Assembly: GCA_011109175.1 (NCBI GenBank)
Contig: RDEW01000006.1
Location: forward strand, 1,386,133-1,450,132
DNA: 64,000 nucleotides
Reading direction: 5' to 3'
Source of the DNA: Dicyema japonicum
Taxonomy: Eukaryota > Animalia > Dicyemida
Positions 1-64,000 of the stretch are shown here, piece after piece (position 1 is the stretch's first letter; each line of letters starts with the position of its first letter). The notes under the pieces were generated by a model, which was given only the letters and a program-made list of their open reading frames with translations, was not told the DNA's origin and did no database searches. A program made the translations under genes and the position numbers.

Positions 1-2764
1 AAAATTTACATAAACAGTAAAAACATCAAATTAGAAACTCCTCTGCATATTGCTGCTGCATTTGATAAACCACAAAATATAGAAATTTTACTAAACAAGC
101 ATATATCACTATTATTGTAGTAAAGCCAAAATTGAAGAGAGGGAAATTGATAGATTTACTCCATTAATGCTGGCAGCTTCATTTGGCAATCTAAAATCAG
201 TAGAAATATTACTGAAAAACAATGCCAGAATACCAAATGTGGAGAAGAATGATAGAAATTCAATATTTTTAGCATCACAGGAGAATCAGAGTGATGTTTT
301 AACTGTTTAATTTTCGGTAATTAAGATGTTATTGGAATATTGTGGGAATGTGGTCAAGAAATTTTATATTAATTGTACTGACCGTTTTGGAGAGAATCCT
401 CTACACAAGGCTAGTGAGAATGGATATTGTAGAATTGTCCAAGTTTTGTTATTTCATGAAAATATAGATTCTATTAAATCATGGGGCAAATTCATCAATT
501 AAAAATGATAATGAACAAACAGCCATGCATTTAGCTGCTCAGAATGGGTTTATAAGGTTAAAATAATATTATATTTCAGAGTTGTCGAAATCCTAGCAAA
601 GAATGACATTACACTAATCCACGGGGAAGATGAAAATTCAAATTCTCCATTGCACTTGGCTGCCCAAAATGGACATAAGGATGTTGTAAAGTTTCTAATT
701 GAGAATAATGCTGATATTGAAGCTAGGTCATATTTATTATTAATTAAAGGAATCAATTCTTATGGACACCACTAGACTGTGCTGCCCACAATGGAAATGT
801 TAAAGTATGCAAAATTCTGTTGGAAGATGACGCTCCAATAGACGCCAAGGACAGAGCGAGTGTTAATATTATTTTTAATAAGAGACAACTCCTCTTCATT
901 TGGCCTCAGCAGCAGGACATAGTGATGTTGTAAGTCTGCTTATTGAAGAAGGTGCTGACGTTAGCATGAAGGATGCAAACGGGTTCAATTCCTTAGATAG
1001 AGCTATTCATAACAATCACAGGTTGAAGTATTTGAATAAAATAGGGAAGTGGCTCAAACTATTCTCAGTTCTCCCAAGTGGCGTGAATCATTAAGAAATA
1101 AATATTATTGTCAAAATAGGAAGGAAATAATAACCCCAATGAGAGAGTTAATACAGAAAATGCCAGGTACAATAATGGTATGTAATAGATGTTGCTTTTA
1201 CTGTTTTGTCATCATCAATCACAACCAACAATAAATCTAATATTGACCCTGACCAATCTGTTATGTACAATTATGAATTTTTGGATGACATGTTCGTTAA
1301 TTGGTCGGAAGGGGATAATCTTAGTCTGGAGGGTTAAATTTAATATTAATTTAAGATTTTAATGAAATAAATAATCAAAAAATAATCAAAAAATAGTACA
1401 TACTCTCGAATGGATGGTCAAATACAAAAAGAAGGAACTTTTAGGGCATCCACTGTCACGAGAATTAATACATACAAAGTGGGTCAATTATGGACAATAC
1501 TTCTTTTATGTTAATCTCACCTTGTCATTATTATTTACAATTTCACTGACAACATTCTTGTATTTGTCAAAATCACCAAAGTTTTAAATATAATAATAAA
1601 TAGTCTTCAGAACACATCAATTACAGGCTGTCATTATGGATTTATTTCTACAAATGCTGAATACATGGGCACAATCTTCAAATATGCTGCGTTTGTGGTT
1701 TCTGGGTGCTTACTTTTGAGGGAGGTACTATATTATTTAATAAGGATATCTCAATTTATTAGATCACCGTTTAAATATTTTTCATTTGTTAATTTGATGG
1801 ATATTTCCTCATTTTGTTTATGCATATCATCATTGTTGGATGTCAGTGCATGCAATAAGCAAACGGGAATTAGAGAAGTTTGTTAATTTATTAACATAGA
1901 GTTGGCAGTGGCAGTTGGCTTGTATTTCTGTGTTTTTAGGATGCATGAATACTATTCTCATTATGCAAAAAGTATCCATGTTTGGTATATATGTCGTAAT
2001 GTTCTTTAATATTCTTAAAACTTTTTTAAATTTGTCTATAATTTTGATATTATTTATTACTTCTTTTGGAATAGTATTCCATTTACTACTTGAAAATCAA
2101 GTATTGTTTGAATATATTTGTAGATACCATTTCAAGGATTCGGGGTTTTCTTGAAAGCTTCAGTAATGATGATTGGAGAGATTGAATATACCTCCATCTT
2201 TTACCCTTCAGAACAAATCCCATATCCTTATGTAACCTATCCAATTTTTGTTTTATTTATTATTTTCATGATTATTGTGGCCATGAATTTACTGGTTATA
2301 TTAATTTTATATTTAACAGGTTGGTTTGGCAGTCGATGACATTAAGGGAGTCCAAGAGGAAGCCATGTTACAAAAAATAGCCAAACAAGTAATAATTGAA
2401 TCTTAAATTAAAGGTAGAACTAGTCATGGAAGCTGAAAGATTTTTAGGAAAAAATATTATCAAGAAATTTGCTGATAAAAAGCACATATTTTACCCAAAT
2501 AGAAAAATAAAAATATTAGGTTATCCCTTCAAATACAATCGACCCATAGAATTTAAAGCTGATGAAGGGCTAAATGATAATAAAGTTTAATTAAATTTAA
2601 TTTAGCAAAATATAAATAATATTTCTGTCGAACAAGAAAAAATAAAACAAAATTTAAAGAACCTCAAAAAAGGAGTTAATCATGTCAATAAAAATCAGAT
2701 AAAGATAATAAAAATGTTAGCAAAGTTAGTTGGGGAAAATGAAAGTGATATTGATACTGAATAA
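1..2764 (+). CDS. TRPA1: TRPA1-like ankyrin-repeat cation channel, 5'-partial, many tiny introns
   Basis: Manual splicing (introns 99-120, 305-325, 443-467, 557-579, 727-749, 860-882 etc.) joins ankyrin repeats (ETPLHIAA, TPLMLAA, NPLHKAS, TTPLHLAS). These lead into TRPA-type segments TPMRELIQKMP, YNYEFLDD, LLGHPLSRELIHTKW, the pore motif SVMMIGEIEY and S6 MNLLVGLAVDDIKGVQ. Stop TAA at 2762-2764. Confidence 0.9.
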
Positions 2765-3011
2765 TTATTAATCTTACATTATTTGTTAACGATATTAAAT
2801 ACTCATTCCTTACAAAAATGATCATTTAGGTTCACGCCTTAATCTACGTCAAGAGAGACCATATGGTCTGATGAGAATTAGTTTCTCTAAGATTTTCCTT
2901 GAATCAAGTATGAGAATTGTTATATGGGATAGCTTGTAGGTCAGAGTATCGATTGAAAAAGCCATATTAAAGTTATCCTAATGATAAAGTAATAAATTCA
3001 CACCACCATAA

Positions 3012-5096
3012 TTAATAATTGTCATCAGAATCAGTAGAAGAAATAGATTGAACAGCTATAGTCTTTTCAGGTAATTTACTAACAACAACAGTAACCTTAA
3101 TAGTAGAATCCACTCCCATATAACACATAGAACGTACACATATAATAAATTCATACTTACCCACACGTTCTGGTGATGTCATTCTCAATTGTACTGTCCT
3201 TTCATCCAATAAGTCATTCACAATTACACACGGAGTCATTAAATGTCTCCCATCAGTAACATAGATACTCCATGACTCTCCAACAAACTAAATAGTATAT
3301 AATATTACTTCTGGGAATAAAGGACAATGGACACTCCTCACTACTTTACCACCAACACTGACTAAATTACAATCCACGTGGTCTATCATATTTCTACATT
3401 TTAGGTAAACATCAAAAGTAACACAACATCCAGGAGTAACCAAATCATTATCAGTCCCATCAACTACAACTAATCCACAACAATACCAAATATAGAACAA
3501 TCAATATCAACAGAAGGCATACATCCCAACACATCATAACATATAGTAAACTCAGAGTCACTAAGAAAGTCCATCACAGTCCTAGCAGAACCATAATCAA
3601 GAGAGACTAAATCAACAAGTGAACGAACAGGTATTTTCTTAATTAGAGACAGGAGTACCTTCCTAGACACAATCTTCTTAGCTCTATTCAAATCAATGAA
3701 TGGAAGTTGTAGAAAAGGATTAAGGAATGAATCTTCGAATGTAATAGACTGAGTAAGATGAGCTGATAATCTGATAGTGTTATCTAGAGTGGTTATTGAT
3801 GGTTCATGGGGACTAATCATTAATAATAAAACATACCATGACCAGCATGCGACATTGATACAAATGTCATTATTATTTTTATGAGTTCTGATATCAATTG
3901 AGGACATTTTGTAATTATGATTGATCTGTCTCTGTTAAGATTGGGGGTTATTGACATTCTTTGTAAATGAGAGTACAACAAAGCACGTGCCTTTATTGAG
4001 TAAGGCTGCTTGAATATATTTTCTCCTTGGTAGGACTGAGCACGTGGATTAACTTTAACAACTACAAATATAATTTTAGTTAACCAATGATAATAAATAT
4101 AATTTTTAAGTGGTCAACCAATAATAATAATATTAAAAAACAAACAGCGGGCATGTCCTGTGCATCTGTAATTCTGAAAGGTATATCTGAACCATGCAGG
4201 GGATCAAACTCAAATGCTGCAGACATGCAAACCATTATTCTCTCAGAGTTCATCTCAGGATGTTTATGTACAAAATAGCCAAATAACTGTTCAGTGTCCT
4301 CCAATAATCTTCCATCAACCTTAGACCGCCTCCAATATAAAACCTAAAATAGCACGTGTTGGTCTACCAGAACGATGGGAACTCCAACAAACAAAATAAC
4401 AAGGTAAATACAAAAAATCTACAATAACCCCACAATTACGGCAAATCTGTTTTCCCTTTGTGTGAGCCAAAGTGGAAGAGCAGTCCCAACCTCAAAGGCT
4501 GATATTATAAAGACAAATACTTGTTGGACCATCGGGATTTCCATATTTCTCCCAATTTTCATGTGCTTCAGAGTCCATGAGTCTGGAAATGATAACAAAA
4601 TCTACGTTTTATAAGCCTTGGCAATATCCATAAATTTTTCAGGGTTTCCACCTTTGTCTGGGTGTGGACATAGCTTAGGTGACGGTAGGCATCCTTTATT
4701 TCTCTGTGAGAGGCACCCCAAATTATAAAAGGACTTACAATTTCAAGGTTAAGCAGGTGGAATGGATCAAAGGTAGTCTTTGTTTCGAGGGATGACGCAC
4801 TCCGTCCCAACAACACGACCCCAACCCATCCACTAAGTATTATGATGGTTCTGAGTTTATATATTTAATAATTGACAGAAAATGCCGCTTAAATGAGACG
4901 TTTGAATTGTTTTTGCAAGCCTTTTTCTTGCATGGACTGCAATTGCATACGTGAACTGGAGTTTTAATCTCTTAGAGTGAGATGAGTAATTACTGTGGGA
5001 GAAGAGACTTTTAACAATGTATAATGTTCCTGGTATGAGGAATAGGATGATTATTGTGATTACAAAGTATATGAGAATTGACGATTCGTTTTCCAT
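3012..5096 (-). CDS. SEC63: Translocation protein SEC63 (TM + J domain + Sec63/Brl domain)
   Basis: N-terminal TM (ILIYFVITIIILFLIPGT), J domain FDPFHLL..REIKDAYRHLS..HPDKGG (one apparent 1-nt deletion), YGNPDGP, AAFEFDP, FLQLPFI, VHCPLFPE and C-terminal CVRSMCYMGVD. Confidence 0.88.
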
Positions 5097-5679
5097 TGTA
5101 TGTTGTCGAACGTGGAATAATAAATTTTAATAATTAATTTAATATTTATAATATTTTTATTTAATTATTAATATTTACGTTTGTTTGTGGCTGATTGTAT
5201 ATCTGTTTTCTCAAGTATGGAAACAAATCCTGATGGCCTTCCTACTGATTTGATGGAAAAAATACACGATCAGAAGTAGGACTGCATGAACTACCTGGTG
5301 TTAGTGATATACCACAGCAGCCTTCACCCGACTTTTACTATCTCTGAGGACACTTATCGCTAGTATTTGTCACAATGACAAGCGCCAGTGGACAAGTAAA
5401 TTTGTCGATTGTTCCAAAGCAAAATTCGGGAAGATTCCTAGTCGTGGCTGACAATAATTCCCGACACCTTTAATGATAGGTTTTCAACCAGCACGAGCAT
5501 TTCAAATGTTAAGAAATTTTTAAGGTAGGGATTCCTAAGACGAATAGTTTTGTAGTTGTTGAGGTTAACTGCAAAGGAGATTATGACTGATGTGACACAA
5601 AAGAAATATCTATATATGAAAAGTTAAAGAAGAGATTCAAATCAAAATTTTTATCATGATTGCAAATTTTCTCAGAATA

Positions 5680-7130
5680 ACTTTGCATTTTGACGGATTC
5701 GTCTCCAGTTCAAGTTCTGCGAGAACAGAGATGGAGGACATGACCTCTGCCACCATAATTTCCCAGATCTCTCCAATAGTCCAGATACCATAAATTAACT
5801 GGAGCTTGATTGCTTAGCCAGTAGAACTGATGCCCAAAGGGAAGAGTAGGGGGCTAATGGGATCGCTTTGTTGAACTCCAGTCCTGGATTCAAGGGTATG
5901 TGCTCGAAAATCATCGTGCGTGGCGAACCATATGAGGTTAACAATCCTGCTGATTTTCTTATTCCTGGAAACACTCATCTCTATGATTCCATGTGTGCGA
6001 ATATTATTGAATTAAAGGAAAACAATTTATTACGAAACAAGACAATCAAAATAATCCAGCCGATGGAATGGAATAGCTGTTTCCCCTGACAACTGCCAGA
6101 GAAATCTTTTGGAACAACCATTCGGTTTCCCGATGATCGTTGCTGACCTTCGAAATTAGTGACCCAAGAGATCTTAGAAAAGAGACCGTCTTGGGCCCGA
6201 AGACTCCACTTTTCTCCGACAACAGTGGGCTTAACATGGAATCTTGTAAAGAGGCTATAGTATTTTTTCTTGAAATTCTCGAAAGTCCGCTCAGCCTCCT
6301 CAGCTTTCAACGCGGAACCAGCAAGGTATCGGTACAAGTCCCATCCTATTAATTAATTTATAATATCCAATTTATATATTATTGTATTCTGAGTGTTTCC
6401 CAGACTGAAATTTCGGATTTTGTGAATTTCCGCTTGAGTTGGGCTAAGTTCAGGGATTAGAATTTTGCAGACTGTTCTAGCAGGAATCTTCAATGTCAGG
6501 CGTTTGAGTAGATTGCCTATAGTGATGACTCTTAACCAACCAACAAGCGTTCTGAAAGCAATTAATTTTGATGCAAACACAAGATCTCGGTCATAGTCTG
6601 AATTCTCTCCTTAAAAATTATTAAGAGCCTTCATTGAATTGATCAAGGAGTTCCCCATATCAGCGGCCGTAACAGAATTAATATGGCTAGAATGTAGATC
6701 ATCTAAACCAGCACTGCTGCTTCCTGGGAATGATGAAATAACAGATTGTATATCACTTGTGGTTGTTGTCAAATGTGATATTCCATCCCAATTTTAGTCT
6801 CACGTAGATCTACTGGGGTAGGTGCTGTTTTGAGACCACATGTTCTAGGGTTTCCTTTATTGGTAAAAGAACCTTTTCGTTGCTGGATAATGTACTCCGC
6901 TCACCGAATGTCTCCAACCATTATTTATTTGTTCACTTCCGCAAGTAGATTCGCTTGTCTTTCTTGACCATGGGTGTTGAGGGTGGACAACCAGCGATCG
7001 AAATGCTTCCAAGTTAACAGTCTCATATTTAGAAGCATTTTTTATGATATATGAGGTTCCTTCGATTCGGTTGGATGTGAACCGAGGACAAGAGGTACAA
7101 GCAGAGAAGGTGGATCCGTAAATTTTGATT
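5680..7130 (-). mobile_element. Degraded CRE-like (RLE) non-LTR retrotransposon fragments
   Basis: Minus-strand remnants PGSSSAGLDDLHS, RTGVQQSDP and the RLE tail AEEAE..KKKYYSL / FLRSLGSLISKVSNDHRETEWLFQKISLAVVRGN. Confidence 0.7.
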
Positions 7131-7386
7131 ATATTCTTTGATGCCCAAGTGATTAACTTTGAAAAACAGGAGTAACCGTTAGACCGATCTTATACCCTAA
7201 GCGAGATAACCCTCTCCGTTTTAGATAGGAAGAGGACTCCGTGTAATTCCCAAGGCATGGTCAAGATTATCCTTATTGTTAGCTCATAGCAGACAATAGG
7301 TGTAGTGGAGACAATTTCATTAATGAGTAATAAAATATAACTCCCAGTTTTATTAATATAAAAATCTATTAATGAACACATATTTA

Positions 7387-7839
7387 TTAAGAATAATACT
7401 TTTCATTATCCCACGTGCGCATATTACATGAAGTAATTTTATACGTGTTGTTGAACATGGATAAAGTAAAGTTATTAAAAAATGTCTTTTCTGTTGATTT
7501 TATAGTAAAGATTCCCTGGACTACAACAAGAAAGATACGAATGACCCATCTAAATGGTAATACTAACAAATATACTTATTATGATGGACTCACAGTCGTA
7601 TGAGTACAGTCTGTGGGTTGTTGACGGAAAGTCTTGGAGGAATTTGATAGCCTTCTCTCCAATAAACTCATTTCCATTAAAGATAAGTCTGGACTGAGGA
7701 GTGAAGATATTAATGAGTTCCTGAATAAACAATTAAAACTTACGTTACGTTTTTTATCCATTATTTCGTAGAAATTGTTAATAAATTCACGTCCTATTTT
7801 ATCGGAGCTACTTTTTGTATTCGTCAATGACACATCCAT
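7387..7839 (-). CDS. NXT: NTF2-related export protein (NXT1/2-like)
   Basis: GREFINNFYEIMDKKR, LIFNGNEFIGEKAIKFLQDFPSTTH..YDCE, LVVVQG..FFNNFTL..YKITSCNMR; two tiny introns and one apparent indel. Confidence 0.82.
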
Positions 7840-8119
7840 ATAACACGACGTCCAATTTAAAATTTAAATAAAATTTATTTTTAAATAAATTATTTTATTA
7901 AGAAATTAAGTCATTGATAATAATAAATAATTCTGAAGTGTCATGGCCTTCTGACTGAACGTCCGATGACATCGGATCTGAAGATCGTGGGTTTATGGGA
8001 CTCTCTTTTATCCGACATTTTAATAACAAAGTAACTTCTTTTAACAAAATGAGAATCCTAAAACTGCTTTAAAAACAATTAAGACAAAATCGGTAGCCTT
8101 GTGACAGTTAATCTGATCC

Positions 8120-8260
8120 ACGATGACGTATGCAAGTCCTTATGAGACGATGACATGCCAGATGGAAGAGCTGAACAGGATTCTCGACCTCCACTTGACT
8201 GATCACTTAGTTAGTTGAGAACTTTTACTTCTTTCTCTTTGACTCAGTGATCCTGGGTAC
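8120..8260 (+). mobile_element. 3' end fragment of APE-LINE family
   Basis: Near-identical to segments at 14152-14180 and 14385-14517, including the GATCACTTAGTTAG...GTGATCCTGGG terminus. Confidence 0.7.
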
Positions 8261-8419
8261 TAATAAGTCCCTGAGACAATTTGGTTCCTCAATGATGGAA
8301 TAACTGGTGACGATTTCACTGGTTCTTTATTTTCTTTAATAAACTGAGATGATGAAAGCATTACTATTCCTCGGCTGAAGGGCTTAATTATATTATCATC
8401 AAGGACTATCGAGATATTT

Positions 8420-9690
8420 GTCACAATCTTCATTTTGTCATACACGAAAATATATGGTTTATTGTGCTGCATTTCTGTGTCAGTCATGATTTCCACTCTC
8501 TGCGTCGTAACAATTGACAGAACTTAATGTGTTTTAGACGTTTAGATTTCTTGATGCTACAAAAACTACATAAATGCTGATGAATTATAAAAACTTAGTT
8601 ACACCTCCTCATATAATCACTATTGAGCATTCTGCTACAACGTATAGCCAATTTCTTAGCCTTCTTGCAATAACTACAAACTGAATCACTTATGTCACTA
8701 AATAAGTTCATGTCCTGAAGCAAACAATACATGCCTTCCGATCTCGGGATATTATTTTTCCACTAATTAACCACTCCTAAGATACGGTCAGATCAATGTT
8801 TCCATCTTCGTAAAATATTATAAATCCAGAGGTTGTCAAACGGTGTGCCGCCTGCCAAATTTATATACATTTTTTGACCTAATTAATTTAAAAAGATAAA
8901 CAAATTAAAATAATTACTAAAATTAAAATAATCATTTTTTTATTATATATTAAATGACATTTACATTGGTTAACCAAAGCCTCGAGGGAGCGTCGGGAAA
9001 CCGAGTGGCTTTTCCAAAGGATATCCCTGGCAGTAGTCAGAGGTAACAGCCACTCGATCATATCCGCTGGACTTTAGAACGATTTTATTGTTATTAATAA
9101 ATGTTTTTTTTAGATACGAAATCCTTTTCTTGTGTCAGAATAAAAACACTTATCTGTTAAAGAAAATGAAGAACTTATTGCACTGTTTAATGATCGATCC
9201 TTAAAATTAATGATGACGGAGTTAGACATTGGAGAATTCTGGATATATTCGAAACATATATCCCAGTTTATCAAAACAAGCACTGACATAATTTTAAAGT
9301 TTTCAACGACCTATTTATGCGAAACAGATTTTTCTACGATGCATAATATGAAATATAACAAACGTGAAAGTTTGAGAAACATTGATGCTGAAATGCGAGT
9401 GGCTTTGTCAACCATTCGACCTGATATTGATGATATATGCAAAAACAATAATAATTAAGATTTCATTTTTTATTAATAAAAATTTGGGCATTAAATTACC
9501 AATTTTGTACTTAGTTTTACACATCTTAAAAATTTAATTTTTTATTTTTTAATGTGTGCCGTGGATTATTTTTTTTACGATAAGTGTGCCGCGAGAATTA
9601 TTTTTTGAAAAGCTCTGTTATAAATCATTGAGCGAAGCGGCTTTTTCGAAATAGAATCAATCAGGACTTTCTCTTAACGCTTACAGATAT
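8420..9690 (-). mobile_element. R4/Dong-like RLE non-LTR fragment, interrupted by a Buster insertion
   Basis: EWLISG..RSEGMYCLLQD, zinc knuckle CSYCKK..LAIRCSRMLNSDY and HNKPYIFVYDK; the reading context continues on both sides of 8826-9617. Confidence 0.7.
8826..9617 (+). mobile_element. Non-autonomous hAT (Buster/Charlie-type) DNA transposon
   Basis: TIRs CAGAGGTTGTCAAA / TTTGAAAAGCTCTG; 8-bp TSD TTATAAAT (8818-8825, 9618-9625) with central TA; internal hAT dimerisation remnant FSTTYLCETDFSTM..MRVALSTIRPDID (9210-9458). Confidence 0.88.
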
Positions 9691-10029
9691 CCGTCAGGTG
9701 TATTTGGTAATGTTAAGAACTCAAAAAAGGGCCCAGACGAGAAAAGATGCGGCCATATTCTGGTCGTCAACAAGACATGATATGCAAAATGGAGGGACAG
9801 TTGTCCGATTCTGTTCAGTTAGGAACGTAAATTTACGTGGTGAACACAACGGAGGCGCGCTAAGTGGACACATACTTCTCACGGTAAAAAAACTTCTCTT
9901 CCATCAATATTCAACGCAAGACGTCCCAGAAGTTCATCCAACCAGTCTATTTTGATTGGGGAAATACAACGCAACAATTCTCATGCCATGTGACTGGCCT
10001 ACGTGATGGCATCGCTCACTTGAAGTGTT

Positions 10030-12620
10030 GGAAAAAAGTCCCAAACTCCCTATCCCGCAACCATAGACACGCGGATCCTACTCTTTTTCTGTGTAGATGT
10101 CGAGGCAGATCCCGGACCAGATCTAGTCATATTACAAATTAACATCAATGATATTCGAACAAAAATTGCCGAACTACAACGCTTTCTCATAAAACACTCA
10201 GTGGATAAATCTCTCTTTCAAGAGACGATACTTAACCTACGGCGACCAACCCCCAACTTTCCGGGAAACTCAGTTTTCGAACGAGACAGAGGTCATAGAA
10301 AGGAAGGAGTCCTTATCACGCTAATCAGAAAGCATATAGTGGCCAGAAATATTTCGGACGAGATCCCGGACCCCTCCCGCCTTGACGCCACACTGGAACA
10401 GCTAACTCTGAGAATACCCTCTCTCCGATTGACAGTTATCAATATGTACATACCCCTCCACCATCATGCCCCAGCGGTTACAGACCCGAACTCAAGAGAA
10501 TTATCAGGTTGGAAAACACACTAATTGGTGGTGACGTAAATGCGAAGAGTTCCCAATGGTATGCTGACCAACAACTGGATCAACGGGGTGCCCTCATATC
10601 CAACACTTTTGACGACTTGATCATTCTCAATAATCTAAACAAACAAACAAGGGCCCCTTCCCGTCGAGGCTAATCCCCTACTTCATCCGACATTTCTTTT
10701 GCCGCTTCTCTCTGCGGCTGTCATTTCATATGATGTTATGTATGACTTACATGAGGATCCCACAAAAACATTAGTTAATGAACACTCCGAAAACCAATGT
10801 GAACTTCTCAAAGGCGATATTGCTTGCCTTCACATATTTTATCGACCTACACCTTCATGCCTTCCGGATAGAGAACTTTGAATTTATCGACGCTGCTGCC
10901 AAATACCTCAACGAGATTATACTTCGAGTTCGCAAAAGATACATTCCGATGGGTCGTTCTCAACGTCCATAACACCCAATTGATGCTGAACCGCGAGATC
11001 TAGTCCAAACAAGAAATAAGCTGTAGAATTTCGAAAGACAATCAGTGGACGTTACTGAAAGGACAAAGAAATCACGCGGAACATCACAAAACACAACAAA
11101 GAACGTTGGGAAGCCTCTCAGAAGAGCTACGAATAATACTTTCCCCACTGTATTATAGAAATCGATAAGGAGGCTCAAGAAGTGCTCTCACATTTAATTG
11201 GACATCGAGAGCCATCCAAATCCCAATGACATTATGAAGTACTATGCGAATATTATCATAAACCATTTTCAAAAGACCTGGATGTTCGTTCTGGCAATGG
11301 TCGAAGGAATAAATGTCCCAACATGACTTTCTTCGACCCTTCAATGGTGCACTCAGTAATCAGGAAAATGAATAACTCGTTGTCCCGCGGTTCAGATGAC
11401 ATCTCCATTCTCGAACTGAAACACCTGGGTCCTTCCGCGACGGCCGCAATAACAAAAATTTTCAACCTCTCAATAAACGAGAACAAGATTCCGTCAATAT
11501 GGAAGAAATCTCTGATCACCCAATCTTGAAAAAAAAAACCACCAAACTGCTTGTCCTCCTACCGCCCGGTATCCATCATCTGCGTTTTATCACGAGTGCT
11601 AGAAAAACTGGTCCATTCATAATTCTAGCATCTTTTATACACAGATTCCGCGAAGGACACTCGACAACAACTCATCTAACAAAACTGGTTCAATTCATTT
11701 CGGACAGCCTGAATACCCCAAATCCACAAGAGAACCGTGCTGGTCTCAGTGGATGTAGAGAAGGCTTTGACTCAGTATCCCGGAAAATCCTTACAGTAAA
11801 AATTTTTATGACGTCGATCCACCTTAAATTCAAGTCATGGTTGGCTAACTTCATTAACGATCGAATGGGCCAAATGGTGGCAAACAAAAATCAAAACCGA
11901 GATACCTTCCAAATGGAGTTCCATAAGGATCACCGTTATCACCATTGCTCTTCAACATGTTCATCAGTGACTTTCCATCCCCAACCACCAAAAACACAAT
12001 TCTTTATCGTATGCGGATGATCTAGTGGTTGCAGTGAAACATCGAAGAATCGAGGCGACACGATCCCTGCAAGATCTACTAAACCTGATTGGTCTTTGGT
12101 TCTTGAAGAACCGTCTGAATATATCACCAGGAAAGTCACATGTAATGACGTTTACCTTAGCACGAAATGAATCACGGGCAACACCACAAATGACATTCTA
12201 TGATTCTCACCTTTCATTAAGAAGACCCTTTCAATCCTTGGAGTCATCCTGGATCCCTAATTCACATTTGCTCATCAAGTGGACCTAGTGACCGCGAGGA
12301 TCCAAAAGAAAATTGGAATTCTCAAGGCTTTCACTCACTCTCCAATATCTTCCCGTCCATTGTTAGAGCTTCTACACAAACAATTTGTTCTACCTAGTAT
12401 CGAGTACGCATGTGCTGCATACATTGTTCCCTAATCAATATCGACACAGAGCAAGCTGGAGGTTATACAAAATCGATGTCTCAGAATTCTATTGAGATCG
12501 TCGAAAAAGACGTCCACCTCGTTACTGCGGAGAACACTAAACGTCCCCCAATCATGGAATACCCTACGGAAAGTCATCGGGACTTCCTTAAGATGGAAAA
12601 GTCCCCTGACCATCCCCTCG
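10030..12620 (+). mobile_element. Degraded APE+RT LINE (I/Jockey-group-like)
   Basis: ILQININ, LFQET, LIGGDVNA, GSDDISILELK, IPSIWK, HRFREGHSTTT, GVP.GSPLSPLLFNMF; many stops and frameshifts. Confidence 0.85.
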
Positions 12621-12624
12621 GATC

Positions 12625-14533
12625 GTACATCAGACTATATATGGACGCACCCTGGATCAACCAGAATAGTCCAACTGAACATAAATGGAATCAAGAACAA
12701 GATACTCGATCTTCGGACATTTGTGAAAGAAAATCACATCGATCTGTTGCTAATTCAAGAGTCTAAACTTTCTCCAAAGAATTCAACACCAGTATTTCCG
12801 AGATTCACAGTAATTCGCCGTGACAGAATTGGCAAACTTGGTGGGGGTCTTTTCACAGTTATTCGCAACGGCATTCCGTTTGAGGACTTAACTAACAGTG
12901 CCTACACTATGCTTAAAGGATATGGAAATCTCGAGTCAAGAACATCAAAAGATCCTCCCCAGAGAGAAAAGAAGTCTACATAAAACCAGACACTCTGATA
13001 ATATATTACAATCTATCTCCTACAGATGTTTTCAAAAGAACACCAAGTATTCCTGAAAAAGATTGAACCGAAACGCTCCGAGACTGGATCCTATTTACTA
13101 GTCAGGATGTTCGCAGAGCCATATCCAAGCCAACAACTCAGACAACATAACCACATGTGAACTGAAGCACCTAGGCCATAAAACCCTGGAACTATTAGCC
13201 TATATCTTCAACCTATCAATTAACACGAATACAATCCCTTAAATTTGGAAGAAGTCTTTAATCAAACCTATCCGAAAACCCAACAAACCAAAAATAAACC
13301 ATCTTCCTATCGCCCAATATCTATTCTGAGTTTTGTCTCAAGGATCCTTGAAAGGCTTGTTCTTGAAAAAATACAAAATTCAATCTCAATACCTTCTTCC
13401 AGTCACGGATTCCGGGGTAACCACTCGACAGCAACATAACTCACAACACTCACAAAATTCATTGAGGAAGGATTTAGATCCGCAAACCCCATCAGAGGAC
13501 AGTATTTATATCCGTGGATATCACAAAAGCGTTCGACTCAGTCCCTAGGAAACTCTAACAAAGAAAATATTGAAACCAACATCCATCCTGAAACTTTGGC
13601 TTGGAAACTTCTTAAATGGAAGACGAACACAAGTACTCTGTAACAACATCAAATCAAGATCTCGCTATTTCCAAATGGAGTCCCTCAAGGCTCCCACTAT
13701 CACCCCACTCTTCAATCTCTACATAAACGACATGCCACAAACCTGTAATGAAAACTGTCTAATCCTCTCCTATGCCGACGATATCATTCTTGCCTCCAAA
13801 CAGAAACATTCAATCAGCGACTCAGTTGCTCAACAAATGCTTGACAAGCTGTAACTATGGCTCTTGAAGCGGAGACTCGGCACATCAGCAACAAAGTCCT
13901 TGTCACTGTTTACCACTACAAAGACAGCTCTGTATCGAACCAAAAATCTTTATGAAGAACGAAGCTATTCCTATTAACAAAACACCGAAGATTCTGGTAG
14001 TAACCTTCGATCAGGGACTCACCTTTATCCGACATGTTGAAAACAAAGTAACTTCTGCTCTGAAGAAAATGATAATTTTAAAAGTGCACTCAAAAACACT
14101 TAGAGACCAAACTGGTGGCCTTGCCACGATTTATGAACAATTTATCCGACCAACGATGACGTATGCAAGTCCTTCATGGGCAATGCAGATCTCACATCCT
14201 CCTCATTGAAACTATCCGCAATCGAGGAGACCGCAATAAGGATAATTTGACCAGAACAAATCCAGCCCATTGAAAATCTCTTAATCGAATTACAACGAAA
14301 ACTCTTAATGGAGGCTAGTTTACAGAGCTGCCCTCTATTCCATACACTATAGAAATATCTACAATCATACAGAAATTTTGAGCCGATGCCATGTCCGATG
14401 AGAAGAGCTGTTCAGGATTCTCGACTCCGCCGGACTCGTCCTCTCCTTTGTCGGTCTGGGATCACTTAGTTAGATGAGAACTTTTATTTCTTTCTCTTTG
14501 ACCCAGTGATCCTGGGGGTAATAATAATAATAA
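12625..14533 (+). mobile_element. Second degraded APE+RT LINE ending in (AAT)n
   Basis: IVQLNINGIK..LLIQESKL, PSSYRPISIL, HGFRGNHST, YADD, TPKIL.VTFD, IRPTMTYASPSW; 3' GTGATCCTGGGGG followed by (TAA)n. Confidence 0.85.
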
Positions 14534-14759
14534 TGGTTGTTTTTTGAAAATTTCTCAGATTGATGTGATAGATTTTCTTCTAGATCTCCAGATGGCCATC
14601 AGATAGAAATGTGGAGCGTGTTGATTCGGTTGTGTAAGTAATGGGGATACTGTCATGAACAAGTATAACTAGGGAAATTTTTATGGCAACTAAAATCTAT
14701 AAATAGCATTTTATTGTATCTATAAGTTAGTTAAAAGCTCCTTTGCGTAGCCCTAAAAG

Positions 14760-15560
14760 GGTTTCGCTTGAACCATGCTTTACAGCCATCCTCGCCCACG
14801 CCATCTTGTTTCTGCCCCTCATTCGAACATCATCCAGATCGTCTGCTGTCACCAATTTACGACCAATTGTTTCGTAATCATTTTTTAAGCAAGTTGAAAG
14901 TGTATTTCTTGGTCTGCCTCAGAATCTGTGACTTCCGGCGCAGTAGAAATATTTTTCTATTATTCTGTTACACGGCGTAGTGGGGTCCAGTCAAAGAATA
15001 TGTCCAAATAGTTGCCATCTTGATAGAATAACGTCCATGCTAATTGGTGTAGATTTACATAGAGCATATACATGTAATTTCTCGTTTGAGATCTTTCTCA
15101 GGGTTAGGTTTGTGGATCGGAATTAAGACTCCATGTCCTAATGGAAGTGACCAGTGAAGTTCCATCGTCTCGTTTAATATATCCGCAATTATATTACCAA
15201 CAATAACTGGAGCATGTTTTAGTAACTACCCCGGGATGCCATCATAGCCAGCTAACGATTGCCTTTTAGCTGTATGAATGCATTTGTTACTTTTTTTATT
15301 GTAATTTTGTTGTTAAGAGGTCTTGGATTTCCAATAAATTTAGGTATATTCACCCCCAACATAATTAAACTGTGCCTCGAAGTGTTTGGCAATATGGTTT
15401 GTTTTATCCTCTAAGTTTTATAAATAATGACCCGCGTTGTCGCAGATTTTCAGCGGCTTTTTCGCAGTTCCTTTGTAAGTAATTTAACAGCAGAAAACAT
15501 TCGTCTTCCATACTGACAGTTTTCAATTTCAGTCGCCTTATCGTCCAAATATTTGGTTAT
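14760..15560 (-). mobile_element. Degraded RTE-like LINE fragment
   Basis: LAGYDGIPG, LPLGHGVLIPIHKP, SGFRRS..S..ADQ and RSGDS-like motifs, as in the RTE copies at 48870-51785 and 59470-60310. Confidence 0.55.
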
Positions 15561-15644
15561 TCGATCGTTTTCTTATCAAATCCTGATCCTTCACGTGTGG
15601 TCTTGTGGTGTTTAATTGTATCATCATAGAGCGTCGTTTATATA

Positions 15645-16757
15645 ATGGACAAACACATATATACCCAAAAGACTACATGCTCTTCGTGCGGTTATGCTAA
15701 TGCACGCAAATATGGACTTTACTGCTCGTCTTGCTGTGACTTTTTCCACCTCGGATGCATAAAGATGTCTCAGCGGGCTGCATGCTCGCTCTGCCTGTGG
15801 AACTGCAGTGTCTGTATGGGCACTGGTCGGAAAGCCCAGAGGATCATTCCAAGCGAGCACATCGAACCGAATGAGCCTTCAGACTTCAATGATATAGACA
15901 ACCTCTTACTCTTCTTGTCGGATCTAGGGAAAGCCAGGAAGATCCCAATCAGGATCCTAAGACCCGTCCGGATCCCCTCTGCAATTGACGATGTTCTCAC
16001 GTCCGACGACTAGGAGGCCTGGCTAAAACTCCTCAGTTTCGCTCCGATGGCACTTGGAAATTCATTTATCGACTCAAAAGGAGATCAACGCAACACAGGA
16101 GAAAGTACGACACTTGGGAACTCCCGTTCCTCAAAAATGAAGAACATCCAGGTTTTCTATGTGCATTCTCTCACCAAGACGAAAGTCATGAAACCTAAAC
16201 ATCCTGATTCCAATCCTCCGGTTTTTTTGAATGGCCCGGACAAACTTGGAGAGAGTAAATTTTGTACTATTTGAAGGTGACGTCCGAGCGTCGTTGCTGT
16301 CATGGCTGCGACGCCTGAGGTGCTTGAACTACTCAGACGAAAACATAAGATTACCGTCCATTCGTCATTCGTGCATCCGGGAAATTTGACGACCGTCACC
16401 GAAGGCGAAGTGCGGCGCGGCATTTTGTCGTTTGCGGCGAGTAGCAGTGGAAGTCTCAATGGCTTGCGGCCAAGTCACACAACAAGTCACACCGAGTTCA
16501 ACAAGAAGACCCACTTGGTCCACTACTCTTCGCTCTGGCCATCGATGAAATTTTCCGCTCTATCAACACACAACTAAACCTCTGGTATATGATGACGCGC
16601 CACGATTGGAGGGCGCGAGAAAAGTTCATAACGTTTTGTCACATGTCGTGCCGGAACTACGAAACCTCGGACTTGAGATAAATATAAAGAAATCGAAGCT
16701 AATAAATATCACATACTCGGAGAGTGATTTTATTAACGTGGTCGAGTCTTTCAACTC
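15645..16757 (+). mobile_element. CRE-like non-LTR element, internally deleted, with N-terminal PHD finger
   Basis: CSSC..CSSCCDFFHLGC..WNCSVC; SFAASSSGSLNGLRP; VQQEDPLGP; LWYMMT (degenerate WYLDD); LGLEINIKK. Confidence 0.8.
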
Positions 16758-17090
16758 CTATTATGTCGATTATCATGATGGTTTCGTTCTGGTTGTGTTC
16801 ATTGTTCCCTATTATGGTGATTATCATGATGGTTTCGATCTTGGTTATGTGCTCATTGTTATCCCTATTATTTCGACTGTCATGATGGTTTCTGTGATGA
16901 CGATGATTATATGAGTTGCGACGAATAGCTCAGATAATAGTACGATTCCTTTAATTAATAATTTTTAAAAACCAATTAATCCAATCATTTTATGAATTAC
17001 CGAATGTTTTTAACATTTTATTATGAATTTATGGTTAACCATCAAATATATTTAATTTATATTAAATAATAATACATATAAACTTGAAAT
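16758..17090 (-). pseudogene. Truncated, frameshifted paralogue of the His-rich secreted-protein gene (upstream region, exon 1, intron 1 and first repeats)
   Basis: Reverse complement closely matches 42902-~43200; ATG at 16988; signal-peptide exon and intron retained; repeats frameshifted and cut off where the CRE fragment ends. Confidence 0.8.
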
Positions 17091-17094
17091 CGAT

Positions 17095-17790
17095 TTCCGC
17101 AAAAATTTGAGGCGTCTCCCTGATTGGAAAACGACCGGGGTAGATTAAATTTGTAATTCTTTATCAAAATATGCACTTCAATGCACGAGTCTTATGTGTG
17201 TGTATTACAGAAAAGCGTCACTAACCCGGAAACGATTCCTGATTGGGCCTGCAGTGAGACAACTTATTTGTTCCCAAAGCTGGACAAGGTTCAATAAACC
17301 TGATATTTTTGTCCACGACAGTGAAGAATGAAATTCTACTTCTCAAGGATTATTGAAGTAACTGAAGTAGATAAGTTTCATAAGTACGATTTATGGCTGG
17401 AGAGCTCAAGCTACTTTATGGTGTTCCAGTCAAAGTCATATCTATTGTTCTAATCTGGGACGGTGTCGTTTCGTAGACTCATAAATCTCACTTGGGAGCC
17501 ATCGCAATCGATGCACCAACCAGAACATACATCAAATCCATTGTCTTCAAAAAGACGTTGGAGATCATGTTGGTAGAGTATAAGTACGGGGTGCACAATA
17601 TCGAAGAAAAGTTGGTTACAGAGACCAAACTACACCTGGTGGAGTTAGCGGTTCAATGACAGTCCAGGTAACCTGAGTGAAGTGGAAAATAATTGGATTC
17701 AAATCGACGACACCTCTTCTAAGTGGAGAAAAGTTTAGAAGCGAGTAGAAAAGTTTGATTTAATTGTGTTTCCCGTAAAAATAAAACTCA
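17095..17790 (+). mobile_element. Internally deleted R4/Dong-like RLE element
   Basis: 5' part matches 63820-64000 (LPDWKTTGVD); it jumps directly to the RLE region (NKPDIFVHD, KYDL.AGEL, IVLIWDGVV). The 3' end GTAAAAATAAAACTC matches 39975-39990. Confidence 0.8.
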
Positions 17791-18399
17791 AAGTTAACTG
17801 AGACCAATTATTAAAAATTAACCAAAGTGATGATTAACTATTATTTTAATTCGTTTTGAATTTTTTAGTCGTTGTGAATGAACTATCTTAATAGATCCAC
17901 TATCTTCGACTTTGACAAAATTGTTAGACAATTTCTCGACAACAGTGACCGGATCCCCATACGGATGTTCAAATTTTTTAATCGAAGAGAAGGATTCGTC
18001 CCATAATCTTTTTGTAACAAACCTTTAAGTAATTAAAATTAGAATAAAATATCTCCAACATTTAACTCATATTTTGATCGATGCACCCCCATCTTGCTAT
18101 TCATTCTATTATTCATTATTCTAGAAGACTGCAAATATACCCTATCAAAGTTATTCGGTAACTCATCATTTTTACTAATAAATAGGGCATAATTATTTTG
18201 ATTATTTTTATAATTTTGTTGATATTTTTACATTTCTTTTTAAATTACATATTATAAATTGTTTTTTGTTGTTGTGTACTAGCAGTTTTCATTTAATTGC
18301 AGGTTTGTATTTCTCAGTTATTAAAAATATTAGAACTCGGGAATAGAAAAGGAAAGAATTTCAAAAGCAATTTCTACAAACTAATACATGTTTACAATA

Positions 18400-19220
18400 A
18401 AACCTAAAGAAGATTTAGTTTTGCAGTAAAATCATCCAACAATACTAAACCGATCTACATCTTAATGGAAAAAGACATTAGACTGAATGCTAAAGTATAG
18501 AGACCACTGTATGCGATTTCCCACTTATTCCTCCAATTGTCTCAACAACAATGAGATTAAATTACCTCCAAATGTTATTATCACAAGATGAGAGAGTTTA
18601 TTAGGCGCGCATTTTATTATTCCGAAATTCTTTTCAATAAAAGACAGAGAACAATTTTAAAGACGATGGGATTATTGTTGCGAATGTGAAGCAATCAATA
18701 ATGAATAAAAATTTAGATGACGAACTCAAAGAAATTACGAATATCAATGGCTAAAATCTAATTTGGAAAAAATTGCAAAACTCACGGTATTCAATCGAAG
18801 TGGTTGAAGTGGTGACGTGCCTCTTCTGCACAAGATGTCTTCATGCATTCAATCTTCCCTGTTCTCTATTGGAGATGATCTGAGGGCTGTTGAGAGAAGC
18901 AGGGGAGGATGGAAATGACTTACAACGCGTATCCAGAGATGCATGCCAAAGTGGAATCTCAAATTATAATAATTCAATCGAAGTAAGTTATGCAGATTTT
19001 GAAAAGATCAGTTCTATTTCTGAAGTTGCTAAAGTGACTAACAAATCAATAAACCCAATGGCAAATTACAAACTTCTAAAACGTTCCGTTGCTTCAATCG
19101 CAGTGGAACAATCTTTCTCTCGATTGACAAAAACAGAGGTCTAAAGATAGAAATTTCAATGAAAACAATGTTGAAAAATATTTTATGCTAAATTATAATT
19201 TCTCTAACAATTTGTAGTTT
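18400..19220 (+). mobile_element. DNA transposase remnant (hAT-like C-terminus)
   Basis: LPPNVIITR.ES, SVASIAVEQSFSRL..DRNFNENNVEKY; several stops. Confidence 0.45.
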
Positions 19221-20115
19221 TATTAATTTACATATAAATTGTCCTAAAATGATTTGAGAATAATTTAAAGCCCAGATTAAGTATTTGTGATATTTTGTTA
19301 AAAGTTAAAAATACAAAATAATTTGAAAAATAATAAAATTGTCCTTTTTTTTCTTAAGATGTCCTTATTGTACTTTTTTGTTTTTAAAATGTCATATTAT
19401 TACAATCATTTTTGATGTATTGTTTATTTCACAAATCTTTCTTTTCTGAGCAATAGAATTTTCAGTCCTCTTTCTAACCATGTGGTACTGTTAAATATTA
19501 ATTTCATTTATTGATATTAAGACTAGCTATTATTTTTTTAGGTGTTCTTTGTCAAATATGTTTAAGACGTTTATTTTAGATCAGGTAAACCTCCAAAATC
19601 AGTGATGGAAGCATTACTACTCCTCGGCGGAGGGTTGATAAATAGGCTTTGAGAGGCCTAATGTACTGATAAGTCTATGAAAATCAGAAATCACCCTAAC
19701 CTAGATGCAGTGCACAGAAGAATGTATTTCTTTTCATGTGCCTCGCGGAATAGATCAGTGAAGATCGAAGCTACCCAGAAAAGGGAGTTCTGAGTTCCAA
19801 TGTCTGGATGACATTCAAGAGGATACATCTATTCATTACACTTGGAGACAATTTCGTTCCCTGCCGACGAATTATGGTATCGACCTCAGCCTCCCGGACA
19901 ATATCCTCTTAAATGAAGGTTCTGCTGGAAGGGGTAAGGAAAAAGCAATTAATTAGTTTTACCCTTAGTGTTTAGAATAATTTAATATAACAAACCTCTT
20001 CCGCTTGGTCTACGACTAACATTATAAGACTTATTAAATGTAAAAAGCGTAACAAAATATGCAAAAACAAATCAAAAATAAACCAAAATTTAATAGAAAA
20101 CACCAAATCAACAAA

Positions 20116-20646
20116 TCAAGATATTAGTGAGGAGGCATTGGAGGAGTTGCTAAACATTAGAGAACCACAATTACTATCTAAATGTTGGAGGGAGAACCTT
20201 GTTCCTGATGTAGTAACGGGCCAGTCTGTGAATTTTGCTTTCGGTCAATAAAAGGTGATATTTGCTGCATTTATCCGTCCTGTTCTTGTTTAGGTGATCT
20301 ATTACACGGATAGACTTGCTTATTAAATGGTAGAGATCCTCGGGGAGCAAAGGAGCCATTCCATTCTTCTTAAGGATTCTAAGAACCTTGTTACTGGCAC
20401 AACGAGAAATGTTAGGAACTCCATACACGTCCCTTAGGATGACTCCTGAAGTTTAAGGCTCAATAATACCAATTTGGGAAGGTCTCATCCCTTTCTTAGC
20501 AAGACGGACAATTGTAATCTCAATTTCAGTAGGAGTCATCTTTAACCACTTCGGGATTGACTTTTGGACAGGTTGAACTGACCTGGATATACCTTTTCTA
20601 AATATATTTAAGATTATTATTACCCTCTTCCATACATACGACCCAT
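20116..20646 (-). CDS. RPS13: 40S ribosomal protein S13 (uS15)
   Basis: MGRMYGRG/KGISRS..PKWLK..LAKKGMRPSQIG/VILRD..NKVLRILKKNGMAPLLPEDLYHLI..ESKIHRLARYY; three tiny introns; ends YNSSNASSLIS-TGA. Confidence 0.95.
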
Positions 20647-20722
20647 CTTGTAGCAAAAACGTGATTTTTATTTAAATTTTTAATTATTTAATTTTATTTA
20701 ATAATTAAAAGTAATTTTTAAT

Positions 20723-20917
20723 AGCTTAGTGGCATAGTAATTAGGTGTCGGGCTAAAGTGGCTTAGGCTACGGGTTCGATTCTTGCTGCTGTTCACTTGG
20801 TGGAAGGTTCCACGCATCTAAGATGCTAAAAGGGATTAACGAGTAACTCCGTCATCAGTGGATACTCACTGCGGAACTGGATTGTCTAGAAAGGACCCAC
20901 ACACAAGAAAAAAGAAG
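20723..20917 (+). mobile_element. Putative tRNA-derived SINE, copy A
   Basis: A-box-like TGGCATAGTAA, B-box GGTTCGATTC, body shared with 25375-25530, A-rich tail. Confidence 0.6.
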
Positions 20918-20938
20918 TGAAGATCATTCCTTGGTTCT

Positions 20939-21035
20939 ACGATTAGTTAAAATTAACTGTTTTTTACTTAAATAAAGTGTGTCCTGCCTATGCGGAGCTA
21001 TAAATATTGTGGCTCTCGTGAAAAGTCTGTTATTA
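20939..21035. repeat. ~95-bp dispersed repeat, inverted copy at 34741-34834
   Basis: GATTAGTTAAAATTAACTG..GTGTGTCCTGCCTATGCGGAGCTATAAATATT..CTCTCGTGAAAAG occurs in reverse complement at 34741-34834. Confidence 0.8.
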
Positions 21036-21149
21036 TTATAAGCTTCTCAATAAATTGTGATGCCCAAGGAGACCTAAATTCCTAATACGTTTGCTTTATA
21101 ACAACATAGAATCTTATTAGCTATAATTCTATTCCTGCCGCGTTTGTCT

Positions 21150-21490
21150 GATACTCGATATTAGTTTCTCCTATTTGATGCCAGACTCCGCAGACTGCTG
21201 AGGTCATTTAGTGCCCCGTTTGCTGGTCTCAAATCTCCATTAAGGACTTCGGGAATCGTTATACGTGGACGGCCTCTGAACTTTTTCCAAATGTTTCAAA
21301 TACTTCTCCCATGGTGATGTTTGCTGGCGTTCTATTTTTGGAATGTGACCAAACAGTTTCCAGTGAACATTCACTATCGGGTGCTCAGAGGTCCATCTTT
21401 TGTACAATACTTCACTCCTTACACGCATTGGCCACTTCAATCCCAAGAAAGATCGAAATTGATTCCTATGAAAGGAGTCGAGCATAATTC
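21150..21490 (-). mobile_element. RTE-like LINE 3' fragment
   Basis: LDSFHRNQFRSFLGLKWP..SEVLYKR..WKLFGHI. Confidence 0.7.
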
Positions 21491-21559
21491 ACAAATTAAT
21501 ATTAAATTTAAAAATTAACGTTAATAAAGTGTAACTTTATCCGATGAAAAGTTTGTAAA

Positions 21560-22200
21560 GTCCAAAATGTTATCAATATTTTTCATACCAATGTGGATAT
21601 ATCAAATCGTGTCGCATCTAAAAAATCTGGCCAAATAGACTTGGGACCTCACAGACATTTACAAGCGACTTTGAATTTAGGATTTGTGCCTATAATCTGG
21701 AAATAATCCACAATAATTTCGATTCTCAAACCTAACAAGGACCCGCATGATCCAGGATCCTTTCGACCTATTTTCCATCAATGTACTGCTTTAAAAATCT
21801 TCGGGAGATACATTCTCAACTGTATATACTCTTAACTACACCTGTCCATTTATCAGCACGGCTTCAGCGTCAAGCATTCAACCTCAACCCACCTAACAAA
21901 GTTAACTATATTGCAGAGTGATTCAACAACTATAAACCGTCACTCCGCACTGTACTGGCCTTCATTGGCATTTCCAAGGCCTTCGACAGGACTTCCCGGC
22001 AAGTTGTTTCCAACAAGATTACCGCAAAGAATATTAGTCTATTCATTCAAAAATGGCTGAGGTCATTCCTCTCTGGCAGACTGGGACGTACCTTGTTTAT
22101 GTCAATAAATCTCATGTCCTTGCAATCGTAGTCACACAAGGCTCTGTCCTCTCTCCTGCATTGTTCAACCTCCAACATATTAGCATACCCGAGCAGGAAG
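21560..22200 (+). mobile_element. APE-LINE RT fragment
   Basis: ILKPNKDP..SFRPI, QHGF..HSTST, ISKAFD, TQGSVLSPALFN. Confidence 0.7.
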
Positions 22201-22599
22201 GTGTTTATCATACAAAACCAGAGCTGAAAATATTGAGAGAAATAAGAGTGAGGTGTATCATTATTTAATTAAACAAAGTCACTTAATTCCATGTCGAATC
22301 GCTCCTTTGTTGTCAACAATAGTCTGTACCACAGCTTCTTTCACCTCGCTTTTCAGGAATTTCTTTTCAATGCTGATCAAAGATAAATTAGAATTTACAG
22401 CGAAAAAGCACCTTCATTGATTAAAACCCGTGCACTCGAAGTCTTTATAAACATCTATTAAAAAAGTATAGCCTAATAACGTGAACTTTATTCTTGGATC
22501 TGCTGCCACCTACAGCGTGCTTCCCAAGGCGACTGCCCCTATGGTTTCTTTTTAGGCACGCCCCTGGGTGTCAGCCTGAAAGCAGAAGAACATTTAAGA

Positions 22600-23075
22600 A
22601 TGTATATAAGCAGATGTATGTGGATACAGTTCTAAAATAAAATAAACGCAGGGTGTCAAGCACATTTAGTCATCGTGAAATGAAACCAGATCCTTTTCCT
22701 TTAAGGCACCCTTTAGTTTACCATTAGCGAAGGGAAGACCCAAAAGGGTCAAATCTGACATATTGGTCAATTTGGAGGAAGACAGCAAATTCTTACCAAC
22801 AAAGTCTAAGTGTCCTTCAGGCATTGAGATGTGAGTTTTGGTTCAATTCAAGCTTAGTTCATGTAAAGAGGTTAAAGCAATACACAATGTCTATATAACC
22901 TCCATGTATCATTATCCAGGCACCATAAATGAAAAGAGATTTAGGATGAGTTCCCAAAGAATCTCCTTGTTGGACACACGTCTGTGAGCAAATTACTTTC
23001 TTTCCGAATAAACAAGTTGTTTCAGTCCCGTACGCATGGAATACGAGATTGGAATACGGAGTAAAGAGCATAATG
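22600..23075 (-). mobile_element. CRE-like RT fragment
   Basis: FHAYGTETTCLFGKKVICSQTCVQQGDSLG; LTLLGLP. Confidence 0.6.
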
Positions 23076-23182
23076 GTTGTTCACCGCTAACGCGAGTGCA
23101 ACACCGATGAGCAGAGGAAGGTACGTGGCAAGTACCCCATTCATCTATTGCTGATCTTTGGTTGTATATATTGGGTGTAGAG

Positions 23183-23534
23183 CAGTGTTTCCCAACTTGG
23201 GTTCCGCGAAGTTCAAAGTCCCTGTCAAGGCCAAATATTACAGAACTATGCAAGACATGAGCCTCAACCTAAAATTAATTTTAATAGAAACTGTAAAATT
23301 TAATTTTAAATTAAAATAATTATAAGTGCTCCAAAACTAGGTCTTTTTGTAAGGATTTTATTAATTTTTCTAATAAAATTTTTGAAGTGTTCCAAATCCC
23401 GAGGGTGTATCAAAAACAGACGTGTTCCACCCTCGAGGTCCGTTCCAAAAAAGAGGTTAGACTGTATAAGGGTTCCGTATAAAATGAAAAATGTCGATAG
23501 GATTCCGTGCTCTCAAAAAGGTTGGGAGCCACTG
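23183..23534. mobile_element. hAT (Buster/Charlie-type) MITE, 352 bp
   Basis: TIRs CAGTGTTTCCCAAC / GTTGGGAGCCACTG; perfect 8-bp TSD GTGTAGAG (23175-23182, 23535-23542) with central TA; inserted in a LINE remnant. Confidence 0.9.
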
Positions 23535-24660
23535 GTGTAGAGTAACTTATTGATGAGTTGAAGCAACTTCCATAGTGACCCAAAAGAGCTTTTACAAAAT
23601 TCAGTTTTCTTTGAGTGGAAGATATGGTGTTGCTGATGTGTTTGCCAAATGTCATGAGGGAGTCGAACACAAAATTGGGGATACAATATTGAGTACTAGG
23701 GTCGAGGCAGAGTTAGCAATTGACCTTTGATGTGATGATTACGTCACATAACAAAAAAGAAACAAAGATTTTCCTGATCATAATTTGTCTTGGGACCTTG
23801 TGGAACACTTTTTAGATGTCAACAGAGCACACCAGAGAATTTTCATTGAAGGCCCTTTGAAATGAATTTTGATAGACATTTGTGTTGAAAGGGGACCACG
23901 GGGAAATATGGTTAAATATCAGGATGAACTTTTCTATGACTTTAGTAGAACTGCATAGAAGGGGAAATAGCCTGTATGGCTATGGAGAGTACTTGGGTTT
24001 TCATAGAGAGTTTCCAGATTGACAGGATATTGTTAGTGTTGACTGACGTGTTGTATATAATAGTTAAGGCTATATGATCCCAGGTTCTTCATGTTGGGGA
24101 TTCTGGAATATGAACATTTTTGAATTTTGATTGTTCAGTATACTTCCTCTGGTGAGAAAGCGATTATTGAAGCTTCACTCTTGGGTCTGATAGATGGGAG
24201 GGTTGGACCCTCAAACTTCTTGTGAGGGATGAAGCTCCTGGAAGCGTAGTATTTCATGATCTTGTCCAGTTGGGTCTTGTAGGAGAGAGTCTTGTCGGGA
24301 TTATAAAAACGTCGAGAGTTTGCCTCATTCACGAAAGGTTTTTCTGTTTGGTTAAGGTACCGATTCACTCTATCCTCATTTCTCTTGGCGTTAGAAGCGA
24401 TAAGCTTATATAGGACTCAAATTTTCTCTCTGGTTTCTTGAGACTGGGTCTAGACGGTTTTAAATGGTTTCTTTCCTCGGTTGTCTGGTTTGTTGTATCC
24501 CTTCTTCATTTTCTTTTAATATATTTTGTCAAGTCCTTCAAGAGTACTTTGTTAAAAAAATTGTACGGCGTAGTCGAGGACCTGTACTGTTCGGTATTAA
24601 ACCAATATAGAACTTTCTCCACTCTACATTGTCGTAGTCGTGTAATGTTTGTAATAGTTG
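23535..24660 (-). mobile_element. Degraded APE-LINE RT region
   Basis: FDSLMTFGKHI, VDI.KVFHKVP, YRLFPLLCSSTKVIEK and IAFSPEEV motifs. Confidence 0.65.
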
Positions 24661-24722
24661 GTCCCAATTATTCATTAATTTATTAACACTGATCAAGAAG
24701 TTAAAAGTAAATTAGTTAAGTA

Positions 24723-25370
24723 TATCCAGTTTCCACTGCTACAGAAACAGAGTCCATCCGGAATCAACATAAATGGTGGAAGACGTTAGCTGCAGTTATG
24801 AAAACAGCTCCAATGGAGTGGGGGAGAACAAATTATCCTTTTTCGTGACAGTCTGGCAATGGGCGCCATCTGAGACAGGTGGATCACATGATGACACTCT
24901 AATAGGAAGGGAAAGAGGAGGAACAAACAAAACAAACAACAAATTACCCACATAGCACCACATGGCGGCAAGCGACACGTGGTAATTAATTTAAAGGGAC
25001 TCGAGTCGCCTTAAAAGTTTTTTATATAATATTATTTGTGTAATATTTAAATAATAAAAAAATAGTTTCCCACCAATTTCGTCACTGAATTTTTTAATAT
25101 TAAAGCCTTCCTCGCCGCGTGACGCCATATGGTACTACGTGGCTAATTGGTTAAAGTTTTCTGTTTGTTTGTCTGTTTCTCCTTTTTCTCTTCCTATTAG
25201 AGTAGCGTCATGTGACCCACCTGTCCCGCCCAGTGTTTGGCTGGCACGAAAAAGGATCATTTTCCATCCCCCACTCCACTGGAGGGGTTTCCACAACTGC
25301 AACTATGGACGTTTTTTCCTTTAATGTTGATTCCGGATGGACTTTGTTTCTGTAGAAGTGGAAATAGATA
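24723..25370. mobile_element. Foldback/MITE-like element with ~250-bp imperfect terminal inverted arms
   Basis: 24723-~24980 is the diverged reverse complement of ~25110-25370 (e.g. CTACAGAAACAGAGTCCATCCGGAATCAACAT vs ATGTTGATTCCGGATGGACTTTGTTTCTGTAG), around an AT-rich spacer of ~130 bp. Confidence 0.8.
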
Positions 25371-25374
25371 ACAT

Positions 25375-25530
25375 AACCTGAAGGTCGCTAGTTCGAATTC
25401 TGATACTGTAAATTTCGGTTGAAGGTTCCACGCATCTCTATGCTTTGGCTTGACGAGTGACGCCGTCATCAGTGAACTGCGGAACCGGATCGTCTATATA
25501 GGACATACACCCAACAAAAAGAAAACAAAG
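25375..25530 (+). mobile_element. Putative SINE, copy B (5'-truncated)
   Basis: B-box AGTTCGAATT; shares GAAGGTTCCACGCATCT, ACGAGT..CCGTCATCAGTG, CTGCGGAAC.GGAT.GTCTA and the A-rich tail with copy A. Confidence 0.6.
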
Positions 25531-26010
25531 AATTAAGAGCATAAATCTATCATTGGGACTATTTTCGTAGTCTTAAAAATTAAAATGAGCTTGATTCTAA
25601 TGAACATCCACTAATTCATATACAAACAAAAGAATGTAAGATGGTGAGGGTTTCGAACAAATAATCCAACTTGTACTAGAAATGTTAATTAAAGTCAGTA
25701 TTCCCTATAGCACGTAGGGATAATCTTTATTTCCCTACTAGTGACATAATTATTAATTCTTAGAATGAAATTATCACTTAAATCATCAAGATAACCCAGA
25801 AGACGTCAAGTCTGCTATATAAAAGGTTTAAAGTAGTCCAGATGTTACGAGAGTGTTATCCTCTTTCCCTGTTGAGGCGACTAACCAGATGTCGTTACTT
25901 CTGATGTTCATGAGTTCGAATCATGCTGTACAGTAATTTTGGTTTAATTTGTAGTACCAATTGGTTACAAAAATATGTCCTAATAAAATAAAACAAATTT
26001 AGTAAAAACA

Positions 26011-26887
26011 TCAATCAAAATTCCCAATAAGATACATAAATACAATTCCAACAATAGTCGAACAAATAAGCTTAACAATATCCCTGATAGAACTACAGCC
26101 ATCCTTAGACAAATGTCCGAGCATTGAGACAGTCCCAATGTAAATAAATCCACCTGCCGTAAATGGAATCAATGAATCTCCAATAAAAGTACTTAAATTT
26201 CCAAGCATAAACGACATGAGTGTTCCAATAATTGCCCCAATAGCTGATATAAACTGCAGGAATATAGCATTTCTCTTTGAACAGTTGGCATTAATAAGAG
26301 CTGCAAAGTCCCCGATTTCATGAGGGATCTCATGACACATAATTGCTATTGATGTAGTCATTCCCATAGAGGTACTGTGCATAAATGAGGATCCAATGGC
26401 CAGTCCGTCAGTAATATTATGAGCAAAGTCCCCAATAAAGCTTATATACCCTTGAGAGGTCATCTTTTTAACAGGAATAACTTTTTTCTTGGAATTCCTC
26501 TGACGAGCCTTTTTAGTATTTGTATCATTCTCCACATAAGAATCAGTATATTCTTCAACGTGGCTGAGGGTTTCTCCCAAAAAATAACAAATGGTTTTTT
26601 CGATGGTAAAAAAGGCGTAAAGACCAAAGAGAATGACAAATCCAGGACAAAAGCCGTTAGAATTAGCAAAAGTGTGAGGTATCAAATGGAAGAAAGTGTC
26701 CGCTAACAAACTCCCAGAAGCAAATGCCAACATAATCTATATAATCATCAAACATGTACATCAAGTGACTTTTTGTGTTTAGGAGTATTATTAACATTTA
26801 TGAAAACAAGAATAATTACTGGAGTGTCCCAATTAATATGGCTGATAGAATAGATTGTGTCAAAGGACTATTCAGCAGACTTATCAT
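26011..26887 (-). CDS. ZIP zinc transporter, LIV-1 subfamily (SLC39A7/SLC39A13-like)
   Basis: MLAFASGSLLADTFFHLIPH, GDFAHNITDGLAIGSSF, HEIPHEIGDFA, PFTAGGFIYIGTV; upstream exon from ATG 26887 and one tiny intron near 26737-26759. Confidence 0.9.
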
Positions 26888-28384
26888 ATTGCTGTTCAAA
26901 TTATTATTTAATTATATTAAAGTGAAATTATTATATATATTAGTTATTTTTAATATTTAATAATTAACTTTGGAAGATCTATAAAACTTTGAAAATTTGT
27001 CGATATATAGGCTGACTACGCCCATTGAATGAACCACAAGATGCCTGCCCTTGTCGGTATTTGCTTCCCTTTTGTTACTCTAGAGCACTTGGTTAGCTGA
27101 GGAAATTCTTTTTTTATTTAACCGGGTGATCGTGGGCCAATAAAATAAAGGAATCATATCGAGAAAGCAGTTAATGACATTTACTGTTAGTGATGATCAT
27201 TAAATAGTTGAATATTATTGTTATTTCATGGTTAATGTGAAAAATATAAGTTAACTGCACTTTAATGTAATTTTAGTATAATTTTATTAAAATCGATTTT
27301 AATTTAAAACATATTGTTTGGTCACGATAATTATTACTAATAATTAATATTTTATTGTGACATCTGTTCAACTGATTAGTTTTTCCATGCTTGTTGGATT
27401 AACTGATATTGGAGTTTTCTTAAGATATGGGGTAAGAGTTAATGACTCTATAATTAAGGCTATTTACCATGGAGATCCCCTTATCGTGGCGGACATTAAC
27501 AGTAAATAAATATCATCCCTTTTCCTATTCATGCGATTAATATCATTGGTCGTAGATATTTCAGAGAAAGCTAATACAGAAAATGACTAATATAAAGTGG
27601 AAACCCTGTTATCGTCTTGCCTCTTCAATGTTTTGCTGCAATAGTGAGGTTGTCAGCGTAAAACGAAAGGATGACGTTTCGGGAATATTTAGTACAAAGA
27701 TCGCAAAATTGATAATGTTGGAGATAACGGGAATCCTTGTGGGACTCCGTTTAGATGTATAACAATCTTGATAATTTAATATTATTTGTAGATAAAGGTA
27801 AATTTCAGTGAGACTGAGTAAACGTTATCTCGTGGGAATTATTAGTATTTAGGTCACAGAAATGAATTGAACTAGTTTGGTCAAGTTAGTAGAGGTCGAG
27901 TATCTTGTGTAGAAGCCATGGTGGAAAGCTGATAGTTGAGTGATTGAGGAATTTAAAAAATCAGTTTTTTCCTGAACGCGGGATAGTAACGAGTCCTGAT
28001 GAAATATTTATATTAATTTATGATCGAAAATAACATTTAAAAGACCTCATCTGGAAGCCTGCTAAGAAACCTCAAATTTATGGATATTACTCCAGAACTA
28101 ACCGCAGGAGAAAGCCTGATATGGACACGAGGATCACTTAATTTAAAGGATAATTATTGTCCTCTTTCTTGTGGTTCATGGGTTATTAAATTAACATTAT
28201 TGGTAAACAAATATTAACACGTTTTGAGATATAAAATTTGATTAATGTTATATTGATTTTCTGTTCGTGATAATCGATTCTATATTAACGAACGAGAATT
28301 TGTGATTAAGGTCTTTTTGGCTTAATTTACTTGACAGATGTAGTTACTGTAGATTTTATGGAATATTTTGGGTGAGTCTAATAT

Positions 28385-30200
28385 TTTTTTATTAACCCAA
28401 AATCACCAACAGTTAATTAAAGGAATTAATTAGGTGATTCTGACGACATTGAAGAATCTCCTCAACTTTTCCCGATGTCGGACTTTTGATCCAGCACAAC
28501 TACAGCTACAGAGGCATTGTTTCCCATATATTACTCCAGTGTGATGTATTTTCTATTTCTGCTTTTATTGGTGGAATGGTCTTTCTGTGGTAGGCACTTC
28601 AGTTTTCGAAGAGCTACGAAATCCTTTCCATTCTCGCGGATAAGATAGTCGAGAGTGGAGGGTGATAACCAGTTATGCCAAGTGTTTTATTGACGTAGCA
28701 GCCTGGCGTAGACAGGCTTCGATTTTCAGACAGTTTGTCCATGAGAGGTTTGTTCCCCATTAAACACAGCCATAGACAATGGTCGGCTCGATGAATTGTT
28801 AATATAAGGATACAAGGGGTGGAAAAGGATTCTTTATTAGACCTCCAAATGACGATTTGATCAGTCCGATTTGATCAGTCCCGATGGTCTTTTCAATATG
28901 GGGGAAAACACATATGGGTATCAAATGTGATACCCATAATCTTTGGGTTCTTTGTGAAAGGGATTTTCGTGTTGCCAATGTATAAGCAAATAGATCGGAT
29001 TCCGAGTCTTTTATCCGATGTGAACAGAGTGAACGATAACTTTTCAGGGGAAACGTCCAGACGATTGTGTTTTAGCCAGTTTTGCATTTTTCAAGGAGTT
29101 ATTGGGTTTTTTGTTGTTGCACGTATCACATCTTGATCGAGTGCTTGTACCGACCAATACTTCATTACAGGCTTCCGAAGAGAGGTGGGGAAGTATGTCT
29201 GCCCTCTTCCATTTTTGTCCCACGTCCTACCGTCGCGGACATCACTTCATTCTTTAGCGGAATAGTTTTCATAATGCAATCTTCATCACAGGATTTGGTC
29301 AAGGAGAAAGCTAGGAAGATCCCTTTTAACTACTGTGTCATGCCAGAAGGACTCGTCGCCTCACGGGTGGGATCTGTTTGCCAAGAGATCGTCTGCATAT
29401 GCAAGGGCGATTGTATTTTTGGCTTCCGGATTAGGCAGGTCAGACAGGAACAGGTTGAAAAGGCCCGGAGATAACGGAGAGCTTTGGGGAACTTCATTTG
29501 GTTAAAGTCTTGAGACCGACCTGGATCCATTTATACAAACCCGTCCTCTCCTTCCGCTGAGAAAGTTGGAAAGCCACAGTTTTATGTTGGAATTGACTGG
29601 TAGACCAAATATTTTTGAGTAATGATCTTTCTCGAGACTCAAAAATATTTGGTCTCCTGTGATGAAGATTGCATGAAGATTGCATTATGAAACCTTCTGA
29701 AGGTCGAGAGAGCATATGACTGATTTGAGGTGTTGTTTAGTGTCAAATCCTTCAATGATAAACTGAGTTAATGAGGTAAGGTGTGTCGAAGTAGAGTGGT
29801 TGCTCCTGAAACCATGTTGTAGGTGAGTAAGAGGGATAGCAGGGGTTATCAAACGTAGTATGAGCTTTTCAAGGACCTTCAAGGTTGAGCATAGTAAAGA
29901 GATGGGTCTATAGGAGGAAGGGGCGTTCTTCGCCTTGCTCGACTTGAGAATCGAGCGTATGTGGGAATGTTTCCAGATATTTGGTATTTTATTTTGGCTA
30001 ACGTAGTAGTTAAAGGTGTTCGTGACTGCTTCGATTTCGATGGGACCCAGGTATTTTAACATGATTGCTGGAATCCGGTCCACAGGATAGGGATGATTTT
30101 GTATTGGCAATCTCTGTCGCAACTTGGTTATGTTGATAGGTGAGCTTGATATAAATTAATAACCACAAGTCATTCAATGCAAGAGGTCTAAACCCTACTT
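28385..30200 (-). mobile_element. APE-LINE RT/3' region, same family as 47232-48450
   Basis: IPNIWK, PSSYRPISLL, QHGFRSNHST, NRLDVSPEK, PKIMGITFD; 3' terminus matches 47235-47300. Confidence 0.85.
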
Positions 30201-31559
30201 GTTCAATGTAATATGTCCCCAATTCATTTTGCTAAATAGTATTACTATTTAACCCTCAACAGGCTCACCAAATTTTTGCAGTCTTCTCTCATGGCTCCCA
30301 CTGCTTTATGTAGCCATGATTATACTTTTTCAGCAGACTTCAAGAGGAGTGGGTTTCCTTTGGAATTTATGCGTTTGGGAGCTTCTATTGCTAATCGAAA
30401 AAAAAACGATCAGTTTCGACGCCGCAGAGAGTGAGGAAAGTGACCCATTATTCCGGATTACAGGCTGTTCAAGATAGGAAGGAAGAATTGAGTATGGAAG
30501 TTTGTTATACGGACAATTTTCATTCATAGAAAATTTATTAAGGCGGGAATAACTCGGAATAGACTGTAAACAAGTTTCATTAACAAATATATTCATACTT
30601 TCCTCAAATTATAGGATTTCTGTTGCAAAGGATTTATTTTGTTGCACAAAGTTAACAACAGGGTTACGTGATAAAAGATAGTTCGCCAATTATATTTTTG
30701 AATAAATATTCTGTACACAAAAAGTCAGAACTAGGCTAAACAGAATCGGATCACAGAGGAAAATGATAGGAGAAGGGAGTTGGCTGATTGAGCGCAGTCA
30801 GTGTTAGCTAACTGTTAGTTTTTGTCTTTTATTTGTTTGTTTGTCCAGCATAGTAATGACATCAAATTGACATTATACAAATTGTAATCAAAATTAAAGG
30901 TTGACTGTGATTACCACTCATTGTAATATTATTTGAATGTTGACTATATGGGTAACCATGATTATCGCTAATACATCATTAAAACTTATTATTAGCTCAA
31001 AGAACACAAAAAAGACATTAAGTTTACTGATTAAATGATCTCAAGAATTGACAAGACGGACGATTATAATCTTGACAATTTTCCAATGTTTTTGTACTCA
31101 CATTGTTTTTTTTCAAATTAACATTGTTCTTATTTATGAGCTGTAAAATCTCATGCTAACAAAAATAATTGCTATGAATGATAAAAACTGCAAAAAAGAC
31201 CCAGTTCAGATTCACAAATACCAGGTGCCCCAATCTATATAAAAAATCACAAAATCAAAAGTTCGACATTACTTACTAATTTCCCACAAAGATAGCACAG
31301 CTGACACCCTAAAACTATAAATGAATAAAAATGAAAAAAATTTAAATACCACAGTAAAACCACACTAACTAATAACACATTGTATCAGTTACCTCATCTT
31401 GACTCAATGTCCCTTCCTTAAAGCCACAGAAGGGTTGGTATTAATTTGTGGTTTTACTAACTATATTTAGTGTTAAAATAAGATAATACTGATAAAATAA
31501 TTAATATTAATAAATAATAATAAATTGTTTTAATTAGCGTGTGTTGTGCTTTGTGGAGA

Positions 31560-32667
31560 ATGACAGCAAAGAGCTGTTCTAGAATATACGCTGATGTTCT
31601 TGTTGACAAGGTGGAAGAGTACTGGGACTATGAATCAACCTCCATAACATATGGGTACTTGTATTTCTCTATTGAAGGTCTCCAGAGAAATACAGAATCA
31701 TTAAGAAGATTGGGAGAGGAAAGTACAGCGAGGTCTTCTACGGAAGCAATGTCACCAACAGTGGAAAGGTTGTAATCAAAGTCCTTAAGGTAAATGATCT
31801 CCTAATCCCAGCCAATTCGCTACAGCAAGATTCAGAGGGAAGTCCACATCCTAAAAAACGTTTGCGAGCACGAAAACATAATAAAGATGATTGAAATTAC
31901 AAACTCTAAGGAGGTTTGAGTTCAAATTCATTAAAGGGTCACCGAGCCCTTATATTTGATTATGTCCCGCACGACCCTAAGGCATTCGACAACCCCACTC
32001 TGGGAGAAATTAAACTGTACATGTTCCAGCTACTAAAGGCCCTGGACTATTGTCATTCTCGTGGGATTATGCACAGAGACGTGAAGCCCCAGAATTTAAT
32101 TTTTAACCGTGACCAACAGCGAGTTGTGAGTGATGTGACTGTAGTTGTACCTGTTGGACTTTGGATTGGCTGAGTTTTACCACAAATACCAGGAATACAA
32201 TGTGAGAGTGGCCTCCAGACACTACAAAGCACCGGAACTGTTACTGAATTACATGATGTACGACTATTCTCTGGATTTGTGGGCCACTGGGTGTTGGTTG
32301 GCAGCTCTATTGTTTGGGATTGACCCCTTCTTTAATGGGAAAGACAATTTGAACCAGGTAGTTATGGTGGAGACTCCAGTTGGTGAGGATTGAGAGAGTG
32401 TTGGGATATACTGAGCTCCATAATTATTTGGTGAAGTACAACATAGATTTGGATAGGAAGATATCAGCGGCTTTGGCTAGAAAGTTGGTGGTGGTTTTAT
32501 GTAGGCATAATCGGAGACCTTGGCAAGAGTTTATAACGGAGTCTAATTATTCATTGTGTGATCATGATATTATCCATCTGGTTGATTCTCTCCTTAAATA
32601 TGATCATGCTGAACGACCAACTGCTTCTGAGGCTCTTCAGTTCACAGTATTTAATGGAATGTCATAA
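31560..32667 (+). CDS. CSNK2A: Casein kinase II catalytic subunit alpha-like (divergent)
   Basis: [87 protein letters not shown]; six tiny introns. Confidence 0.93.
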
Positions 32668-33469
32668 CACTTTCTTGTTTGTATTTGATAGTTTTATTTA
32701 TTATCCATTTTGATAGGGAAATAGGTTTTCATTATTATTTTTGGGTATACTCACTAATGTTACAGCTCTGTTTGGAATTATGATAAATATACAATTGCGG
32801 ACTTTCAGGTTGTGAGTTTTACACGATTTTACTACCCGCCGGTATTTCTAAGATAAAAGTAAAATTATTCCAAATACCAATGGCAAACCAATCTAATTCC
32901 TTGATCTGACGCGTTCCATCAGAACCCTCACCTAAGAACACTGATCTAGAAGACGCTGTCCGGGGAAATGAGGTCGATTCCAGCACTCGTCGCCAGGGAA
33001 CGAAATTGTATTTCAATGGATCCTTTTGAATGCTGGACCGACATTGGGCGTCTCCTGAGTAAGGGGATCCAATGACGCTATAAGAGGGAAGGAAAATAAA
33101 TTTTAAATCAATTAACATAGCACCACTTGGCGCCACGCGGCATCTAATGAAATGATCGCCCACCAACCATACCTATCGTTTCGAACTGCAGTTATCCAGT
33201 CAGGGAAATCCTGGTCACCCTTCTGGAGTTTCTTCGGACACAGTATTTTACGAAGCTTGCAGTGGAAATAAGCAGGATTTCCAATCCCAGATGATGCCTC
33301 GAATCAGAACAATTTTCTGGCTAAGGCAACGAGTCGGGATTTCCCTATACGCAATCCTATCTGTAAAGGCTTAATTTTTTATATTAAAAACGTGCTATAT
33401 TGTTGTGTTGATTTTCGCCTATAAAGATTTTCCTCCTATTCTTGACTTTCACCTATTGTTGATTCAGTG

Positions 33470-34739
33470 GAATGTTACTCGAAAAGTCATCGTCCAATTG
33501 CTCTTCCTGCAACATGAGCAATTTGAGAAAGTTCGGAATTTCTTGTTCTGCCTGTGGAGGCTTCTTTCACCTCAGATGTTTGAAGCTCTCTCAGGCCTCC
33601 ATCCGCGCCTTGGGATATGGCACTGCCGTTCGTGCCTTGGAATTGGCTGAGGGTTTCCTAATGGTCACGCGAGTGCATACACCTCCGGAGAAGACCTTTC
33701 CCAATTGAATCCAGATTCGCTACTCAAACTTATCAATGAACGCCGGACATCGAGGAGTATCCCGGAAGATCCCAAAAGCAGCATGCTCCCTAGCTGCCGA
33801 AGCCTTAACCAAAGCAATTGACGATGCTCTCCACTCCGACTCTATAAACGACTGGGTACGTTTGTTTAATTTTGCTCCTTTTGCACTTGGCTCCCCGAGA
33901 TCGCAATGGGAATCAGTCTCTCGATTGAATGAAGAACAACATCCGCGCATTTATGGATAGTACTCACTTTACGTACCTCCGTCCTTTTCATCCGTTCAAC
34001 TGAGACTCGGAGTTCAACTCGGGAAACGGAGATTTTTCGTCTAAGAAGGACTGTACGATCTAAGTTGCTTGAAGGAAAACCCGATCCGCATTGAAGGCCC
34101 TCTCACTCTCGGGCAGACCACGCAATCCAACGACTGATACTTACAAGATTCTATTGGAGAAGCATCCACCCTCTCCGAACGTCACTGTTCACCCCCATCA
34201 AAAGTGACCCTTTGTCCACGTCGCCTGAGAATGTCATCACTGCGTTATGGAACTTTGCACCAAGCAGCAGTGGAGGTCTCGATGGCTTAAGGCCCGGTTA
34301 TCTTAAAGATCTTATTTCACCGACTATTGGAGACCAAGCATGTCGTCTCTCCTTCTCACTCACTTCTCTTATGAACAAGATATTATCTGGACATTTGTCT
34401 GATTTGATACGACATATCTTGTTTTCGGCTAGTCTGATTGGGGGTCGACAAGAAGGGAGGTGGTATCCGTCCATCGCGGTCGGATTCAGTTTCAGGAGAC
34501 TAGCAGCCAAGATTGCTTCCAGATTTTATACGTCAATCTTGTCAAAATCCTTACTTCCCAGTCAAGTTGGAGTCGGAGTTCATCTTGGATGTGAGGCAGC
34601 CGTTCACTCCGTCAGGACATTCAGGAACCGCAGAATTCAAGACTTTAGAAGGCACATTATAGTAAAGCTGGACATCAAGAGCGCTTTTAATAGTTTAAGA
34701 AGAGACTCCATTCTGGAAGCCTGCAAAAAAGATAGATAA
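33470..34739 (+). mobile_element. CRE-like non-LTR element, 5' half with PHD finger
   Basis: CSSC..CSACGGFFHLRC..WHCRSC; FAPSSSGGLDGLRPGYLKDL; IAVGFSFRRLAAK; QVGVGVHLGCEAAVHSVR; IVKLDIKSAFNSLRRD. Confidence 0.88.
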
Positions 34740-34989
34740 TAAAGCCTTTTCACGAGAGCCATAATATTTATAGCTCCGCATAGGCAGGACACACACTTTA
34801 TTTAAGTAAAGAACAGTTAATTTTAACTAATCGTCTTGAAGAAAGCATAACATTGTCTCAGATTGAGGGAAAGAACTCAATGATGATGGCAATATTTCTG
34901 AAAATAATATAATTAATCTTTATTTAAAAGTAAATTAAAGTTAAATTATTAAAAGTATTTTTAAGAAATATTATCTTCATGTTTCGTCA

Positions 34990-37560
34990 ATTTTTTTTGT
35001 TTTTTTTTAAATAATAAACTTTTATTAAGGAAAGAAAAGAGAGTAAACGGTTATATAACGGCTGCCCTGACTGCGTGGATATTCCCTCTCAGGATTGCAA
35101 GCTAAATTCGCTCAAATAACCAGCAGCCCTCACAAGGATCTCCTGTTTGTGCAGCGATCAGATTCCCTAGACGACTCAAGAATTCCAGCGTCGCAGACGC
35201 AAAGGAACCAGAAGTCTCAACGACGAGTGGGACAAACAAAAAATTCTTGGGTAGGACCGCGTACTTTTCCCGTTTAATCTTCTCGGCCTTCTCAGCAGCA
35301 GAACAGGCTCCAGAGGCACTCTGAAATAGGTGCAAGAGGCAAATGTGTCGGTGCAGGTAACTTCCCAGACAAGAGGTTACCCGGTTTCAAAAGGGAAAAT
35401 TGTAATCCCATCTGGTCGTTTCCCGTCTTGCTTGCAAAGACCGACAGGTTCGAACATGGAGGGCTGTCCGACGGCGTCCAAAGCCCGCCTAACGACTTCG
35501 TTCAAGGCCATGTGTCTGGGAAATCTGCCTGCAATCTTCCTGCAGGAGAGAGGGTGTAGGCCAAAACAGTCGATCTGGTCTCCGCGTCGATACGGATGTG
35601 GAACACAGACTTTTGATCCCAGTCGCAATGAGATCCCAATACGGATGCATTCATCATCCAGGAAGGTACCCAGAACTCCATTGGAAATGGTGTTGAGCCA
35701 GGCACCACTCTCGGAAGACTCCCCCGACAACAAACAGGCACGGCGGATGTTGGCTAGATGATACTAGCAAATATTTGAAAGAATTCCAGCAAATAGCATC
35801 GTCCAAGCCCCGCTGAGAGAACGATGAAGGCAGGGAAAGTCGATAAGTGTGGCTCCATGCCTCACGAGAATGGCCGGCGTCTTTGTCAATAGAGAATTCA
35901 GGTAGAGAGTGTAGAATCTTATTGACATGGGAGTTACAGGCCAATAGTGATGTTAGGTATGAAGGGAAAGAAAAATCCACAAAGTTCCGAATTCCAAGTC
36001 CTCTGAGTCTCACTGGAATCGTGGCTTGTTTCCATGAGTAATCCTCGAACCGGACGTTGAAGATACGTTCTGCTGTTGTACGGAAGATCTCGTTAATCTG
36101 TGCGAGTTGGTCACACAGGGTGAAATAGGAAGCAGTCCTCAAGACATATGCAAGCCTCTGTACGTTGAGACTATTTTTCAGGAGAAATAATGTTGTATGC
36201 ATGTCAATTAGACACAAGCGGTTCAGAGTCTCTCCGAGTAACAGTCGTTTTTTACGCATAGCTCTTCCCATTGCATTTATGGTGATCTGAGGAATATGAG
36301 TTCTTCATCGGAACTTGTCTTCTAAAAATCCGCAAATGTAGATTTCGCATTTAAAGTAATTTAATTCCAGTCCAACTTCCGACAGTGCTGGAATTATCAC
36401 TTCCAAATTTCGGAAAACAGTATCCGAGGGTCCTTCTAGGACCGCATCATCCAGATACCATAGATTAAGGGGCGAGCATGGAAGTTTGGTGATTTTCTCT
36501 ATTGTAAGACAAAACAATAGAGGTCCAAGGGGATCTCCCTTTTGCACTCGAGAATAGGGATGGATTAGGTAATCCTCTAAAAGTAAGGATGAAGTCCCTG
36601 GTCTCCTACGGACAAAGAGGTTAGATCCTTCAGGTAGCCAGGTCTCATTCCGTCGAGCCCGCCACTGCTACTAGGAGCAAAATTCCGTATTGCTAGAAGA
36701 ACTTTATCGTTTGATGCAATCACGGAACTCACTCCGGACGGGGGAGCGACTGGACGTAAGTTTTGGGATGGCAGAGGATGCTTGTTCAGTAAAATATTGT
36801 AGGCGTCGGGTGTCGGTTTTCACGGTCCACTTGAGGAAAGTGCCTTGATGGCTGCGCGGGTGCCACCTTCGATTAACTTCGACCGGACAGTTCTTTTGAG
36901 ACGGAGCACTTCGACTTTCTCGTTCTGACCACGTGTCTCCCTCGTACGATTAGAAGCCATGGGACAATTAGGGATGTGGATACCTCCCAAAAAAACGAAT
37001 GTTGGTCCTCATGGTGATAGCGAGAGACTCCTTTCCGTGACCATCTCGATCAAGTCCCAGTGCGGAAGGCGCAAAACTGAATAAACGCATCCAATCATGT
37101 ACTGCGTTAGTCCAGAGGGTATCTTAGATCGTTTTGGAAAAGGCCTCTGCAGCAACAGGCCGTACGGCCTTGGGAATCCTCACAGGGATAGTCCGTGAAT
37201 AACGTAATTCAGAGATGAGACGTAGGAATGTTTCAGGGTCCGTGGTTGATGTGTAATTAACGGGAGAGTTAACATTGGCACGGGCACGGGGAACCTCCCT
37301 GCATAGGCATGACTGGCAGTGGCATACTCCAAGCACGCTCGCTGCGGCTTGGGATAGCTTGATACACCCGAGGTGGAAGAAATCTCAACAAGCAGAACAG
37401 GAGATCTCCACGCTTCCGAGTTCTGACAAGCCGAAAGGACGAACACATCTCAGTTGACTTGGCTGGTACCTTTTTCTTCGAAGTGGGAACATTTTTTTCA
37501 TGTGATTTTCTCACAACAGGCATAAATACAACAACGACCGTCAATTGTCCTTGAAATCCT
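34990..37560 (-). mobile_element. Near-full-length CRE-like element (PHD-RT-zinc knuckle-RLE), internal deletion, poly(A) tail
   Basis: PHD at ~37310-37440; SSSGGLDGMRP; QKGDPLGPLLF; WYLDD; QATIPVRLRGLGIR; RHMALNEVVRRAL; DGKRPDG; KREKYA..FVPLVVETSG; A-rich tail at 34990-35010. Confidence 0.9.
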
Positions 37561-38512
37561 AACATAGCTATAATGATGCATTGACTCAGAGTATTGTGAT
37601 CCTGGTGACACTCATTTACGTGTATTTTATTGTTTCGTTCCAAGTTTACTATTTGGTGTTTCGACTCCTTGCTTTTTTCACAAATCGTTATATTATCATT
37701 CAGTTTACAAATTTTCGATAAATTAATATTTTTAAATCTTAAAATTTCATTGTATTTATTGAAGAGTAATAATTCTGTATATAAAACTGGTTTTATTTTT
37801 TACTTTAATGTTTTCAACAAGATTAGACAGAACCTAAACTCACTAATCTAAAATATCGCTCTTGCAATGAAAAATACTTATATCTCTTAATATATTAGAA
37901 GGGATCGTTATATTTTTGAATATGTTTGTTGAATAATCTCGCTTTCTTCTATGTAGACACATTGTTGTTTACATTCTTTCATCACTCAACATGTTGATTT
38001 ACAGTTTACACGCTAAAAATGGCTTTTCCGTATTTTATTGACATTTCTTCTATGCTCTTTTAGTAGGTCAAAATTGATAATGGCAGATTCTTTGTATTTT
38101 CGGTTGAAGAATTCTACAATTGTGGTCATATGTGTTTTCTTTGATGTAATGACCCGTAGAATCCCTGCTAATCTTGCTATCTTTTTGATAGACACGACTT
38201 TATTGGCCTCAAATTATGATGTTTACACACTTTCATCGCTTAATATATTGAATTTGCAAAATTAAGAGATAAAACCATTCTTTTGACCTCAGTGATGGTG
38301 AACTCTTATTTCGTCATCGTTGTGGTGAGGGTACATCAAACTAGTATTAACCTTTGAAGCTAAAATTAAGAGACAAATGATGTAAGAGATATTTGGGTTT
38401 GGTTATTCCAGTGAATGTTAGATTTTTGATTGTGGTGAACCTTATCATTTATCACATCCACAATTATCAAAATAACGTTAATATTGTTACTCTCAATTAA
38501 AAATTATGGCAT

Positions 38513-39256
38513 TTAACACTGGGAGTCGTTCATTTCTGAATCATCATTAGAAAGGTCAGATATTTGTTTGGTAAAGCCATCAGCACAGACGTCTGCCCCA
38601 AAGGATATTTTGTTAGTAATATTTATTCCCTCTCTACTTGATTTACTGAAATAATAATAAATTATAACTCAGAAGATGATCTCATAATAGCATTAAATAT
38701 GGATTTTAAGATTAAGGACAAATCCTCAGCCACAGCAGAACAGATAATGTAGGAGACCAATGAATTATCACGTTTCATTGGGAAGTTGCGTTTAAGTTTA
38801 TCAATAGTCATTTCTAAGTTAATAATACAGAATTACTGGGATTAAGGTCTAATTTGTTACCAATAATTACAAATGGGACTCCTTTGGTTTCATGGGCATC
38901 ATCCAATCGATTTAGTCCACTCAATGCCTCACCATATCTTGCTTTATCAGACAAGTCAATCACAAAACATAAAAGAGACAGGTCGAACAACTGATGACCC
39001 CACAAATCCCTAACTCGGGAATCACCAGGGACATCCTTTCATTTAGGAAAATAACAAACCCAAAAGTTTAAAACAACTCCTTTATATTTCAGGGTATATA
39101 TTTTGGGAGATTCAGTTGGAGAAGTCTCAGGTGCTAAACATTTTACTATTTTTTGTGCAATGACTTAAATAATTAAGTAATAAACCTGTCTTTCCCGAAT
39201 TATCTAACCCTAACATGACAATTCGTTCTTTTTCTTTTAGAATTAATACCTCCCAT
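38513..39256 (-). CDS. ARF-like small GTPase (divergent ARL)
   Basis: MGGINSK (myristoylation-type start), IVMLGLDNSGKT, FWDVPGD, FVIDLSD, IIGNKLD, CSA; tiny introns; C-terminal extension to TAA at 38513. Confidence 0.82.
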
Positions 39257-39589
39257 TTAATTTGCTATGTTATTATTTAACTAATAATAATTGGTTTACC
39301 AATATTAATTTAATTTTTTGTAATAATAAATTAATCATAAATTATTATTAAATTTATGACTTTCATACTTAATCATAATAACCTGTCTGTTTTAAGTCTA
39401 CTCACTTTGCTGTATTTAAATAATAATCTAAATGGTTTTGAAAAATGTACATTACTTGAGATAATTATTGTAGTTGACTTTGATGATTAAATTTTAAAAT
39501 ATGCTTAATTAAAGTGTTCTAATGGTGCTTATTGAAATTGCTCTAAATACCATCCAAGTTAGTACTATTATATTCACTTTAGCATGATT

Positions 39590-39990
39590 TATTTGCTGGA
39601 GAGCTCGAACTACTGTATGGTGCTCCAGTTAAAGTCATACTTATTGTTCTAACGTGTGGGAAGGTGTCGTTTCAAAGGCTTATAAATCTCACTTGTGAGC
39701 CATCGCAATCGATGCACCAACTAGAACATACATTCAATCTGTTTTCCGCAAAAAGACTCTACAGAGCATATTGGTGGAGTATAAATATGGGGTGCGCACT
39801 ATCGAGGAAGATTTGGTTACAGCGACCAATCACCTGTGGAATTAGCGAAACAGTTCGATGACGTTCTAGGCAACCCGAGTGAGGAGGAAACGGATGGGTT
39901 TCAGGTCAACGACTCTTCTTTTAACAAGAGAAAGGTCTAGAAGGGATTAGTAATTTTGATTTGATTGTGTTTTCCGTAAAAATAAAACTC
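39590..39990 (+). mobile_element. R4/Dong-like element 3' fragment
   Basis: Colinear with 17390-17790. Confidence 0.8.
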
Positions 39991-40049
39991 TGTCCTTGGT
40001 TCACTTTAGCACATCTTAATAATAACAGACCGTACTTATGTAGCTTCTC

Positions 40050-41690
40050 TCCTTAAAAGTCTGTTGCTAGGTAATCCTCAACTTGTTGTAGAGACTTTCG
40101 TTATAGGAAATGAATGACCTCACTAACATCACTCTCTTGAAAGTTCATTCCATGTCGGTACTCCACTAACATGCTTTCAAGAGTTTTCTTTATCACAATA
40201 GAATATATGCCCTCGGAATTATATCCACATCCAAAACATCCATATATAACCAAAACAATAGGAATAATTTTAACTTTCGCATTGTATATTTGAGACAACT
40301 CTCCAGCGAGGAGGTCGTATTTATGAAGTTCTTCAATCTCCTGAGAAGTGATTCCAACCTCTACTAAAGTAATTTCACTTGTCCTTTTATCAAAAACAAA
40401 TATATCCGGCTTGTTATGCTGTATCTTTACATCCGTCATTAGCGTCGTATCGACTCGGATCTCGACATTCCAGTTGTTACTATTGATTAGACTGAGTGAG
40501 TCTTTAGTTTCTTTGAATATGTGATTCCATATTTACGACACAGGTTTAAATAAAGACATCTCACCACCTCATTGTGACGTCGTATGTAATCACTATTTAA
40601 CATCCTCTTGCATTTCGTTGCCAAATGATCGACTGCTTTTTCGGCAGACTTACAATGATTGCAGTTCGACTTGGACAATGATTCCTCCTTGCAAGCCATC
40701 CCGAAGACGATGCAATGTCAATAGTCGGGTCTTTTAGTCATTTGAATAACATAGAATGAAGAGATTTACTGTTAATGTTCATCAATAACCATTCAATTTG
40801 GACATGTTTAAGTTGCCGTACATTATTTCAGAGGATTTATCATCCGAGTTATACTTCTGGGTTAAGAATCCCGCGATTGTGGCCACATGTGTTTTTTTAA
40901 ATTGACAGCCCGCAGAATTCCAGCTTTCTTCAGACACACATTAGATTTTCTTTTCAAATCATGGAGGAATTGGATCAACATGCATTCACTTTTGAACACG
41001 ATTGAAGTGAGTCCTCTCCCAAGTTTATCTCTTGGTAAATAGAGCCTCTCTTTATTTGCAGGCTTTAAATGAAGTTTTGTCTCATAAAGAATACTTCAAA
41101 CATCAATATCCTCAAACTCATGTGGTTCAATGTTGATTAGTCAAATATAATAGTTGTAAAGTGACAGTGCGAATTTGTTAATTGCTTTGAACATATTTAC
41201 TGCAATCAACTTTGTGCTTGCCAAACCCTTAATTCTTGGTCTAACTTCATCGGCAATCTTTTCTAAAATTTCCTGTTTTAGAGTGTTACTCCATTTATCC
41301 TCCAACACTCCAAGGTATCGATAACCTTAAGTTCCATCCAAATAATTTGCTTCATTTGATAAACATTCAACACTAGTAGCCGACTTAATGTTTTTATTGA
41401 GTCCTGCTGATTCAAAAAATGATTCAATGTCGTGCATCATCTTAATAATCGTCTTCCTGGGCAAATATTTTTAAATCATCCATAAAAAGCAAATGGTTAG
41501 TGGCATAGGTAATCATCGATGGACTAGACTGGCTAATATGCACTGTTGGGTATTTACCAGTTAATATCCTACTCAAGGGGTCCATCACCAAAACAAATAG
41601 CTGTGGAGACAAGGAGTTCCCTTGCAGAATTCCTCTTGATATTTTTACTGTGAATTCTCCAACAACCAACTCCATCATCATTAATTTTAA
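40050..41690 (-). mobile_element. R4/Dong-like RLE non-LTR element (RT C-half, zinc knuckle, RLE)
   Basis: RGILQGNSLSPQLFVLVMDPL, NHLLFMDDLK, YRYLGVLE, ERLYLPRDKLGRGL, CNHC..HLATKC..YIRRHNEV, NKPDIFVFDK..LVEVGI..KYDLLAGEL. Confidence 0.88.
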
Positions 41691-41699
41691 GGATCGATC

Positions 41700-42077
41700 A
41701 TTAAATAGTTCAATAAGTTATTTATTTTCTTTAACAGTGTTTTGACTGACACAAGAAAAAGATTATTAAGTTATCGCCAATAGTATGAGGTTTTCCGTTC
41801 TTTAGCTATCAATTCAGAAATCATAAATGAACATTTCAATGATTCCGTCGAACTCACAAAGTATCATTAAACAAAATTTGACTGGATCTACAATACATAG
41901 TAAAACTAAATAATAATTGTGTTGTTTTTTTTAATTCATAAAATAATCCACAGATTTTTTGGAATAGTCAGGATGCTTGGAAGTAAAATGTCTATTTAGT
42001 TTGCTAGAAACCATTATTTGTATTTGGCTGGAGGCACACTAGAAATTGTCTCGCGGCACACCGTTTGACAATCTCTG
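41700..42077 (-). mobile_element. hAT/Buster left end with transposase N-terminal remnant
   Basis: TIR is the reverse complement of the 8827 TIR (CAGAGATTGTCAAACGGTGTGCCGC); SSKLNRHFTSKHP..KSVDYF remnant; flank CTTTATAA with central TA. Confidence 0.75.
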
Positions 42078-43007
42078 CTTTATAATATACTACCTCCATC
42101 CATTCTACACACTTCTCTTCAAGCTTTGGGAACTTTGGTTTATGTGCAGCTTTAATTACAGATATTATGAGAATCTTTCAAAATAGTGTCTTTATACAGT
42201 AAAAGATTATTTATGTTTTTCTCGATATCGTATTTCGATAGAAATGCAAGAATATATTATCTAACTCATGACACGAAATAACATCATTTTTTGTTTATAA
42301 TTAACAATTTGAGTTTTTTCATTAAAAGTCAGGCGAGCGTCCACGAAAAACATTCGAAGATATGTGTTAATAAAATTTTTAATTTTTTTCCAATTTTTAT
42401 TAAAAATAAAATAAAATTATAAATTGGCCAATTAATAAGGAGAATAGGAATTTTTCCTAGAAAATTTTACGAAATGTGGCCAATTGAAAGATTGACAAAT
42501 TTGCGAGAGGTCGACTATGTGTATCCAGAGTATATATCTTTCAGAGAGATATCCGTGAATAAATTCCCCTTCTGAAATTATTTGGAGTTCTCCGCCATAT
42601 CCCCTTACCTGTTTTTTTCTGAATACAAAGTAAGTACTGGAAAGAAATAAAAACAAGGAGTTGGGACAGATTTGAATGCATCTACTCTTGTATCTACCTT
42701 AAGTCTGCAATCAGTAGTGTCAACTCCAGAACTTTGCTATTGAAATTGAAATTTATTTCACAGTTAAAGACAAAAACAAGAAATTATTTTATTTATTTAA
42801 CAACCCGAAAAGGGAACACTAAAAAAGAAGGAGTAAACCAACTAATTAAGTGATCCCGGTACGCCTCAACAGAATCAAGAAGTTTTTCAATTATAAAAAA
42901 TATTTCAAGTTTATATGTATTATATTTTTTTAATATAAATTAAATAATATTTGATGGTTAACCATAAATTCATAATAAAATGTTATAAACATTCGGTAAT
43001 TCATAAA

Positions 43008-43867
43008 ATGATTGGATTAATTGGTTTTTAAAAATTACTAATTAAAGGAATCGTACTATTATCTGAGCTATTCGTCGCCAACTCATATAATCATCGTCAT
43101 CACAGAAACCATCATGACAATCACCATAATAGGGATAACAATGAACACAACCAAGATCGAAACCATCATGATAATCACCATAATAAAGACAACAATGAGA
43201 ACAACCAAGAACGAGACAATCATGACAATCACCATAATAGGGACAACAATGAGCACAACCAAGATCGAGATCATCATGACAATCACCATAATAGGGACAA
43301 CAGTGAGCACAACCAAGATCGAAACCATCATGATAATCACCATAATAAAGACAACAATGAGAACAACCAAGATCGAGACCATCATGACAATCACCACAAT
43401 AGGGACAACAATGAGCACAACCAAGATCGAGATCATCATGACAATCACCATAATAGGGACAACAATGAGCACAACCAAGATCGAAACCATCATGACAATC
43501 GCCATCATAATGAGCACAACGAACATAGAAGCCATCACAATGATAATGCCAATAAAAATCGTACTAAAGATGAGCATAATCGGCAAAACCATAACAATGC
43601 ATATATTAGTGATTTTATTTATTTAGAACGACCACCACCATAACAATCGCAGTGTAAACCACCACAATGTAAAGTCAATTTTAATTAAAGTCACGTGATT
43701 ATTCTTCCTGTAAATATTGCATTTACTATAAAAGCAAGGGACTCCAATATAGAGTAGTTAGTTTAATAATTCAGGCTTATTGGGCGAATGAGGATATCGA
43801 CGTGAAGAGACTTGCCGAACAGTACTGCGTTAATAATGGAGAATGTCCCCCCACTTTGAATTCTTGA
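43008..43867 (+). CDS. Putative secreted His/Asn/Asp-rich repeat protein with C-terminal four-Cys domain (~254 aa)
   Basis: Exons 43008-43023, 43048-43598, 43627-43668, 43691-43753 and 43775-43867 splice in frame via 24, 28 (GC-AG), 22 and 21-nt introns. Protein: MIGLIGIVLLSELFVANS + (HHDNHHNRDNNEHNQDRN)x7 + SRDYSSCKYC...YCVNNGECPPTLNS. Confidence 0.72.
43110..43487 (+). repeat. Coding tandem repeat, 7 x 54 bp
   Basis: Unit CATCATGACAATCACCATAATAGGGACAACAATGAGCACAACCAAGATCGAAAC; no indels; unit-end codons cycle AAC/GAC/GAT. Confidence 0.95.
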
Positions 43868-44402
43868 ATTCATTAACTTACTAATCTACTAACAGGGATT
43901 TATTGGGTTATAATAAAGATTTATTGGTGATTTTCAAATCTTTAGAATATTTGGTATTTCATTATTATTACATTTTCTGAATAACTTAGTCGGTGAACCT
44001 TCCTAAATGATATTTACCGATTGAATGAGTTAAAATTAATAACTTCTTCTGTGAAGGGACCAACCGCTTTCGAGGTCTTTTCAGGTAAAAGGGCACAATC
44101 ATAACCCACGTACCAACGACATGAGCATAGATGCCTCAATGAAATACATGAACCACATTATAGTAAAGTTGGATGTTAAAGAGAAAGTCAGGGATCACCT
44201 AATACTTTTCCTATATTGGTGATTATCAGTTATGACATTTGATGCACAAATTAGCTTCGTGCAATCGACCATTAATAGTCACGTAGAGAATCTTGGTTTA
44301 CATTTGATTTGTTTCATTATTGACGGTATTCCTATGATTTATTGTCATATTTAGTTTTGGTGCCAAAAAATTGATAAAAATATCTTGTGATCCCAAAATA
44401 AA

Positions 44403-45441
44403 TTAAAAAGTATTATTAGAGTTCTGATAGTAGTTATATGAAATATTAGAGTTTTCATAGTCAATGAATTGATTTGATGGACTAAATGTAATATAGAGAA
44501 CAAACTGTGAATAATCTGCGTATTGATTAGAACTAAAATATATAAAATAGAATAAACAAATCATATTGATACATGGTGGGAGCATAGTTGCAGTAATATT
44601 GAGAATATTCCTGGTAATTCACATTCTGATTGGTTTGAACAGGCTGTGTTGATTCTCTAAGAGAAACAAATGAATATTACTGACAAGCTGGACTTTTAAA
44701 TTAAAGACAGGCTTTTTATTCCTAAAATTACTATCAAATTTTACTAACATTAATTTTTTGACTTTTTGTCTTGAATTTTTAAAGTAATTACTGATTTGGC
44801 GAATTGTAAGATAGGTTACTTTGGCGATCTCTTCCTTCTCGCATTCGTTTGGGTATTCATTCTCTTCAAAGTACTTTTTCATGTACTCCCGGGCAGATTC
44901 GGGAATGTTGTAAGAATACCTCTCCCCGTAGATATACTCATTGGTGGTGGATTTTTCAGTTTGAATCTGTGCCACGTGAGTCCCGTGTCTGTTATTCCCT
45001 GAAATATTCTCTCTTCTTTAAATGACTTGAACCATAAAAGTGTTAGTTTGTGGTACAGACTTTGATTAAAACTTCCCGTCTTAATAAAATCACGTGCAAG
45101 TTTGAATTCTTGATTATTTATCATTTTTCCACAATTGGAATAGGATTAGTTTCCCTTCTCTTCATTGTGAAACACAAACTAATTTCTACATTTATAACCA
45201 CTATTTTGAAAAATAATACTTTATCCGTCATATCATATTTTGTCAGCTTTCTGATATCAACATATGCTACAAGACATATCTCTCTAAGGGATCACAACAT
45301 CAATCCTTTTTAATAATACGATTGCCCCAGTCAGCACCAACATCCTAAAAGTTATGTTGGATACGGACTATTTGCCTTGATGAATACTATATAAATGTAC
45401 AATGATTAGATTGGTAATTTCATTTAATTCGTTTTTGACAT
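44403..45441 (-). CDS. Divergent SIX/sine oculis-class homeobox gene (boundaries approximate)
   Basis: SIX-domain-like KLTLLW..HRFKLKNPPPMSI directly precedes homeodomain GERYSYNIPESAREYMKKYFEENEYPNECEKEEIAKVTYLTIRQISNYFKNSRQK (K50); one apparent frameshift; Ser/Tyr/Asn-rich tail. Confidence 0.75.
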
Positions 45442-46559
45442 GTTAGTAAAAATTAATTAAATTTCACTACGAAATCTGAATGATACTTATATGAAAAATA
45501 ATTCTTTAAAGATTTTATTTCACAAGACAATAATCCCATTGATGAGTTATTGCATAGCTGTTGTTTTTAGAAAACAGAATATTTAACGAGAGACATAGAA
45601 CGTAGAAAAAAGAAAGAATAACAAACACTCCTCTGTACACGTTTATGTCAATCTACACAGTGATTCCACTTTGTTTACTCAAAACTTATGACTAGGGAAA
45701 CCGTTATAAATAATTAAACATTCGCCATGCCAAGGTCATGAAAAAACATGTGCAACTCAAGAAATAGCAACAAACTCATAAGCAAGCTCCTATAGTCCAT
45801 CCAGATCTTCTCCTCCTAATTGAGGATTATTGGAAGGTTGAACATTAAATTTAATTAATTGAACCAGAAAACCACCGTCATAACCAAAACGAAAAATTCA
45901 GGTGATCCCTGCCTCCCTCAGTAGTCTTCGTATCCTAACCTGATGTTCAGACTCCTCCAGAAAATTGCTTCAATCGCATTGACCATAGTTTCAAAGAAGG
46001 TTTTCCTTGCAAGAAAACTTCCTCAATAGTTTCACCACATTTGCTGAACGTTATAGATCCTGATCAAGTTCGCTTACTAGGGTATTCAATCCATTTAAGC
46101 ATTTGGAGTCTCTTAGATGTACCAGAAAAACCTTCATAAAGTTATTCTTCCTCGTACAAGCCGTTATACATTTCATAATGGTATGAAAAGGTTAAGAACG
46201 TGTCGAACTAAACTCCGAGGATCTTTTAGGTTTTGTTTAGCAGGATAGTTTTCCCGTCTAAATTGACGTCAATTAATAGTTCCCCCAGTCTTCTGTTTGA
46301 CGTGAAAATTGACAAAACTGACTTCTCCGGACTTAAATTGATTTCCATAAAGCCACAAACTCAAATTATTCAGACTGTTCTGTAATCTTGACGTCGATAA
46401 TACTCACATCCCTCGATGCGACAATTACATCATCCGCGTACGACTGTAATTGTCACATTGTGGGATTGGTAGGTGATATTAACAAATATTCAAATGGATT
46501 GTATCCACGATTGGTTGATAGCTAACCGTCTATCAGTATCAGCTCCAAAATTATCATTC

Positions 46560-47226
46560 ACTCTATTCACCCTCCGACCGGCAGTCCAAAGAAAAACCTG
46601 AAATCTTCATCGGACATACTCGGATACCTGTCACAGGAAACCCCTCAATCCTGGGAGTGACATTACGCCAGGCTGCTTAATTTTACCTACCATGCCAAAC
46701 AAGTCTTCATCAAAGGACTACAAAAATTAATTGTCACACGGGCCCTCATCCAGTAGACCCCAGCGAATATGAATAAAGCAATCGAAACCATATACTGCCA
46801 GACAATTGCGCCGGCTGTGGAATATGCCTCTGCTGCCTGTAGATTCGCGTTATCAAGGCCACTATACAAAAACTAAACTTACTACAAAGGAAAACAACAC
46901 GTATGCTGGGACCACAATGTGAAACAAAAATACCTCCCCTGGTGACGGAATCTACAACTCGTAGATGTGGTTCCGGATTTTCCACGCATTTGCTAGGAAG
47001 ATGGACACCCACTAAGCTTCTCACTGTTCCACACAAAAGAAAATCGGTTGGCTAAGAAATTTCCTTCCCCAATCGGCTTCTTCTGCAAGGATCAAAGAAG
47101 GCATTTCCGTTCGACAGTGGGAACAATGGAGACGCACATGCTTAGGATGGCACGTTTAGTTGCGGGGAACTGGATCACCTAACTAGTTAACTTTACTTTG
47201 TCTTTCTTTCTCGGTGATCCCGGGTT
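46560..47226 (+). mobile_element. APE-LINE 3' fragment
   Basis: PLNPGSDI/ILGVTL, IAPAVEYASAA; 3' GGATCACCTAA...GGTGATCCCGGG terminus. Confidence 0.65.
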
Positions 47227-47231
47227 TTTTT

Positions 47232-48452
47232 TTATTTAACCCAAGAACACCAATAGTTAATTTAATTGTATTAAACTAATTAGGTGATCCCGGCCGCCTC
47301 CATCAGGTGTCTCATCTTTTTCCGGTGGGCCTTCCGAAATCCAACACAGCTTCTCTGAGGACGGAAAGGTTTTGAAAGAAGAGCAAGAGGGGTGATGTAA
47401 AGTCTTCTAGTAAGACCCAATCCATTAGAGCATTGTAGGAAGTTGAATTTTCGGCACAGAGCGGCGAATCCCTTCCCATTTTGTCCGATAAGGTCTTCCA
47501 GAGAGGTGGGTGTGAGACTGACTGTTCTCACGAGCTTGCCGAGTTGTAGCTGATAGGGACTGAATATCACTGATTTTCTGTTTGTTCGTCCGAGATAGGT
47601 TGATTCCCCAAGACGCACAGGTGTAGCTGATAGATGGCTTAATGAATAGTTTATGTAGTAGTTTCAATGCTGGGAGAGGGGTTCTGATGCCACCAAAAAT
47701 AGATTTGATCAAACCAACCTTTCTTGAGCAGGTTCCGGAGATATATTCGACATGAAGAGAGAAGGTCATGTGCGTGTCAAAGGCGACTCCTAAAATTTTC
47801 AATTTTTTCATAAAAGGTATTTTAGTTTGGTTGATAAATAAATCAACGGTCATTCTTCCAAAACGTTTGTCTGAGGTAAATAGGGATGTGGAGGACTTCT
47901 CAGGAGATATATTAAGTCTGTTGAAGATTAACCAATTTTGAATCACATGTAGTTGTTTTTGAACTCTTTCTGAGGCTTTTAGGAGATCCTGGTCACGGGA
48001 TCCAATTAGAATGTCATCAGCATAGGAGAGGAGAAGATCGTCTTTATCGACTGATCGTGGCAAATCGGACATAAAAAGGTTGAATAAGGCGGGCTCAGTC
48101 GCGGACTGAGTCAACTTGCTTTCTTGAAGCAGGATCACGTCAATGTTTTGGTTGTTTGTGAAGGATCGTAATTCGAGAATTTTGCTCTTTATTCCGTTGA
48201 TGTTAATCTGCAAAATTGAAAGTTGGGGACCTGGGTTGAGCTCGATGTCGCCAGAGAGTAGTAGAAGGATCCAATTGAGAGTAGAGTTGAAGGAAGCCGT
48301 CCGAAGGAACCAACTTCGGATGGGGGTGAGCAAATGGTCCTTTTCCTAGGTGCATTAAGTGCACCCTGAGCGCCTCCAGAAACGTTATGACTGGTAGACC
48401 AAATGACGCCACGTTTTAAGCTTGAAAACTTGACCTGAGGACGGGAGGGGTT
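47232..48452 (-). mobile_element. Internally deleted APE-LINE with 2A-like peptide
   Basis: 302-aa ORF: LLLLSGDIELNPGP-LSILQININGI..ILLQESKL fused in frame to PALFNLFMSDLP..YADD..LKILGVAFD. Confidence 0.88.
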
Positions 48453-48869
48453 AATAAATAAATAACAAATATTCATAATTTTTACCTTATCTCTAAACAA
48501 AATTAAAATAATTTACTAACATAATATTTTAAAAAGTTATAATAATATAATATTTAAATTTATTTTATCATGCAATTTTTCTCAAAACTTGTGTCATTTA
48601 TTGGAAGTCTCTATAATGATAAATTTCGATTGTATAAAGCTTAATAATTTTAGCAAAATCACTAGGAATCTGCTGATTATGATGGTGGGAATCTATTTTT
48701 TCAGCACAGTCGATTTTACCGAATTCTCTCCATTGCTTGAACCATCACTTTAATGTTATCTAACAATTTGTTTTCATTCTTTATGTTTTGCTTATTCAGA
48801 CATATAGTACTATATTATGGAATAATAAAGACAACAACTTTTTGGTTGAGCTGGTGGCTCTTGAACTCA

Positions 48870-51785
48870 ATGTCTGGAAAACACAGTATCAAGCCATTGG
48901 ACTTGTCACGTTTAACGTCAAGGGACTCTCTAGCGTTTGGAAACGGAAGGAACTGGTCGAGGATCTTTCAAAGTACAAGATTCCAATCGCCTGCCTTCAG
49001 GAGACCAAACTAATCAACGGGATCGAAGAACAACATGAGAACTTTAGACTAATCTTCCTTCCAGGTGGAAACAAGCACTATGGGCTAGGATTTGCGTCAG
49101 AAATGATCTATCCAAGAGAGTCTGTCGATATTACAGTGTGAATGATAGAATCGGGGTGTTGCAATTGAAACTGGATGGCCTCAACCCGTCGAAGAAATAC
49201 CTAATTATGATAAACGTTTACGCCCCTCACAGTGGATGGCTTAATAAAAACCCTGAGATTGATGACTTTTACACCAGTCTTTCTGCCGTCTTATCCAATT
49301 ATGCTATCTCAACATTAGTAGTGATCGCAGGAGACCTAAATGCGAAAGCTGGCACCCAGGTTACGACCGATGAGACATTCATGGAAAGGCATGGTAGGGG
49401 GAAAAGAAATCTCCCGGGAACTCTACTAGCTAACTTATGTCAAACGAACAACCTATTTTTATGCAATACAGCCTTCATGCATCCAGACATAAATCTACGT
49501 GGTCGGGACACAGAACAAATCCCGAAGGGCGAGTGATAAATATGTACAACCAGATCGACTATATCATATGCAGGCAAAAAGATCGAGGAATTATACTTGA
49601 TGCACGAGCTTATGGTGGATCGATTATCGACAGCGACCACAAAATGGTAATTGCTAGACTTTCTCTAAAGAGATTTATGGTACTACAAAGAACGAAATGG
49701 AAGCACATTGAAACCACAGAACCCAACTATAGACGTTATAATTTGGAATCCTTAATCAGTCAATCAGAAGGGGCCCTAGCATTCAAAGAATATCTGGATG
49801 CAGAACTAAAAAACATGCCTACAGATTTCCCGGAAAATCCTGGGATTTTGTAAAGCAGTCAATACATAAAGGAGCCAATCTGCATCTATTGAATGAAAAT
49901 GAAAAAATCCCATCGCACAATGAAATTTACACGGTGAAGGACCTTGCCAATAAACAGAAGACCATATGGATGCTATATCAAAATACTGACGATTCGAATG
50001 TAAAATCAAAATTTAGAAAGAAAAACTATCAAAGCAAAAATAAGAAAAACTATTAGACAGCATAACAGAAATAGAGCACTGGACCAGATTAAGAAGATAG
50101 CATCTCTCAAGGACAACGCTAATTCTACGAGGCTGTAAACAGATAAAAGGAAAGAGACTCTATCAACCGATAATGATAAGAGATGACAAAGGAACGCAGA
50201 TTGTGGACCAAAGGGAAGTGGCGGAAATTATCGCTGCCCACTTTGGAAAACTTTTCAATCCAAGGAACGACACAATCATCCTAGAACAAGGAAATTGGAC
50301 GAGAAAATCACACCATATGAAATTGAACTTGCGAGTTCCAAGTTGAAAAACAGCAGGACTCCTGGCCCCGACGGACTTGGTGCTGAATTCTTCTAATATA
50401 AATCCCAAAATCTGTATGAATGCATCGCTAGGATCCTGAATGAAATGTACTATTATAGTCACACGCTGACCCTGGGAGAGGGTATCTTGATACCTGTACA
50501 GAAGGCGAATAAACCAAGATCTAAGGTGGAGAACCTCCGTCCGGTCATATTAATGAATTCACTTTGGAAAATTCTGGCGAACATAACATTACAAAGGATG
50601 GAAGGACGCCTAGATACTTTTCTGTCGCTATACCACAGCGGATTCCGAAAAGGAAGATCTACTTCCGATGTTTTGTGGTCCCACAAGTGGAGATCTGCGG
50701 CCGTTCAAAAGTTCAAAATGTCTACAACCATCCTCGGAATCGACATTTCGAGGGCCTTCGTCTCTATCGACAGACGGAGGCTAATACTGGTTCTGGGAAG
50801 TTTCCTAGACGCTTCCACTGTCAGAGTGGCCACCACCCTCCTAGCTGATACTTGACTCACTGCCAGAGTCGGGGGAGCCTTGTCTCGCCGATTTGAGACG
50901 ACTGTTGGCACTCCACAGGGAGACCCATTATTACCTATACTTTTTGTCATATACCTTGAAGCTGCTTTACGGGAGTCAAAACCGATAATGGATGAAAAGA
51001 CAAATATTATTGCGTATGCTGACGACGTAGACTTTATTTCAAACGACGAAATACTGCTCACCCGCTTGATGGAAGAAGTGCCTAACAGTAAATCCGGACA
51101 AGACTGAGGCAACTGAACTCAAGAGGGAAGAAACAAGGACGGAGGAGCACTGGCGCAGGTGCAAAAAGCTTGGCTGCCTCCTAGGGGACCATAAAGAAAT
51201 TACAAGAAGGAAAACCTTAGCACAAACTGCTTTTTCCAGACTAAAGAACATCTGGCTCTACAAAAAGGGCTTTGACATTATAACAAAAACTCGATTATAC
51301 AACTAGTGAAACCCATACTACTGTATAACGCTAGGTACCTGGGCCTGCTCAAGAAATGAACTAAAGAGGCTTAATGCGTTTCATAGAGACCAACTACGGC
51401 ATATGATGTTCAAAAAAGTGATACGAGGGTGTCATCTAATCTTCTCTATAAAAAGACAAAGACCTCTGAAGTTTCAAATGAGATTCTGGATACACGATGA
51501 AGGCTTTTCGGCCATGAGACTGGACCTAGATGCCCCCGCGAACGTAGCCATGGAGGATTACTTCATGTTAGAGGCCCCCCGTTTTCCGTGGTCGCCAAGG
51601 ACGACACTGCAGTCGTTCTCGACGAGGACCTTAAAGAAATGGGAGGCATCTTGGAGAGGATCTTGACTGGTTGCGCACTGCGGCTTTGAATAGGAAGAAG
51701 TGGATGAAACTAACCAGTGATTTGCTAACTCGTGTTGCACATGCTTTGTCAAGTCCTATGACATAGCGATAATAATAATAATAAA
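48870..51785 (+). mobile_element. RTE-like LINE, near full length, degraded
   Basis: VTFNVKGL, ACLQETK, INVYAP, AGDLNAK, NQIDYI, DSDH, PGPDGL, SGFRKGRST, GTPQGDPL, YADD, KPILLYN; (AAT)n tail. Confidence 0.9.
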
Positions 51786-52499
51786 AGACAAGATATTAGG
51801 AGTGTACAGCTAAGTTTGGTAGGAAACATGTTTTAAAATTTTATTTTTTATTTAACGATGAAATTTATGAAGACTGTTAAAGGGGGTTCTTAAATGAGTC
51901 CTTCTTAAAGGTTTGGGACTAGGCCAATTCCCATTGTGCAATATGGATTTGATTATTTATTATAGACAACAAAGACTGAGTATATTAATTGGTTGGTTTT
52001 AGGCAAAACATATTTAACGTTGACGACTCAGAGAAGAGTACAAAGTAAATTTTTCAACTAGAATGAGGGGCAAATGTATTGAACACAGGAACTATAATTG
52101 TTTGTATAGCTTGTTGATGAAAACGTAAAATGATCTCTTTTAAAGACAGCATTCCTAAGTATTTGAATGTAGATTATATGTATTCAGTCATCCACCATGA
52201 AAAACTGTAATCATTGTGGAAGGTCAGTTATTTAATATCCCCTGATATATTGGAAAAAGGTATCGGTTAATAAACGTTAAGTTATATTTACAACTGTGAG
52301 ATACAACCTGACAAAGCATCATTCCATCCATATCCGCCATCTTGGAAATCCCTTTGGTAATATAGGGAAGAGAAATATCTTTTTTGGATGCCAGCTAGGC
52401 ATTGGGTGTTACATAGGATTTGATAAAAGTGCATATCAAAAATAATGAATTTTATGAAATTTGATACTAATAATGTCAATTGGCGTCATTACAGAACTT

Positions 52500-54480
52500 T
52501 CATGACGGATACGATCTTTATCGACGTCTATGTTGTTGCCCGGTGACGTGGACTATGTTACCGTGAGTGCTAAGGAGGAGTATCTGCATTGTTTTGCTAA
52601 ACTGAGATCCTAAGGCTGCTGTCCCTATCCAGATCAAGCTGGAAATTTCAGAACGAAATCGCCTTCGGACAAAATTAAGACAGTGTCTGGATTATGTGGA
52701 CGAGAAGTTCTAAAGATACGAGTTACTCAGAAGACTATAGATTTTTTATTTAAAGAACAAGTCGATAAAAAATGGAAAACTGAAGCAGGAAGGTTGGACA
52801 CCAAGAAACCAACATTCTGGAAGTCTTATCGAAGGCTTGTAACTCCTGGATCTAAATCAGATCATTAATTTGAAGAGATCCAATGGCAGTGTTGTCACCG
52901 AAGCGAATGTTCTTAATGCATTTCAGAAGCTGCTTGAGAGTATTAAAGGAATTGATCCAAAGGATGTGATGCCCCAAAAATCTCTTTTGATTATGAAAAT
53001 TCTGGACAAGCATGTTGGAATATGGCGCATGGAGATCTAAAGAAGAAGTGAAACAAACTTAGCGTAGCTACATGCGGTTCACCTGTTGTTATGGTGAGCC
53101 CAGTGCAAGTATTGCATGAAAAAGAACCGTTTGAACTTTTCCACCCTTCTACGTCGTTTGAAAAAATGGACTACCAAACAAACCATTATGGAGTGCCGAG
53201 ATGTAGCTCATGGAATGGACAATATACGGTTAAAATTATTCAAGGAGGGTCTGAATTGTCTTTTTGAGGTCCGCCGTTACCTATTTGGAGCAAGTCTCAA
53301 TATTGGATGTGTATCTCGAGCTTGGAAGGACTCCATTATTCGGATTATTCCAAATCAAGAAAATCGAGGACGGATCCCTTGATCTATAGACATATTAGTC
53401 TAATAAAGTCAATTTCAAAATTCATGGAGAGCCATATCGAATCACGGAATTTTCTCAGCAAGGAACAATGAGAGATCATTTGGAGATTGTTTTTCATCTT
53501 GAACTCAGATTGAGAAGGCCAGGAACTTCAAATATCGGCTGTGTGTCGTCTGCTGAATATATCGAAGGCTTTCGATAGTGTCGGCCATGACGCACTGTTT
53601 TGTCAGCTAGTGCAGCTGAAATCTCTAAACTTTTACTCGGTTAGTTAAAGAATCCTCTGAAGAAGATCATTTATGAGATGTAGAGGATTTACTTCTAAAG
53701 AGATTGTAATGAAGAGGATAGTGCCACAAGGCTCAGTCTTGAGTCTTCTACTCTTTAATATATTAATGAGAGTTTTTCCGGCTCCCGGGAATCCTAACGT
53801 GATTATTTACGCTGACAATGTACTGATATCAGACGTCTCGAGAAATCCGTTGGTGTCTGAGGGAAGATTACGTGGATTATTAGAAGAAATTCTCTGGTGG
53901 TGTAAATCCAGTGTCTTAAGTTTTTCAATGGAAAAGTCGAAAGCCATGCGAATTTCACACTATATAAAGTTTTTTCAACATGAGTACACACTGAGTGGTA
54001 TCAGCAATGTTGATCATCTGCGTTATTTGGGTGTCTGTCTTGGATATAGAGGAGATTATGTTGAAGGTGCCAAAATGAAGAAGAAAAAGGCTTACCATGT
54101 GTCTATAAAAACTATATTTGAAGAAAACGTCTATCTTTACTTTTGAAAAAATTATTCTTTCCTTTACAACAGATGTCAAGGATGGTATTTTTATCCAAAA
54201 GAGAAAGAATAATAAACCTTTTGGACAGGAGGATGACAATCAAGCTGGCCCTTCGTAAAATAGGTGAAGGCACACTAGAAGAGGAGGAAACCGTGATCAA
54301 CTCAGTATGAGCGTGGTAGTAGAACTAATCTAGGGTTTTCTCCCGAGGACCAAAGTGACGTTCATTCAGAAGATACTGTAAAGCTAGAGAGGGTAAAACT
54401 GTGAAAGAATCCAGGCCTCAAGGCAAAATTTTTTAATAACATAATCCCCCATAACTATCGCTATGCCTTGGTTTTTAATA
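52500..54480 (+). mobile_element. Degraded APE-LINE RT (another family)
   Basis: AHGMDNI, WKDSIIRIIP, ISKAFDSV, VPQGSVLSLLLFNILM, IYADNV, LRYLGVCL. Confidence 0.75.
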
Positions 54481-55140
54481 AAAATATTATTATTACAGAT
54501 CAAAGCGGAATCCTCGAATAGGTAAAGGTTAGAAATTGAACTCACAACTAATAGTTACATGAGCAAATGCACTAACCATTATGGCAAAAACCACAAATAT
54601 TATACAACACCTTACTGATGGGGGACAGGCTTACTGACCCTTGAAACTAAAAGCACATCACTTTATAATAAAAAAGAATCTTTGATGTTTGTTTTAATTT
54701 TCATAAATGATTCCATTAAGTACAATTATGATTAAGGAGAAATAATTATATTAGTTGTTATTATAATGTTTTCTTTAATAAGGAAATCATGCAAGGAAAT
54801 ATTAAGACAGATAATGTCATACTTTGTGTTTATTGTAAATAAACATGATTAATATTTATGCAAATTTTTCACTAAAATCATAAGTTTAGATAACTTTTGT
54901 GGTGGTCACCGCAAACTATACCAATTAGTTTTCTCATAGTTACTGGGTCTTTTTGACTGAGTCTCTCTTGGAATCCGCTAGAAGTTATAGAATTCTTATA
55001 TCCTAAAGAGTTTTTATTTACATTTATTTTAATAAATTGTAGGAGTTAATTTTGATTAAAATATTAACAACAATTATAATAATTATTATATTTTATAAGA
55101 TTTTATTTAAATATTAAATAAAATATAAAACCGACATCTG

Positions 55141-57907
55141 ATGGATGAACTAACTGCTAAATTCAAATCAATATATACACGAGTAAGTTTACGTGGACTT
55201 AAATATAGGCTCAGGAATATCCTAAATCTCAGTGAGGGAGTCATATAGTAACATTTAGATGTCTGTCACTCATTCCCACTGTTCTCGAACATGTCATTGA
55301 CTACTCACTTGAATCTCCCATAGTGAATAAGACGTTTTCACTAAAGTACAACGTGCTATATATTAGAAACAACTCCTCTGAGTTAGCTGATATTGAAGGG
55401 TACCTTCGCAGGTCCAACTGCAGTCAAATATCTATTTCTATACAAAAAGAAGTGTTGGGAAAGAAATTCCGTTTTAGTCTTAAACCTGGGACCGAAGTTG
55501 TTTTCTCCGTGCAATTCAACCCAAAATTTTGTGGAAGTGATAAACAAATCGTCAAATTTGTCTCCAATCTATGTTCTGATATATCAATTTCAATCAATTT
55601 GGAATGTTTAATAAACCCATTACTGAATCAATTAGTGAGGTCATCAGAACCTCCATCAAACGCAGACCTGATCTATTACATTCCTTCAATATCAGCCGTC
55701 CGTCCTAGAAGGAAAGGGTACTATCATATATAACCTTAGGGGACCGCCCAGGAATATACTATTCCAGCCAAGATACACGGGTAATATTGAGGATGAGGAT
55801 TTAATACAAATGGCTGCTACTGGGAACTATGATCCAATTCTCTATCTATTTAAAAATGTAAGAGATTTTGGTGAGGTAAGGGACTGACCCCAACATTGTA
55901 CAAGAAACTACTTGGGATAGCTGTTAGACTGGACCACTATGTGGGACAGATTGAAATGTCCGCCCATGATATTTCCTCAGTAATGGATAAATTCAAAGAG
56001 GGATACTTTGAGGTTGAGTTTCCTGGAATTGTGGATGAGGATTATATAATCGGTCCTGGGGCGAACGATATTTACGTGGAATACTATAATGGGGATAGAT
56101 TGCTGTCCTCGTGTTTGTGTGAATATGTTAAGATTGACAAGGAAGAAGGAATTGTTAGAGTTCGTCCTTCCCTCTTACCAGGAGAAGTTGGTTCATTTAC
56201 TAGAGCCCAACTAAGAGTGAAACAATCAATGTATTATATTTTATTATTCAGAGTTCCAATGAAGTTCTCCTTGTTTGGAATAGACAGACTCTGTGATCAT
56301 ACCATCAATGATGGTTTTATTGTTTGTTATTCATAGTTTTGTTTCCAGTGTCAATCATTCCCGATAGACCATTCGTCGTCCAAGCAATTGATATCCAGGG
56401 TATTTTGCTTTATCAAAGTAGGCCGACCTTTTATTAATTTTTATAATAAAAAATTAAATTGGCGGCAAAAGATGGCGGTTTGTAACATTTTGGAGGGAAA
56501 ATATGGTAGACTTCCATTTATTCTTTTTGGTCCCCCAGGTTGGTTTGGTTGTTATTTGAGGGACTGGTAAGACCACCACAGTGATTGAGAGTATCCTTCA
56601 AATATTCAAATTGATTCCTTCTAGTGTTATTCTAGTGACTGCTCAAACCAACAAATCAGTGGACCAATTGGTGTGATTTGGTGTTATTCCAGGCTCTCAG
56701 ACTAATAAAGACTGGACAGTTTAAGATGGACGAGATTATTCGTTATAACTCCCAAATGAGGTCTCCAGAGGTTATTGTAGTGTGTATTGTAGGATGTTGA
56801 CATAGAACTGAAACCATATTGTTGTGATGCTATTTTATACTCACGAGTGCAATCATTGAGGATAGTATGTACTACATTTGTAAAATCATCTGTATTTTCA
56901 TCAATTAATGATGGGAAATTCTTTACTCATTTGTTTGTGGATGAGGCCAGTCAGTGCGCAGAGGCTAGCACTCTTATATCAATAAATCTACTCAAATCTG
57001 ACGGAAAGGTACCTTTAAACTTATTGTAGCTAATATTGGCTGGTGATCCTCATCAACTGGGTCCTCTTACCACTATTACCAACGACTATGTGGCTTCTAT
57101 TATTACAAACTCATTACTACACAGACTTATTGGCAATAAGCTATACAGTAAGGTTACTCACAAACATACTGAGTTTGGGGGATATAATCCTATTCTGGTT
57201 ATTTTGTGTATTTACTCCCAGATCGTTAAGTTGGTCGAAAATTATAGGAATTTTGAAGTTCTTGTGAGTTTCTTTTCCAATTTATTTTATGATAATGAGT
57301 TAATAACAAAGACGTGTTTGGCTGACAATAATAGGTGTCATGACTTTCAGTTTTTGAGAAACAAAAATTTTCCTCTTTTGATTCACGGAGTTTGTGGACA
57401 GGACTACTTGCCTGAGAATTCTACATCATTTGTTAATGTTTATGAAGCCATTACCGTCATTGATTACATTAAACAGATTATTAATCATGGAATTCCTCCT
57501 CATTTGATTGCTGTTATTTCCTTCTACAAGAAACAGGTCATGTTCATCAAACGGATGCTTGCCAATTTATCCACGGCCGAGGAACAGATTGAGTGTCAGA
57601 CCATTGAAAAGTTTCAGGGATCTGAGAAAACTGTCGTCATTCTCTCTGCCGTTGCTTTGTTTGTGACTTTTAGGTGAGGACAGCCAGGAAACACACCACC
57701 TATGACAAGAAATTCTCATTAAAGTTTTTGTTTAACGCAAAGAGGTTTAATGTGGCCATTTCGAGGGCCATTTCAATGCTTATTGTGATTGGTGATCCTA
57801 ATGTTATGAAATGCGTAATTTTTGTGTTATTCTAGAATAATGAATGGTCAGAGTTGCTTAATTACTGCAGGAAGAATAATTCCTATATTGGATGTAGTAT
57901 TGATTAG
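55141..57907 (+). CDS. MOV10: MOV10/Armitage/SDE3-like UPF1-family RNA helicase
   Basis: LPFILFGPP/GTGKTTTVIESILQ, HLFVDEASQ, LAGDPHQLGP, KLVENYRN, FSNLFYDNEL, TIEKFQGSEK, KRFNVAISRA..LIVIGDP; many tiny introns; stop at 57905-57907. MOV10 versus MOV10L1 is not resolved. Confidence 0.88.
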
Positions 57908-58200
57908 ATATCACATTTTTTATTTCTTGGTTAATTAATCTTCTCTATTACTATTCCTTTATTATTTAATGGACCTGTTTTCCATCATTCCTACACAAAC
58001 CGCCGGCTTCATATATAAGACAACTTTTATCGCCTTCTGTCTGAGAGACCTTCCTTCTTCCTATAGGCGAGTGGGTGAAAACCGTCGATCTGGTCACCAC
58101 AGATATAAAACGCAAATCTTAAGTCCAAGACATTATGAAACACAAAATAAGCTCCCCGTTTGGGACGGTGTTGAATCAGGCTCCAATCTCCGGAGATTTT

Positions 58201-58896
58201 GAGAATTGGAAGGAGAAACAAATAAGGACGATTACAAGTCTCCCTCAGATGGATTGGTGTCCGAATCAATGAGAATTGGAAAGAGGAACAAATAAGGACG
58301 ATTACAAGTCTCCCTCAGGTGGATGGTGTCCGAATCAATGAGAATTGGAAAGAGGAACAAATAAGGACGATTACAAGTCTCCTCAGGTGGATGGTGTCCG
58401 AATCAATGAGAATTGGAAAGAGGAACAAATAGGACGATTACAAGTCTCCCTCAGGTGGATGGTGTCCGAATCAATGAGAATTGGAAAGAGGAACAAATAA
58501 GGACGATTACAAGTCTCCCTCAGGTGGATGGTGTCCGAATCAATGAGAAATTGGAAAGAGGAACAAATAAGGACGATTACAAGTCTCCCTCAGGTGGATG
58601 GTGTCCGAATCAATGAGAATTGGAAAGAGGAACAAATAAGGACGATTACAAGTCTCCCTCAGGTGGATGTGTCCGAATCAATGAGAATTGGAAAGAGGAA
58701 CAAATAAGGACGATTACAAGTCTCCCTCAGGTGGATGGTGTCCGAATCAATGGAATTGGAAGGAAGGGAACAAATAAGGACGATTACAAGTCTCCCTCAG
58801 GTGGATGGTGTCCGAATCAATGAGAATTGGAAGAGGAACAAATAAGGACGATTACAAGTCTCCCTCAGGTGGATGGTGTCCGAATCAATGAGAATT
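58201..58896 (+). repeat. Tandem array, about 10 x 69 bp
   Basis: Unit GAGAATTGGAAAGAGGAACAAATAAGGACGATTACAAGTCTCCCTCAGGTGGATGGTGTCCGAATCAAT; copies differ mostly by 1-nt indels. Confidence 0.95.
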
Positions 58897-59469
58897 CGAG
58901 AAGAGAGTTTAGAATCTTCATGACAAAACACTAAGATACGTGAGGAAAAAACATCCGCAAAGCAGAAAATTTCATTGGCAGGCCTGTGACGTATCATCAA
59001 GATACATTCGACTGCCGAACGACAATCGATGTGTTGGTAAAAATAGGGTGGCGTCCTGAGGATATATGCAGCTATAGTGAGACTAGTAAGGAAAAATAAT
59101 GAGGTATGTTGGTCGAGTAAAATTAATTATTTTTTTCAGTAAAGACAATTTTACAGGGTTTTCACTTCAAAGTGAGAACTTATTCACATCAATGTGAGAA
59201 TCATTCACATCAAAATGAGAATTATTTTAATTGAAATTAAATAAATTTTAATCTTTGTAACTATAAATATTAAAAAAATTGTCTGATGAATATAGGCGTT
59301 TTATTATTAATATGTATTCCAATGGTAGTAGTCTGGCGGAACTTGGCATCGGACAGGAGGGGATGGGAAAGGCTAATTAAGAGGATTGTTCGGACGCGGC
59401 ACGAATAGAATTATAGTTTATATGATTCTATGTAGTTGCTTATAATAATAATATTCCAATGGATCCACA

Positions 59470-60310
59470 AAAGAAATAAACATGAGAAAATCAAATGCCA
59501 CTGACGCTAATACGATAAAAGCCCTTCAGGGCGAAAGGCAACGTGTCAGAAGAAAAACTCAAGAATAACAGAAGCCACAGACCAGATGCGATAAACCTAG
59601 AATTACTGGAATACGGCCCTGACCCCCTTTTTGAAAAAAATCGCTACACTACTAAATGAAATGTTTTCAACTAACTCAACTCTACCTCTGGGTACGGGAC
59701 TACTAATCCTCATACAAAAAACCAACAAAAACAGAGGACCGCTCGAAAATTTGCGACCCATCATACTACTAAATTCATTACGCAAAGTCTTGGCGAACAT
59801 TGTGTTTGAACGAATAAAAGGATCTGCTTACAAATACCTACCAGATAATCAAAGTGGTTTTCGAGAAGGGAGATCCACAGCTGATGTGGTCTGGAGTCAC
59901 AGATGGAGGTGTGCAACATATCAAAGATACCGTAACGCCACCAATATTCTGGGAATTGACCTATCAAGAGCTTTTGATACGGTTAACAGAACAAATTAAT
60001 GGGGGTACTGGGCGGATTTCTTGATGAGTTGAGTCTAAGGATGACCCGAATTCTACTTTCCAACATTGAGCTCCATGTGAGAGTCGGAAAGACCTATTCA
60101 AGAAAATTTAAAACAAACACGGGCACTCCACAAGGAGACTCTCTTTCTCCTCTACTATTCACAACTTATTTGGAAGCCGCTATGAGGGAACCTAGACCCT
60201 TATACCAAGGAAAGACGGAAGAAGTGATCTACGCGGACGATGTAGACCTAATTTCTGAAGACAAAGAGATCCTGGAAAACCTATTAGAAAAAGCACCAGA
60301 TGTAGTAGGG
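59470..60310 (+). mobile_element. RTE-like LINE RT fragment
   Basis: NLRPIILLNSLRK, QSGFREGRSTAD, IDLSRAFDTV, GTPQGDSLSP, YADD. Confidence 0.85.
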
Positions 60311-60672
60311 AAAGTTGAAGGAACTTCCCCATGTCCCAGCGTTGTACAGTAGGATCGGTTTCACAAAGGCGAGTGAGTTAATGATTGAGGTGTCTGTATT
60401 AAGTGTATTCCAAGAGTCACAGTCACATAGACAAGTTTTTCAGAAGGACAGTAATCGATCGGGGTAATGATACAGTGAAGTTAAATGGTGATGAAAATAA
60501 AGCATAAATTACTAAATGAAAATTAAAATGTCTTCAATCTGAATAATCAGTCACCAAATTATGTCTCACAAATATAAAATACAAATGCGAGGAGATCAAC
60601 TAGTAATCTACTAAAAATATATTTAATAAAACCAACAGACAGGTGAACTCTAGGTACATAGTCGAAATTGAT

Positions 60673-60744
60673 CCCCGAGTAGCTCAGCGGAAGAGCGTTA
60701 GACTGAAGATTTAAAGGTCGTTGGCTCAACTCCGACTTCGGGCA
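60673..60744 (+). tRNA. tRNA-Phe(GAA), probably degenerate or a pseudogene
   Basis: TAGCTCAG..AGAGC D arm, TTAGA-CTGAAGA-TTTAA anticodon arm, acceptor CCCCGAG/TTCGGGC-A; C1:C72 mismatch and T loop CTCAACT instead of TTC. Confidence 0.75.
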
Positions 60745-61399
60745 TTAGTTTTATTATTATTTTGACACCTCAGTAATATTTGGCCCATAAGTGGACGATC
60801 CTTTTTGTCAGATCGACTATTGATGGAATACAAAATTCCTCAAGAATAAGAATAAACACGTGACCATAACATAATTGTGTTCTGCCATTTAAATTATTCA
60901 TCTTCATTTGAGTTGTCTAGTCCACTCCAAATAATATATTCTGATAAACATGTGAAGGACCACCAGATGTCTCTAATTTAACGTCTTTCTGTAACAGAGG
61001 GACTAAATCGATTATATTCATTAGTTAACCTCACTCAATGACTAAAGTTTATAGACCAATCGCTCATTTTCCACATGGAAATTTTGAAATGAAAAAAATC
61101 AAAATACTACTGTAACACCAAACTAACTCATCACTTGATCCCAGCATATTCTAACAGAGACCTCAACTTGGCCCGATGCTCCTTTCTCATGCACATATAA
61201 GCAAGGCCATATAGCTGTATGTTCGTACTCTCATGAGAACGTTCTAAAAATTCTTTTTTGGCTAGCTTCGATCTTCAAGAAATTATTTTAAGAAATGAAT
61301 GTGGGGCATGCATAAGATTAGTTACCGATCTTTCATAACCCCGAGAGACATTTCCATACTTTGGTCTTCTTTTTAAATTTTTTTATTACATTCGTATTC

Positions 61400-62990
61400 C
61401 TTGCCGATTTCCTTACCGACTTCAATTGCAGAGGACTTAACCTCACAAGAAACACCTACTGGCATGGTACTAGCAAAATACAACATTCCAGTCTGCTGTC
61501 TACAAGAGACAAAAACAACCTTACAATGTACAGAACTGTATGGAAAATTTCACCTATTTACCTTCACATCGGCCTGCCGACATTATGGTCTCGAATTTAT
61601 GGTCCATCAGGATCTGATTCACTTTGTTACAAGAGTGTGGGCAGAATCTGACAGTGTCGCAGTGCTGCATATCAAATAAAATCAACTCAGTCATTTATTA
61701 TAAATGTATATGCACGGCTTTCAACATACTCTTATGCAGTACTTATTTCAAGCACTCAGCAAGACACAGATCACTTGGGTTGGCACCAGAAGAGACAAAT
61801 CTGCCAACACAATCCGAATATACAACCAGATTGACTACATTCTCTGCAATCAACATCAGAATGCCCTCATGCGAATTAGAAGTCATACGACAGACTTGAA
61901 ACTAGCAGCGATCACAAACTTGTTGTCGCTCGGCTAATACTAAACAGAATTCATGGAATACAAGGAAAACGCAAAGGTATCGCCTCAGTACGATACGACA
62001 AGGGGAGACTACGTTATGAAGAATCTACCAATCTTCGATATAGTACAACTCTGAGAAACATTGTTAACTCTATTAACAAAAATCAACCAGCAAATAAAGT
62101 ATGGAAAGAAATAGTCGTTGCTATACAAAAAGCAGCCTGTAGTGTTTTGGGTCCTATCCCCAAACCCAGTCACAAACAAAGCAGTCCGGATATAAGACGA
62201 ATTTCTGTAATACAAAAAAAGCTCAGGCTTCGATCCGAAAATACAAGTGCATCGGAAAAAATCAACGAGTTCCGCACCCAGAGAGGCAGATTCCTAATAA
62301 AGAACAAACAAATACAAAAATTCTTTGCCAGAAGTGAAGCAGAAAATCAAATTTTTGAATAAAAAATTATAAAAATGGAACAATTATGTTTAATGCAATT
62401 CGCTTTCTTAACAGAGGAAGGAGTTCGGCCTCGATACTGTCAACGATAACCTCGGCCGTACTGTTATTGGGGACATTAATAAAGCTAATATAATAGTTTG
62501 ACCTTCTATTCAATATGCACAGCGAACCTGACAACAAAATGAAACAACTGAAACCTGACAAATACACTTTATTTCTCCAATAAACAGTTTGGTAGCTCTT
62601 CAATCAAAAACTAAACACCGGAAGATTTGCAGGACCAGACAATGTCCCAGCAGAACTTTTAAAACACACCCTGGAGGAGCTAGCCAAAATGATCATCAAT
62701 TTTTTGAATCGGTCTCTCCAGAAAGACAATACGTTGGAACTGGGAAATGGTGGCTAATACCTCTACAAAAACCCGGGAAAGTTAAAGGTCCCCTTTGCCA
62801 CCTTAGACCAATAATTCTACTAACTTCCATACGCAAAACACTGTCTCTCATTTTTTTACACCAGATAAAAAACAAAGTGAACAAATTCCTGTCCCCCGGC
62901 CAAAATGGATTTTGGACAGGCAAGGGTATATGTAGTGTGGGGAATAGATGGTATTGTGTTTTATGCCAAAAGTATAAAAATCTATTGAAA
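61400..62990 (+). mobile_element. Degraded RTE-like LINE (APE to start of RT)
   Basis: CCLQETK, YNQIDYILC, SSDHKLV, AGPDNVPAELLK, LRPIILLTSIRK, QNGF. Confidence 0.82.
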
Positions 62991-63436
62991 TACTTAAATA
63001 TAGTCCTTCCTTATTGGCTGTCAGCACAGCAACATTGTTTTCTCTGAGTACTCCAAGGATAATAACATCAATCTCATCATACTCTTTGGGCTCAAACTCC
63101 ACAACACATATGTAGTTATTTAGCAACAAGACAGCATATTATTTAATACTAGAAACAAACCTCTTGCATTTAGAGACGTCTTACATAATAACGCTGCTCT
63201 TCTAAGAATACCTTCAGTAATTGGTCGCTTTGTCTCAGGCATTATAAGGGATTTTGGAGTTTTGGTAACATCCAGATACATACATCCTTCGTGTTTCTCT
63301 AGGACTTTTACAAACTCGCTACATATTTGCGTGTTATCGCAGACTTTGAATAATTCAAATCTAGTACTATACTTTCAAAAAAATCCCTGGCACAGACCCC
63401 CATGGAGTAGTTCCCCGACTGTTCGAACATACATCT

Positions 63437-64000
63437 TCAGGTCAGCAATAAAAAGGTGATTTGTACTGAAATACCCTCACAATGAACTGGTATTTGCTCA
63501 AACCGGTCATTAAGGCGGCGAATCATGCTCCAAACAGAGAAAAAGAGCAGCGGAGACATGCAATCCCCTGAAGGATCCCCCTCTTGAGTTTTACCTCCTA
63601 TCCGGTGCTTATAGTTTAGATGAATACTCCACTTATTCATCACAGCTACTACGAAGCTGATGAACCACACAGGCATACGCACAGTACCCAACTGATTAAC
63701 GGAAAGAATGCTATTTGCTTCTACAAAGCTCCAAACCTCATTAGCCACCAATTTGGTCATCAGTTTATACATGGTTGGAGTGCAGGTCATCGGTCGATAT
63801 CTGCAGCAGACTGAGGGTTTGTCCAGTTTTGGGATCAAATAAATTGTCTCACTGCAGGTCCAATCAGGAATCGTTTCCGGGTTAGTGATGCATTTCTGTA
63901 ATACACCACACATAGACTCGTGCAGTGAAGTGCATTTTTTGATAAAGAAATTACAAACTTTATCTACCCCGGTCGTTTTCCAATCAGGGAGACACCTCAC
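63437..64000 (-). mobile_element. R4/Dong-like RT fragment (runs off window)
   Basis: PDWKTTGVD, YLIPK, YRPMTCTPTMYKLMTK, NQLG, GDCMSPLLF; same family as 17095-17790. Confidence 0.82.

Follow-up and report, generated by a model that had tools for sequence, protein, structure and literature searches.

The window, by which we mean the whole 64,000-nucleotide stretch of Dicyema japonicum DNA analysed here, contains a histidine-rich gene for which we predict five exons separated by four small introns. Its features are as follows.

43008 (ATG) to 43865-43867 (TGA), plus strand: histidine-rich gene, five exons, 765 nt coding, 254 aa
43008-43023, plus strand: exon 1, 16 coding nt, a length that is the same in every relative modelled at the 5′ end
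43024-43047, plus strand: intron 1, GT-AG, 24 nt, phase 1, containing an in-frame TAA
43048-43598, plus strand: exon 2, remainder of the signal peptide (to ~43085), then a His/Asn/Asp/Arg-rich region
43110-43487, plus strand: seven tandem 54-nt (18-aa) units without indels, with a degenerate eighth to ~43541
43599-43626, plus strand: intron 2, GC-AG, 28 nt, phase 0
43627-43668, plus strand: exon 3, 42 nt
43669-43690, plus strand: intron 3, GT-AG, 22 nt, phase 0
43691-43753, plus strand: exon 4, first half of the Cys domain, with Cys210 and Cys213
43754-43774, plus strand: intron 4, GT-AG, 21 nt, phase 0, in frame
43775-43867, plus strand: exon 5, second half of the Cys domain, with Cys242 and Cys248 and then Pro, ending in TGA
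43912-43917, plus strand: AATAAA polyadenylation-like signal

The open reading frame list for this locus gives just poly-Val/Ile and poly-Thr/Ile frames, as the first-pass annotation of this DNA had reported, and the gene is hidden from plain ORF calling because the introns of its family are only 21-29 nt long. That annotation had proposed a frame running from the ATG at 43008 through a 24-nt first intron and a GC-AG second intron; all of these coordinates were verified, and paralogues share the structure. The position of intron 1 is common to the genes on contigs C246, C323, C201, C345 and C376, the GC donor of intron 2 is retained in 4/4 other close copies that reach that point, and the genes on contigs C323 and C201 also carry an intron directly 5′ of the Cys domain. 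Judged from the window sequence alone, there are 106 in-frame splice solutions downstream, and we prefer the one proposed earlier because the paralogues single it out. Intron 4 lacks a stop, such that its retention would add 7 residues; its splicing is supported because in diverged paralogues the counterpart of this intron measures 23-25 nt or holds a stop, and must be spliced. All four public read runs are DNA contigs in which every intron is present, and we infer the splicing of the four introns from the paralogues. The intron sizes agree with those of cDNA-verified Dicyema introns, which average 26.2 +/- 1.9 nt (PMC2222250).

We searched the assembly (67,542,437 bases in 377 pieces) for copies of the gene. 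The published D. japonicum genome comprises 67.5 Mb in 377 scaffolds, with a mean intron of 38 bp, 49% repeats and 1.24% heterozygosity (PMC6736024). Five further near-identical stretches were found: one at C334:1450161, which starts just beyond the end of the window, one on contig C157, two in tandem on contig C319, and one inside the window.

42902-44347, plus strand: duplicated block common to the close copies, ~1.45 kb, comprising the gene with ~100 nt upstream and ~480 nt downstream
16757-17090, minus strand: second, partial copy, ATG at 16988, 5′ part with frameshifts, truncated ~2 repeat units into the array

One C319 copy is intact and encodes 182 aa, while the other has a premature stop and continues into an assembly gap. 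The C157 copy carries frameshifts, and the C334:1450161 copy, in which one intron has an AT donor, stays open provided that its micro-exons are spliced. The number of repeat units varies widely among the close copies, some of which may be uncollapsed alleles; one C319 copy and the C334:1450161 copy are 98% identical over 1.5 kb. In two other copies, exon 3 is divided into micro-exons of 27 nt and 12 nt around a 23-nt intron, of which the window gene retains only the first three bases, GTA (43654-43656). This remnant points to imprecise intron loss and leaves the GT at 43654 as a possible alternative donor, with a 37-nt intron to 43690 that is also in frame.

That one close copy of the six is truncated, one frameshifted, one stopped prematurely and one equipped with an AT donor, in surroundings rich in retrotransposons, raises the question of whether the family is real but the window copy a silent or decaying duplicate. 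We think this improbable: the frame, splice sites, upstream motif and poly(A) signal of the window gene are all intact, and among the close copies pN is below pS. The assembly moreover differs from the reads by single-base indels near the gene, and some of the breaks in the copies may be assembly errors.

Read depth in the DNA contigs is ~4-6 times single-haplotype depth over the gene, as against >1000 times background for an 85-nt element (42804-42888) that lies ~120 nt upstream of the ATG and directly outside the duplicated block. The first-pass annotation had allowed that the locus might prove to be part of a high-copy satellite or a transposon; the low depth and the presence of only six close copies rule this out.

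Several other features lie in the window. Convergent with the histidine-rich gene is a homeodomain ORF (44619-45017, minus strand; Pfam Homeodomain, E 1.9e-11). At 44689, 44923 and further on, the DNA contigs contain single-base insertions relative to the assembly, which may therefore have indel errors in this part. A ZIP zinc transporter exon (26014-26736, minus strand; Pfam Zip, E 1e-45) lies 16 kb from the histidine-rich gene and is probably a chance neighbour. Further away are an exon with a Pfam AAA_12 match, a Upf1-like helicase C-terminal domain (57030-57674, plus strand; E 1e-28), a tandem repeat with a 68-69 nt period, ~10 copies and 96% matches (58200-58905), and a long imperfect inverted repeat that is MITE-like, with arms of 47-79 nt in three pieces (24730-25364).

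The predicted protein contains 63 Asn, 50 His, 31 Asp and 22 Arg among its 254 residues. It opens with a hydrophobic leader of ~18 residues (11-residue hydropathy of 2.1-2.7 over the first windows), with small residues at -3/-1 ahead of Tyr19, the putative cleavage site of the signal peptide. A low-complexity tract of 186 aa (31% Asn, 27% His, 15% Asp, 10% Arg) contains 20 HH pairs and two N-glycosylation sequons. By its hydropathy leader and 27% His, the protein has the signal peptide and His-rich repeat that characterise secreted His-rich metal-binding proteins. The high His and Asp content, together with a signal peptide that would also fit a granule lumen, could indicate a matrix protein that stores metal or mineral in an internal body, such as the larval refringent body, or a heavy-metal sink. 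We regard this as very unlikely, as mineral matrix proteins commonly have long runs of acidic residues or Ser, which this protein lacks, and His content is low in several relatives.

Seven indel-free units had been described in the array, and both the count and the lack of indels held in Tandem Repeats Finder (TRF; period 54, 7.5 copies, 89% matches, 0% indels), but the units are not all identical, differing at 12 variable alleles. The unit is built of His, Asn, Asp, Arg and Glu, with no Ala, Gly or Tyr. Within the repeat there was no significant synonymous excess (7/22 alleles synonymous, 5.0 expected, p = 0.21), and only composition seems to be kept there. We also weighed whether the locus might be a non-coding minisatellite, part of a transposon, or a gene read in a different frame (poly-Thr/Ile, poly-Val/Ile, or minus strand 43045-43563), given that those frames are open across the array. 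This we consider barely credible: the array is flanked by a signal-peptide exon and a Cys domain that are both conserved, copy number by depth is low, and 6/12 alleles are synonymous in the His frame against 2/12 in the other open frames. The minus-strand frame of 173 codons, antisense to the array, encodes Cys/His/Asp/Gly repeats with a metallothionein-like look; with 2/12 alleles synonymous and no sign of selection, we treated it as a shadow frame rather than a gene.

The first-pass annotation had suggested that a search with the C-terminal domain might uncover a gene family. Searching the genome with the Cys domain bore this out, yielding seven diverged loci beyond the close copies. The family thus numbers 13 loci in the genome: the window gene, five near-identical copies and the seven diverged loci, some of them broken.

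Contig C246: three diverged loci, each with a His-rich tract and one domain; one intact, 155 aa
Contig C376: diverged locus with one domain and almost no tract
Contig C323: diverged locus with one long domain, four short ones and linkers rich in Arg, Asn and Asp; as assembled, it carries frameshifts and a premature stop
Contig C201, first locus (C201a): diverged locus with two short domains and one long; one frameshift
Contig C201, second locus (C201b), and contig C345: diverged loci with a signal peptide and one long domain, 101 aa
42955-42963 in the window, plus strand: upstream motif TGGYKAMCC, 35-46 nt 5′ of the start context
L050:4538-4560 and L047:4164-4188, minus strand: GT-TG introns, 23 and 25 nt

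In all modelled family genes, a 16-nt first coding exon is followed by a phase-1 intron, and a phase-0 intron divides the domain shortly after C-x2-C. The 3′ flanks of the paralogues resemble one another. The domain-splitting intron is GT-TG in domain 4 of the C323 gene and domain 2 of the C201a gene, where the window gene has GT-AG at the homologous position; that a GT-TG intron is common to domains so diverged suggests that it is spliced. The motif TGGYKAMCC, present at 12/13 family loci, is a probable promoter element; a genome scan returned 24 matches, 12 of them family members, against 1 for a reversed control. The twelve other sites, whose spacing to an ATG context is the same (contigs C1, C13, C46, C146, C223, C318, C323:1466213, C329, C351 (two), C356 and C373), may mark further family members or co-regulated genes.

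Across exon 5 of the diverged paralogues, pN ranges from 0.24 to 0.55 and pS, which is near saturation, from 0.47 to 1.0, with pN < pS in 28/28 diverged pairs (the pairs are not independent). In exons 4-5 of the pooled close copies, 7/111 synonymous sites changed against 6/462 non-synonymous sites. On these counts the Cys domain is shown to be kept under purifying selection, and the comparison of pN with pS is the main evidence for protein coding, which we consider real with high confidence. Across the family, what is conserved is the four-Cys domain, which occurs in one to four tandem copies and also in a longer form; the His array was added recently, is variable and is missing from several paralogues. 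The first-pass annotation had placed the function in the array, but in the family comparison it is the domain that stands out as conserved. The tract is not essential to the family, because repeat number varies and several relatives have little or no tract.

The domain takes two forms, a short one of C-x2-C-x~28-C-x5-C-P (C-x2-C-x28-C-x5-C in the window gene) and a long one of C-x2-C-x48-C-x5-C. The C-x2-C and C-x5-C spacings are invariant in 11/11 short domains seen and in 4/4 long domains. Profile similarity between short and long forms was not significant (E 0.63 and 0.1), and their proposed kinship draws on gene structure and flanks instead of protein similarity. Searches outside the genome were run exon by exon. 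Pfam gave no match at E up to 10, nor did the exon queries match PDB sequences or the ESM Atlas; an exhaustive profile search of 1.84 billion protein representatives found no match, and in a length-limited search of 5.8 billion clustered proteins none of 1084 candidates qualified as a homologue at E 0.001. No homology was found to the named His-rich families HRP2, histatin, HBP and preCol, and exon 2 had no Pfam match. In the collections searched, the family appears to have no detectable relatives outside the D. japonicum genome. These blank searches and the conservation among paralogues back the earlier description of a gene that is hidden, spliced and specific to its lineage, that has a signal peptide and that lies outside known families.

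In saposins, the terminal cysteines are spaced C-x2-C and C-x5-C and form two outer disulfides. The family domains have this same spacing, which, together with their tandem layout, recalls saposins without the central disulfide; we treat this as a lead only, with no test in its support. The family could then be a reduced saposin-like (SAPLIP) lineage whose Cys domain binds lipid or membranes (in uptake of urine lipid, or with an antimicrobial or lytic role), whose tandem forms are prosaposin-like polyproteins, and whose His/Arg-rich tracts are pH-sensitive pro-pieces or linkers. Like SAPLIPs of the SapB_1, SapB_2 and prosaposin type, the family is predicted to be secreted and helical, and it has both tandem domains (4+1 and 2+1 in the C323 and C201 genes) and single-domain genes; the long form, with 48 residues between its second and third cysteines, closes with a hydrophobic pattern resembling that of saposins. 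Among parasites, SAPLIPs are in use (PMC3184995), as are saposin-like folds within secreted families that evolve fast (PMC13552887). The saposin B domain, however, has six conserved cysteines in three disulfides within a bundle of four or five helices (PMC3184995), whereas both the short and long forms have four, and the short domain of ~40 aa is half a Sap domain. Neither SapB_1 nor SapB_2 matched any exon at E up to 10, nor did they match anywhere in the genome, a scan whose controls were uninformative. AlphaFold, given the form that reads through intron 4, placed helices around both cysteine pairs in a poor, low-confidence model (pLDDT 59). No saposin stood among the PDB sequence matches or among those of the structure searches, which were uninformative. 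Weighing these points, we judge a saposin-like origin rather unlikely.

The arrangement of a small disulfide module after a low-complexity, pro-like region would also suit the precursor of a secreted signal, whether a life-stage pheromone or density cue or a modulator of host cells, with the Cys module as ligand and the His tract governing storage in and release from acidic granules. Basic linkers do separate the tandem modules, and duplication with divergence is typical of interaction proteins. Since the window gene has no dibasic or furin-type site directly 5′ of the domain, and no similarity to known peptide hormones emerged from the searches, we find a signal precursor quite unlikely.

The reading we favour, if tentatively, is a surface-coat or adhesive protein at the interface with host or seawater in which the His tract acts as a pH/metal switch, by analogy with known His-rich proteins. 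Dicyemids inhabit the renal sacs of cephalopods, and their larvae exit into seawater. Mussel preCol His domains, squid-beak HBPs and histatins behave in ways that depend on pH and metals. The calculated net charge of the mature dicyemid chain is approximately +16 at pH 5.8, the value for octopus urine, -3 at pH 6.5 and -16 at pH 8.1, that of seawater. Renal-sac fluid of Octopus vulgaris is at ~pH 6 and as low as 5.8 (PMC5357659), the host of D. japonicum being O. sinensis. On entering the secretory pathway, the protein would form two disulfides from its four cysteines, stapling a small helical module that could specifically bind a partner, itself or a surface, while a disordered His tract would act as the pH- and metal-dependent switch. 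In urine the cationic tract might adhere electrostatically to anionic surfaces, either the parasite's own ciliated coat or the renal epithelium of the host. At a pH near neutral or higher, the 50 histidines of the tract might coordinate Zn/Cu and could serve to cross-link a coat or gel. From its composition, the protein may bind metal, adhere or template mineral, as the first-pass annotation had proposed. Against a switch, any His-rich protein shifts charge near pH 6 and the match to urine pH may be chance; the tract is variable, little developed or absent in several relatives, and many copies are broken; and the repeat shows no synonymous excess, while the fold was modelled poorly.

Plasmodium HRP2, histatins, squid-beak HBPs and mussel preCol His domains likewise combine a signal peptide with His-rich tandem repeats, likely disorder and pH/metal behaviour. 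The likeness is one of analogy: no sequence relation was found, the dicyemid unit lacks Ala, Gly and Tyr, and its array is joined to a four-Cys domain and is recent within its own family. Aphid bicycle proteins (PMC13552887) and schistosome micro-exon gene (MEG) products resemble this family in being secreted by parasites, encoded by lineage-specific multigene families that evolve fast, and identifiable from gene structure rather than sequence, with small in-frame exons. Unlike bicycle proteins, the dicyemid family has a C-x2-C motif with no paired C-Y-C architecture and no structural match; compared with both groups it has far fewer genes and exons, most coding length in one 551-nt exon, and no sign that its products are delivered into host cells.

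Orphan His-rich secreted families are common in parasites. This kind of protein (secreted, with His-rich repeats and a small Cys domain, in a fast-evolving parasite family) is already known, while the family and the domain are without record in the collections and literature searched, where no paper dealing with dicyemid proteins of the histidine-rich or saposin-like kind came up. What is new here is that the loci form one family with a common gene structure and upstream motif, with the Cys domain as its conserved core. That domain offers a new small disulfide domain for structure work, and a phylum-level orphan secreted family provides a candidate set for the host-parasite interface. More speculatively, and in our view doubtfully, the four-Cys module could be a minimal saposin-derived or wholly new fold, whose fusion to an expandable His array would give a glue or coat, triggered by pH and cured by metal, functioning between the host's acidic urine and seawater. 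If true, this would give a first molecular handle on how dicyemids attach to the cephalopod kidney or survive dispersal.
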